Assembly (NCBI RefSeq): GCF_003918875.1
Contig: NW_025767311.1
Span: 248,001 to 312,000, forward strand
Origin: Haliotis rubra
Lineage: Eukaryota
Direction of reading: 5' to 3'
DNA: 64,000 bases
The notes beneath the pieces were generated by a model. It was given only the letters and a program-made list of their open reading frames with translations, made no database searches and had not been told where the DNA came from. The translations under genes were made by a program, and so were the position numbers. Below, piece after piece: positions 1 to 64,000 of this stretch (its first letter is position 1; each line of letters begins with the position of its first letter).

Positions 1-498
1 TTTAGAAATTGACAGGATTTGATGTTTAACACTTTCAACAATTTTCCATTTACTGCATCACAAGTTTGGTCATGTGATTGCAGTGAAATCGGCGAGCTAC
101 GACTGGTACCGGCGAACAGTTGAATAGTGCACCTTTCTTTACCGCAGATCTCTACGACGGAGAAGATGTCGAACCAACGTCTAACTACTTTGCTACATCC
201 CGTCCCCTTTACTGAGTGAAACCTAATTCGTTGATCTTCTTGGGAATGAATAAAACACCACATTTATTCAGTTGACATATCAGAGGAAATTCAGTACAAT
301 GCAGAGGTTTGTGTTTAGTCCCGATGGTATCACAGATTCCATGTGTGATCTGGCTGATGGCAAGGTGCTAGGTTTGGGATCATCGATCTGTTTGTCCTAT
401 TCACACACAATAGATCTGATACACAGGCCTTTTGATCTGCAGAAGCTTATACATCCTCACTGCTGCGATGTCCTTATTAAACATGAAAGCAATATATA

Positions 499-1070
499 CA
501 CAAAGAACTTAGTTAAGCACCCCCTGACATATCTCACAATTGTATGAGCCCCGATCTTAACCCTTTCTGCACAGGGACATGATTGGTCGTCTTGTGCAAC
601 AAAGGGATTCTCCTGTACAGAACCATGCCCAATTGGAAGCTGCTTTACATGAGAAATGGCGTAGACTGTCCCTTCAGAGGATCAGGAGGCTGACAGGGGG
701 TATGAGGAGGAGAGTGCTGGCTGTCATACAGTCACATGGTGGTTACACTTGGTATTGACATTGAATCGTGTAAGGCACGCAAAATGACATTTTGAATGTT
801 CACATTCACCAATGAATTCAACATTAAACATTCCAGGGCCATACTTGTACAGATATGGTTTTGTATGAAAATCAGTGTTTTTAAAATGAGCAATCATCAT
901 CATATAATCAACATAAATTCCAATCATTTTGTCATTTTGTATGAGTCAAAGGATCATATGGGTCATAAAAACTTATGTTTTTCCATCGTGGTCCCCACGA
1001 GAAGCTTTATGTACGTGTTGAAAACCTATCATTGCAAAAATACAGGGGGTGCTTAATTAATTTCTTTGTG
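499..1070 (+). mobile_element. Internally deleted, non-autonomous Tc1-family element
   Basis: 28-bp TIRs CACAAAGAACTTAGTTAAGCACCCCCTG / CAGGGGGTGCTTAATTAATTTCTTTGTG flanked by TA (497-498, 1071-1072). Interior 547-758 encodes only the Tc1 transposase C-terminus: SPDLNP, frameshift, then DMIGRLVQQR...LEAALHEKW...MRRRVLAVIQSHGGYTWY*. Confidence 0.9.
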
Positions 1071-1620
1071 TAATATTATCGCATGCAGTAATTTTCCATT
1101 ATTACCAGAAGGACTTCGAAGAAGAAAATACGCCAGTCATTGGGTCACAGTCCGTTATTTCCCACTGCTCCGTGACAAGTCCAGAGCTATTATTATTGCT
1201 TGAAAAGTAGATTTACGTTTAGGTTCTTGCTTGTTTGTTCACAAATCCACCCCAGCTCGAAACATTCCCAAACAACCCGTATGTCATGTACCCGGATGTG
1301 TACCTTTCAGCGGATGTGACCCTTAAAGTATGGGCCTTCTATCAACCTTCGAAAACCAACTGCCCGGCAGAGACGTTTCACTGTCCGTTTTAAGGTGTAG
1401 TGACTCTGGCACTCGTGAAATCTACGGATCTCCCTGCACTTCCTTAAGTGGTGTAGAGTAAAGCATCCCCATCCTGTCCAACACTCTTGCTGAAATGAAA
1501 TAGGTAACCTCGGATTTAATGAGGATAGGAATTATTCGTATGCTAGTTGAGTCACGATTTCAGTGTTTGCTACTGGAGTTATCCTAACAATGTATTACCG
1601 AAGTTCTATAAGAATAGCAT

Positions 1621-1709
1621 GGCCCCGATCCACATAACGTTCGTAGCCTATGATAAACTATAGAGTTACGACAGGTCGTAACGTTACGAACGCTTTGTGG
1701 ATGGGGACC
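1621..1709. mobile_element. Short palindromic MITE (GGCCCC-ended, CWG-type TSD; PIF/Harbinger-like)
   Basis: Imperfect hairpin GGCCCCGATCCACATAACGTTCGTA...TACGAACGCTTTGTGGATGGGGACC with flanks CAT/CAG. Related copies at 51526-51632 and 52839-52945. Confidence 0.65.
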
Positions 1710-2991
1710 CAGGCTAGTAAATCAAGGAGACTTACGATTTTGCTTTATCTCTAGTTTTTAAGTCACCTCTGCATTGGCACACTTTACGAAAAGCGCTGTA
1801 AGATGTTTTGAGTTTCTACTTACTTCAGATTCTTGTCTTTACTGTGTTTAGAACTGTACGGCCAGACGGGTTATGTTTGGGAAGGTATGGCGTTTGTGTT
1901 GGTGATAGCATATATCAGTGCAGGCGGCTTATATCGTTAAGTCTATGCCACCACATCTAGACGGGTTATGTAGGGAAAATGTAGATCAGTGGAGATGGCC
2001 CAAGGTGAGTCATGGTATCTATAGACAGTCACGCGAGTACCAGAGTAGCTATATCAATCACGGAAACCCATGGGCGGGGGGGCCTCGGGGTAGTTACGTC
2101 TTCCACAACAACACTCACTGCCCAGCATCACAACGGAAAATCTCGTCGAAGACCTCTTTTTGAGATATGTACACATAACCCGCTTTTGATCACAGGCTAG
2201 GTGTCGATATTGTGCAGGGGTAAAAATGGCAGTGCCTGGAGGTCTGGACAGACTCGACAAGCGTGGAGTGCCTGAAATAGACGAGCACGGTAAGTTTACA
2301 CTGACAGGGCTACAAGAACATTGCGTCGATAAAAAGACTTAGGTTTTGTTTTCAACTAGAAACTTACATCTAGTGTTACTGACCCAACTTTAATTTCACC
2401 TCCTGGCACATGAGCCTTTTTATACTTTTTTCGGAACATGATGGCTGTCCAATTAAAGCATTTCTTTATTTTCAATGCAACAGTTTTGTGGAAAATCTTC
2501 AACGGCGACCATACTGCATCGTCACAGTCGTGTTACTGTCAAGCAGGTCACATGTTTTCCATGTTAAAACTTCCCACAGATTACAATGTTACAGCGGTAA
2601 TAGCCATGCGCATGACGCAATTGTTGTGATGTGATAATGTTAATGACGTCATCACTTTATGTTATGACGTATGGTTGATCATTACGTTTTCTGTTCAAAG
2701 TTTGCTCAATGCTTATGTTATATACTGTGCTCAATGTTTCAGACATGTGTAGGCCTACACAGATATAGTACATAAAAGAGGAAATCGGCTTGGAGATAGT
2801 TAATATAATATTTATTATTCAACATATTTTTTCTGTCAGTTGTTTAGATCCTGTGTTAATAAATACACGGTTGATAAGTTTTCAAACAAACATCATGGAC
2901 GAAAGCCCATGACTATAACATATTCTAAGCTCGAATGAAATTGCTATCATTTAGGACAAACCTGATTTCAAATTAGTTTAGAAATGAATCT

Positions 2992-4585
2992 CAAGTGACA
3001 AGGTAAGTGACAAGTGACAAGTGACAAGTTTATTCTGTGATAAGGCCTCATGGCCAAAAGCACATGAAAGTACATTTCAATATCGTATGCGTGGCAGCTC
3101 AAGCTGGCAGATTCAGTTTCAAGTACATGGACAGATTTTTTATATGTTCGGGATTGTTAGACGTCAACAGCTGATACAATTTTACCCTTGTAGGACACGT
3201 GAAATAATAAGGAGAGATTAGTTGCTCTCTTACATGCTTATAATATGGACAAACTAATACAAATTTATACTCATCTTCTACAAACACTCATAGTACAATT
3301 AGAGCATAAAAGTTGGTCGGTATTAATATTATTATCGTACCTTAATTTACAAATCTTTAATTTGTGTGACTGGAATCTAAATTTACCAAATAATCGTAAT
3401 AAATCTTTATGACTAAACAGTTCTACGACATATCGTTCAGTGTCTAACAAAGATTTAAAGCTAGTATAAAAGGAGAAATCACTTCTTCCCGATAGCCTAC
3501 CATGCCAATCCTGGAACTGTATATCCTTACAGCGTGTCGAAAAGGTATGCATAAATATAGCATAATTGCCAAAATCCTGTGATATCCAAACATAAGAAAA
3601 GCCCATCGAAAACAATAACATACGAACCCTGTTACCCAGTTTGCTTTACCATTACTATCACACAACTTTAGCATTTCGTAACAGGCTTTAGGATAACGAC
3701 CTGGTTGCATACAAAGAAGCCTACACCAATACCCTACACAGCGACTGAAATAACTTACACAAACTGGATATCTCCCAACATCGCCCAATACAACACGAGT
3801 CGGAGTCATTTTAGAAATATTCAAACAACTTTTAAAAAATAAACTTTGGACTTTCTCAATATCTCCTCTATAAGTGAAACCCCATATTTCCGAGCCATAT
3901 AATATTATAGGCATTTTTTTTGGTATCAAATATTTTCTGGACTACACCAAATGGGAGTGAAGGATAAACTTTAATTAATTTATAAACTGGGAACAAAACC
4001 TTCCTAGCTTGAACAGAAAGAGTTTCACAAGCCTTAGACTAAACTAATCTTGAGGAAAATACAATACCAAGATATTTGTCGTAGGTGACTATTTTAACCT
4101 CTTTACCCGAATAAAACCACTTCTTTATGCTCTTTAAATACTCTCCATTTCGAAACACTATTATATTTGATTTATCTAAGTTAACCTCTAAACCCCACTT
4201 CAAACAATAATTGTGTTAGAAATCTAATTTTTGCTGTAACCCATAAATTGAATCGTCTACCAACACTACGTCATCAGCAAACAACAACAAGAGAATATCT
4301 TCTATTTCTTCAGTGACAAAAATACCTCTTAAACTACTATTTCCAAATTCTATAGCCAACTCGTTTATGAATAGAGTGAATAGAACAGGGCTTAACATAC
4401 AGCCTTGACGAACGCCGCAAGATGTTGAAAACGATTCAGTTTTACACCTATTCATTGCTATACATGCCTTGACTTTACCATACATATCTTGCAGGAGATT
4501 ATACATTTTACCAACAACACCTTATTATGTAACACATACAATAACTTCTGCCTGTCTACAAAATCAAACGCCTTTCGAAAATCCG
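2992..4585 (-). mobile_element. 5'-truncated non-LTR retrotransposon (RTE-X-like) with frameshifted RT
   Basis: Minus-strand RT motifs DFRKAFDFVDR, GVRQGCMLSPVLF, LLFADD, ILYGSEIWG, LGDVGRYP and C-terminal LCSNC...VEDEYKFVLVCPYY zinc-knuckle region. The 3' end is AATAAA followed by a (CTTGTCA)n tail at about 2992-3033. Confidence 0.88.
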
Positions 4586-5524
4586 CCAATTTTGTTTGCT
4601 TTCGCCCGACTAAATTTTTACTCGACTCGAGCTTGCGGGCGAGCGTAAAGATCCACCAGCCCAGAAACGTCGTGGTAAACAAATACAGAAGTTGGTATCC
4701 ATAAAATTTGTCTTGTAAAACATGAAACAGATAGGTGATATTCCGTGTTATACGAGGGTGTGATGTACCGGGGACTCTGGATTACAAGTAGCAAGCTGTA
4801 ACCATAATCTTGACGAGATTCTCAGTTCGCAGTCTGCAGTGATTCTGATTTATATGGAACAGCAATGCTAAAGAGTACCCAGTCTTGACTAACCTCAGAA
4901 TCAAGATCCGTATTGATTTAAAGGGGAAAATAGTTGACAAAATTATGTGAATGGATCAGTAAACATTGGCGATGACATCAGATGTTAGCGAAAAGGGCAA
5001 GCATGTCCCGTCCCACCGATAGCTGCAGCCATTCATCAAAATTCAGCCAATATTTGGCAACAATTGGAAGCATGTTTTACCTGACGGCTGCCTGTAAAAT
5101 AGAGATTTTAAGTATAGATAAACGTTTGGAACATAGGGTCTTTGAACAACATTTACAAGAGATACACATAAAGGCAAGTCTTTATGGATGTCAACTTCTA
5201 TATTTTGTGGGACACGACGTGAATGAAAGACTAGGAAACACACAGCTATATATACAGTATATGTACACGTGAAACAACAACAGTGATAGCATAACTATTG
5301 AAGCCAGTAGTTAACTAGCACTAAATTGGTAGGGTGGATGGAGAAGGGGAAGCCAGGGATTGTTAATCCAGGCATGAATGATGAGGTAACAATGGTGGCT
5401 TTTAGAAAGGGAAAAGGAAAGAAATGGAAGCCAGAATTTAATCCAGGCTTAATTAGTGATAAGTACCAAGACAATGAGACCAGCAGTATGGTTAAAGTAA
5501 CAAGTCCCAAGCCTTAGGCAGATA

Positions 5525-6821
5525 TAGCATGACCAGAAATTATTGAGAATTTTAGGAATATGTTTCATTGGATTTCTAGTATAAACAACCTTGACCAGCT
5601 ATCAAGTGCTTGGTTTCATTCAAGAGAGACAACTCCGTTAATCCTTCTTCATTAGTTTGTGAAGAGTTATCCCCCTTTGTTTACTTGCTAGCAGACGACA
5701 TTTTCAGTGATCCTCAGTATGGATGATTTAGAGAAGTGGAAGTTGATTTTAGAGTATTATAACAAGGACATCAGATCAGCTAAAGTGATTACAAGTAGAA
5801 CAGGCATCCCTTTGTCCACTGTTTTTCGTGTTTTGAAAAATATTGCAAATGGATATGGCATTGAGCACCAGGGAGGCACAGGTAGGTCCAGAAAATTGAC
5901 TGTCGGTGACAGGAGGCGGCTTGGTATTCTTGTTTCTAAAAACAAACGAAGGAGTTTAGAAAACTTAAGGCTGGATATGATTGATAGAGAAACTGTGGCT
6001 GTCTGTAAGGAGACAATTAGATCTGAGCTGCATGCAAAGGGTTGGCAGAAAAGTCGAGGAATTCCATCACCGATCATGAAACCTGAACAAAAGGAACGAA
6101 GTTGAACTGGTGCTTACAGCATAGAAATTTTAACTGGGACAATGTGATTTTCTCAGAAGAAGGTTCCGCGTGGCTGTTTCCTAATACACTGAAATTCTGG
6201 AACAAACAAACTGAAAAACCTTTATATCAGCGCCCAAAGTACAGTCCGAAATTTAATGTGTGGGGTGGCATATCTGTTTTAGGGGCAACGCCCCTCTGTG
6301 TATTTGAAGGGAATATGAACAGTGAGGGGTACACAGATATTCTCGAGGGACATTTACTTCCATCTGCTCACGTGTTCTATGGAAAGTTTTGGATTTTCCA
6401 GCAGGACAACGACCCAAAACAACGTTCAAAGCATTCACAGGCCTGGTTTCGGACCCAAAATATGACATTATTAGATTGGCCAAGCTATAGCCCTGACCTA
6501 AATCCAATAGAAAATGTTTGGGACTTATTAAGGAAAGTGTCAATAAGAAAAATCTGACAAATATTGCTGAAATGAAAGAAGAGGTGGTCCGATATTTGGA
6601 CAGCATGGACCACGACTTTCTAACGTCTTTGGTCAGTAGTATGCCCCGCCGCATTGAAGCCTGCATTGCTGCCCATGGGGACATGACAAAATACTAACTG
6701 TTCACCTGTCTTTGAATCTGGAGTTATGTTCTGCTAATATTCACATTTAATACGTGAGTAATGAGTGAAAACAATATAAAAAATTACAATCTTAAATTCT
6801 CAATAATTTCTGGTTGTACTG
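5525..6821 (+). mobile_element. Full-length but defective Tc1 (DD34E) DNA transposon
   Basis: About 28-bp TIRs (TAGCATGACCAGAAATTATTGAGAATTT / AAATTCTCAATAATTTCTGGTTGTACTG) with TA TSD at 5523-24 and 6822-23; 1297 bp. Confidence 0.95.
5719..6697 (+). pseudogene. Tc1 transposase pseudogene
   Basis: HTH region (IPLSTVFRVL...GRSRKLT). Catalytic motifs VIFSEE (D to E), FQQDNDPK and SPDLNPIE with 34 residues between D and E. C-terminus SMPRRIEACIAAHGDMTKY*. Frameshifts near 6100 and 6530. Confidence 0.93.
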
Positions 6822-7349
6822 TATGTTCCCTGATCCCAGCTGATACTAGCAATCAACCGTGACCACGGAACATATCTGCCTAGCGCTTCTTCTGATGTTT
6901 GGGCTCTTGCAGTTTCCTTTGACGCCAGTAGTAGATGGGACTTTGGTCGCTTCCCACATGGTCCTGGTTCTTGTTAATGTGTTCACAAATAACGGATTTG
7001 AGGTCGAGTTTGTTGAAGGTCGTTTGGTGGTCCCTTGCTTTAGAAAATAAATTGGTTTTACAACACACAGGGTGGTCAGTTTAAATGTCTCGGACCAATC
7101 AAAAGCTGCTGCGACCTTGATGTAGAAGAGCTCGATGTTACAGGCACACGCGACTATTCTAATCAACGCTGATGACTTTAGTCAACTAGAATGCGTGCCT
7201 GTCGTCAAATAACATATTATTAGTTTGGAGTTATTGTCACACGTCACAACGCTGGACCTGGATATGAATATGTTCATTTGTAACATGATATGACCGAGGC
7301 TTCTGTCAGATGAAGGGGAGCTGTTATTGGGGTGTTATTAACACTGACT

Positions 7350-7960
7350 GATGGGGAGAAAGGAAGAGAGACAGAAGAATGAATATGGAAAATGTAATTA
7401 GTCAGGGGTTTTAAGTAGGGAAGAAAGAAAAAAAGTACATATTGGTGATCATATGGGAAGACACGGTGCTCTGAAGTCGGGAGAAACTAAGACGAGTATG
7501 AAATAAGAAGAAATGAGACGAAAACAATAGATGGTGGAGTGGAGTGGGTGGGAAAGAACGAAAGTAGAACATGGAAGTGAAGAAGAGAAGAGGGAAGAGT
7601 GCAGTGAGTGAAGTACGGAAGCAAGAAACAAAATACATGGGTTATGCATGAGACAGTGGGGAAGAAAATACATTTGGTGAAGAGAAATGTGGAAAAGGCA
7701 ATTTGAGATGTGAAGCCGGGAAGAAAGACATAACATATATGAAATTTGAGAGAAGGAAGAAAAGGCATTGGAGGTGAATGATAGGAATGAGAGAAAGAAG
7801 AAAGAGTAAATGGACGGGAGGAAGGGGAAATAAAATAATGGAAAGTATAGAAGAATGAAGGAAAGGAACAGCCCCCTCTGAAAAAACGGAGGACGAACAC
7901 AGTGTTTTGTGAAGTAAGGAAGCGAGAAGTATGAAGAGGGAAAGAAGGATGAAGACAGCA
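7350..7960. repeat. Purine-rich (GA) low-complexity tract
   Basis: Strong A/G bias on the + strand; the overlapping F/L/S-rich minus ORFs are compositional. Confidence 0.7.
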
Positions 7961-8529
7961 ACAATGTGATGTCTCGATATTGAGAAATGAGCTGTTCTCA
8001 AAATATTCATTTTTGTCACACAATAAAAACTGAATTTCCACAGAGAATGAAATCGATATCAATCAGATTTATGAGAAACATTATATTGCCAAGTCATCGA
8101 AAAGAACATCTTTATCAACATTTTAATATTGACACTGCCTGGTGTAATGAATTATGATGTATACAAAGCAGCAAAGCGGCAGCTGGCATCGTTGTTTGAA
8201 TTACTTGTGCGAGATTGCTCTATTTTCTAATTGCATATTGATCATGATATGAGCCCGAAAGTTGAGACTTTAGGCTCTCTATGACTGAATGATTTGTGAG
8301 ATTGGAAAGTTCATGTATTGCTATTGTTACTGTATATTGCATCCTCAAAACAATTTGTTACTAGGGAACGTAATAGACATGTGTGATATGTGTGCAATAG
8401 AACGGAGGAAGTGTTATTCTCATTAAAATGAAGAAACAGAGTCTAATTTAAAGATGTACGATTCTGTATCCTGTAAACCTAGCTAATCTCCATCTGTTGT
8501 GAAACAAATTTCACAGTTCCAATCGGTAC

Positions 8530-9605
8530 CAAAGTTCAACCTTCCCTGTCACCATTTATATCACAGGTCGACCTTCCCTCTCTCCATCCATATCACAGGT
8601 CGACCTTCCCTCTCCATCCATATCACAGGTCGACCTTCCCTGTCTCCATCTGCACCACAGGTCGACCTTCCCCGTGCCCGTATATACCACAGGTCGATCT
8701 TCCCTGTCTCCATCTATACCACCGGTCGACCTTCGCTGTCTCCATCTGCACCACAGGTCGACCTTCCCTGCCTCCATCTATACCACAGGTCGACCTTCCC
8801 CGTGCCCGTATATACCACAGGTCGACCTTCCCTGTCCCATCTATGCCACCGGTCGATTTTAGCTGTCTCCATCTGCACCACAGGTTCGATTTTCGACCTT
8901 CCCCGCTGGTCTTCCCTCTGCACCACAGATCGACCTTCCCTGCCTCCATCTATACCACAGGTCGACCTTCCCCGTGCCCGTATATACCACAGGTCGACCT
9001 TCCCTGTCTCCATCTGTAACCCTGGTCGACCTTCCCTGTCTCCATCTATGCCACAGGTCGACCTTCCCTGCCTCCATCTGTAACCCTGGTCGACCTTCCC
9101 TGTCTCCATCTATGCCACCGGTCGACCTTCCCTGTCTCCATCTGTAACCCTGGTCGACCTTCCCTGTCTCCATCTATGCCACCCTGGTCGACCTTCCCTG
9201 CCTCCATCTGTAACCCTGGTCGACCTTCCCTGTCTCCATCTATGCCACCGGTCGACCTTCCCTGCCTCCATCTGTAACCCTGGTCGACCTTCCCTGTCTC
9301 CATCTCCATCCTATGCCATCTGTAACCGGTCGACCTTCCCTGTCTCCATCTATGCCACCGGTCGACCTTCCCTGCCTCCATCTGTAACCCTGGTCGACCT
9401 TCCCTGTCTCCATCTGTAACCCTGGTCGACCTTCCCTGTCTCCATCTGTAACCCTGGTCGACCTTCCCTGTCACCATCTGTAACCCTGGTCGACCTTCCC
9501 TGTCACCATCTGTAACCCTGGTCGACCTTCCCTGTCTCCATCTATGCCACCGGTCGACCTTCCCTGCCTCCATCTGTAACCCTGGTCGACCTTCCCTGCC
9601 TCCAT
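8530..9605. repeat. 32-bp minisatellite (GGTCGACCTTCCCTGTCTCCATCTGTAACCCT variants)
   Basis: About 33 tandem units, most with a GTCGAC site; degenerate units resume at 10150-10220. Confidence 0.95.
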
Positions 9606-9609
9606 TTGA

Positions 9610-10135
9610 TTTAAGCAGTATTTTATTTCCCGAAAGACATGTCATATACATGATACATTAATAATTTACAAAGGAAAAAGGACCAGCAAACAGGCTGCAT
9701 CAGCCGATGTAAATGATTCTCCTAAACATGCACTTATAAAGAAATAGTTTTTAAATACGTTTGTGGAAATAACAAATTCAATAATTTCAAACTAAGTACA
9801 GCATTTGGTACCACACGTTACGGATAACAGTTGGTATCATTCAAGAAATTTTAAACCGATTTTATTATCAATTCGTTTTCATACTGAGACAATGATTCGT
9901 CGCCGCTTAGAATAGCATGTAAATAGCATGTCCTCATATAGAGGACACTGGAGGAAATAATGGAACGGATCCTCTTGAGTGTTTCCACAGGAGCGGGTTA
10001 GGCTGTCTGACAAACATCTATCAAACAAGTGGGAGTTAAGATCACTGCAGCCCAGGCGCAAACGGCAGAGAAGAATTTGACCTCCCCTGGGACGACACGA
10101 TATGTAATTTTTTTATGTTGGGACTGTTTAAGTGT
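9610..10135 (-). mobile_element. 5'-truncated CR1-like LINE 3' end inserted in the minisatellite
   Basis: Encodes RLGCSDLNSHLF...CGNTQEDPFHYFLQCPLY (LINE C-terminal zinc-knuckle region). AATAAAATA near the 3' end. CTCCATTTGA duplicated at 9600-9609 and 10136-10145. Confidence 0.8.
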
Positions 10136-10286
10136 CTCCATTTGACAACAGCTCGAACTTCCTTGTCACCATCTGTACCACGGGTCGACCTTCCCCGTAT
10201 CCATCTGTACCGCAGATCTCCAACAGTAAGAGTCTAGATACCACCCATGTTGTCTCCATTGCATCCGGGTAACCATGCTACCACCG

Positions 10287-10374
10287 CCCAGATAGCATTC
10301 GGACGTTGGCCCAATGTTGGCAATGTTGGCAAAACCATTGCCAACGTTGAGCCAACGCCTGAATGTTATCTGGG
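10287..10374. mobile_element. 88-bp palindromic MITE, CCCAG...CTGGG (CMC/EnSpm-like)
   Basis: 39-bp arms with few mismatches; flanks CG/CA are compatible with a 2-bp TSD after CpG decay. Confidence 0.7.
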
Positions 10375-10637
10375 CAGTATCGAGGTAACCCTAGCTGACT
10401 CTGTTTGTTTCAAGACAACCCTTGTTGTCACCAAGTATATCCACGTAGCCTTTAATCTAGGTAACCTATGCTGTCTCCAGTGTCAAGGTACCCAAGCTGC
10501 CTTCACTATATCAAGGTCGTCTTACTGGCAGCATATGTAACTGAGTGTTGCTAGCTGACACCATCTGTTTCTCGGTAAGCTATTACCAACGGTAATACTT
10601 TCATTTCTATGTTTGTCGTGTATGCAGTAATATCATT

Positions 10638-10746
10638 ACTAAACTCGCTTCCGTGAAGTACCATTTTTATTAAACTCGTGAGTATCAGATCATTAACTCG
10701 TTTGATAAATATGGTATTACACGGAAGGTCGTTTAGTATCCTCTAT
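10638..10746. mobile_element. Palindromic mini-element (Crypton-like)
   Basis: Arms TACTAAACTCGCTTCCGTGAAGTACCAT / ATGGTATTACACGGAAGGTCGTTTAGTA, ending ATCCTCTAT; family assignment is inference. Confidence 0.5.
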
Positions 10747-11261
10747 CCCTATCTTTGACATATCATCGAAATATGTTTAGTTTACATGCTAGACATAATG
10801 CCCTGACATTATGTGGATGCCTCACTCGTGTGCTGATGTCTGTAATTCTGTTGTGGTAAGACGGATGTCAGTCAACATAGATAGCAAGTTTCTATTTTCA
10901 GAACAATGAGATCCACCAACGTGTAGGAATATCTGCGTTTGTCATAACTCTTGCAATTCGAGTTGAGTTCAGATAAGGAATTTCCCCAACCTCCTTTGGG
11001 AGTTGGAAGTTGTCATGTTTATATCATTTCAAACATCTTCACTCTGTCTCCCCCGGCATAGTTCTCTGAAATAGACCCTCGACACTTAATACCCTTTCCA
11101 CGTGTGGATTCGAGCGTAAAGTAGACTGCAGAGAGTAGCCGTATGGATCCATTGTAGAATACACCTTCGCCATCTCGATACCTCCTTCCCATATGTACTT
11201 GCTGAAATAACGATTCTGCTTTTCCGTGTCAGCTTCTGTTATCACGGTGGTGTAGGTGTTC

Positions 11262-12124
11262 CATTTCTCATCACATCCTATGTCACCTACTGTTGACACA
11301 GCGCTGTTGGTGATTAAGTTGTCATCACTACCTATGTCACCTACTGTTGACACAGCGCTGTTGGTGATTAAGTTGTCATCACTACCTATGTCACCTACTG
11401 TTGACACAGCGCTGTTGGTGATTAAGTTGTCATCACTTTTTATGTCACCTACTGCTGACACAGTACTGTTGGTGATTAAGTTGTCATCACTTCCTATGTC
11501 ACCTACTGTTGATACAGCGCTGTTGGTGATTAAGTTGTCATCACTACCTATGTCACCTACTGCTGACACAGTACTGTTAGTGATTAAGTTGTCATCACTT
11601 TTTATGTCACCTACTGCTGACACAGTACTGTTGGTGATTAAGTTGTCATCACTTTTTATGTCACCTACTGCTGACACAGTACTGTTGGTGATTAAGTTGT
11701 CATCACTTTTTATGTCACCTACTGCTGACACAGTACTGTTGGTGATTAAGTTGTCATCACTTTTTATGTCACCTCATCACTACTGTTGGTGATTAAGTTG
11801 TCATCACTATGTCTGTTGACACAGTACTGTTGGTGATTAAGTTGTCATCACTTTTTATGTCACCTACTGTTGACACAGTACTGTTGGTGATTAAGTTGTC
11901 ATCACTTTTTATGTCACCTACTGTTGACACAGTACTGTTGGTGATTAAGTTGTCATCACTTTTTATGTCACCTACTGTTGACAGTACTGTTGGTGATTAA
12001 CTACTGTTACTGTTGGTGATTAAGTTGTCATCACTTTTTAATGTCACCCTTTTTATGTCACCATCTGTTGACACAGTACTGTTGGTGATTAAGTAGTCAT
12101 CACTTTTTATGTCACCTACTGTTG
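11262..12124. repeat. 54-bp minisatellite
   Basis: Unit CTGTTGGTGATTAAGTTGTCATCACTTTTTATGTCACCTACTGCTGACACAGTA, about 15 copies with internal deletions. Confidence 0.95.
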
Positions 12125-12735
12125 AGGGGACGAGGCTGGCGTCAGACTTGGTTCACTTGACCAGGAGAAAGGAGACTGGAGGAGGCGAAGCTAGCATCAA
12201 ACTACATTAACTAGACTGGAGGAGAGAAGGCTAGAATTATGCATAATGAATTATGCAATTGAGGAAGTTTGCATTCTTTATATATTTCTAACGACTATCA
12301 CAATGTCATTAAAATAAGATGTATCCTTGACACACACTCGTTTACGCTAACATATTGGGACTGGTGGGTTCATCGCTGTAACTTCCTGGTTAACAAGAAC
12401 CGATCCGATTCACTCATTGTTCACCCACTTGCTCTCAACACCCAGGTAAATGTTAATGTTTTTGAACTATAAGAAGGCAAGATCCCGTGTCTTTACTGTC
12501 CTTTCAGGCTGCTAATCGGAACTTCCTTGTTGACTTCTATTGGCAGGTTCTTTAGGTAGTCAATAAGGAAAAAGAGCAATCCATTAAAGTGTTCAGTTCA
12601 AGTTACAATACCTGCAAGGATCTTTACACAAAATGGGTTGACCTATAAGAACCCAAATCAGATTTACAAAAAATGAAAAGAATTTTAATGTTCTGAATGT
12701 ACGATTTGAACTATGATAAAAACGTCGTCCCGACA
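12120..12735. mobile_element. Probable solo LTR (Gypsy-like)
   Basis: TGT...ACA termini with short inverted similarity (TGTTGAGGGGACGA / TCGTCCCGACA) and 4-bp direct repeat CTAC (12116-19, 12736-39). Internal TATA-like (12467) and ATTAAA (about 12583) signals. Confidence 0.55.
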
Positions 12736-12973
12736 CTACACTCATGCCCACGCCAACAACCACGCCAACAACCACGCCGACTTCCACGCGCACTTGCACC
12801 AAACATATTCAGGTGACACAAACACCATCGCGGCGAAACAAACACCACGTTCTGCCGTCACACACAAAAAGGCAGGTTGAAATACAATAAATAAAAATAT
12901 TATTAATAAATGAATAAATGAGTGAGTGAGAGTGAGTGAGTGAGTGGCGCAGGCCAACACACAACGTGGCGGT

Positions 12974-12974
<1 letters not shown>

Positions 12975-13017
<43 letters not shown>
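12975..13017. repeat. (AC)n microsatellite, preceded by (GAGT)n at 12919-12945
   Basis: Direct reading. Confidence 0.95.
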
Positions 13018-13018
<1 letters not shown>

Positions 13019-13204
13019 CGCAGGTTAACAGACAAGGTGGCGGTGAGAAAGCATCAACAGCCGACTGTCATACATCTAGACTTCTCCACCAACAAACGTC
13101 AGGTTGGCATCGACTTAATCCATGAATATGTGTTGATGTGCATTTGAACCAGCACCTAAGCAAAGACTGTAGAATCTGAGGTTTCCTATCTGTCTCGCCA
13201 GACA

Positions 13205-14060
13205 CTACAGCTATAGACGACCGACTACTCAAACAAAGGCGCAATATTCCCTCTAACAGACAAACCACTACAGCTATAGACGACCGACTACTCAAACAAA
13301 GGCGCAATATTCCCTCTAACAGACAAACCACTACAGCTATAGACGACCGACTTCTCAAACAAAGGCGCAATATTCCCTCTAACAGACAAACCACTACAGC
13401 TATAGACGACCGACTTCTCAAACAAAGGCGCAATACAAAGGCGCAATATTCCCTCTAACAGACAAACCACTACAGCTATAGACGACCGACTTCTCAAACA
13501 AAGGCGCAATATTCCCTCTAACAGACAAACCACTACAGCTATAGACGACCGACTACTCTACTCAAACAAAGGCGCAATATTCCCTCTAACAGACAAACCA
13601 CTACAGCTATAGACGACCGACTACTCAAACAAAGGCGCAATATTCCCTCTAACAGACAAACCACTACAGCTATAGACGACCGACTACTCAAACAAAGGCG
13701 CAATATTCCCTCTAACAGACAAACCACTACAGCTATAGACGACCGACTACTCAAACAAAGGCGCAATATTCCCTCTAACAGACAAACCACTACAGCTATA
13801 GACGACCGACTTCTCAAAACAAAGGCGCAATATTCCCTCTAACAGACAAACCACTACAGCTACACTACTCAAACCACTACAGACTATAGACGACCGACTA
13901 CTCAAACAAAGGCGCAATATTCCCTCTAACAGACAAACCACTACAGCTATAGACGACCGACTACTCAAACAAAGGCGCAATATTCCCTCTAACAGACAAA
14001 CCACTACAGCTATAGACGACCGACTACTCAAACAAAGGCGCAATATTCCCTCTAACAGAC
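13205..14060. repeat. 63-bp minisatellite
   Basis: Unit CTACAGCTATAGACGACCGACTACTCAAACAAAGGCGCAATATTCCCTCTAACAGACAAACCA, about 13 near-identical copies. Confidence 0.95.
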
Positions 14061-15150
14061 GAACCAACAATAAGCAGTAGGTAGTGGAACTATGTTACAT
14101 TGTCGTGGTTGGGTTGGGGTATCCCAATGTGGTTTGTTGGTTGTAGTGTGCTAAGGTTATTGTGATATACTACATAGGTTTGTACTGAGGGAGTGTACCA
14201 ACGCGATGTACTCAGGCAGTGTTGGTGCTGGGTTGAACTAAAGGAGTTCGGATGTACTTAAGCAACGTGGATGGTGGATGTACTGAATGTACTGAATCTG
14301 AGTTTAGGTTGGGAAGCACTAAAGCATTGCGGTTGTTGTGATGGAGTAAAGCAGTGCAGTTGTTCCGATGTACTAAGATGGGGTCGTTTTGGGTGCTTCT
14401 TGTTTCTGGTAGGTGGTCTAAGAAAACGGTTTACCAAGAGTTTGCCTTGAGGATAGTTTATCATGATCTTAAATTCGATCGACCACCCTTTTAAATGTTC
14501 AATGATTTAGTCCCAAGTAGATTATTCTATATTTCCCTAAGTAGAATCCGCGTCTTAAGTATTGGCTTAACCTTTCCGGATTCCAAGCACTGAATTATTG
14601 ACGTATGGGTAGCTTGTAATATCAGCAGTTCCTTGTGGCGCTGTAGGCTTCCTGAGGCAACCTGAGCCGCCCGCCGCACACACTGAGATTAATGCAACCT
14701 GATCTTTGCCTCATTCATATGTAGGAATTCTAACACGCAGATGATCATCTGCCATTTCGTATATCTTTTAAGATTCCTTTTAATTCTAATCTCTCATTGA
14801 GGTTGATTAATGATATTCCACAAATAATTCATACTCGAGTTCTATACATGAAAGAGATTGTGCGAATACCGAATACGTTGCGATGTCCTTTGAGCTGATG
14901 TTCAGCAGTGCAGAATGTCTTCAGACAAATGCGTATGAACTGATGGAAATAAATAAATACAGCACCATCGGACTCACACCTGCGGGTTTTATTCACCACA
15001 ACAAACATATATACCTCATGCAAACAATTTTAAGACATATAATGACTTAACATATTATATACAAAGTATTAAAATGAGGTTCAAATAAACGCTAAGATAT
15101 ACAGAACCCATTAGCAAACAAGGACAAGTGTGGAACAAGTTGTTTCGATC

Positions 15151-15300
15151 TGAGAGAGTGAATGAATATGATTTTAAGCCGCTTTTTAAATATAGCAGCA
15201 ATATCACAGCTGGGAACACCGGAAATGGTCTTCGCAAATTTTGTCCATGTTAGGAATCGAACGTCATGACGAACACTTTAACCACAAGGTTACCCGACCG
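15151..15300 (-). mobile_element. SINE family A, degraded copy
   Basis: Aligns by eye to the intact copies at 30728 and 59050. Confidence 0.7.
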
Positions 15301-15389
15301 ATGTGAACGTTCTTGAAGTTATATTGGCATGTACAAGTGCTGGTGACTGGGCGATATGGCATCCATTCGCCTATATGAATCACGTCTTC

Positions 15390-15639
15390 TGGTTGGTTGA
15401 CTGGTTCGTTGTTTAACGCCGCACTCAGCAATATTCCAGCTATATGGCGGCGGTCTGTAACTAATCGAGTCTGAACCAGACAATCCAGTGATAAACATCA
15501 TGAGCAACGATTTAGACAATTGGGGTACGATGACATGTGTGAACCAAGACAGCGAGGCTGACCACTAGATCTCCTTACTCGCCTTTTACGCCAAGCATGG
15601 CTTGCTGAAGACCAATTCCAACCAGGAATTTCACGGGTC
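15390..15639 (-). mobile_element. SINE-like family B (GTCGTAAGAGGCGACTAA-containing)
   Basis: 5' GACCCGTGAA, body ACTGGATTGTCTGGT.CAGACTCGATTA, tail GCTGGAATATTGCTGAGTGCGGCGTTAAAC plus (CAAC)n. Confidence 0.85.
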
Positions 15640-16069
15640 TCATGTCGTTAATACATTAGCTAATCGTGTAATTTTGTTGGTGTCACAGTCGATATTTATT
15701 AGCTTTGTAATCTTGATACAAACGTGATATATCAGCGCATGTATTTAACTGAAGCAGAATGTACACTCTACGTACATGATATACGTGACTGTGGTGTTTT
15801 AGATACATTCGGTTTACAACACTCTTTAGATGCTATGTGGAGCAGGTCATCGGCTTCACCAGACTCTGTCATAAGTGTTAACATAGTCAGTCATCAGCAT
15901 CTGTCTCGTCAATCATCGTCAACAATGGAGTCAGTCATCTATATCAACAGAGTCATGGCAGAGTCACCAGCAATAGTTGGGTCAGTTATCAGCAATAATA
16001 TACATTTGGTCATCATAAGTAATAGTACAGTTAGTAATGTATATCACAAGAGTCAATCTTCTGCTTGAA

Positions 16070-17050
16070 TAGAGTCAGTTATCAGCCATAGTAGAGTCAG
16101 TCATCATCGACACAGAGTCAGTTATCAACCATAGTAGAGTCAGTCATCACCAACACAGAGTCAGTCAGGCATCACCAACACAGAGTCAGTTATCAGCCAT
16201 AGTAGAGTCAGTCATCACCGACACAGAGTCAGTTATCAACCATAGTAGAGTCAGTCATCACCGACACAGAGTCAGTTATCAGCCATAGTAGAGTCAGTCA
16301 TCACCAACACAGAGTCAGTCATCACCAACACAGAGTCAGTCATCACCAACACAGAGTCAGTCATCACCAACACAAAGTCAGTCATCACCAACACAGAGTC
16401 AGTCAGTCATCACCAACACAGAGTCAGTCATCACCAACACAGAGTCAGTCAGTCATCACCAACACAGAGTCAGTTATCAGCCATAGTACAGTCAGTCATC
16501 ACCAACACAGAGTCGGTCATCGAAAAGTACAGAGGCAATCAACATCAACAATAGAGTCGGTCATCGGCAAGTACAGAGTCCGCCATCAGACACAATAGAG
16601 TCGATCATCGAAAAGTACAGAATCGGTCATCAGAAACAAGAGAGTCGGTCATCGGCAAGTACAGAGTCAGTCATCAGAAACAATAGAGTCGGTCATCGGC
16701 AAGTACAGAGTCAGTCATCAGAAACAATAGAGTCGGTCATCGGCAAGTACAGCAGAGTCAGTCATCAGGCATCGGCAGTACAGAATCAGTCATCAGAAAC
16801 AATAGAGTCGGTCATCGGCAAGTACAGAGTCAGTCATCAGAAACAATAGAGTCGGTCATCGGCAGAAAGAGTCAGTCACAGAGTCAGTCATCAGAAACAA
16901 TAGAGTCGGTCATCGGCAAGTACAGAGTCAGTCATCAGAAACAATAGAGTCGGTCATCGGCAAGTACAGAGTCAGTCATCAGAAACAATAGAGTCGGTCA
17001 TCGGCAAGTACAGAATCAGTCATCAGAAACAGTAGAGTCAGTCATCGAAA
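16070..17050. repeat. Compound 21/22-bp minisatellite with a 44-bp dimeric block
   Basis: AGAGTCAGTCATCACCAACAC units, then (AGAGTCGGTCATCGGCAAGTAC AGAGTCAGTCATCAGAAACAAT)n; degenerate flanks span about 15860-17270. Confidence 0.92.
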
Positions 17051-17512
17051 TGTACAGAGGCAATCATATGTATCAACAGAGTCAGTCACCTGCAACAATA
17101 CTCCAGCAGCAGAAACAGTCAGACTGGTTGTCATTCATTACAAACAAATCTATAAAAATACATCAAACAACCATCAATAGAGTCATTCAACAACAGCCAG
17201 TTACTGCAGCAGTAGAGTGTGTAAGCAGCATCAGTAACAACAGATAGTCGGCATCCTAGAGTCGTCCACGTCAGCCAAGACGGCCATCTATAACAGTGAC
17301 AGTAGACAGGACATAGAGTCTGGATCAGCTCCACCCAGACAAGAACCAATTCATATCAAGAATTACAATGGACGTTTTGGTCGCTGATGAAGAAGATCCG
17401 GTGCGGTCCCTTTGTTTCGCAGATGGACATCTCTGCGAGAGAACCCGTGAGCCTGTCAACAGACACACCGGAATATATCAGTCACTGACTCGGGAGGAAA
17501 TGAGTTACCGGA

Positions 17513-17577
17513 CTCCATTGCTTTGTCTTTGTTACCGGAAGTCGGACTGTTTCGGACTTCCGGCAACACAGACGGAG
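17513..17577. repeat. Inverted repeat carrying two opposed CCGGAAGT motifs
   Basis: GTCTTTGTTACCGGAAGTC...GACTTCCGGCAACACAGAC. Confidence 0.65.
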
Positions 17578-18384
17578 CATTATTATCTTTCATGATTCGA
17601 AGATCTCCAAAACTATTTTCACCTGAATATCTCTTTCTGTTCTCCTTTAATACACTACAGTATAATTCCTAAGTTCATTTGTGAAGTATTTAGTGTGTAC
17701 TTTGTATCAGGCGATCAGTTGCATATTGGCTGAGAGTTGATACATCACCTGAAACTCGACATAGATCGTGTTTCGGTAAATATGATGAATACACTTGGTG
17801 TTGACGTGATACTGCGTTGAAACAGACGTCATGGGGTTGAAACAATGTTTTCTTTGTGCTGGGGCTTGGCTGATACATAAGTTCATTTTCCTGTGATATT
17901 ATACAAAATGAAATTGGAGTTATTATAAGATAGGAAATGGACTGGGAATCTCAGACAGTGACTGTCGCCTAACAGATAAAGTAATACTCGTTACACTATC
18001 ACCCTGTCTTCTCGTTTCAATGTAAAGTTCCCGGGGTCTATCTGTCTGGTATTTGTTAGTGTTAAATGGTAAGCAACTCGAAAGTTCAGGGGAAATGTAT
18101 TGCTAGCAGACATGAAATTAAACCAAAGAGACAATGAGTTGTATTTCAAGGAAAGTGAAGCCGGATATCTTAGCTGCTGCATCGGTGGTGCAAGTTAATG
18201 TTATAACTACGATATCTGGGAACATCTGCGAAATGATTATACATCATAATCATTGTCAGACAGCTTCATAATTCTCTTATTTGCATCCTTGTCATTAGAC
18301 TCAGCCTACCTACAGGCCCTTCCTTTCGCATGTGTCTTCGTTCCGCCTCTTCACCTATGTCCCTACATTGTGTCTACGGGCCTA

Positions 18385-21362
18385 TCGTGTGTCTCCTTCT
18401 CTCCTCTACACCAGTGTCCCTCTCGTGTGTCTCCTTCCATCCTCCACACTAGTGTCCCTCTCGTGTGTCTCCTTACCCAGTTTCCCTCTCTTGTGTCTCC
18501 TTCCCTCCTCCACGCCAGTGTCCCTCTCGTGTGTATCCTTCCAACCTCCACCCAAGTGTCCCTCTCGTGTGTCTCCTTCCCCACTGTCCCTCTCGTGTGT
18601 CTCCTTCCCCAATGTCACTCTCGTGTGTCTCCTTTCCCCAGTGCCCCTCTCGTGTGTCTCCTTCCTCAGTGTCCCTCTAGTGTGTCTCCTTCCCCAGTGT
18701 CCCTCTCGTGTGTCTCCTTCCCCAATGTCACTCTCGTGTGTCTCCTTTCCCCAGTGTCCCTCTCGTGTGTCTCCTTCCTCAGTGTCCCTCTCGTGTGTTT
18801 CCTTCCCCAATGTCACTCTCGTGTGTCTCCTTTCCCCAGTGTCCCTCTCGTGTGTCTCCTTCCTCAGTGTCCCTCTAGTGTGTCTCCTTCCCCAGTGTCC
18901 CTCTCGTGTGTCTCCTTTCCCCAGTGTCCCTCTCGTGTGTCTCCTTCCACAGTGTCCCTCTCGTGTGTCTCCTTCCCCAGTGTCCCTCTCGTGTGTCTCC
19001 TTTCCCCAGTGTCCCTCTCGTGTGTCTCCTTCGCCAGTGTCCCTTTTGTATGTCTCCTTCCATCCTCCACGCCACGTCCCTCTCGTGTGTCTCCATCTCA
19101 AGTGACCCCTTCTTGTGTCTCCTTCCCTCCTCCATACCAGTGACACTCCAGTGTGTCTCCATCCATCCTCAACACCAGTGTCCCTCTCGTGTGTCTCCTT
19201 CCCCAGTGTCCCTCTCGTGTGTCTCCTTCCCCAGTGTCTCAATAGTGTATCTCCTTCCCCCTTCAAACCAGTGTCACTCTCTTGTGTCTCCTTCCTCAGT
19301 GTCCCTCTCGTGTGTTTCCTTCCCCAGTGTCCCTCCAGTGTGTCTCCTTCACTCCTCCACACCAGTGTCCCTCTCGTGTGTCTCCTTCCCCAGTGTCCCT
19401 CTCGTGTGTCTCCTTCTCAGTGTCCCTCAGTGTCCTCTCGTGTCTCTCCTTCACCAGTGTCCTCTCTCATGTGTCCTTCCTTGTTCCTTTCATGTGTCTT
19501 CCTTCCTTATCCTCCACGCCAGCGTCCCTCTCGTGTGTCTCCTTCCCCATGTCCCTCTCTGTGTGTCTCCTTCCCCAGTGTCCCTCTAGTGTGTCTCCTT
19601 CCCTCATTCACCAGGGTCCCACTCTCTTGTGTCTCCTTCCTCCTCCTCCACACCAGGGTCCCTCTCGTGTGTCTCCTTCCCCCCAGTGTTCCCTTCTTCT
19701 TGTGTGTCCCTCTCTGTGTGTCATCCTCCATACCAGTGTCCCTTCTCTGTCTGTCCTCCCCTCCTTCCCCTGTGTCCCTCTCGTGTGTCTCCTTCCCCAG
19801 TGTCCCTCCTCCATTCTTCCTCCGTGTCCCTCTCGTGTCCCTCTCTGTGTCCTCCTCCAGTGTCCCTCTCGTGTGTGTCTCCTTCCTCCATACCAGTGTC
19901 CCTCTCGTGTGTCTCCTTCCCCAGTGTCCCTCTCGTGTGTCTTCTTCCTCCGTGTCCCTCTCGTGTGTCTCCTTCCCTCCTCCGTACCAGTGTCCCTCTC
20001 GTGTGTCTCCTTCCATCCTCCATACCAGTGTCCTTCTCGTGTATGTCCTTCCCCAGTGTCCCTTTCGTGTGTCTCCTTGCCCAGTGTCCCTCTCGTTTGT
20101 CTCCTTACCCAGTGTCCCTCTCGTGTATGTCCTTCTCCAGTGTCCCTCTCGTGTGTCTCCTTCCCTCCTCAATACCAGTGTCCCTCTCGTGTGTCTCCTT
20201 CCCCAGGGTCCCACACGTATGTTTCCTTGCCCAGTGTCCTCAGTGTGTCTCCTCAGTGTCTCTATCGTGTGTCTCCTTCCATCCTCCATACCAGTGTCCG
20301 TCTCGTGTGTCTCCTTCCTCCTCCTCCATACCAGTGTCCCTCTCGTGTGTCTCCTCTTCCCTCCTCCACACCAGTGTCCCTGTGTCCTCCTTCCCTCCTG
20401 TGTCCCTCCTTGTGTCTCCTCCCTCCACACACCAGTGTCCCTCTCGTGTGTCTCCTTCCCTCCTCACACCAGTGTCCCTCTCGTGTGTCTCCTTCCCTCC
20501 TACACACCAGTGTCCCTCTCGTGTGTGTCCTTCCTCCTCCATCAGTGTCCCTCTCGTGTGTCTCCTTCCCTCCTCCCCACTCCATACCAGTGTCCGTCTC
20601 CTGTGTGTGTCTCCTTCCATCCTCCATACCAGTGTCCGTCTCTGTGTCTCCTCCCCTCCCATCCCATACCAGTGTCCGTCTCGTGTGTGTCTCCTTCTCT
20701 CCTCCATACCAGTGTCCCTTCTCGTCTCGTGTGTCTCCTTCCCTCCTCCACACCAGTGTCCCTCTCGTGTGTCTCCTTCCCTCCCCCACACCAGTGTCCC
20801 TCTCGTGTGTCTCCTTCCCTCCTACACACCAGTGTCCCTCTCTGTGTGTCTCCTTCCCTCCTCCACACCAGTGTCCCTCTCCCTCTCGTGTGTCTCCTTC
20901 CATCCTCCCATACCAGTGTCTCCTTCTATCCTCCATACCCAGTGTCAGTGTCCCTCCTCCTCCACACCAGTGTCCCTCTCTGTGTCTCCTTCATCCTCCA
21001 TACCAGTGTCCGTCTCGTGTGTCTCCTTCTATCCTCCATACCAGTGTCCGTCTCGTGTGTCTCCTTCCCTCCTCCATACCAGTGTCCCTCTCGTGTGTCT
21101 CCTTCTATCCTCCATACCAGTGTCCGTCTCGTGTGTCTCCTTCCCATCCTCCATACCAGTGTCCCTTTCGTGTGTCTCCTTCCCTCCTCCACACCAGTGT
21201 CCCTCTCGTGTGTCTCCTTCTCTCCTCCACACCAGTGTCCCTCTCGTGTGTCTCCTATCATCCATACCAGTGTCCCTCTCCTGTGTCTCCTTCTATCACC
21301 CATACCAGTGTTCCTCTCGTGTGTCTCCTTCCCTCCTCCACGCCAGTGTCCCTCTTGTGTGT
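18385..21362. repeat. 3-kb pyrimidine-rich minisatellite (core CCAGTGTCCCTCTCGTGTGTCTCCTTCC; about 29-41-bp units)
   Basis: Tandem core throughout; the scarcity of A on the + strand explains the 580-794-aa stop-free ORFs. Confidence 0.95.
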
Positions 21363-21429
21363 TTAGAGTAGGTGCTGAAACTATAAAAGTTTCTTCGTCC
21401 CTTTTCTTTTGTGAAGATAATTTGACTAA

Positions 21430-22555
21430 AGTACTGTCGGAAATAGAAAAAAACGTTTATTGCACATTTACATCTACAATTTATATAGATAATATGTGAA
21501 AGTGTGAAATATTTGTTAAACTAAGATCGGCCTAACTATAGTCTCAGTGGTAGGGAGATAGGAAACTTAAAAATTGGACTGCACTCAGGAGGGATTAGTG
21601 CAGAAATGAGCAATGCGGGTTTTTTCTAAGTCCAAATCGACTTATTTGGAACAGACAATGGCTTTATGCAAATTAGAGGAGCGATGATATTGTATTACAA
21701 AGGACACTTTTTACATACCCATTTTGAAATTAGACGTAGCTTTATTGTAAACGATGGCTAACGTAAAAAAATAATAACTTTAATACTGAAACTATTAAGG
21801 ATGTAGCTACCATGGAGTCTCACTATCACTATAAAAAGAAACAGGTAGGAGGGGTCGTCTCAAAAGCAAAACAAGGACGGGTGTCGGAGACGGTGGTTTG
21901 GGGTCGTGCTGGGGTATAGAGATATCAGCTAAGATAAGATGATCCTTCAGGGCAATTAAACTGGGGAAGTAAACGGCATGCCTTAACAATTTACAAATAA
22001 TATCCAGTCCTGTCGATCTTCGGGTGGTCATGCCACCTATATATTTTGAGACATTTAATACGATGACTGATTATGCTTTTCTACGGGTATCATACTCTGT
22101 TACATATCTGAACATAAACTTTATGTACGAAAAGATTGATTGATTGAAAGAAATACACGTAAGATGTTAATCATTAGATGCGACATATTCAACACACAAG
22201 AATCTTTGCATCAAATATATTTGAGATGATCCCTTGTGCCTGTAGGCAGCACGTGCATTTCATGCCAGGTGAGTCGATGGTCCGTCGTCATACCTGGCTG
22301 AGCGACCTAATTGCCATCTATAGTCTGATCTATTGTTTTCAGCAGCTATTCATATTTTTGTCTAAGTTTTGCCCGATTTTACGAGTAAACATGCTTTTCT
22401 GGATATCCTATTACGCGTCCCACTGAACGCTCAGTTAGGCCGGTGTGGGTTATTTCGACATATGCTATTTGCAATTGTGTAAATTTTAGGGATACAGAGT
22501 AATAGCCTAAAAACAGGTTTTTTTCTATATCCGACAGTACTCGGACAGTACAGTG
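21430..22555. mobile_element. Non-autonomous TIR element with 9-bp flanking duplication (MULE-like)
   Basis: AGTACTGTCGGAAATAGAAAAAAAC (21430) is inverted at 22517-22541; TTTGACTAA occurs at 21421-29 and 22556-64; the right end has 14 extra bases. Confidence 0.65.
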
Positions 22556-23329
22556 TTTGACTAATTTGACTGTCTATTTAGGCGTGTGTTTATTTCATAG
22601 GCAGGTTATACCAGCATATATTTAGCAGCACAGCAAAGGATCCATGGAGCGTAACAGTGAACTGGGATTACGATATCTTTAAAGTGAAAACTATCCCGCG
22701 ATAAGTTGTAAACTGACATCTATGAGATGCGACCTTGTCAAGGAAATAGGTGTTTATATCATGACACCACCGGATCAATCTCTCCTCATCTGCGGGCGGT
22801 TCTTCGTGTGTTCAGAGCACTCCTTTGTCATGAGCTCTTTTGAAGAACAAAAGAAGCTATTTATGAGATTCAAACACAAAACTGTGTGATGTGAACATTT
22901 ATTGATGGGAATTGCGGGTTAAGTGTGACTGCCTATCTCAGCCGAACCGCTGATGTATTGACATGTCATACTGAGTCAAACACTGCTTCATGCGACGGTG
23001 ATGCTGAAGCTGGAATCGTGAAGAAGATGTAACGTGACTACAACAACTCTCCGACATCACAGTTCGAACGCATGAAACGGCAACAGTGGCAGCAGTGGCG
23101 TAGATATGTATATATCACATGTACAGATATACCACTCACAGGGATAAATCTGGCAGTTTCAAGTGCATGGAAGTTGCGTACATCTTCAAAGAAAATATGA
23201 TTCATGACTCTTGGCGCTGTTTTTCACAGTTCGTTTATACAACCTCATGGGCGGATCCAGGAATTTTGAAGGGGGGGGGGGGGGGGGGGGGGGTCTAGAG
23301 AGTGAGTGCATTGTGCGAGATATTCAGCT

Positions 23330-24030
23330 GAGGATGACTGGTGCATTGTGGGAGGTACTGTCTTGGAATGACTGGTGCATTGAGGGAGGTACTGCCTGGG
23401 GATCACTGACACATTGTGGGAGGTACTGCCTTAGAATGACTGGTGCATTGAGGGAGGTACTGCCTGGGGATCACTGACACGTTGTGGGAGATACTGTCTT
23501 GGAATGACTGGTGCATTGAGGGAGGTACTGCCTGGGGATCACTGATACATTGTGGGAGGAACTGTCTTGGAATGACTGGTGCATTGAGGGAGGTACTGCC
23601 TGGGGATCACTGATACATTGTGGGAGGTACTGTCTTGGAATGACTGGTGCATTGAGGGAGGTACTGCCTGGGGATCACTGATACATTGTGGGAGGTACTG
23701 TCTTGGAATGACTGGTGCATTGAGGGAGGTACTGCCTGGGAATCACTGATACATTGTGGGAGGTACTGTCTTGGAATGACTGGTGCATTGAGTGAGGTAC
23801 TGCCTGGGGATCACTGATACATTGTGGGAGGTACTGTCTTGGAATGACTGGTGCATTGAGGGAGGTACTGCCTGGGAATCACTGATACATTGTGGGAGGT
23901 ACTGTCTTGGAATGACTGGTGCACTGAGTGAGGTACTGCCTGGGGATCACTGATACATTGTGGGAGGTACTGTCTTGGAATGACTGGTGCATTGAGGGAG
24001 GTACTGCCTGGGGAGGGGGGGTACTGTCTG
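23330..24030. repeat. 68-bp minisatellite (dimer of two diverged 34-bp subunits)
   Basis: TGTCTTGGAATGACTGGTGCATTGAGGGAGGTAC alternates with TGCCTGGGGATCACTGATACATTGTGGGAGGTAC. Preceded by a poly-G run (23271-23293) and a GGCGGATCCAGGAATTTT MITE-like end. Confidence 0.93.
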
Positions 24031-24446
24031 TTAACGACTGGAGCATTGTGTTAGGTACTGTGTTAACGTTTTAAAGGTTGCGTGATTGCAAAATACATTC
24101 GTACCTTCACTTTCACGATTTCGTGAGAGACACTAACTGGTTGGGAGAAATATCGTTCTAACGTGACCTTGATGGCATGTACCTCAGATCTTTGTGTAGC
24201 AGACGTGAGCATCTGATTTTATCTCAAGTTACATTGCACTTTGAGATGTGAGCTTGTAACATTTTGAGTTGTAGTGTCGCGTTGAGCAGTATATAGGCCT
24301 ACTGACAGTGAAGGTATGAATGCCGAGAATTAGTTGCTTTATATAACTGAAACAACTGTAACTGTTACATTACTATAGGTTATGTCTATTTCGCTATCAC
24401 TCATTCCTGTCACTAAAAAGAAATCTGATTTTGTGCCAAACATATA

Positions 24447-24968
24447 CAATGCCGTCCGGTAATTCCGTGCACCTAAGCACATCGATCGCAACACAGCAAC
24501 TAACGTCTCTTATTTTTTGTGGTTTACGTGACTAAACATGCTGGTATGCATCATATGTACCTGTACGACTGTAAGATTCTAACGTTGCATTATGCCATAC
24601 GGTTGACGACATCGTTTGCTGTCCGGTAATTCTGCGCAGCAACTGATGCGCACAACATCCAGCTGGAGATCCAAAGTATGGAAGCGTATTAGGGCCAGAT
24701 TATTTTCATAAGTCACTTCATCAATGTAAGGAAGAGTGTTTCATATTAAATCCAAATATGAATAATGAAGAAAAAGGTTTAAAGGTCTGTCAATTTATCT
24801 GTCAGTTACTATTATTTACTTACCTTTAGTGATTAAAAGCCAGTCCCTTGTAGAAATGTCCCGATTTCAAGCGTAAATTTGGTAGCAGACGATTTTACCT
24901 TCGATACGGAAGTACGCTATTGCAGCTGCGCAGAATTACTAGACGCGCGGAATTACAGGACTCGCTTG
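24447..24968. mobile_element. Tc1/pogo-type MITE
   Basis: TA-flanked imperfect TIRs CAATGCCGTCCGGTAATTCCGTGC / GCGCGGAATTACAGGACTCGCTTG, with internal copies of the GTAATTC(C/T)GCGC motif. Confidence 0.7.
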
Positions 24969-25293
24969 TACTGGTTTAATGAGAACTGGAGTTGCAAATA
25001 AATGCGAAACCACATGGCCCCAACCATGTTTGAAATGATGGGAATGTGTCGTTCTGATGTCAAATTGTGACATCTACCATGGGGTATTCATGTGATTTGT
25101 GTTCCATTGTTTTAAAGTTCTAAATCAAATCATATTCTTTGCAATAAAACCACACAGAAGTATTCTTTGAGTACTTCAGAGAGCCAGTACGGCTCACATT
25201 CTGGATATCGATAACTTGAGATATGTTCAATTAAATAAACAGACATATGATGAAACCATCTGGGCGTATAACTTCCCATTTGGGCCACACTGT

Positions 25294-25933
25294 GGGAACA
25301 TGAAGTTAGAAACGGATTCGGGATTAGGGATTGGGGATTCGAATCCCAAATCTGATTAAAAAAATCACATTTGGGATTCGAATCCCAAATCTGAAAAAAT
25401 TATTCAGATTGGGGATTCAAATCCCGAATATGAATAAAATATTCAGATTCGGAATTCAAATCCCGAAACCCGAATGTTGAGGAAACTGTAGTGTGGTTGT
25501 TTATGTTTTTAAGTTACCCAGGTATACAACGAGCCCTAGTACACTAGAAGGGGGATGAAATAATGATTATTGACATTGTTCGTCTTTGCTCGATCGTGAT
25601 CGAGGGTTGACGCCAGCAAGTAGGGAATAGCTTCGGGACCGTTGACTATCTGCGTCGAGGATAGATAGGTTTGACAGATGAAGGTGCAAAGATAATAGTT
25701 ACAAGGACGCTAAAGTTCCGAATTACAGATGTGTTGAAGAAATGCATAATAAAAGTTCAAATACCAAATACCCAATGCCCAATGCCGAGTGCCGAATGTG
25801 CAAAAGAAAAACCCGAATATGAAAAAAACTTCAGATTCGAATCCCGAATATGAAAAACAATCAGATTCGGGATTCGAATCCCGAATGTGAAAAATTCCCC
25901 CAATCCCGAATCCGTTTCTAACTTCATGTTGCT
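25294..25933. mobile_element. Foldback-type MITE with 9-bp TSD (MULE/Merlin-like)
   Basis: About 32-bp TIRs (GGGAACATGAAGTTAGAAACGGATTCGGGATT / AATCCCGAATCCGTTTCTAACTTCATGTTGCT). TSD CCACACTGT at 25285-93 and 25934-42. Subterminal arrays of the palindrome GGGATTCGAATCCC. Confidence 0.88.
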
Positions 25934-26799
25934 CCACACTGTATGGCTTGTGTGAGGAGTGTACAAGCTGTTACTGTCAGAGGCCTGTAGAATCGAGCTA
26001 GAAACGACGAATGACAGCGTGTAAGTTGATATGATATCTTGTGGTGCTATTTGAATCCGATGCAGAAATATTGTAGAAGTGGGCACGATAAGGACTGTTT
26101 TCCTTTAATGATCCGTGTACATGAGAACTCAGGATACGAAAGCGGCCAGATCAAGTTGTGACATTTTGATTACCCTCTTGATTGAACATTCTGATAGAAA
26201 TTGAATAGGGCTCACTTGTACTCTTTCTACAGACATTAAATTTTGTTGACAAATAACCTGATGGGAGGTACATTAACTCGGGTTATGTGGACAGTATTCT
26301 GTTGCTGGTACTGTAACTATGGCAACAGTATTGACATATCATCACCATATTGTGTTGAGTGTCTTACCTCTGCAGACATGTTTTTCACGGATTTTCTCCG
26401 ATATGTAATAAACGTGTGTTTGTGTGACTTTGCAGTTGGAGAGAGAGAGAGAGAGAGAGAGAAGAGGGGGGTCATGATTAGAAGATGAATGTGCTGATGC
26501 TCCTATGTCTGAGCGTTTGTTAGATGATTAGTAAGAAGATGGTCAGTAAGTGAGTTGGTTTTTAAAAAACGTTGCAGTTGAATGATGGCTGAACAGAGAA
26601 GATGTCTCCCTGGGTTCTGTAAATCACATAGAATCACATACTCCTGCCTGTGACGAAGGAAGTACTTTCATTATATTTATAGAATGTATTGAGACAAAAA
26701 TATGGATTCTCCCAAACAAAGGATTTACTTGCATAGATACGAATTAAGAAAGGAACCAATTTCAATTCTGTCCAAACATTTAATGTTACAACACTACTA

Positions 26800-27480
26800 T
26801 GACACACGACGATCTAAAGGGAAAACTTTCTGCCTTGGTACACGGGACATTTGTCACCAAACGTGGTTACTATACTTGATGGTTGCCAGGTATTTGCTTG
26901 GAACCAAAATGATGTATTGTAGACATGGAGGTAACATGCAATTTGTGCACATGTACATTGTACTGGTGGGAACACATAATTAGCATAAATACTTTTATGG
27001 TGTTGCCTCCGCCAATTAGCATAATAGTGGCCATTAAAGGTCAGACATTTCGCGGAGTAATCTAATAAAAGCGTTTTCTTTTTTCATTGAGTAAATAATC
27101 ACTTTGCCAGCTTAGAGAACACATTGTGCTTTCTTCGGAGCAGTTGAGGTGTGATGTTTCCATAGACTTGACTGATAGTGGTAGACCTAAGCCTCATATA
27201 TGGCTACATTCGCTCATTAGAATCGGCTTTGTCTGCTTCAAAACGTCGTCAGTTGTCACCATGAGAGATGAGGAACCGAGAGCCATGGGACTGAGCGAGG
27301 AAACCTTGTGCTGCCACGTTCATTCCTCCGACTGTGACCTGAGATAGGTGGTTCATCCATTACCACATCATGTAGTAGTGTAAGTATATCAACTGTTGCG
27401 AGTCTTCCTCGTCTTGGAAAATGTATGTCTCTTAGCTGCGCCACTTGAAGGTCTTCCTGGTCTTGGGTTATCTTTATGGT
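26800..27480 (-). pseudogene. Highly decayed Tc1-like transposase relic
   Basis: DNPRPGRP (GRPR-type linker) near 27470 and HVW*QMSRV (post-SPDLNPIE position) near 26860. Confidence 0.45.
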
Positions 27481-27670
27481 TCAGTCTTGCTCTCTAATAT
27501 GTCACTGACCACACTGACCACGTGCCAGTACGGAGCACCGCCACCTTACACGGACACATATGATATATATGACACTGGTAATAAAGAAACATGTTAACGC
27601 TAAGCTTCGAGAACAAAGAAGAAACACACAAACAGAAGCGAACTGATGGCTGATGTCGTTGTGAAAGTGA

Positions 27671-28026
27671 GGTTAGGTGAGGTGAAATTGGGTTTATCGT
27701 CGTGCTTGAGAATATTTCGCTCATATGTCGACGTGCATGCGTGTGTATGTGTATGTGCGGCTGCTTGTACTAGCCCAGATTGAAGCTGTTTTATAGTGCT
27801 AGCCCACTGAGATACCATACCGCTGTGAAGCATGAATACCCCACTCAGACACATTATACTCACTCCGAGCCGACCAGTCCTTGTTGTACCCATTAATGCC
27901 GAGCGCCAGGCAGGGACCAACAAGTACCATATTTTAACGTCTTTTGGTATGACGCGGTCGGGGATCGAACCCGCGACCTTCCGCTCTCCGGGCGGACGCT
28001 CTAACCACTACACCACGGAGGCGGTC
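27671..28026 (-). mobile_element. tRNA-derived SINE family C (V-domain-like)
   Basis: Head with A box TGGTGTAGTGG and B box GGTTCGATCCC. Central CTGGTCGGCTCGGAGTGAGTATAATGTGTCTGAGTGGGG...GCTAGCACTATAAAA resembles V-SINE bodies. Degenerate 15-bp TSD at 27656-70 and 28027-41. Confidence 0.88.
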
Positions 28027-29505
28027 CCGTTCTGGAAGTGATGCATCCGTATTGCAAGTGATGTTCCTCCGTATTTATCAGTTATCCTGTGTAACATGGA
28101 GAGTGTTACCTATAGAACAGGACATGCTGACCTCTCTAACACCTGGTCACCAATTTCACGGATCAATTCAATTAATTTCAATCATTATTTTGCTTTATAT
28201 GGTCTAAGAAGTCGGTTTCAGTATAGCTTCGAGACTGGCTTTGCTTTGAAATTCCCATGGGTACTTTAAAGTGAATAACGCATAATTTCACAACTGCGGA
28301 ACTGCATTATTACAGGTTTACATAATGTTAGCATTACAAGTCAGAATGTTGGTATTGAAATCTGGGTGACTTCTGAATACAAACCCATGGCCAGCCGATG
28401 TTGGAGCGACAAATTGCCTATTGTCACATGAATACCAATACGAATAACAAATGTGATATTTTTTCAGCACAACAGAATCTACATGAATTGAGTTTTCAAG
28501 AAAGTATTTTAGTCAGATCATATTGTGTCTGGCTGATGTCGGAGGAAGGCCACTGTGATGCAGGTCTGGGGAAACTCAAGAACCCAACAGTACAAAGGGA
28601 AATGCGACGCAAGACTGGACAAGAGGCAAACTGCTTCTGCAATAGGATAGCAGAACAAATATGTCTTACCTATACATAGACAGATCTCTATTTCTTATTG
28701 TGACTGGGGATCGAATTTCAATAGCGTGATGACTTGCAGAGTGAATAAACAATGTAAGTTCACCCAATATTTCTCTTCCTTTCATGATCGTCTACTTCAG
28801 ACTTGTACCCTGGTCTTCGCCCCCCTAGCAGCTGTAGGCGGCGAGGAGCGCAAGCGCTTTGGGGCAGGCAGACTAGTTTATCGCATGTTCTCTCTCAAGA
28901 CCTGCCCGCACCATTATATGACATCTGAATCTGAACATCAGAATCCATGTATAAAGTTAATTATGACAATGGGATACGGAGGGGACTCGAGGTTACCATA
29001 CCGGCTTACACGGATCCATAGGAAACACTCCCAGTAAGAGGAACAGCTCTTTGCACTTAGTGAGATAAAAATGGAATTCATGTAAACTGTACCAACCCTA
29101 TGTTATATATGGGATAAGGACACTAGTGACTGTTTAACAGCCCTCCCACTTGGGCCCTAACGAGAGAATACTTAAGTCCTGCCGTGAACACAACCCTTTA
29201 CTGGAGTTGTATGAACCAGAGACAACACATTAGTAACGATCCATTTAATCTGCTCATGTTCTCCACGTTTCAACAGCACTTCGTCCAACCAGGAGCTACA
29301 CTTCATGTCCATCTTAAGCATAATGACTTCTTGCAGCTGAAAACACAAGATACAAAAAAGTATAATGACTTCTTGCAGCTGAAAACACAAGATACAACTT
29401 TTCAATCGATTTTCTACCTCCAATGATAAACGATTAGGAGATAATGAATTGTTGATTTTGTTCACTCACGAAATTTTCTCAACAAATGCAACATGTTTGA
29501 CAACA

Positions 29506-30152
29506 CGAGAAGGTAATGCCACAAATCCTTCAATGCCTCCTCGAGAAGGAAATGCCACCAATCCTTCAATGCCTTCTCGAGAAGGTAATGCCACCTATGC
29601 TTCAGTGCCTTCTCGAGAAGGTAATGCCACCAATCCTTCAATGCCTCCTCGAGAAGGTAATGCCACCAATCCTTCAATGCCTTCTCGAGAAGGTAATGCC
29701 ACCAATCCTTCAATGCCTTCTCGAGAAGATAATGCCACCAATGCTTCAGTGCCTTCTCGAGAATCCTTCAATGCGCCACCAATACTTCAATGCCTTCAAT
29801 GCCTTCTCGAGAAGGTAATGCCACCAATCCTTCAATGCCTTCTCGAGAAGGTAATGCCACCAATCCTTCAATGCCTTCTCGAGAAGGTAATGCCACCAAT
29901 CCTTCAATGCCTCCTCGAGAAGGTAATGCCACCAATCCTTCAATGCCTTCTCGAGAAGGTAATGCCACCAATCCTTCAATGCCTTCTCGAGAAGGTAATG
30001 CCACCAATGCTTCAATGCCTTCTCGAGAAGGTAATGCCACCAATCCTTCAATGCCTTCTCGAGAAGGTAATGCCACCAATCCTTCAATGCCTTCTCGAGA
30101 AGGTAATGCCACCAACCCTTCAATGCCTTCTCGAGAAGGTAATGCCACCAAC
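29506..30152. repeat. 36-bp minisatellite (ATGCCTTCTCGAGAAGGTAATGCCACCAATCCTTCA)
   Basis: About 18 copies; runs in frame into a Tc1 N-terminus. Confidence 0.95.
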
Positions 30153-31270
30153 CAAAACTTCTCCATAGGACGTCTAGAATCTGAAGATTCCGGACTACAG
30201 TTACTCGTCAAATCATCGTACACCCGAGCACCTTATCTCCTCCATGGGATTGTTATACTTGTCTCACATCAACCCAAGATTTCATCGGCATGCTTCTGTC
30301 ACCGACACTGTAAAAACATGTGCCTGGTTTAAGTGAATCAGAGTCAGACATTGTCTGCGAGAGGTGTTCTTTTGTCCTTGTATTGAGCCGTTTGCATCAA
30401 CGACAGTGAATGCGACAGAGCAACATCGTACTGGTAGGACTCTGAGAAACAGATGGCGACTGGTTCAGTGGTTAATCACGATTTCTTCTCCAACGCCGCG
30501 ATGGAAGAGAGCGTGTCTGCCGAAGTTGGAAGTGAACGATTTGCACCGAACTGCGTTCGACATGTCGGCAGCTTCGGAGGTGGAGGGATAAAAATTCTCA
30601 CCTTCTTCGTCACCTTCTTCACATACCACCGTCATAAAGCAGGAATAATGCTGACTGCGGCATTAAACAACAAACCAATAAATCAGATTATCAACCGACA
30701 GATGTTGTTCTTCCTTCAACATGAGCAGGGGTGGTGGGGTAGCCTAGAGGTTAAAGCGTTCGCTCGTCACGCCGAAGATCCGGGTTCGATTCCCCAGATG
30801 GGTACAATATGTGAAGCCCATTTCTGGTGTCCCCCGCCGTGATGTTGCTGGAATATTTCTAAAAGCGGCTTAAAACTAAACTCACTCACTCACTCACTCA
30901 CTCACTCACACCTTCATAATTCAAACGTCAATGTCTTGCCTTGTCCTTCCAGACTTGCGGCTCTTAACCCGACAGAGCATTTATGGCGTGAACTCGATAG
31001 ACCCGTACGTCACCGTCAAAAATACGTCACAGACATTTGCACAGCTGGACAACGCGTTGCAGGACAAGACTCACCCATGTATCAGTCAAAATATATGAAA
31101 CAAACTGAACCAAGTAAAAACAATACGAAGTTAGACTAGCAGTTCTTATCCTTTTCTGAAGAATGCGTGGCTGCGGTTTGGGGGTACTTCCACACCGGCT
31201 ACGACAAGCTTTCATCACACGTCCTCTTCGACACGCTTGCAGCAACACAGGGGAGTTTATGTATTTCAAA
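30125..31270 (+). pseudogene. Decayed Tc1 transposase interrupted by SINEs
   Basis: Fragments SIGRLES, VTRQIIVHPSTLS, RFLLQRRDGRERVCR, ERFAPNCVRHVGSFGGGG and VLPCPSRLAALNPTEHLWRELDRPVR occur in collinear order. Confidence 0.8.
30728..30909 (+). mobile_element. SINE family A (tRNA-Asp-like head)
   Basis: A box TAGCCTAGAGG, GTCACGC anticodon-like arm, B box GGTTCGATTCC and (CTCA)n tail. Confidence 0.92.
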
Positions 31271-33129
31271 ATCACAGAACCGGATGCAGATTTGTGTATC
31301 TAAAGTAACATAACCTTAATGATCGTTCAAAACACTTACCTTAAGCCCGATGGCAAATTGCATTGTTCATACCAGGGTCTGATTAGCACCTATAAAAGTA
31401 TAACATGGAAATTGTGGACATAAAAGTACGACCTTTGGTGTGCAGGGTTGTTTGTGAAACACGTTTCAATGGCAGTGTTCCTGTTAATGAAACACTTCGA
31501 ATATGATATGGAGTAACATTAAAGCACAGTAGAATTCAGAATGAATATTGGCTCTAAAGGTCTCGACACCCTATCACATTTACAATGAGCTTCCCATTTA
31601 CCTGAGAGACAGAAAGTATATGGTTTCACTGGTGGAAACAAGTTTCGAGTAATAGACGTTTCATTTGAATACATACAAGGTCACATGTTGAATATATTTA
31701 GTGTCATTTCTTGATGAATCTAATATTGCCGCCTTTATTTCCATTGACAAAACCAATCATGTTTCCGCTAATAAAGGTCAGCTCTCCAATAGATGATAGT
31801 CCTCTTAGAGGACATTTGGTATGTCTGTAGGTCATTAACCAGCCATTTGACCAGAACTTGTATAATGAACACTGTCCGAGAATTTGATTTTATATCTTTA
31901 ATTTTCAATTGATTAGAAATTATTATTAGAAACCTGGGTCATTTTGATGTGATGTATTATATTTGCGCAAATCTTATGATTAGAAATTTCAGAAAACCAG
32001 TAGGTTACATATCACAAAGAAAGGTCGCTGTTTTGGAACCATCGTTATAACGACGTCCAGATAACACAATATTGTTACTGTCTGATACTATTTGTGTAAA
32101 GCTATGCTCTACTTGTCTACTCTAATTCCGTAGAGGATAGGGCTTCAGGGTATTCAGATTTACTTTCAGTGTCCGATGAAGGCTGATTTGCATCAGTTGA
32201 CCTGAATATACTGAGACGCTCACACATAAACATGACCAAAGACACATGCGCAGGGTCGATCGAGCCAAACAGCAATGCCTCCTGAAACAATCGCAACACC
32301 AAAACAGTAATAAGTTAGTCAGTTAAATCTTTGCAAGCTCACTCAAACAGAACACATTTTACACCCATTTCTAAGCATTTATAAGTTAATTCTTCCTATA
32401 TCCTTGTTGATCATTCTCACATAATGTCAGTTGTCAGTTGAACGCAATAATACGTGGAACCTCATGAATCGGCTTCACACATGGTAAAGAGTTGATATAT
32501 GTACGACATGGGTCGAGGATACTGACCGCCACTGTTTAGTGATACAGATCTATTTCCAAAGCTGTTATCTTAACTTATAAGCAGCAGAACCATTGCACCT
32601 GTTTCCATCAGTCAAAATTTGCAACAAACAACTGGAGTGTGTGAAGCATCACTTGGATGTCTGGTTTGCTTAGAGGCGCCTTCGCCTGGCAGGTCTACAG
32701 CTGTGCAGCGCCGGGAGGTAGGTTGTTACTTTTAAGGTAAATTGTTTGTATGACGGGTGATACCGACAGGGCAGGACATGCTGAGACTGTTCGTGAGCAC
32801 CTGGTGTCATCGTGGACGTTCCGTGGTCCGTGTTTTCACAGCTCATTTGCCCTTTGCACAAAATGGAACAGGTTTTTTCTGGGGATAGTCAGAACTGGTT
32901 ATTCTCTTGGAATAAAGTTGTTTTACTTACTACGCTACGCCATTAAACCTTCATTTCATGTTCATTCGGTTCACATAGCGACTACAAGATTTTGCGGATT
33001 AAACGCTGAGATGTGATCCTCACGAAGGATTTAATAATGATATAAATAACCAAAACATATGATGTTAAAACATGTATATCCTTTGTTGGTTACGAATAAC
33101 AGTGTCAACAGTATTTAGAAACTATATCG

Positions 33130-33600
33130 TATATGAAGCAAGATCAAATGGCAAGGCGACCTAGAATGTTTGAAACCTAAGACGGAACCAACCATGGTTG
33201 TAACATGGTGGTATTAGATGTGTGCTAGGGACCTGCTGTATTCAGCAATCAGTCCAAGCATGCTACCTACGTAGACTCGACACAAGGCGCAGTATGTGAG
33301 CCTATTTCCGAATGTCCCATTCAGTATGTGGGTATACGACCAGGGTTTCAGACCATTGTAAAGCTCCAGGACAGCGGACCAGAAACGGCAAATGTGTATT
33401 CACATATCCCAGATGTCCAGTGGATAGTTCAATCTTGCTATTGATGTCCAGGGACCAAGTAACAAGATTCAGTTTTGACATGTTTGATCTGCCAATGAGG
33501 ACAACGGCCTGTGATCTGAAGGACGTCTCACCAGGCAGTGAACGGGGATGCCACACCGAGATACAAGTTGAGATCACTGGCTGGATATTCCTAACCTAAA
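33130..33600 (-). mobile_element. Possible LINE endonuclease relic
   Basis: Decayed GVA and ILNGTF motifs at about the spacing of APE GGVA and GDFN motifs; many stops. Confidence 0.3.
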
Positions 33601-34114
33601 AGTGCAGACTCCGGGACGCTTAATGATCCGACTGAAACAACAATATTATCATTACCCTTTGATTAATATTCAATATTTTGGAAATAGGCCAGAGCGAAAC
33701 TGCAAAGATAAGATGATTGGTTAACTGGTATCAATAAATGTGATGGTTATGCAAGTGTTGACTAAATATTGCCATGTCATCCTGAACATTTGGAGACCTG
33801 TGCTGTTGCTCAATGGGGTGAAAAGAACCCATTAGCTCGTGAATATTATGATATTTTGTTTAACAACGCGTAGTTATCCAAAGCTGCTGCAGAATCCATA
33901 ACAGATTACCAGGTGGCGTGTAACAATGGCAGTTTCAATTTCAATTTAATTTTACCTCCAGGCTATTTGACAATGTATCCCCTTCTTTTTCAGTTTACTG
34001 TGTGTGTTTTATTTTGTGCACGGTGTATGGCATAACAGCTATATTACGTTTTGAACTTCTTGAAGTTTTGAAGTCTTCTACAGCTAGTATTTTAGCATGC
34101 AATGAAGAAGAAGA

Positions 34115-34324
34115 AGAAGCTGTCCGTGTTAGAAATGGTCTTTAGCTAGTCATGCTTTTGTCATAAGAGGCGACTACTCGCATCAGAAGATCAGGCTGGC
34201 TGACGTAGTTGATGGATGTCACAGTATCCTAATTGGGCAGCTCGATGCTAATAAAGCCAGTCACTGGAATGTCTGGTCGAGACTCAATTATTTACAAATT
34301 ATTGAGTTAAACAACAAGCAACAA
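34115..34324 (+). mobile_element. SINE-like family B, degraded copy
   Basis: GTCATAAGAGGCGACTA...CACTGGAATGTCTGGTCGAGACTCAATTATTTACA. Confidence 0.75.
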
Positions 34325-34394
34325 AGAAGAATGAACCAAATTCTGTAGATGGCCGGTGTCCACGTGGTGACGTGTGGTCTTGTGCCCAGGTCAC

Positions 34395-34727
34395 AAATCA
34401 AGTTAACCAACGTTGGTCACGGAGAGTTCTTGAATGGGTGACCATGTTTGGCAGCTTGATTCAAAGAGGTTCGAGAACTTCAGTCCTGTCCCACAACAAA
34501 ACACCTGTGGTCTCACCTTAGGCAAGTGGGTTTGTTCAAAATTGCCTCTATTCACACAGCAGAAAATGGGTACCCTGTGGGACAAGTCAAATCACTATTA
34601 GCCTTCCAGCACCTCACACACAGCTTGGGTAATAATGTCCATTATGTTGCATGGAGCATGCCCGTGAGGAGTAGAGTTCAACGCTATATAAGTGGCCTTA
34701 TTATTATCATTATCATTATCATTATCT
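34395..34727 (+). mobile_element. Old CORE-like SINE with 5S-rRNA-like 5' segment and L2-type tail
   Basis: AAGTTAACCAACGTTGG...GTTCTTGAATGGGTGACC resembles the 5S internal control region. CCTTAGGCAAGT...AAATGGGTACC resembles CORE. Tail CGCTATATAAGT plus (ATT/ATC)n. Confidence 0.5.
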
Positions 34728-37656
34728 GTCAAGACTACAAAGACGAAATATGGAATAAGTAAATAAATGAATTGTTGTCAATAACAGATTTTGTCACGCT
34801 TATATCTCAGGGATTTCCAAAAAATATCTTAGAAGGTCATACAAATTTATTCATCCACTAAAATTGTTATTGGAGACCAAGTGAACGATAAAGCGTATGT
34901 ATTGATCCATGTTCTATATGAGTACAATACAAACCGCATGTCGAGACAGGCAATTCGGAATGTCTCGTATAGTTTTTGGTCAAACTGAAGAATATAACTG
35001 TTATACATATCTGACCGATGATAAAATGGCCAGATTGGCGTCCCCCATTTGCCTCACGACCAACTGTCAGGAGCGATCTCACTGTCGATATGTGTACCTA
35101 GATACTGGTGTCATTTAGAACTATGCCTGATCTGTAACAAAACACGTCTACATACTGGCAAAAAGCTCACCACATAATAATTGGAAGTCGCGGTTTAGGG
35201 AACAGTTAGCCGACTTTAACATGCGGTATCCAGTTATCACCACACGTGGTTTAAACACGAGGACTATTTGAAATAGAATAGAAAATGTTCTTGTGAAAAA
35301 TATATCATATGCTGGCAGGACCATTTATGCGAAAACGATTAACACGGATTAAAAGACTCTTAATTACAGAATTTTTCAGAATTTACTTTTCTTTTACAAC
35401 TATGTCCAAAGCTTTATGCCTCTTCCCTTTACGAAATGTAGATGTGCTATTGCAGCTGTAAGTATTGCAACAGGCATATATGTTAAGTTTACTGTTGAAG
35501 ACAGCGAGTGTTTTAACTGTTGTTCAGATTAAAGATGAAGAACGTCTTATGTTTCAATGTCCATCATATGATAAGTTTGAATTTACATTACGAGTGTGAC
35601 GGCTGAAATGTCCAAAATGGTTCAACTTCTCGAAAATGAGAAGCTATGTGGGTTTTTGAACTAGGGCATATTTTACTGCATAAACCTGCATTTTCATTAA
35701 CGAATTAGAAAAATACTTTTAGAACAACACCCTTCCAATGCATGAAATGTTCCTTCGTTGGAGTCTTGCTGTAGAGGTGTTCTTCTAATTTTCAGTAGAG
35801 TTTGATGTACGCCAACACGCAGCAGGTTTCATAGATTTACAACCAGATTCCAATTACCAGGCCTGGCACAGATATGGGTTGCAATGTTCTACAGCTGTAT
35901 GGTTGTTGGTGATCTATTAATATATACTTTATATCAATTGTAAATAAGGTACATATTATACATCATGTGTTATGCATGTTTGTAATGTAGGCTTTGATGT
36001 AAGGAATTCCTTTTTATCATCATCATCGTCGTCGTCGTCGTCATCATCACCGTCATCATCATCACCCGTCGTGTATCCCGACTGTATCCCGCCAATCAAC
36101 CTTACCACGTTTCACGAAAAAGATACCAAGGATATCATCACCATCATCAGTTTATGGTTATTAGCACACAATTCCAGTTTCGAGGACACGAAGGGTTAGG
36201 TGAGGAAAAACATGTAAAACAGAAAATAATTGAAACTCTTGACATTTGTGATACAGGTAGTGATAGATTCAAGTGTTGCCGGAGTATTACGTGGGTTGAG
36301 GAGAGAGTATTTCTTTGGTGTGTTGGTAAGGGACCGTCGAAATTTATGGGGGGAAGGGGAGGAGGATATGTACAAAGTAAGTGACATAGGTGCTCGATTA
36401 TTTTATCTAACTGAGTCAAGGTGGAAAGGTTGAGGCAACTTGTAAGTGTGTTTTCACATTTAATCCATTGAGATTTAAATTTCGAGTACGTATTTAGATT
36501 TTTAAATTTTGATGTTGTGTGAAACTTTCATATATTCTATTGAATTCTATTTCGACTTTCCTGGATAAGAGTTCAGGTTGAGGGAAGGGTTTAGCTTAGA
36601 ATTCAAATGTAGTGGCACATTGGGGTTGGTTGACTATCAGGCATACCTTGATGCGGGTGTGATTAGGCCAGCTGCGTTGAATGGAGATCACGTGATGGGT
36701 GATTTTGAGTGGGGTTTCAGGTGAGGGTTTTAAGTGTTTGGTAGCGGTGTATGTGATGTATGTTCTTGTCTGTGACTGTGTATCAGTTTTGACAGGTGAG
36801 TTAGATATGGGACATGCGAGAGCTTCCTATTCTGGGTGCTGTTATAAAAATGTGGTATTTTGCTGAAAATGTTCCGTATTTTCAGGGTTGTTGTGTCTTA
36901 CCTCGGTGATGAAGTCGGATTTATGTTGTGCCAAGAGATTGAAGGTTTTACCCGATATTATTAAAAAGGTATATATAGCTGGGTAGATGGTCTCAGGGGT
37001 TATTTGGTGTTTAGTTTATTATTATTTGCATTTGATATGGAGTGTACTACCGGAGCGACATAATCCAGCTTTGATTAGATAGGTGTTTTATATGTTTTTA
37101 GAAGAGTTTGTTTGTCAGCTCCAAGTCAGAGCGAATTATGACTCTCGTGAGATTTAGAACGTTTGATCAGAATTGACCAAATTAGTCATATGGTCTGACA
37201 ATGTAAAGTGCTGGTCCAATGTGACTCTGAGGAATAGTTTCTGTTTTAAAAGCAATTTATTGATGGTTTAGGAGTAGTTTGTTTGTTTTGGTCTAGGGTG
37301 GGTGGTGGCGGTAAATAGACGGCCGATAGGTTTTGGCTTTAATCAAGAATGCATAATAGGCAGACCAATTTTCAAAACTGGTTATAGTTGATTTTGGATT
37401 TGTTTTGGTGCTTTTGAAGATTTCCATCGGGAGATGTTATCAGTAATTTAATTTCTGAAACAGGCTTTGCCGAATTTAGAAAAGGCAGTCATAAAATATA
37501 AAGGTTGGCAACACAATGTTTCCATGTGGGGTGATATATTTTAAACTCGGTGTGTCAGAGAGTGTGATGTTTGATTCACGGGATGGCTTTCTGTCGGTTA
37601 TAAAGGAGAGAAAGAAAATTAGAATTCTACCATTTCTGGCTCCATTATCTAACTTT

Positions 37657-37746
37657 TGTGTTGGGACGTTGTGTTGGGACGTTGTATTGGGACGTTGTGT
37701 TGGGTGTTGGGACGTTGTGTTGGACGTTGTGTTGGGACGTTGTGTT
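37657..37746. repeat. 14-bp minisatellite (TGTGTTGGGACGT)-type
   Basis: About 6 copies. Confidence 0.85.
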
Positions 37747-38169
37747 AAACCATCTCTAAAGTTTTACAGATATAATTACGTATAGCCAAAGATTATTTCT
37801 TTTGTGTGTACGATATCCTAACGTCTAAATGTCAAATGTGATCTAAATGTTTAATCTTTGGAGTAAAGCCGTTCTGGTCCAGATTGATATTAGACATTTT
37901 AGATATGAGCCTGGTGCCTATTTGGATTCCATGATTTTTCAAATGGTGAAAGGTAAAGGCATAGAGAGATAAGAGCGAGGCTCATAGATGGGTTTCCTTG
38001 GTTTGAGCACTGATACCAACACAGCTGGTGGTTGTCTCTGGCATCCCTATTTGGATACAGTATTGCAATAAGAAGCCTAGAACTTTATAGGAATGTGACT
38101 GAAAATGATACCGTCTAATCCTGAGGGTGTTATGTTTTTCTAGTGTTTGTACTTTTTAGCTGATGTAGT

Positions 38170-38524
38170 AATGTTTAGTTACTAGTATCGTTATAGGTGA
38201 TGTTTAGTTACTAGTATCGTTATAGGTGTATGTGCTGCTTTGGTGATGTTTAGTTACTAGTATCGGTATAGGTGCATGTGCTGCTTTGGTGATGTTTAGT
38301 TACTAGTATCGATATAGGTGTATGTGCTGCTTTGGTGATGTTTAGTTACTAGTATCGATATAGGTGTATGTGCTGCTTTGGTGATGTTTAGTTACTAGTA
38401 TCGTTATAGGTGTATGTGCTGCTTTGGTGATGTTTAGTTACTAGTATCGTTATAGGTGTATGTGCTGCTTTGGTGATGTTTAGTTACTAGTATCGTTATA
38501 GGTGTATGTGCTGCTTTGGTGATT
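38170..38524. repeat. 46-bp minisatellite
   Basis: TGATGTTTAGTTACTAGTATCGTTATAGGTGTATGTGCTGCTTTGG, about 7 copies. Confidence 0.93.
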
Positions 38525-38799
38525 TACCAGTTTATGTTTCCACAACGTACAAGCATTTAGTGAACCAATTTTAAGGGTTCTACAAAAGGTTTGCCACGCC
38601 ACTGTTGTTTGTTTGTTGTTTTATGGTTGTGGTGGGGGTGTGTTTTGGTTTGATTTGGTTATATATTTTTTGAATCGCAATTGTAGTTTGGAATGGTCTC
38701 TCTTTGACAATATTGAGAGCATTTTGGGTTCTGTTTGTGGAGTATTAAACATTTCTTTGCTTTACCAAAGAACTCATTTCTGTGCATAGTGTGCGTTAG

Positions 38800-39232
38800 G
38801 CTTGGTTTGGTTGGTTGTTTTACGCCGCACTCAGCAATATCCCAGCAATATGGCGGCGGTCAGTAAATAATTGAGTCTGAACCAGACAATACAGTGATCA
38901 GAATCATGTGCATCGATCTGGGTTGGAACAAGTATATATGGATGACAACTTCTTTTCTTCTAGAGCATGACGTTCCGATACAGGTTCTTGTATCGTTTTC
39001 AAGTATGAATGGTACAAGGTTGAGGCGAAATTAACAATGTGATGATAACGAATAAAGGGATAACAGAGGATTACAGACATAAACATAGAGCCAGGTGGAA
39101 GCCAGTGATACACAGAGCGCAGTATGTAGCATGTATACCAGTCTGCCAGTCTGACCACCCGATCCCGTTAGTCACCTCTTACGACAAGCATGGGTTACTG
39201 AAGACCAATTCTAACCCAGATCTTCACGGGTC
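38800..39232 (-). mobile_element. SINE-like family B with an internal insertion of about 190 bp
   Basis: 5' GACCCGTGAAGATCTGGGTTAGAATTGGTCTTCAG at 39232; TSD GTGTGC(G/T)TTAG at 38789-99 and 39233-43. Confidence 0.85.
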
Positions 39233-40068
39233 GTGTGCTTTAGATGGTAGAATATGGGGTATATGTACGCTTTTATGCATTATAAAGGTGAAATTCCTGT
39301 TAAATGGGTCTGTATCTATATCACGTATTATATAGTTGCATAGTGCCATATACACCCAGCCTGGATCCCTGTGTATGCTGGGCTTGCGGATACACTGACC
39401 CAAGCATTAACTGAACACGGCAAACAAACATGGCGGACAGGGCGTGGATAACTTTCGCATAAAAAGCGCAACAACGGTTGGTTAAAAACAATTTCTTAGC
39501 ACTTTCATCAACATTGCGACAATGCCGCCGGATGTTACTCTTAACAAAGGAAAACATTATTTCAGCTGGTTCGAGACACGAAGACCGTCATCATTTAGAC
39601 GAAATTTAAACCATGACACACAACCATTTACAGCAACGATCTTGTTGGTAACATTTCTCGCCCGTTAGCTGTTGTCGTGGAAGTACACACAATATATTCA
39701 ACTGAACGACGACATTAAGGAAATATCGTTCTGTATGTTTGCAAGTATGATGACGCACAATTCGACGATAATGGACCATTTTCTCCCACTGTTATACCAC
39801 AGAAATACATTCAACTCCCCGTGTAATAACAAGGTAATACTTCTTTGATCCTTAATAATAACGTTCAATGGCAGGAATAATCATTGATTCTGACATTTGG
39901 ACTGAAGATTTAGCTATATAAAAAAGTCATTTGTTTTCTTATTTTATCATGAACAGAGTTAGTGTTTCTCAAACAACTGATGTAGTCAGTCATGTATTTT
40001 TTATAAATGTATGCGCTTGGGAAAATGTCATGGGTTAAAGGATATGAAATCTTAGTTTGATATTTTAA

Positions 40069-40593
40069 AGGCACATTGTCACACATGTTCGACAAGATTG
40101 TGGCTTATATTATATATATTGGGGAATATGCACTCACTTTAGCTTCCTATTGATGCAATAAAAATCTTATTATCCCTTACGACTAGCCTGAATTCGATAA
40201 TTGAAACTTAGAGGCGAACAGCTTCCAAACAGAGAACACTTGCCATATATGGAATGTAAACAATTGCTCCGTACATCGGAAACTGTCGCACGCGGTGTTG
40301 TCGGTGTTTGCCGAACTGGTTTCAATCAAAGGTTGTGCGTAGGATATTCGTAAAGAGCGCTCCAAGGGACATAACTCTGTGGGGTTGGCTTGAAATTGTG
40401 TTCAGTCGGTTGAGGGCACAAGAGTCGATTTTAGGCATTAATTCATTCGAAATTTTTAAATTAAAATTGTGATCTAAATGCGTAGTTTATTTTGAAATAA
40501 ATTATATGGTAGCTTCCCTGAGGGCTGATAGTCAGTATTATTGAGCGAAATGCATTATTTATTTTTAGAGAAGTGTGGGGTCATATAGTGCCT
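40069..40593. mobile_element. Kolobok-like MITE
   Basis: TTAA|AGGCAC...GTGCCT|TTAA. Confidence 0.6.
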
Positions 40594-40683
40594 TTAAGGG
40601 CAGTTTTGGCGGATAACCTATTTCCTTAAAGTGTACAGCAATAACATGTGGTTGAATTTTGTCTAAGGCAACGTGTACATTAA

Positions 40684-41152
40684 AGGTCACATGCAACCAC
40701 AAAATCAAACATAATTAAAACACAATTGTCACTAATTCATGACATATAATATAATAATATAACGCCTTACTGGTTGACACATAGCTGAGTAGAGCTAGAT
40801 CCTAACAATTTTCTTTTATGTAATGAAATTTACTATTTGTTTTGATTAGACTACTCCTGCTCACGACCTTATAATCTGGACATCCCGCTTCCAAGCTGAG
40901 CGAACCTATGTCACTGCGCATGTGCTATGAGCGCAGCCCAGCCCAGCGCAGCACAGCTGTTGAAACCACTTTTCACCCCAATCGCTTGGGTGAATTTAGT
41001 GAATCGTTTAAACTCCGATTTCGCGGGTTTTTTTCATCGCGTTATTTTTCAACTTTATAAGTTGAATTTGCATTTTTGATGATTTGTATCTGTAAGTCCA
41101 CACCGAAAGGTATCAGAATCTGCAAAGTTGTGTTTTACGTTGCATGTGACCT
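40684..41152. mobile_element. Kolobok-like MITE
   Basis: Perfect 14-bp TIR AGGTCACATGCAAC / GTTGCATGTGACCT flanked by TTAA and TCAA. Confidence 0.8.
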
Positions 41153-41228
41153 TCAATATCCTACCCGTGTGAAACATTGAAAACATTGCAATTCATCTGT
41201 AAAATTATCGTGGTCAGGGAAGGAGCAT

Positions 41229-41564
41229 ACCAGAACATCGCGATAAGCAAGTCGTCATATGGTGCTTTAAATTATTTTGTATTACTTTTAATTGTTGAAG
41301 GCAAATTTGAGTTTGTTCAAAGATTATTTGATACATTATGACCAGAACATCGCGATAAGCAAGTCGTCATATGGTGCTTTAAATTATTTTGTATTACTTT
41401 TAATTGTTGAAGGCAAATTTGAGTTTGTTCAAAGATTATTTGATACATTATGACCAGAACATCGCGATAAGCAAGTTGTCATATGGTGCTTTAAATTATT
41501 TTGTTTTAGTTTAAATAGTTGAAGGCAAATTTGAGTTTGTTCAAAGATTATTTGATACATTATG
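41229..41564. repeat. 112-bp tandem triplication
   Basis: Units start at 41229, 41341 and 41453. Confidence 0.95.
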
Positions 41565-42162
41565 ATTAATAAGAGCAAGGCTATTTAACTTATAAATGGT
41601 GCATTATTTCAAAAGATGACTGCTGATACAAATTCTATGATATTGTTCATGTTACTGTTAATTTCGATGGTGCCATTATTAATGAAGGTGTTGTTTTGAT
41701 TGTTTGAATTTTTGTGTAGGCAAATTCTGAGTGAACCTATGAACTTTGACCCAGGGGTTGTGTAAACAGAGGGTAGATGTTCTGAAAGTTTCAATTTGTT
41801 GATTTGTGAATGTTTATAAAAACCGGCTCGTCGGAGGACGGGGAATGGATATTTCTTATTTCGTAATACTGCTGAAACAAATACATACTCATGATATTGT
41901 CACAATTGTACAGTCGCCACTGCTTATAGCAGAGATTTGTTATGGTTATGGAATAGGTTTTGTCGCTTCTATTAGACCCTTGGGGACACGCCCATTGAAG
42001 TGGAGATCATCTATGCTGGGGTATCTGTATGGATGCTTTGGTTAAGGCTTTTAGTGTAAGAAAGATGACTTGTACTCTTCTGCCACAGTTGTCATAATCA
42101 TAATCACATTTTTGCATTTTCCAGAGATCTTCCTTAAGCGGCATTTAGAAGCTGGTATGATG

Positions 42163-42321
42163 AAGTGGAACACTTTTTATGGATAGACAACTTCTTTGTT
42201 GCCAGTAGTAGTTGCGACGTTTCGTAGATCCTAACACCGTTATCAAGCAAATGATCTACACCGAAACGTCGCAACTACTACTGCAGCAAAGAAGTTGTCT
42301 ATCCATAAAAGCGTTCCACTT
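42163..42321. mobile_element. Palindromic mini-element made of two inverted Penelope-type pLTR segments
   Basis: About 68-bp near-perfect inverted arms ending GAAACGTCGCAACTACTACTG...AAAGAAGTTGTCTATCCATAAAA. Confidence 0.75.
42211..42251 (-). ncRNA. Minimal type I hammerhead ribozyme motif (PLE-type, U3-A8 variant; helix II damaged)
   Basis: UUGC-UUGAUAA-C-GGUGU-UAGGAUCU-AC-GAAAC-GUC-GCAA. Helix I is UUGC/GCAA, the core boxes are present and GUC is the cleavage triplet. The missing ACC of helix II is preserved in the opposite arm (42253-42275). Confidence 0.65.
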
Positions 42322-42642
42322 TTCAGAGACGGCATTTACTTATTAAGTGTGCCATTTATTGGTGAAGTGGAAACTGTGGAATCCGAAGAGAGACAAATGC
42401 GTTGGCTAGATGGAAGTGCGTTATGTTTCAGGCATATTTTCTGTTATTGATGGGGAGGGGAGAATTGATTGGTTAGGACCGATTGTGGCGATGTCTTTGC
42501 GATATTCAAGGGGATTAGATTAACAACTACAATTATGTGTCGTCGTCGTCGTTGTTGTTGTTGGCGTTGTCATGCTGCCTAGATGCAGGTACAGAAAATG
42601 CTGAAATGGTGAGAGGATAGGAGGACCCCATACCTACCGAAT

Positions 42643-42808
42643 AGAGAGGGAGTGAGTTTAGTTTTGCGCCGCTTTTAGCAATATTCCAGCAATATCACGG
42701 CGGGGAACACCAGAAATAATCTTCACAGATTGTACCCATGTGAGGAATCGAACCCGGGTCTTCGGCGTGACGAGCGAACGCTTTAACCACTATGTTACCC
42801 CACCGCCC
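42643..42808 (-). mobile_element. SINE family A
   Basis: Full-length; TSD ACCGAAT at 42636-42 and 42809-15. Confidence 0.92.
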
Positions 42809-43319
42809 ACCGAATGATGAAAACATAGGTAATGAATACAATAAACGTATCGGATGAGGAAAGGGTAGCGGAGGCCGGGCTGACAGCGTTGGAACGGTGG
42901 CACAGTGGTTGTTGTAGCGGTGTAGACTGGGTTGAGATGACGCTTGATGAACCTATAGAAGCCTGGCTTGGCCGGCCAGCTTATTGATAGCTGAAGGACT
43001 GACTATTGTCGGAGAGCTGCAGCTCATCATCATTAACTGATGAGGGTTGGAGGATACGGGGGAGTGGACTTACCATTGATTGCTGTGCTGGGACTGCCTC
43101 AAGGTGAACAACGTTGTTGTGAGGACCTTGCAGGAATCGGATTCAAGGACACCGCACCATATGTACTGACATACATCAACAACATTACTTTGTGTGAACT
43201 CCTGGACATACTCACTTAGTAAATGACTTGTTTTAACTCCATTAACTTTTCAAAGAGTATACGTATATGCGCCAAAGGGTTTACTGTTATTCTTTTAACG
43301 GGGCTTACTTGTATTCCAA

Positions 43320-43563
43320 CGTGTGAAGGTCCGGGTAAGAATTGGTCTTAAGCTGCCCACGCTTGTCGTATGATGCAACTAACTGGATCAGATGGTCAGG
43401 CTCGCTGACTTGGTCGACACATGTCATCGTATCCCATTTACGTAGATCGATGCTCATGCTGTTTATCACTGGATTGTCTGGTCCAGGCTCCATTATTTAC
43501 AGACCGCCGCCATATTGCTGGAATATTGCTGAGTGCGGCGTTAAACAAGACACAATCAATCAA
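43320..43563 (+). mobile_element. SINE-like family B
   Basis: Perfect 14-bp TSD TACTTGTATTCCAA at 43306-19 and 43564-77. Confidence 0.92.
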
Positions 43564-43758
43564 TACTTGTATTCCAAAACGGTGGACTGATCCATTTATC
43601 TTCTAAGGGTACATCAGGCTGTGTTTTGATTAATTCCTACTTTTCTGTATGACAAATGTACAAATGTGGTAACATTTGTCATAGAAATTTGTTACATTCA
43701 TAATTCATAAAATAATAAAAGATATCAACTGGACAAATACTCAACTACAAAGAGAAGA

Positions 43759-44225
43759 ATTTCCTCACACACCGGTATACAATTCACACAACGAATGAAT
43801 GCATCTTTATTTCCTCACACACCGGTATACAATTCACACAATGAATGAATGCATCTTTATTTCCTCACACACCGGTATACAATTCACACAATGAATGAAT
43901 GCATCTTTATTTCCTCACACACCGGTATACAATTCACACAATGAATGAATGCATCTTTATTTCCTCACACACCGGTATACAATACAATTCACACAATGAA
44001 TGAATGCATCTTTATTTCCTCACACACCGGTATACAATTCACACAATGAATGAATGCATCTTTATTTCCTCACACACCGGTATACAATTCACACAATGAA
44101 TGAATGCATCTTTATTTCCTCACACACCAGGTATACAATTCACACAATGAATGAAAGCATCTTTATTTCCTCACACACCGGTATACAATTCACACAATGA
44201 ATGAATGCATCTTTATTTCCTCACA
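43759..44225. repeat. 50-bp minisatellite
   Basis: ATTTCCTCACACACCGGTATACAATTCACACAATGAATGAATGCATCTTT, about 9 copies. Confidence 0.95.
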
Positions 44226-45859
44226 GATAAATCAGAATATTCTCAAAAACCATCATAATTATGTAATTAAATAATAATAAATTAAGTAACAAAGTAAAAT
44301 ATATAAAATGTAGGAACATCTACCTAATATAAATACAAACTACCAACAGTGAGACATATAAGTAGAATTGTCATCACAGGTTGTTTTAGGATATCGGTTA
44401 GGCAGTTAGAATTCTATAATAGTTACATGCATCCTTATTTCACCACCAAAAAAGAGCGTCATGGCCTTATATCATTTCTGATTTAACTCATATTTTAAAA
44501 TCAAGATTATCAATTAGAGTCGGAAAAACCTATCTCTATCTGAAACTACTCATTCACAGTTTAGCATGGTGAAAATGATAATTAGCAAAGGTATTACATT
44601 TTGATATTCTGCTTCTGGTCCAAGCCTTATTGCAAAGTGCATTTCTTCTCTCTGTTCTCGACATAATATCACCATGTTGTATAACAATGCGGTAGAAGGT
44701 TATATGTCGGCCTTAAAATCGTTAATTTTCTGGCATTTATAGAATGCTGTATGATTTGGTGTATAAATTTACTAAATGGAAAGTAGAACGATTTCCGTAC
44801 CACGTGTACATACGTGACCCTTGTATAACTGTTTGATGTCGGGAGTTGACGTGTCACGCAATACACACTCAATCTAAATCAGGTCGACCTCTAAAGAAAT
44901 CCAGAATGGAGGAGGCAAAATTTCATAACTGGAGATAATATCCACAATTACAGGCCCTCAGGGTACCAAGACACGCAATGAAATGTTATAACATGACAAG
45001 GCTTCAGCATCCATTCCAATATTGTAATGGTTCAATAAAGAAGTCATATGGCTGTTAGTGGGGAATTGTATTGGAGACTCAAGCAGTTCATATCCCGTCT
45101 TCAGTGACAGTTCTGTTCTTGTATGTGTTTACTACATAATTGTCGTAATGTTAGCAGTCCAGTTATATTTTAATGAAAGCTGTAAATGGCCAAAATATGT
45201 TGGAAAATGTGTCAGAGTAATGACTAGGAAACCCTGACCTGTCTTCCGCGCTCATTCCGCTGTGCTCCAACGGTGTAAAGTCAGTAGGGGAGGTAACCGC
45301 ATGTGGTCTGAATCAGTTACTACACACGTCTAGTGTGGTTTATCAGGTTTATTCTGTTAAAGATGTAACTGCATAAAACTAAAAAAACAAGGTGTAGGTG
45401 TTAATATAAGTGACAAAACTCTTTCCTAGCCCTAATAAATCTCTGCACAAAGCAGAATCGATTGCACATTTTCCACTATATCATTAATCATCACCAGGTG
45501 TCCGCGAAAGGAGAGCCTATCCTGGCACCCTTCATAAACAAATGTCAGGTCTATCGTTTACCTGAAAATACATAGGAACGTATGGTACAAGTCTAGATAT
45601 GGAACTGAATCGGACCTATTGTTTCCTGGTCACTGACACGTCAAATGAGGTTATATCCACCAGATGTCTACCACAAAAACATTTTGAAAGCATTACTGAG
45701 ACTTACAGAACACGGAATGAACCGAAATAAAACCAGTATTGTTCATACTGTTCTGAAAATGCCTGTGTTGATTAGACGTTTGGGGAAAATTGTGTTATTG
45801 CAGAATAAATGTGTTTGTCGTCTTAATTAAGTCATGATACTGTGTTCTTGCAGTGTTAA

Positions 45860-46650
45860 TGCCTTGCATCAAAGTTAATTCGTGTACAGAACGGAACGTG
45901 ACTTAAGGTTGACATCTTGCAACTGCAAATGCGCGGGGAGCATTCATTGAGCTCCATAAAATCGCGATAAACGAGTGGGTTATAATTTTGAAAAGTACAC
46001 ATACCAGATATGAACAAACTTCGTTGACGATACAAGATTCTGTATCGAACCATCGCATCACCTGAATACAGAAGTCGTTCATCCATAAAGTTAGTCCTTA
46101 TCTGACTCTCCAACTTTTATAAATGCCAATCAAAGAATTTACACATACCAACCAAATGATTGGAACTGACCCGTTATAAACTTAAGTGTTCTACTTCTGA
46201 ACATTGAACAAAATACACAGATGTAATACGTTTATAAAGCGTCTGTGCATTCTGAAAATATTCGAAACACTAATGTTCTCAACCAAGAGGATGTTACACT
46301 TTTAGAACGTCTGTAGAGTATTTCAGGCTGAGGTACTGAAGAATGTAACGCCTCCGAACAAATGCTTTTCCAATGCTGAAATGACAAATCTTCGTGCGGA
46401 CGAAATATATTTTGGAAATTTTGCAAATCACCTCAAGGTTCTTCAAGGCGTAAAGATTCTCTTATATAGAACCACTCAGGCAAATTTTGAACTGTAATCA
46501 TGAAATATATGGATATTCAAGTAACTTAATTATGTGAGTCAGCGCTCATCATAAAACAGTGCAAACCCGCGTGTAGCATTGTTAAGCAGGCGATCCACAC
46601 TCAGCCTGAGATGTTACCAATTAACCTGGGTAAATCACCCCATGAACGAC
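45860..46650 (-). mobile_element. Decayed Penelope-like RT relic
   Basis: Collinear degraded motifs GVIY.Q (about 46640), FQNIFRPHEDL (FRYIDD position), KFFDWHL (FLD position) and IRTNFMDER (TxLYDKR position). Confidence 0.4.
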
Positions 46651-47071
46651 GTTTGTAACACCGTCACAACATGCTTCAGGAAACTTCTTGTCAAAACACG
46701 ACTCTACTGCATCCTGTATATGTTTTAATCACATATTTCTCACACTCGCCAGTAAGATGTTGCTCTTGCAAATGTTGGGTAGTAAACACAAGATTGACCT
46801 GACATTTGTTTTATTATCTACAGGCTGAAAAATGTTTTGCCATAAAATATCATTTTACAAACAACGTTATAACCTCTTTAGGTAAAGACTAGAGAAAAAT
46901 ATCCATAAATAGCTTCTTAATTCAAATGCAAGACCGCCTTCGCCCGTGTATATCAACCACCAAACTGACTTCATGGATAGAACTTGAAATGTACATTCAC
47001 TTGAATTCAATAAACAAGATTTCTGTTGACTTTTTTAGTGGCTTTTAGATGTAGGTGTGATACAGAACTTG

Positions 47072-47202
47072 GAAACTTCTATGGATATACAACTTCTTTT
47101 TGATAACCGAAGTTTAGGCGAAGCTGCTTACGCCGTTATCACTCGTTTGACAGAAACGTCGGTTACATTAATATAACGAAGTTGTGTATCCGTAGAACTT
47201 TC
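47072..47202. mobile_element. Second palindromic PLE-type mini-element with decayed hammerhead motif
   Basis: Inverted arms TCTATGGATATACAACTTC / GAAGTTGTGTATCCGTAGA; minus strand reads GTGATAACGGCG...CGCCTAAACTTCGGT and plus strand GAAACGTCGGT. Confidence 0.6.
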
Positions 47203-47663
47203 TCGGTTGTTGATGATTTCTGTTTTCGCGACTTCACACATCCTGAAAAACTGCTACTGTCGTCACGACGAGAGCTCACATATAATTACAAGGAGCTGAC
47301 AGATAAGTAGGTTTTAGCAAATTCAAATACCTCAGTTAAAAACAATCTTGTTTCAATGCAAAAAAACAACAACAAAAAACATTCGAAGGTGTTCATTTTC
47401 GAATGTGTTTATGACTTAACGAGTCAATGAAACAAATGTAGTACAACATGGTCAGCTTTCACGACTCAGCTATTAACAGTACTTGCGTGTGTTGCTACAT
47501 ACGTGGTTCATAACAGTTGTGTTCTGGCACAAAGTGGTATTTAATGGCATCACAGTACTGCGTCACATAATATGACATTATGTGCGCAATATAGCGTTAT
47601 CCGTCGTGACGCAACATTTTGTGACGTAATTTGGCGTTGTGTTGCCTAACGGCATAATATCGT

Positions 47664-47820
47664 GTTATATGGCGTTAAGTGGCGGTGATAGTATTATATG
47701 GGGTAATGTGTTGTTATATGGCGTTAAGTGGCGGTGATAGTATTATATGGCGTAATGTGTTGTTATATGGCGTTAAGTGGAGGTGATAGTATTATATGGC
47801 GTAATGTGTTGTTATATGGC
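47664..47820. repeat. 49-bp tandem repeat
   Basis: About 3 copies. Confidence 0.88.
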
Positions 47821-47902
47821 TTTGTAAGGCTTTGTCTGGTGCTGACAACATTGCGTCTAATTCTGTGGAGTAAACACCCCTGAGTCCTATTTCTTGAAGC
47901 TG

Positions 47903-48018
47903 TTCCCCACATGGGTACATTGAGTGAAGCCCATTTCTGGTATCCCCCGCCGTGATATTGCTGGAATATTGCTAAAAGCGGCCTAAAACCATACTCACTC
48001 GTTCACTCACTCATTCAC
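47903..48018 (+). mobile_element. SINE family A, 5'-truncated
   Basis: Starts inside the B box; TSD TCTT(G/A)AAGCTG at 47892-902 and 48019-29. Confidence 0.88.
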
Positions 48019-48383
48019 TCTTAAAGCTGCATATAACTCAAAATACATCACGCACACTAGCTTCTGTTTTGGGATACCATCCCCAGTGAAAGCGACGTCT
48101 AAAAAAGGGTACATCGGAAGTGCCCCAAATATTCGCAGAATTCCTATTACAAACATATTTTATTAATGACCACATTATAAAATCATACTAGTATGTGAAA
48201 ATGGTCGTACGGAAATTAAATGTGCTATAAAACACTTAAAGTTTTTAAAACAAAGCAGATTTTGATATATTTTCTACCAATTGGAAAGATCCATTCCTAA
48301 TGACTTACGGAGATGAGAATGTGCAAGGAGAGGTAATCGTAGCAAGAACTACAGACATTACAGTGATTTTAATTGGAAAATAC

Positions 48384-48812
48384 ATTGTCAGATTAGACAC
48401 ATGATTCTTGTACCTTTTGACAATACATGACAACAATACACAGATTGTCAGATTAGACACAAGGTTCTTGTACCTTATTACAATACATAACAATACAGAT
48501 TGTCAGATTAGACACATGATTCTTGTACCCTTCTCACGATACATGACAACAATACACAGATTGTCAGATTAGACACACGATTCTTGTACCTTATTACAAT
48601 ACATAACAACAATACACAGATTGTCAGATTAGACACATGATTCTTGTACCTTATTACAATACATGACAACAATACACAGATTGTCAGATTAGACACATGA
48701 TTCTTGTACCTTATTACAATACATAACAATACACAGATTGTCAGATTAGACACATGATTCTTGTACCAAATTACAATACATAATAATACAGATTGTCAGA
48801 TTAGACACATGA
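48384..48812. repeat. Minisatellite of about 55-60-bp units
   Basis: ATTGTCAGATTAGACACATGATTCTTGTACCTTATTACAATACATGACAACAATACACAG, about 7 copies. Confidence 0.93.
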
Positions 48813-50176
48813 ATCTTTTCTATAGTAACAGTCTCCGAATCTACAGAATTCCTCTTCTGAACATCACACGAAATACGGTCGGCATTTGTGAAAGAAGGTC
48901 ACTACTAAACGTCTACATTCTTTGTACTCTGTTGGTATTTGGTATGAGAATGAATGTAGATATGTAGACACTATATCTTCTACCTCTTTGTTCACGGTTT
49001 AAATCATGCAGGATGTGCATACCTTTCAACTATTTTTACCCATGAATTATACTGTAAATATTTAATTACTCTTCAACATCACTTCGTAGGCGACAAAGTA
49101 CTTAAACCTTTGATAGTCAAACATTTATTCTAAATGTTTTGTCACATGTTCTGTTTAATACGCTTTAGGTCACGTACACTGTTAAAACTGCAGGGTGTAT
49201 GCATTTCCTTTTAGGTTTCTGTTAAGTTGTGTTATGTTCTTATAAATATATTAAAAATGGATAAAAATTAGTTTTTATCATTTAACTGAAACTGAACATA
49301 TGCTGCAACAAAACACTTTTATCATGTGCACACGTTCAAAAAGACAATTGTTTGTTTCATTGTTTTTGTTTTGGTCGACGTAACACACATTCTTAATGGG
49401 GTGATACGTATACGGTACATTAGTAGAAATACATATGAAAAGGTCGTTTTCTCAGTTTTATTCTTGTACAAATGAAAAGACGCAGACACATCGTAAGAAC
49501 ATTGTACCTATAATTCTGGTATTGCTAATATATTTGTTAGGTAATTAAATGAAAATAATTCAGTAAAGTGTTTTGTTTCAATAACAGTTTGGGTAATTGG
49601 ATTCTGGATAATATTCACCCATTGCTAGTCCGAGATATAATGGCCTAGGTCTAAGTACAATGGAGTTATGCCTTTGTATACATTTTAGTCTTTTAAACAG
49701 TTTTAAAGCAAGTTTTTTTTATCGAATGATCAATTTTAAACAAAAGTAAATATATCCATTAGACATATGAATAATACGCCATCAGGGCTTGTTATACGCC
49801 ATTGTCGCTAAACGAGTAGACATTCAATATGGTTTCTCACAATGTTGATGTGCTTTGTTAAATATGGCATTTAACGAGAAATCGTGTGGCATTTTATTCA
49901 TTACTCACGCAATCGCATGAGTAAAGTTCTCCTGTTCTTGTGTGACATGACAGCAGCAACGGTTAACGATTTTTAAAACTCTTGAACAAATGGCATTTCA
50001 AGCGCAAAGCTATAGGGTGCAGAACAACTATGCAAAACACGCAAACCTCTCTCGGGCGTACGTGCACACCGCAGTTATCTCCCCTGTGCAATCACCATTA
50101 TTGGGTTCTCTGGAGATATGAGCTGAACTTACGCCCTGTTCTCATTGTCTTGGAGACATCTCGGTGATTGACATAG

Positions 50177-51730
50177 GAATTCTGGTTAATTGTACCAGTT
50201 ATCAATACTGGAGAATTACAAATCAACAAAGTGTCAGTGAGGGCTCCGTACAAAGGTCAAGGTCACCGTAAGACTGAGAACAGATAACTGATGGATACAC
50301 AGCGTTGATAATACATATACTTGAGATCATTACAGTTTTCATTTCGGATTGTTTTCAGTCATACAGTCTGAGGACAGTCAAGCTGTGAAGTTTCACTGTA
50401 TTATCGGGCGTCCGGTGGCGTTTGGAGGTGTGCTGTAGTGTTGTGTGGCTTTTCGTGGCGTTGTGTTGTGTTGTGTTGTGTTGTGTTGTGTGACTTTTCG
50501 AGGCGGCGTTATTCAGAATTGTGTGGCTTTTACTTGTGGTATCGTGCAGGGCAAGAATGCAAGACTTCGCACTAGGAACATGGCAATGTCCGTATCCTCT
50601 CACCGGAGACACTGCCATTATCATCACCATCGACTCTTCCGGGCTCAGCCTTCAAGGTAGTGTGTGTGATATATAACTACGTTAAATGCGATGCCGAGTG
50701 GGTTGACAGGTGCAAGAGACGGACGAGATATGGGCATGAAACCTGCAGATAAGTCGGTGAAATGTACATCACCGAGGTGGCAGGTGCAACCACCAACACT
50801 GACTGCAAGGAACATACATTCTCACGTGCCTGATGGTGACAATAGATGAATTAGTTCCGATACTCAGACCACAGATCTGGCAGTACACATGGTTAGATCC
50901 AAATAGGTTTCTTTGTGTAATGTATGATAAGACGAGTACTGAGGGGTTCCGTGAGTGACAGAGAGTGACAGACAGACAGACAGATGCGGTAGGGAGGAAC
51001 AGGCCACATGCTCTCGTTTCTTTGCGAAGATTAACCATTAAAAAAGTATATTGTTTTAGATGACCCCGAATCGAAATGCTACACAGTGCAATACATTATG
51101 ATGATTGTACTGTGAAGGATTTCGAGTCGGGGGTCATCTCAAATGTTATGTATTTTTTAACATCTTTAATCATCGCAAAAACACGAGGGCCTGTGGACCA
51201 GGCAGCGAGAGGTGTGGAGGTACATGACAACGATAACAAGGGGTGTGTATGGTGCATTGTAAAAGCTACACACGCGCACGCACGTCCGGGCACGTTATCC
51301 TTGGAGTGAAGGTATCTCATGAAACCAAACCCAATCAAGATTGTAGAAGCAAATCAACATACAATGGAGGAAAGAAAACATATACTTTAAGTTATTCTAA
51401 CATACATTACAGGCAACCATCAGAGGTCAGAGAAGACCAGTACATCATCAATCTGGACACTAGAGACTCAACATACACAAGTGCGAACAAGAAACAGGAT
51501 GTGAAGGGTCGAGCATAGACACCTGGGTCCCGCTCTAACACAGCTATCATTACGCTAAGGTGATCGTAACCATCGTAACAAAGATTGAAGACTACGTGTG
51601 GTTGCGCTGCGATCGCTTTGCCAAACGGGCCACGGCTGATACTGCAGATGTCGCTTACATTGTCCCCACAGATGATGATGTAGGCAGTGCTGGCGACGTT
51701 GTAGAGCCTGCTGTTACAGCTAACCTTTGA
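50177..51730 (+). pseudogene. Candidate decayed exons of a single-pass membrane protein (TM plus Tyr-rich tail)
   Basis: Putative exon 50177-50267 (AG...GTAAGA) is phase-compatible with the acceptor TTTTCAG at 50358. A hydrophobic stretch follows, broken by a stop and (GTGTT)n, then broken Tyr-motif frames (YDKT, YDDC, YSNI, YIIN, YTSA). Possible last exon 51672-51730 (DDVGSAGDVVEPAVTANL*). No recognisable domain. Confidence 0.28.
51526..51632. mobile_element. GGCCCC-family palindromic MITE, degraded
   Basis: CTG|GGTCCCGCTCTAACACAGCTATC...GATCGCTTTGCCAAACGGGCC. Confidence 0.5.
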
Positions 51731-52799
51731 CTGCTACAGACATTTTGTTGACCTTGTTTAAATGGTTCTAGAAATGGCATAGATGGTATTATTGACAGAT
51801 GGTATAATAACGTATAAACTGGAATTGTCGCGACCTTTGTCGCAAGTGCTGTCAATGATATTGTCGGACACATGCCATACATATTGCCACAGACGTTGTC
51901 TTAAACGACTTTCAGTTGCAGTGGAGGAGTGCATGCCGATATATGCTGGTATATTTCATACCAGTTCCGTGTCTTGCAAGTAAGCATGGAGACTCAAAAT
52001 CAGATATATGTGTATCTCGCGTGCTCGTCAAGTAGTCGCCATCTTGATACAATACCAAGACTGTCTCCCGGCCACGACATCTCGCGAGGTATCGTGAGGT
52101 TTAGCGTGAGCTATGATCATTGTCTGCGGGAGTTTATAATGGAGATGCTACTTAATGTAGGAGTGTATATTGCTGATATAAACGAGATCTGACGCTAGGG
52201 CACATTAACGGATCTCCCTCACGTGTCGGTCAGGGTCTCACTGGATGCAGCCTGGTCACCAGGTTTGACCACAATGTCCCTACATCTGTCCGGGGACTCA
52301 TTCAGACGAAGATGCTGTTTTCTGCATCACTGAATTGTAGGTATAATACCCGCCCGTCACGAGTGATATAAATTCAGCATTATTACGTTCTGGGAATCAG
52401 CATCACTGTTGTGGTGATGCCAGCAGCATCGACCAGTGGCCATTACCGTTATTAAACAACGTAGACACGCTCGTGTGATCATATCTACATGTGATGAATG
52501 ATCATTGCTCTCTAAGGTGTTGGAGGAGGCGCTGGAAATTGATATCAGACATGTCAACTCAATCATGCCAGGAATTTACTCTTCCAATGAAATATACGAC
52601 CTTTACTGTAAATGCTGGGTATAAACGTTCGTATTTCCTCGATAAATATTTGTATATGTCTTAGTGAAAGGTCATTTTTATTAGCAAATTGCCTTTTCTT
52701 ACATTCCTATGATCGTATTTTGTCTTGTTTTGGTGATTTTCCGAGACATGCGTTATTGAGCGTCTGTATCTTTCTTCTTGGTGCACGGGTTTCGGGACC

Positions 52800-53058
52800 A
52801 TCAGGTTTCAGCGTTCTCCCCTCAAGCCAAAGACCCAGGGCCCCGTTCCTAACCGCAGTCGTAGCGCTACGACTGCCGTACCTCCTATACTGTAACATAG
52901 ACTTGCAACAGTATTAGCGCTGGGATAGCTTTGTGAAACGAGGCCCAGGTTCAATCGCCCACATGGGACAAATGTGTGAGCCCGTATCTGGTGTCTCCCA
53001 CCGTGATTTTGGTTGAATATTGCTGAAGGCGGCGCAAAATTACATTCAATCATTCACT
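52800..53058 (+). mobile_element. SINE family A, degraded and interrupted by the MITE
   Basis: GGTTTCAGCGTTCT...AAGACCCAG|GTTCAATC...CACATGGG...GAATATTGCTGAAGGCGGCGCAAAA. Confidence 0.72.
52839..52945. mobile_element. GGCCCC-family palindromic MITE with CAG TSD
   Basis: CAG at 52836-38 and 52946-48; splits a family A SINE. Confidence 0.75.
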
Positions 53059-53184
53059 TGACTACGCTCAGATAAGATCAGGGATATTGTTATCTATGAT
53101 TTGGATGGTTTAAATTTATAAAATAAGATATTGTTAAGAATATCGTCTTCTTTTTTGTTATTTCGGTATTCGTAAAGGAATTAA

Positions 53185-56100
53185 AGTACTCACCCGATCC
53201 TGGTCTTAACTATCTGATGAGAGTACTCCCTCTATCCTGGTGTTAACTATCTCATGAGAGTACTCCCTCTATCCTGGTGTTAACTATCTCATGAGAGTAC
53301 TCCCTCTATCCTGGTGTTAACTATCTCATGAGAGTACTCCCTCTATCCTGGTGTTAATTATCTCATGAAAGTACTCACTCTATCCTGGTGTTAACTATCT
53401 CATGAGAGTACTCCCTCTATTCTGGTGTTAACTATCTCATGAAAGTACTCACTCTATCCTGGTGTTAACTATCTCATGAGAGTACTCCCTCTATCCTGGT
53501 GTTAACTATCTGATGAGAGTACTCCCTCTATCCCGGTGTTACCTATCTCATGAGAGTACTCACTCTATCCTGGTGTTAACTATCTCATGAGAGTACTCCC
53601 TCTATCCTGGTGTTAACTATGTCATGAAAGTACTCCCTCTATCCTGGTGTTAACTATCTCATAAGAGTCCTCCCTCTATCCTAGTGTTAGTTATCTCATG
53701 AGAGTGCTCCCTCTATCCTGATGTTAGTTATCACATGAGAGTACTCCCTCTATCCTGGTCTGCGTTATCTCATGAGAGTACTCCCTCTGTCCTGGTGTTA
53801 GTTATCTCATGAGAGTACTCCCTCTATCCTGGTGTTAGTTATCTCATGAGACTACTCCCTCTATCCTGATGTTACTTATCTCATGAGAGTACTCCCTCTA
53901 TCCTGGTGTTAACTATCTGATGAGAGTACTCCCTCTATCCTGGTGTTAACTATCTCATGAGAGTACTCCCTCTATCCTGGTGTTACCTATCTCATGAGAG
54001 TACTCCCTCTATCCTGGTGTTAACTATCTCATGAGAGTACTCCCTCTATCCTGGTGTTAACTATCTGATGAGAGTACTCCCTCTATCCTGGTGTTACCTA
54101 TCTCATGAGAGTACTCCCTCTATCCTGGTGTTAACTATCTCATGAGAGTACTCCCTCTATCCTGGTGTTAACTATCTCACGAGAGTACTCCCTCTATCCT
54201 GGTGTTAACTATCTCATGAGAGTACTCCCTCTATCCTGGTGTTAACTATCTCATGAGAGTAGTACTCCTCTATCCTGGTGTTAACTATCTATCTGATGAG
54301 AGTACTCCTCTATCCTGGTGTTAACTATCTCATGAGAGTACTCCTCTATCCTGGTGTTAACTATCTCATGAGAGTACTCCCTCTATCCTGGTGTTAACTA
54401 TCTCATGAAAGTACTCACTCTATCCTGGTGTTAACTATCTCATAAGAGTCCTCCCTCTATCCTAGTGTTAGTTATCTCATGAGAGTGCTCCCTCTATCCT
54501 GATGTTAGTTATCACATGAGAGTACTCCCTCTATCCTGGTGTGAGTTATCTCATGAGAGTACTCCCTCTATCCTGGTGTTACCTATCTCATGAGAGTACT
54601 CCCTCTATCCTGGTGTAAGCTATATTATGAGAGTACTCCCACTATCCTGGTGTTAGGTATCTGATGAGAGTACTCCCTCTATCCTGGTGTTAGTTATCTC
54701 ATGAGAGTACTCCCTCTATCCTGATGTTAGTTATCTCATGAGACTACTCCCTCTATCCTGATGTTACTTATCTCATGAAAGTACTCCCTCTATCCTGATG
54801 TTAGTTATCTCACGAGAGTACTCCCTCTAACCTCATGTTAGTTATCTCATAAGTGTACGCCCTCTATCCTGATGTTAGTTATCTCATGAGAATACTCCCT
54901 CTATCCTGATGTTACTTATCTCACGAAAGTACTCCCTCTATCCTGATGTTAGTTATCTCACGAGAGTACTCCCTCTAACCTCATGTTAGCTATCTCATGA
55001 GAGTACTCCCTCTATCCAGATGTTACTTATCTCATGAGAGTATTCCCTCTATCCTAGTGATAGTTATCTTATGAGAGTACTCCCTCTATCCTGATGTTAG
55101 TTATATCATGAGAGTACTCCCTCTATCCTGGCGTTAGCTATCTCCTGAGAGTACTCCCTCTATCCTGGTGTTACCTATCTCATGAGAGTACTCCCTCTAT
55201 CCTGGTGTAAGCTATATTATGAGAGTACTCCCACTATCCTGATGTTAGTTATCTCACGAGAGTACCCCCTCTTTCCTGGCGTCAGCTATATCATGAGAGT
55301 ACTCCCGCTATCCTGGCGTCAGATATATCATGAGAGTACTCCCTCTATCCTGGTGTTAGGTATCTGATGAGAGTACTCCCTCTATCCTGGTGTTAACTAT
55401 CTCATGAGAGTACTCCCTCTATCCTGGTGTTAACTATCTCATGAGAGTACTCCCTCTATCCTGGTGTTAACTATCTCATGAGAGTACTCCCTCTATCCTG
55501 GTGTTAACTATCTCATGAGAGTACTCCCTCTATCCTGGTGTTAACTATCTCATGAGAGTACTCCCTCTATCCTGGTGTTAACTATATCATGAGAGTACTC
55601 CCTCTATCCTGGTGTTAACTATCTCATGAGAGTACTCCCTCTATCCTGGTGTTAACTATCTCATGAGAGTACTCCCTCTATCCTGGTGTTAACTATCTCA
55701 TGAGAGTACTCCCTCTATCCTGGTGTTACCTATCTCATGAGAGTACTCCCTCTATCCTGGTGCTAACTATCTCATGAGAGTACTCCCTCTATCCTGGTGT
55801 TAACTATCTCATGAGAGTACTCCCTCTATCCTGGTGTTAACTATCTCATGAGAGTACTCCCTCTATCCTGGTGTTAACTATCTCATGAGAGTACTCCCTC
55901 TATCCTGGTGTTAACTATCTCATGAGAGTACTCCCTCTATCCTGGTGTTAACTATCTCATGAGAGTACTCCCTCTATCCTGGTGTTAACTATCTCATGAA
56001 AGTACTCCCACTATCCTGGTGTTAACTATCTCATGAGAGTACTCCCTCTATCCTGGTGTTAGTTATCTCATGAGAGTACTCCCTCTATCCTGGTGTTAAC

Positions 56101-58292
56101 TATCTCATGAGAGTACTCACTCTATCCTGGTGTTAACTATCTCATGAGAGTACTCCCTCTATCCTGGTGTTACCTATCTCATGAGAGTACTCCCTCTATC
56201 CTGGTGTTACCTATCTCTATCCTGGTGTTAACTATCTCATGAGAGTACTCTCTATCCTGGTGTTAACTATCTCATGAGAGTACTCCCTCTATCCTGGTGT
56301 TAACTATCTCATGAGAGTACTCCCTCTATCCTGGTGTTAACTATCTCATGAGAGTACTCCCTCTATCCTGGTGTTAACTATCTCATGAGAGTACTCCTCT
56401 ATCCTGGTGTTAACTATCTCATGAGAGTACTCCTGGTGTTAACTCTATCCTGGTGTTAACTATCTCATGAGAGTACCTCTATCCTGGTGTTAACTATCTC
56501 ATCAGAGTCCTCCCTCTATCCTAGTGTTAGTTATCTCATGACAGTGCTCCCTCTATCCTGATGTTAGTTATCACATGAGAGTACTCCCTCTATCCTGGTG
56601 TTAGTTATCTCATGAGAGTACTCCCTCTATCCTGGTGTTAGTTATCTCATGAGAGTACTCCCTCTATCCTGGTGTTAGTTATCTCATGAGACTACTCCCT
56701 CTATCCTGATGTTACTTATCTCATGAAAGTACTCCCTCTATCCTGATGTTAGTTATCTCACGAGAGTACTCCCTCTATCCTGATGTTACTTATCTCATGA
56801 AAGTACTCCCTCTATCCTGGTGTTAGTTATCTCATGAGAGTACTCCCTCTATCCTGGCGTTAGCTATCTCCTGAGAGTACTCCCTCTATCCTGATGTTAG
56901 CTATCTCACGAGAGTACTCCCTCTTTCCTGGCGTCAGCTATATCATGAGAGTACTCCCGTTATCCTGGCGTCAGATATATCATGAGAGTACTCCCTCTAT
57001 CCTGGTGTTAGGTATCTGATGAGAGTACTCCCTCTATCCTGGTGTTAGTTATCTCATGAGAGTACTCCCTCTATCCCAGTGTTATGAGTATCTACTCCTC
57101 TATCCTGGTGTTAGCTATCTCATGAGAGTACTCCCTCTATCCTGGTGTTAGTTATCTCATGAGAGTACTCCCTCTATCCTGGTGTTAGTTATCTCATGAG
57201 AGTACTCCCTCTATCCTGTTGTTAGTTATCTCATGAGAGTACTCCCTCTATCCTGGTGTTACCTATCTCATGAGAGTACTCCCTCTATCCTGGTGTTAGT
57301 TATCTCATGAGAGTACTCCCTCTATCCTGGTGTTAGCTATCTCATGAAAGTACTCCCTCTATCCTGATGTTAGTTATCTCACGAGAGTACTCCCTCTAAC
57401 CTCATGTTAGTTATCTCATGAGAGTGCGCCCTCTATCCTGATGTTAGTTATCTCATGAGAATACTCCCTCTATCCAGATGTTACTTATCTCATGAAAGTA
57501 CTCCCTCTATCCTGATGTTAGTTATCTCATGAGAGTACTCCCTCTATCCTGGTGTTAGCTATCTCATGAGAGTGCTCCCTCTATCCTGATGTTAGTTATC
57601 TCATGAGAATACTCCCTCTATCCAGATGTTACTTATCTCATGAGAGTACTCCCTCTATCCTGATGTTAGTTATATCATAGGAGTACTCCCTCTATCCTGG
57701 TGTTAGCTATCTCCTGAGAGTACTCCCTCTAACCTCATGTTAGTTATCTCATGAGAGTACTCCCTCTATCCTGATGCTACTTATCTCATGAAAGTACTCC
57801 CTCTATCCTGATGTTAGTTATCTCACGAGAGTACTCCTTCTAACCTCATGTTAGTTATCTCATGAGAGTACGCCCTCTATCCTGATGTTACTTATCTCAT
57901 GAGAGTACTCCCTCTATCCAGATGTTACTTATCTCATGAGAATATTCCCTCTATCCTAGTGATAGTTATCTCATGAGAGTACTCCCTCTATCCTGATGTT
58001 AGTTATATCATGAGAGTACTCCCTCTATCCTAGCGTTAGCTATCTCCTGAGAGTACTCCCTCTATCCTGGTGTTAGCTATCTCATGAGAGTACTCCCTCT
58101 ATCCTGGTGTAAGCTATATTATGAGAGTACTCCCTCTATCCTGATGTTAGCTATCTCACGAGAGTACTCCCTCTATCCTGGCGTCAGCTATATCATGAGA
58201 GTACTCCCTCTATCCTGGTGTTAGGTATCTGATGAGAGTACTCCCTCTATTCTGGCGTTAACTATCTCATGAGGGTACTGTCTCTCTATCCT
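53185..58292. repeat. 5.1-kb array of a 37-bp unit (GAGAGTACTCCCTCTATCCTGGTGTTAACTATCTCAT)
   Basis: About 135-140 head-to-tail copies with no spacers; homogeneous and variant-rich blocks alternate. Confidence 0.98.
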
Positions 58293-58896
58293 ATCATAAT
58301 TTCTCAATTCCGTGAGACTACTTTTTCTCTGGCCTGGTATAATGTAATGCCGTGAGAATTCTCTCTTGATCCCTTTTTTATGATTTTATCGTTTTGTTGC
58401 ATCAATTATCATCATTATACAATCAAGAAAACAATCGCACCCGGAAGTCATTACTCACACCTTGGAGATATCAGGATACCGCCTGACATGTTGACCAGAT
58501 TCAACAATGGATGACGATACATTACTGCTTCACTTCATCAGGAAATGCTGGGTATCTTTGTTACTTCTGAAGATCAAATTTAATAGATGTATTACGATTA
58601 TTGAATCATTCTTTCAACATGGAGACAGAAAACGCAGCATCTTTTATATTAATGAGTAGTTTGATTTAGGTGTTCGTACAAGAACAAATCCATTCATATC
58701 AAAATATATGTGTGCATAAAACCATGCAAAGCCTTTGTCAGATAGATCATGCCAAATAACAAAAATATTTTAAACGTTTGAACTGAAGTTGATATCACGA
58801 TTGATAACTCACGATCGATTCCTTCTTTAAGGAGGGGTAAAAGAAAGAATACCAAGTTCGTATTTTATAAAATTGAAGTTTGAATATATGTTGTTA

Positions 58897-59290
58897 CATT
58901 TGTTTATGTCTATTTAACCATACACTTGTTTATGTCTATTTAACCATTACTCATTCCTACATTCGTTTATGTCTATTTAACCATTACTCATTCCTACATT
59001 CGTTTATGTCTATTTAACCATTACTCATTCCTACATTCGTTTATGTCTAGGGGCGGCGGGGGTAGCCTAATGGTTAAAGCGTTGGCTCGTCACGCCGAAG
59101 ACCCGGGTTCGAATCCCCACATGGGCACAATGTGTGAAGCCCATTTCTGGTGTCCCCCGCCGTGATGTTGCTGGAATATTGCTAAAAGCGGCGTAAAACC
59201 AAACTCAGTCAGTCAGTCAGTTTATGTCTATTTAACCATTACTCATTCCTGCATTTGTTTATGTCTATTTAACCATTACTCATTCCTGCA
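58897..59290. repeat. 37-bp tandem repeat interrupted by a SINE
   Basis: TTTAACCATTACTCATTCCTACATTCGTTTATGTCTA units on both sides of the SINE. Confidence 0.9.
59050..59219 (+). mobile_element. SINE family A
   Basis: A and B boxes intact, (TCAG)n tail, TSD GTTTATGTCTA at 59039-49 and 59220-30. Confidence 0.93.
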
Positions 59291-61314
59291 AAAGTTTGAA
59301 AAAAGTGGTAACTTTGCGTCAAAATAAATTGGTTAAGTGTAGACTGCGGTAAGAAATGAAATAATTTGCAACCACATTCCCTCGTCATTTTTAAAACGTT
59401 ATAAACGTCTCCAAGACAAAAGATTGATATAAAGTTCATTGTCAAAGATAATATGTCTAAGATACCCATCAGCATTTTTTAATCCAAAAATGTTTTAAAC
59501 ACATTTGGGTTTTTCTATAGACAACGTGGAAGTATTCTTTCCGTGCTGACTACGGGTGAAAACAGTTCATTTTTAAGAAAGACTACATACGACACATACC
59601 TTGTGCTTCTCATTTTAATTTTTAAATGCTTTCAAAAACTTAGAAATGACGTAGTACTTTTCAGTAAACAGAGCCTTTCATAAGATACGCTGTTACGTAT
59701 TATGTTTTCAGTGATCAAGTCATGCAGTTTCTGTAGCTGTTTTGTCATCCGATGGATAATCGAAACTGACTGTTTCATACTTGACGTTTTCTTAAAAAGA
59801 CAAATCTTCCCTTCCATCGTCCTCCCGTGATTTATAATAATACTTTCTACAAATGTGTAGCTACCTTTGACAGCAGTTTGAAAGGCCCCGTGTAGCTGCA
59901 ACAATATCTTTGCAGACACAAATTCTTATTATCAGTACAATCTTGTCTCTCGAGTAATAACAAATATTTTCAGGTATTTTTGCTTTATCTGTCTTTGGAA
60001 GATCAAGTTTCTAAAAAGCCAGGACACTCTGTCTCATGTTTCAGCTATGACCTCAACACTGACCTATTGGGGTCTTAAATAATTTATTAAATCTTAAGAA
60101 CTTTGAGCAATCAGATGTTTTCATCACAGATAATCTATTATTGACTATTTCTTTTTAGAATCCATAATAAATAGAAAGCTTTTTGGAAAGTATCGTCATT
60201 TTAGGATTCGGGAGTATTGGTTATTTGACATGGAAGATAAGACCGATTTTCAAAATGTGTTTCTGTTATGCTGTGTATGGTTACTTGCTGAGCAGATAAA
60301 CGTTCGTTTTTCATATTTTAATTACAACCAACATTTCCTCGGTGTTCAGAGTAAATGTTAAGACGGTCAGTTACCATTTTCCCTGTACACGTGAATCATG
60401 TTCTATCGTAAAAGTCTCGAAAAAACCTCAATGATCAAAGATGCCGGCAGTAGTTTATCAGGCGATATAGTACACTTTTTGCATCACTACGCCATTCCAG
60501 TCTGCCCCCTCGAAATCGAACGTACCCTTAGTAACCGACGTCACGATACAAATCAGTTGTCATTGCCTAGTACAGTCTCTTACAGTACATACACCTCCGT
60601 CGCACCCTATTCCTTGGTTTGCAGCTGGTCGGCTAACATCACTGGTGGAAACAGTACGTTTAATTTTTTTGGTAAAAATGTCTTAGATTGACCCATACTT
60701 AAACAGGGATACGGGATTGTTCGCTAACTCAACCTTTGGCGACAGTCCCACAATGCATCTGTGGAATGTCACGTGATTAGTCAGCTTCATCTGGGTGTAC
60801 TGATCTAAACATATATTGACAGTAGAAATGCTACGTTCATATTGCCACATATGGTTTACTTTAATTGCAGAGTTAAATATATGAGAAAAAAAGTTTAACC
60901 CAAACGTAATCCGTTTTCGAACTGCCAGCTGTACTTGGTTACGTGCGTCTTATCGTAGGAGGCAGACACGTCAATAGAACAGCACGTCAGTTAGCCCCGA
61001 ACGTGGATTGTTAATTTAGGTTAATGACACAGTGTCATTTTTCTGTTTGTTTTCTGAATTAGATTAATCGTTGATAAATATTAAATTTGTCATATTAGAA
61101 AAGAAATACATTTTTAACAAATATCTGTGATTGTGAAGCAACACAACTAGTGATAAAATTTTAACATGAATTTTATTACACGAAATGCCCATCCCTGCAA
61201 TATTACACGCAGCATAGTTATCTCCTTATACATCCTTGTAATAGTAATATACAACATGCACAATGCAATATAATAACAATCTAGGAAAAGAGTGAACAGA
61301 GCAAGAATGAAAAC

Positions 61315-61340
61315 GTGACGTCACGAGAGTGTGACGTCAC
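61315..61340. promoter_or_regulatory. Two perfect CRE/ATF palindromes
   Basis: GTGACGTCAC at 61315-24 and 61331-40; function unproven. Confidence 0.35.
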
Positions 61341-62309
61341 CTGTGTAATAGTACACGTTGGCGCTTCACATGACAACTATTTGAACTACCCCATCTCGCC
61401 CCTCCCTTGTGCTTTAACTATACTAGTTCAGAGTAAAAGTGTTCGTTATTACACTATGCATGGGGCAGAGGGAACTGTATTTCTTAATCCATACATTTTA
61501 CGTCCTTGTTTTTCTTAAAGTACAGAACGTACCATTTCAGAATATACCAAGAGAAATGCTTTAACGACCTCCTTTGAAACTATCACACATAGCAGCACCA
61601 TAACTATTGGAATTCCCCGATAGAACATTTTGACCATCGTGACCATAACAAACAGAAAGTGTCTCATCTATGAATATTCAAGTAACTGTGTGGAAGTCAT
61701 TTTTAAAGTCACTGTTTAATAGTATCTCAGGGACTCAGATCCTTGGATCAATTATTGGTCCACTAAAATCTCTCGAAAGGACCTACCAGACAAGATTCCC
61801 GTTTGTTCTTCGTTGATCAGCATACGAACAATGTCTCTAGTCTTCCAGAAGTAGTGAGAGATGCATCTTCATAAGAGGGATAATGTTTATATGTCGTTTC
61901 GGCGTTTTTTGTCTGTTGGTGTACACGCGATATGGTCTTGTTTCAAACACATTTTCCCTTTTCAATATTTCATGTCCCACGACCTAATCAATTACCGGTC
62001 ATTTATTACCGGTGGTCGAATGGTCATAGATTCCTGATGTACTAATAACAGAAAGTAATGACCCTCCCCTGGTGCTTGTCATAACTTGGATGATCCATGT
62101 TTTTAGATAAGATCCATGAAGACATAATGCAGTACTTCATATGTTATTAGGTAATGTCCATTTATTTCATATATTTTTCCCAAAAAATATTGATATTATT
62201 GTTTGCATGGCTGTGGTCGTTTGTTTTTGTTGGGTTTTTTCTTTGTTGTTTGATTATTGGTGAGGGGGTGTCAGTTTTTCATTTTATGTGATCGAGTGAA
62301 CCCTGGCGA

Positions 62310-62400
62310 ATAGAGTGAGGATTAATCCGATTTTAGCAGTATCCAAGCAATAACCCGGTGGAGAAGACCAGAAATTAGCTTCTACACTTCTAGCCCCTTG
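62310..62400 (-). mobile_element. SINE family A 3' fragment, degraded
   Basis: CGATTTTAGCAGTATCCAAGCAATAACCCGGTGGAGAAGACCAGAAAT. Confidence 0.55.
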
Positions 62401-62407
62401 ACTTCGG

Positions 62408-62672
62408 CTTGACGATCCCGGGTTAGAATTGATTTTCAGCACCCCATGCTTGTCGTAAGAGGCAACTAACGGGAACGGGTGGTCAGGCTCGCTGACTTGG
62501 TTGACACATGTCATTGTATCCCAATTGCGTAGATCGATCCTCATGATGTTGATCACTGGATTGTCTGGTCCAGACTAGATTATTTATAGACCGCCGCCAT
62601 ATAGCTGGAATATTGCTGAGTGTGAAGCTAAACAAATAACCAACCAACCAGCCAACCAGCCAACCAACCAAC
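62408..62672 (+). mobile_element. SINE-like family B
   Basis: GGGTTAGAATTG...CATGCTTGTCGTAAGAGGCAACTAACGGG...(CAAC)n tail. Confidence 0.9.
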
Positions 62673-63232
62673 CTCTCGTGTAGTTATGGTATTTAGGAGT
62701 CTTGTCTTTAAGCACCCCTTCGTGAACAATATCTGTAACCTCCTGTTTTGTATATAGCATTAAAAGTTTCGTTCGTGTTTGGCTTGCAGATCTTGTATTT
62801 TATATTGGGTTCAGTTCAAACCCAGTTAAAGGTCTACAATGTAGCGTAAAACTCTCTGGTAGAGCTGGCTAAACAGATCGATAATCAGAGATACCGTCGG
62901 AATAATTATTTCATTATTATCGATATGAAAATTGTGTCATCAATGATATTATATATTAAACTATTGTGATGAAATAGCATGTTCATTTACTCCGACAAAG
63001 ACACAAGGATAGATCTGGACTGTTTCTAAATTATGTTCAGGAAGGCCTTTTTGTGAGCAATCCGGGCCGAAGAATGTCGCCACTCGCCAGTGATGTGAAA
63101 TATGTCCATTTCTTACCGATTTTTTGTCATTTTTGCTCAAGGTTACTTGTACGATATTTATCGATAATCGAGCCATATTCGGTAAGACTACAGAATACCG
63201 GATACCTTCCGCCATCTTTGAAAGCACGCGAG

Positions 63233-63302
63233 TTTAGGGTTAGGTTTAGTGTTAGGGTTAGGGTTAGGGTAAGGTTTAGTGTTAGGGTTAGGGTTAGGGT
63301 TA
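63233..63302 (+). repeat. Interstitial telomere-like (TTAGGG)n tract
   Basis: About 11 units including TTAGGT and TTAGTG variants. Confidence 0.9.
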
Positions 63303-63652
63303 CAAAGAACAAAGACCTGACAACAGGCCCGACCACTGACCTGACAACAGACCCGACCACTGACCTGACAACAGACCCGACCACTGACCTGACAACAGAC
63401 CCGACCACAGACCTGGCAACACGCCCGCTATCGACCACGGACCCGACCACGGACCCGACCACTTACCTGACAACAGACCCTACCACTGACCTGACAACAG
63501 ACCCGAACAAAGACCTAACCACTGACCAAACCACAGAACTGATCACCGACCTGACCGGAGACCTGGCAACATACCCGCTATCGACCACAGACCACATGAC
63601 AGACTTGACCACAGATTTGACCACAAACCTGATCACTATACTGGCCACAGAC
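63303..63652. repeat. 12/24-bp minisatellite (ACAGACCCGACCACTGACCTGACA)
   Basis: Directly abuts the TTAGGG tract and degenerates 3'. Confidence 0.88.
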
Positions 63653-64000
63653 CCTCTTAACACCCATCCACAGCCTCGATCAGATCTGCCCATAACACCG
63701 TACTGTCCTGGTATTACTTTATACGTTACAGGGTATTGCTCCGATAACTCGTGCTGAAACCCACACTGAAAATGGCATCACGGACCTCCTGATCCTAAGT
63801 TTATGTCTTGTCCACAATACCAAGGAGGTTAAACCAAGCAGAAATGTCACGTGATGCCTCCACGCCTTGATGTACATAACGAAGATGAAAGTTATTCTCG
63901 TATATGGTGGCATTGCTTCATCACCAGGGCGTGGGCTCGCGTTAAACAAGTAACGACAGTAAGTAAATGTCAAGTATGTAACATTGTACTCCTGTGTAGC

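What the first reader, a model, noticed from the sequence alone, without database searches (positions are those of the whole stretch)
42163..42321. Palindromic Penelope-derived mini-element carrying a minimal hammerhead ribozyme with a U3-A8 core
Seen: a 159-bp inverted repeat whose minus strand reads UUGC UUGAUAA C GGUGU UAGGAUCU AC GAAAC GUC GCAA, while the other arm keeps the intact ...CUACACCGAAACGUCGCAA half. The two-arm consensus gives helix I (UUGC/GCAA), helix II (GGUGU/ACACC), a UUGAUAA box in place of CUGANGA (compensatory U3-A8) and a loopless GAAACGUC helix III. Established: Penelope-like element pLTRs encode minimal type I hammerheads with a rudimentary helix III, thought to work as dimers. 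Inference: this is a non-autonomous head-to-head pLTR mini-retroelement that looks like a MITE but is ribozyme-bearing, and it would give a long dsRNA hairpin if transcribed.
Basis: partly seen in the sequence, partly recalled or inferred. Interest (0 to 1): 0.72.

Follow-up and report, generated by a model that had tools for sequence, protein, structure and literature searches.

The report
Broken two-armed Penelope retroelement insertion
The inverted repeat is a short, dead, two-armed insertion of the tail end of a Penelope-like jumping gene of an abalone, and it carries two broken copies of a small hammerhead-type RNA motif already published for such elements, so it is a good example of a known thing.

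Summary
The inverted repeat is real. It is the core of a 193-bp insert (window 42129-42321) flanked by an imperfect ~9-bp target-site duplication.

Both arms are the last 70-130 nt of the 3' end of an abalone Penelope-like element (PLE). In longer copies this end follows an ORF that ends in a GIY-YIG endonuclease.

The layout matches the published PLE insertion signature: two 5'-truncated copies head to head, complete outer ends, a 32-nt "tail" on one end only, and target-site duplications (TSDs) of 9-14 bp.

Intact copies carry a 42-nt motif that meets every descriptor feature of the published minimal PLE hammerhead of the U3-A8 type. Across nine PLE lineages helix II covaries (95.6% paired, 4 of 5 pairs with double changes). 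Across six well-kept lineages N7 is the only 5'-box position that varies.

In the window both copies are broken: one lost 3 nt of helix II, the other lacks its 5' half.

I found no support for a self-propagating palindromic "mini-element". Inner junctions differ between copies and fit de novo formation at each insertion.

Cleavage remains untested. This scan reached the same reading on other DNA of this genome. Verdict: a new member of a known kind, low interest.

The parts
42119..42127 (.). Left copy of the target-site duplication (TTCCAGAGA).
   Evidence: Read. It is repeated with a one-base difference at 42322-42329. Other copies of the family have different flanking duplications of about 9-14 bp.
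42129..42255 (-). Long arm. On the minus strand it is the PLE 3' end, positions 46-174 of the natural reference copy L034:1504-1677. It is 5'-truncated just upstream of the hammerhead motif.
   Evidence: Local alignment to the reference: 129 of 130 aligned bases identical, plus a 3-nt deletion. Family alignment.
42129..42160 (-). 32-nt "tail" (reference 143-174), present on this arm only. It explains why the insert is asymmetric.
   Evidence: Single-arm copies L033, L032 and L057 end with the same 32 nt. A 30-40-bp tail at one end of PLE insertions is described in PMC8557442.
42212..42250 (-). Minimal hammerhead relic (U3-A8 type). Helix I, both core boxes and the GUC site are present, but 3 nt of the 3' strand of helix II are deleted (near 42224/42225).
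   Evidence: Covariance-model hit at 52.7 bits with three unpaired helix II positions. The hammerhead fold is lost: MFE -4.0 kcal/mol, z = +1.19, against -11.3 for the intact copy, whose centroid is the hammerhead fold.
42253..42321 (+). Short arm. It is the PLE 3' end, reference positions 71-140, with no tail.
   Evidence: 67 of 69 aligned bases identical. It starts inside loop 2 of the motif.
42253..42274 (+). 3' half of the hammerhead motif only: end of loop 2, 3' strand of helix II, GAAAC, GUC, and the 3' strand of helix I. The 5' core box is absent.
   Evidence: The descriptor scan finds no complete motif on this strand.
42253..42255 (.). The junction of the two arms, a 3-nt microhomology (GAT) shared by both.
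   Evidence: Read against the reference coordinates.
42322..42329 (.). Right copy of the target-site duplication (TTCAGAGA).
   Evidence: Read.

Best explanation
Window 42129-42321 is one dead-on-arrival retro-insertion of a canonical Penelope-like element (PLE: reverse transcriptase followed by a C-terminal GIY-YIG endonuclease) in an abalone genome.

It consists of two extremely 5'-truncated copies of the element's 3' end joined head to head:
- a 127-bp arm on the minus strand that carries the 32-nt tail;
- a 69-bp arm on the plus strand.
The arms are joined at a 3-nt microhomology, and the whole is flanked by a ~9-bp target-site duplication.

Inferred mechanism: staggered nicking by the endonuclease, then reverse transcription primed at the target from the 3' end of the element's RNA on both sides. 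The two short cDNAs are then joined by a template switch.

The copied 3' end contains the family's 42-nt minimal type I hammerhead motif of the U3-A8 kind, which sits about 50 nt before the element's end. Here one copy has lost 3 nt of helix II and the other lacks its 5' half, so the locus encodes no working ribozyme. If transcribed through, it would form a roughly 75-bp hairpin.
For: Family and insertion scars:
- The genome holds many copies: 2071 first-look candidates. There are 296 copies of the 42-nt motif within 2 mismatches, against 0 for the reversed control.
- Copies have different flanks and TSDs of about 9-14 bp.

Link to a PLE:
- Longer copies run upstream into an ORF whose end carries a GIY-YIG motif. 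Pfam GIY-YIG scores E = 0.034 at residues 99-149.
- The protein atlas places it in eukaryotic GIY-YIG/HTH_animal clusters at 0.97.
- Haliotis homologues are 45-66% identical. P0003 passes the Pfam GIY-YIG cut-off (25.0 against 22.6 bits), and P0001 begins with the end of RVT_1 (E = 5e-4).
- Relatives in the genome have open frames of up to 886 aa.

PLE insertion signature:
- 5' truncation at many points.
- 8 of 30 loci, chosen only for holding reference positions 1-67, have an inverted 5'-truncated arm (45-194 nt) next to the direct copy.
- The outer ends are always the element's 3' end, and the 32-nt tail is usually on one end only. All these traits are described in PMC8557442.

Motif:
- It meets every feature of the min-HHR descriptor of PMC4209133. 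My descriptor scan found 39 hits in 303 kb, all from this family, and 0 in shuffled sequence.
- Across nine PLE lineages helix II is 95.6% paired, 4 of 5 pairs have changes on both sides, and the covariation score beat 500 of 500 shuffles.
- In the six well-kept lineages the six specified positions of the 5' core box, and G12 to A15.1, are invariant, while N7 is U, C or A.
- The centroid fold of the intact motif is the hammerhead fold.
Against: - The position of the motif in a pLTR, as opposed to simply the 3' end, is therefore not shown. RT linkage rests on a 66%-identical homologue with a sub-threshold RVT_1 match.
- The ORF fragment itself is below the Pfam GIY-YIG cut-off.
- No Rfam hammerhead family matches, even at E <= 10. 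This is expected for a motif without helix III and with U3-A8, but it is no support either.
- Helix I is weak across lineages: 58% of cells paired.
- The extra base before helix II is always C or U and could pair with G12. ViennaRNA draws a 6-bp hairpin.
- Self-cleavage is untested. The published relatives cleave poorly in vitro.
- Some inner junctions recur among copies, which the de novo model explains only by a hot spot.
Confidence: 0.85

Rival explanations
1. The palindrome is a non-autonomous mini-retroelement family that is transcribed and retrotransposed as a fold-back unit by PLE enzymes.
For: - Many fold-back copies of similar size (about 190-210 bp) have distinct TSDs.
- Several junction types recur, for example reference 46 joined to 65 in four loci and 45 joined to 56 in three.
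- A read-through transcript ending at the element's 3' end would carry the sequence that the RT presumably recognises.
Against: - At least 10 different junctions occur among 21 copies.
- The size similarity is largely a selection effect of searching with the window's own palindrome. The sample not chosen that way shows inverted arms of 45-194 nt beside direct copies of 142-520 nt.
- The arms are 97-100% identical to the young single-arm copies, with no fold-back-specific substitutions.
- Both outer ends are always complete, as expected if each is a primed 3' end.
Confidence: 0.1
2. The conserved 42-nt stretch is not a ribozyme. It would be a hairpin signal of the PLE 3' UTR, for example for RT binding or RNA stability, that merely resembles a degenerate hammerhead.
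For: - Only helix II is clearly supported by covariation, and helix I is weak.
- The base before helix II can pair with G12 to give a plain 6-bp hairpin.
- A second block downstream of the motif is also conserved between lineages.
- Published min-HHRs cleave poorly in vitro.
- Naiad PLEs thrive without hammerheads.
Against: - The unpaired core is conserved in the hammerhead-specific pattern: all specified core positions are invariant in six lineages and N7 is free.
- G10.1-C11.1 is kept in 8 of 9 lineages.
- The site triplet is GUC, AUU or GCC, always ending in an allowed H.
- The U3-A8 pair is the known isosteric replacement of C3-G8 reported for PLEs.
- Many ~40-nt tandem arrays end their unit right after the predicted cleavage site.
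Confidence: 0.2
3. A cut-and-paste MITE with terminal inverted repeats, moved by a DNA transposase.
For: It has a long inverted repeat, a short length and flanking duplications. Weak Rfam matches to MITE-derived miRNA hairpins (MIR8007 at 51 bits, mir-548 at 46 bits) are far below the gathering scores.
Against: - TSD length varies from about 9 to 14 bp.
- The insert is asymmetric, with a 32-nt tail on one side.
- Hundreds of single-arm copies exist.
- The arms are colinear with the 3' UTR of a GIY-YIG ORF.
- The Rfam hits only reflect a long hairpin.
Confidence: 0.02

Closest known systems
Minimal hammerhead ribozymes of metazoan Penelope-like elements, U3-A8 variant (Cervera and De la Pena 2014, PMC4209133)
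   Same: - Type I layout with no helix III loop (ACGU palindrome at 15.1-16.1).
- A UUGANAA box in place of CUGANGA.
- One extra base between A9 and G10.1, and a G10.1-C11.1 pair.
- A short helix I of 4 bp.
- Located near the end of a PLE.
- Mostly found as solitary motifs of truncated copies, sometimes as pairs on opposite strands 100-700 bp apart.
   Different: - The host is an abalone; the main text of the paper names no mollusc.
- Helix II is 5 bp (6 if the extra C pairs with G12), against 6-8 bp in the paper.
- The two motifs here are only about 40 bp apart, and both are damaged.
Complex tandem/inverted PLE insertions with a one-sided 30-40-bp tail (Craig et al. 2021, PMC8557442)
   Same: Heavy 5' truncation, an inverted 5'-truncated copy abutting the direct copy, and a 32-nt tail at one end.
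   Different: The window's copy is at the extreme short end of this range. There is no ORF and no pLTR, only two terminal stubs, so it mimics a MITE.
L1 twin priming (Ostertag and Kazazian 2001; from my own knowledge)
   Same: The second nick also primes reverse transcription, giving an inverted, 5'-truncated structure with TSDs.
   Different: In twin priming the inverted segment is an internal part of the same RNA. Here both arms include the 3' end itself, so each priming event started at a 3' end.
Non-LTR retrozymes of animals (PMC7229834; bioRxiv 10.64898/2026.07.22.740005)
   Same: They are hammerhead-bearing non-coding sequences related to PLE terminal repeats.
   Different: Retrozymes are head-to-tail repeats of 170-400 bp that give circular RNAs. 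This locus is a head-to-head pair of stubs with no intact ribozyme.

Membership tests
PLE minimal hammerhead (min-HHR, U3-A8 variant) | Core boxes: U3-U4-G5-A6-N7-A8-A9, and G12-A13-A14 followed by A15.1. | tested here: met
   Both boxes are present on the window's minus strand and in intact family copies. They are invariant in six lineages except N7, which is U, C or A.
PLE minimal hammerhead (min-HHR, U3-A8 variant) | Helix II closed by G10.1-C11.1, with one extra base between A9 and G10.1. | tested here: met
   In the family, helix II is 5 bp plus an extra C or U. G-C is kept in 8 of 9 lineages, and 4 of 5 pairs covary. In the window copy itself this is not met, because 3 nt of the 3' strand are deleted.
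PLE minimal hammerhead (min-HHR, U3-A8 variant) | No helix III loop, palindromic 15.2-16.2, and a cleavage triplet ending in H. | tested here: met
   A-C-G-U followed by C17 in the window and in the family. Decayed lineages show CpG-type changes at this position.
PLE minimal hammerhead (min-HHR, U3-A8 variant) | A short helix I (4-5 bp) flanking the motif. | tested here: inconclusive
   This family has 4 bp (UUGC/GCAA). Across nine lineages only 58% of cells pair, and only the two inner pairs are kept.
PLE minimal hammerhead (min-HHR, U3-A8 variant) | Self-cleavage after H17, as a dimer. | not testable with these tools
   Only assembled contigs of public runs were on hand, with no raw RNA reads. 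There is no wet assay.
Endonuclease-positive Penelope-like element (C-terminal GIY-YIG) | An ORF with a reverse transcriptase followed by a GIY-YIG endonuclease. | tested here: inconclusive
   GIY-YIG: the ORF tail itself scores E = 0.034, the homologue P0003 scores above the Pfam cut-off, and P0001 starts with the end of RVT_1 at E = 5e-4. No full-length copy of this family was fetched.
Endonuclease-positive Penelope-like element (C-terminal GIY-YIG) | Insertion scars: variable TSD, 5' truncation, an adjacent inverted 5'-truncated copy, and a 30-40-bp tail at one end. | tested here: met
   compared with the description in PMC8557442.
Endonuclease-positive Penelope-like element (C-terminal GIY-YIG) | The hammerhead lies in a pseudo-LTR, a terminal repeat formed by a partial tandem. 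| not tested
   Only 3' parts of up to 923 bp were in hand.
MITE (non-autonomous DNA transposon) | Terminal inverted repeats at both ends, a TSD of fixed length, and termini shared with a transposase-bearing element. | tested here: not met
   The insert has asymmetric ends, TSDs of 9-14 bp, single-arm copies, and continuity with a GIY-YIG ORF.
Rfam hammerhead families (RF00163, RF00008, RF02275-7) | A score at or above the gathering threshold. | tested here: not met
   No hammerhead hit in the window at gathering, nor in 41900-42600 at E <= 10. The whole-genome RF00163 search was uninformative because its controls did not ring.

The most novel reading that the evidence does not exclude
The PLE end may hold its own promoter just upstream of the hammerhead, and the hammerhead may cut in vivo.

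Two boundaries recur in independent data:
1. One arm of most fold-back junctions starts at reference 45-52, a few bases 5' of helix I. This holds for 10 of 12 strand-switch joints in contigs of a public DNA run and for most copies.
2. Many tandem arrays of ~40-nt units run from that same point to exactly the base after which a hammerhead would cut, joining GUC or a variant directly to A[C/U]UUGC.

A TATATAT box lies about 30 nt upstream of a TCATTT initiator-like word at that boundary (reference 16-22 and 47-52).

Together these could be footprints of a ~40-nt RNA running from the transcription start to the cleavage site, which the telomerase-related PLE RT copies repeatedly or snaps back on.
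Probability: 0.2. Interest if true: 0.65.

Novelty: new member of a known kind. Interest (0 to 1): 0.27.

Why it matters
For annotation, short palindromes of this kind in mollusc genomes should be labelled as two-armed PLE stubs, not as MITEs or miRNA-like hairpins. The locus has no likely function of its own.

The family behind it is more useful. It gives a clean, covariation-supported natural example of the U3-A8 minimal hammerhead outside flatworms, with hundreds of young copies. Its junction and array boundaries offer a way to ask whether these weak ribozymes really cut in vivo.

Tried and rejected
Searches that gave nothing usable:
- Rfam at gathering score and at E <= 10 gave no hammerhead. 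It gave only sub-threshold matches to hairpin miRNA families, which reflect the long stem.
- The whole-genome RF00163 search returned nothing, and its controls did not ring either, so it says nothing.
- Pfam on the ORF tails at E <= 0.01 was blank. GIY-YIG appeared only at E = 0.034.

Reads:
- All listed public runs are kept as contigs, none on record as RNA. Transcription, strand and RNA ends could not be read.

Tandem arrays:
- A first pattern for tandem junctions found only 5 places.

Scripts and folding:
- The automatic TSD finder was unreliable because the element's last bases overlap the duplications. TSDs were therefore read by eye.
- Cofolding two motifs gave a domain-swapped dimer, not the hammerhead dimer, and was not used.

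Context and limits:
- There are no ORFs of note around the insert, so it lies in non-coding DNA.
I did not try to get round that.

Full report
**Observation.** The flagged inverted repeat exists. The repeat finder reports three abutting arm pairs between 42163 and 42321 at 93-100% complementarity. As RNA, 42128-42321 folds into one long hairpin of -104.5 kcal/mol, against -39.5 +/- 4.4 for shuffles (z = -14.9).

**It is a repeat family of a 1.38-Gb abalone genome.** A search of the window's own assembly gave 2071 first-look candidates and 83 scored matches. Protein homologues are all from Haliotis species.

Aligning 21 other copies with their flanks shows three things:
- The insert really starts at 42129, 34 nt left of the flagged start.
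- The extra 32 nt (42129-42160) have no partner on the right.
- Each copy is flanked by its own direct repeat of about 9-14 bp. In the window this is TTCCAGAGA (42119-42127) and TTCAGAGA (42322-42329).

Variable-length duplications point to staggered nicking plus target-primed reverse transcription, not to a DDE transposase. That step rests on established knowledge.

**What the arms are.** Some matches were single arms at 96-97% identity. Reading them gave a natural single-arm copy, L034:1504-1677 (174 nt), which I used as the coordinate reference. On this reference:
- the motif occupies positions 51-92;
- the predicted cleavage site follows position 88;
- most arms end at 142;
- the tail is 143-174.

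A search with the part upstream of the motif found at least 380 candidates, many 99-100% identical. These copies start at many different points, which is 5' truncation. The longest in hand (about 920 bp) run into an ORF whose end reads as a GIY-YIG motif.

Evidence that this ORF is a PLE ORF:
- Pfam gives GIY-YIG only at E = 0.034 for this fragment.
- The protein atlas places it among eukaryotic GIY-YIG/HTH_animal clusters at 0.97.
- The word search returned 22 Haliotis proteins, 45-66% identical. P0003 passes the Pfam GIY-YIG cut-off, and P0001 begins with the end of RVT_1 at E = 5e-4.
- Relatives in the genome have open frames of up to 886 aa.

The order RT, linker, C-terminal GIY-YIG is that of canonical endonuclease-positive PLEs (PMC8557442). 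RT linkage and the pLTR arrangement are therefore inferred, not shown.

**Why it is two-armed.** Craig et al. describe PLE insertions as heavily 5'-truncated. They often carry an inverted 5'-truncated copy abutting the direct copy, and a 30-40-bp tail at one end only. All three traits are seen here.
- In 30 loci chosen only for containing reference positions 1-67, eight have an inverted arm of 45-194 nt. Its outer end is the element's 3' end, and it lies next to a direct copy of 142-520 nt.
- In the 21 short fold-backs the outer ends are always at about 142 or 174. The inner ends differ, with at least 10 junction types.
- In the window the minus-strand arm is reference 46-174 (129 of 130 aligned bases identical, plus a 3-nt deletion). 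The plus-strand arm is reference 71-140 (67 of 69). They share a GAT microhomology at 42253-42255.
- The arms carry no substitutions that set fold-backs apart from single-arm copies.

The simplest reading is that each fold-back formed during its own integration, and that the window's copy sits at the short end of a continuum. The apparent uniform size of the first 21 copies is largely a selection effect of searching with the window's own palindrome.

**The motif.** Cervera and De la Pena (PMC4209133) defined minimal hammerheads of metazoan PLEs by these features:
- no helix III loop, and so a dimeric mode of action;
- a long helix II and a short helix I;
- an extra base between positions 9 and 10.1;
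- a conserved G10.1-C11.1 pair;
- palindromic 15.2-16.2.

They also reported a U3-A8 core variant with about 1,300 hits in Schistosoma, and motif pairs on opposite strands. The intact family motif (L034:1554-1595) has every one of these features.

A descriptor I wrote from that description found 39 hits in the 303 kb in hand, all from this family, and none in shuffled sequence. This is not an unbiased sample, because the loci were chosen for the family.

By chance the loci and the window also held motifs from other PLE lineages.
- In an alignment of six well-kept lineages, the six specified positions of the 5' box and G12-A15.1 are invariant. N7 is U, C or A, and the extra base is C or U.
- With nine lineages, helix II is 95.6% paired, and four of its five pairs change on both sides. 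An example is GGUGU/ACACC becoming GAUAC/GUAUC.
- The covariation score exceeded all 500 shuffles and all slid controls.
- Helix I is weak (58% paired).
- The centroid fold of the intact motif is the hammerhead secondary structure.

The motif is therefore a conserved, structured RNA element with the hammerhead-specific conservation pattern. Catalysis remains untested, and the published relatives cleave poorly in vitro. Rfam has no model that fits it.

**State of the window's copies.**
- The minus-strand copy (42212-42250) lacks 3 nt of the 3' strand of helix II. It no longer folds as a hammerhead.
- The plus-strand arm starts in loop 2, so it lacks the 5' box.
- A transcript of the palindrome holds one sense and one antisense copy, which would pair with each other. 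The head-to-head layout therefore does not provide the tandem dimer that the published model needs.
- No ORF of note lies around the insert.

**Beyond the finding.** Whole-genome counts of 24-mers (one mismatch allowed) were as follows.

| Reference positions | Count |
|---|---|
| 21-44 | 116 |
| 33-56 | 106 |
| 47-70 | 1662 |
| 95-118 | 350 |

Part of the excess over positions 47-70 comes from tandem arrays with units of 37-51 nt that consist of little more than the motif. In many arrays the unit ends right after the predicted cleavage triplet and restarts 2-5 nt before helix I.

Contigs of a public DNA run laid on an intact copy show the same two boundaries. Ten of 12 strand-switch joints have one side at reference 45-52.

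A TATATAT word lies about 30 nt upstream of a TCATTT word at that boundary. This could mean a transcription start just 5' of the hammerhead and cleavage in vivo. However, many of the arrays may share one origin, and other PLE lineages that share only the motif confound the depth figures. I rate this reading at about 0.2.

**Earlier notes of this scan.** On other DNA of the same genome, s1-329446, s1-320423 and s1-320410 reached the same reading of the motif and of fold-back stubs. s1-325293 described a 53-nt array. I used these as leads and tested the claims myself.

**Verdict.** The Penelope and minimal-hammerhead reading is supported. The "mini-retroelement" reading is not. This is a new member of a known kind, of low interest in itself.

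Noticed in passing
window 38959-39010 (-), 46017-46064 (+), 47109-47141 (-): Three further decayed relics of the same kind of motif, from other PLE lineages. Helix II is changed in a compensatory way (GAUAC/GUAUC twice, GGCGU/.CGCC once). They score 37.7, 16.9 and 17.6 bits with my model.
   Followed up: partly
genome places outside the window, e.g. G000:C779:566474-575087, C59:105061-105536, C359:160229-160689, C369:577386-577791, C683:74411-74878, C1069:15904-16397: Tandem arrays of 37-51-nt units that are little more than the minimal hammerhead motif. The pattern matched 222 junctions. In many arrays the unit ends directly after the predicted cleavage triplet and restarts 2-5 nt before helix I, so helix I has no 3' strand. 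The 24-mer of the motif's 5' half occurs 1662 times, against 350 for the downstream part.
   Followed up: partly
L057:1545-1552 (reference 45-52 of the PLE 3' end): A recurrent inner boundary of fold-back arms just 5' of helix I. It appears in 10 of 12 strand-switch joints in contigs of a DNA run and in most copies. TATATAT lies at reference 16-22 and TCATTT at 47-52, which may be a core promoter. This is not tested.
   Followed up: partly
window 42640-42808: Another dispersed repeat, about 160 bp. Copies at 80-91% identity lie within 1-2 kb of the PLE stubs in several other loci (L010, L019, L022, L023, L027). Its family was not identified.
   Followed up: no
window 16071-17095, 18381-21362, 23328-24000: Three minisatellites: units of 22/44 nt; C/T-rich units of 28/38 nt, which explain the GC and skew anomaly at 18-22 kb; and a 68-nt unit at 95% matches that runs to the edge of the stretch scanned.
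   Followed up: no
window 59056-59127 (+): The only Rfam hit at gathering score in the window is a tRNA at 31.2 bits, just above the cut-off of 29. It may be a tRNA-derived SINE head of the kind noted elsewhere in this genome.
   Followed up: no
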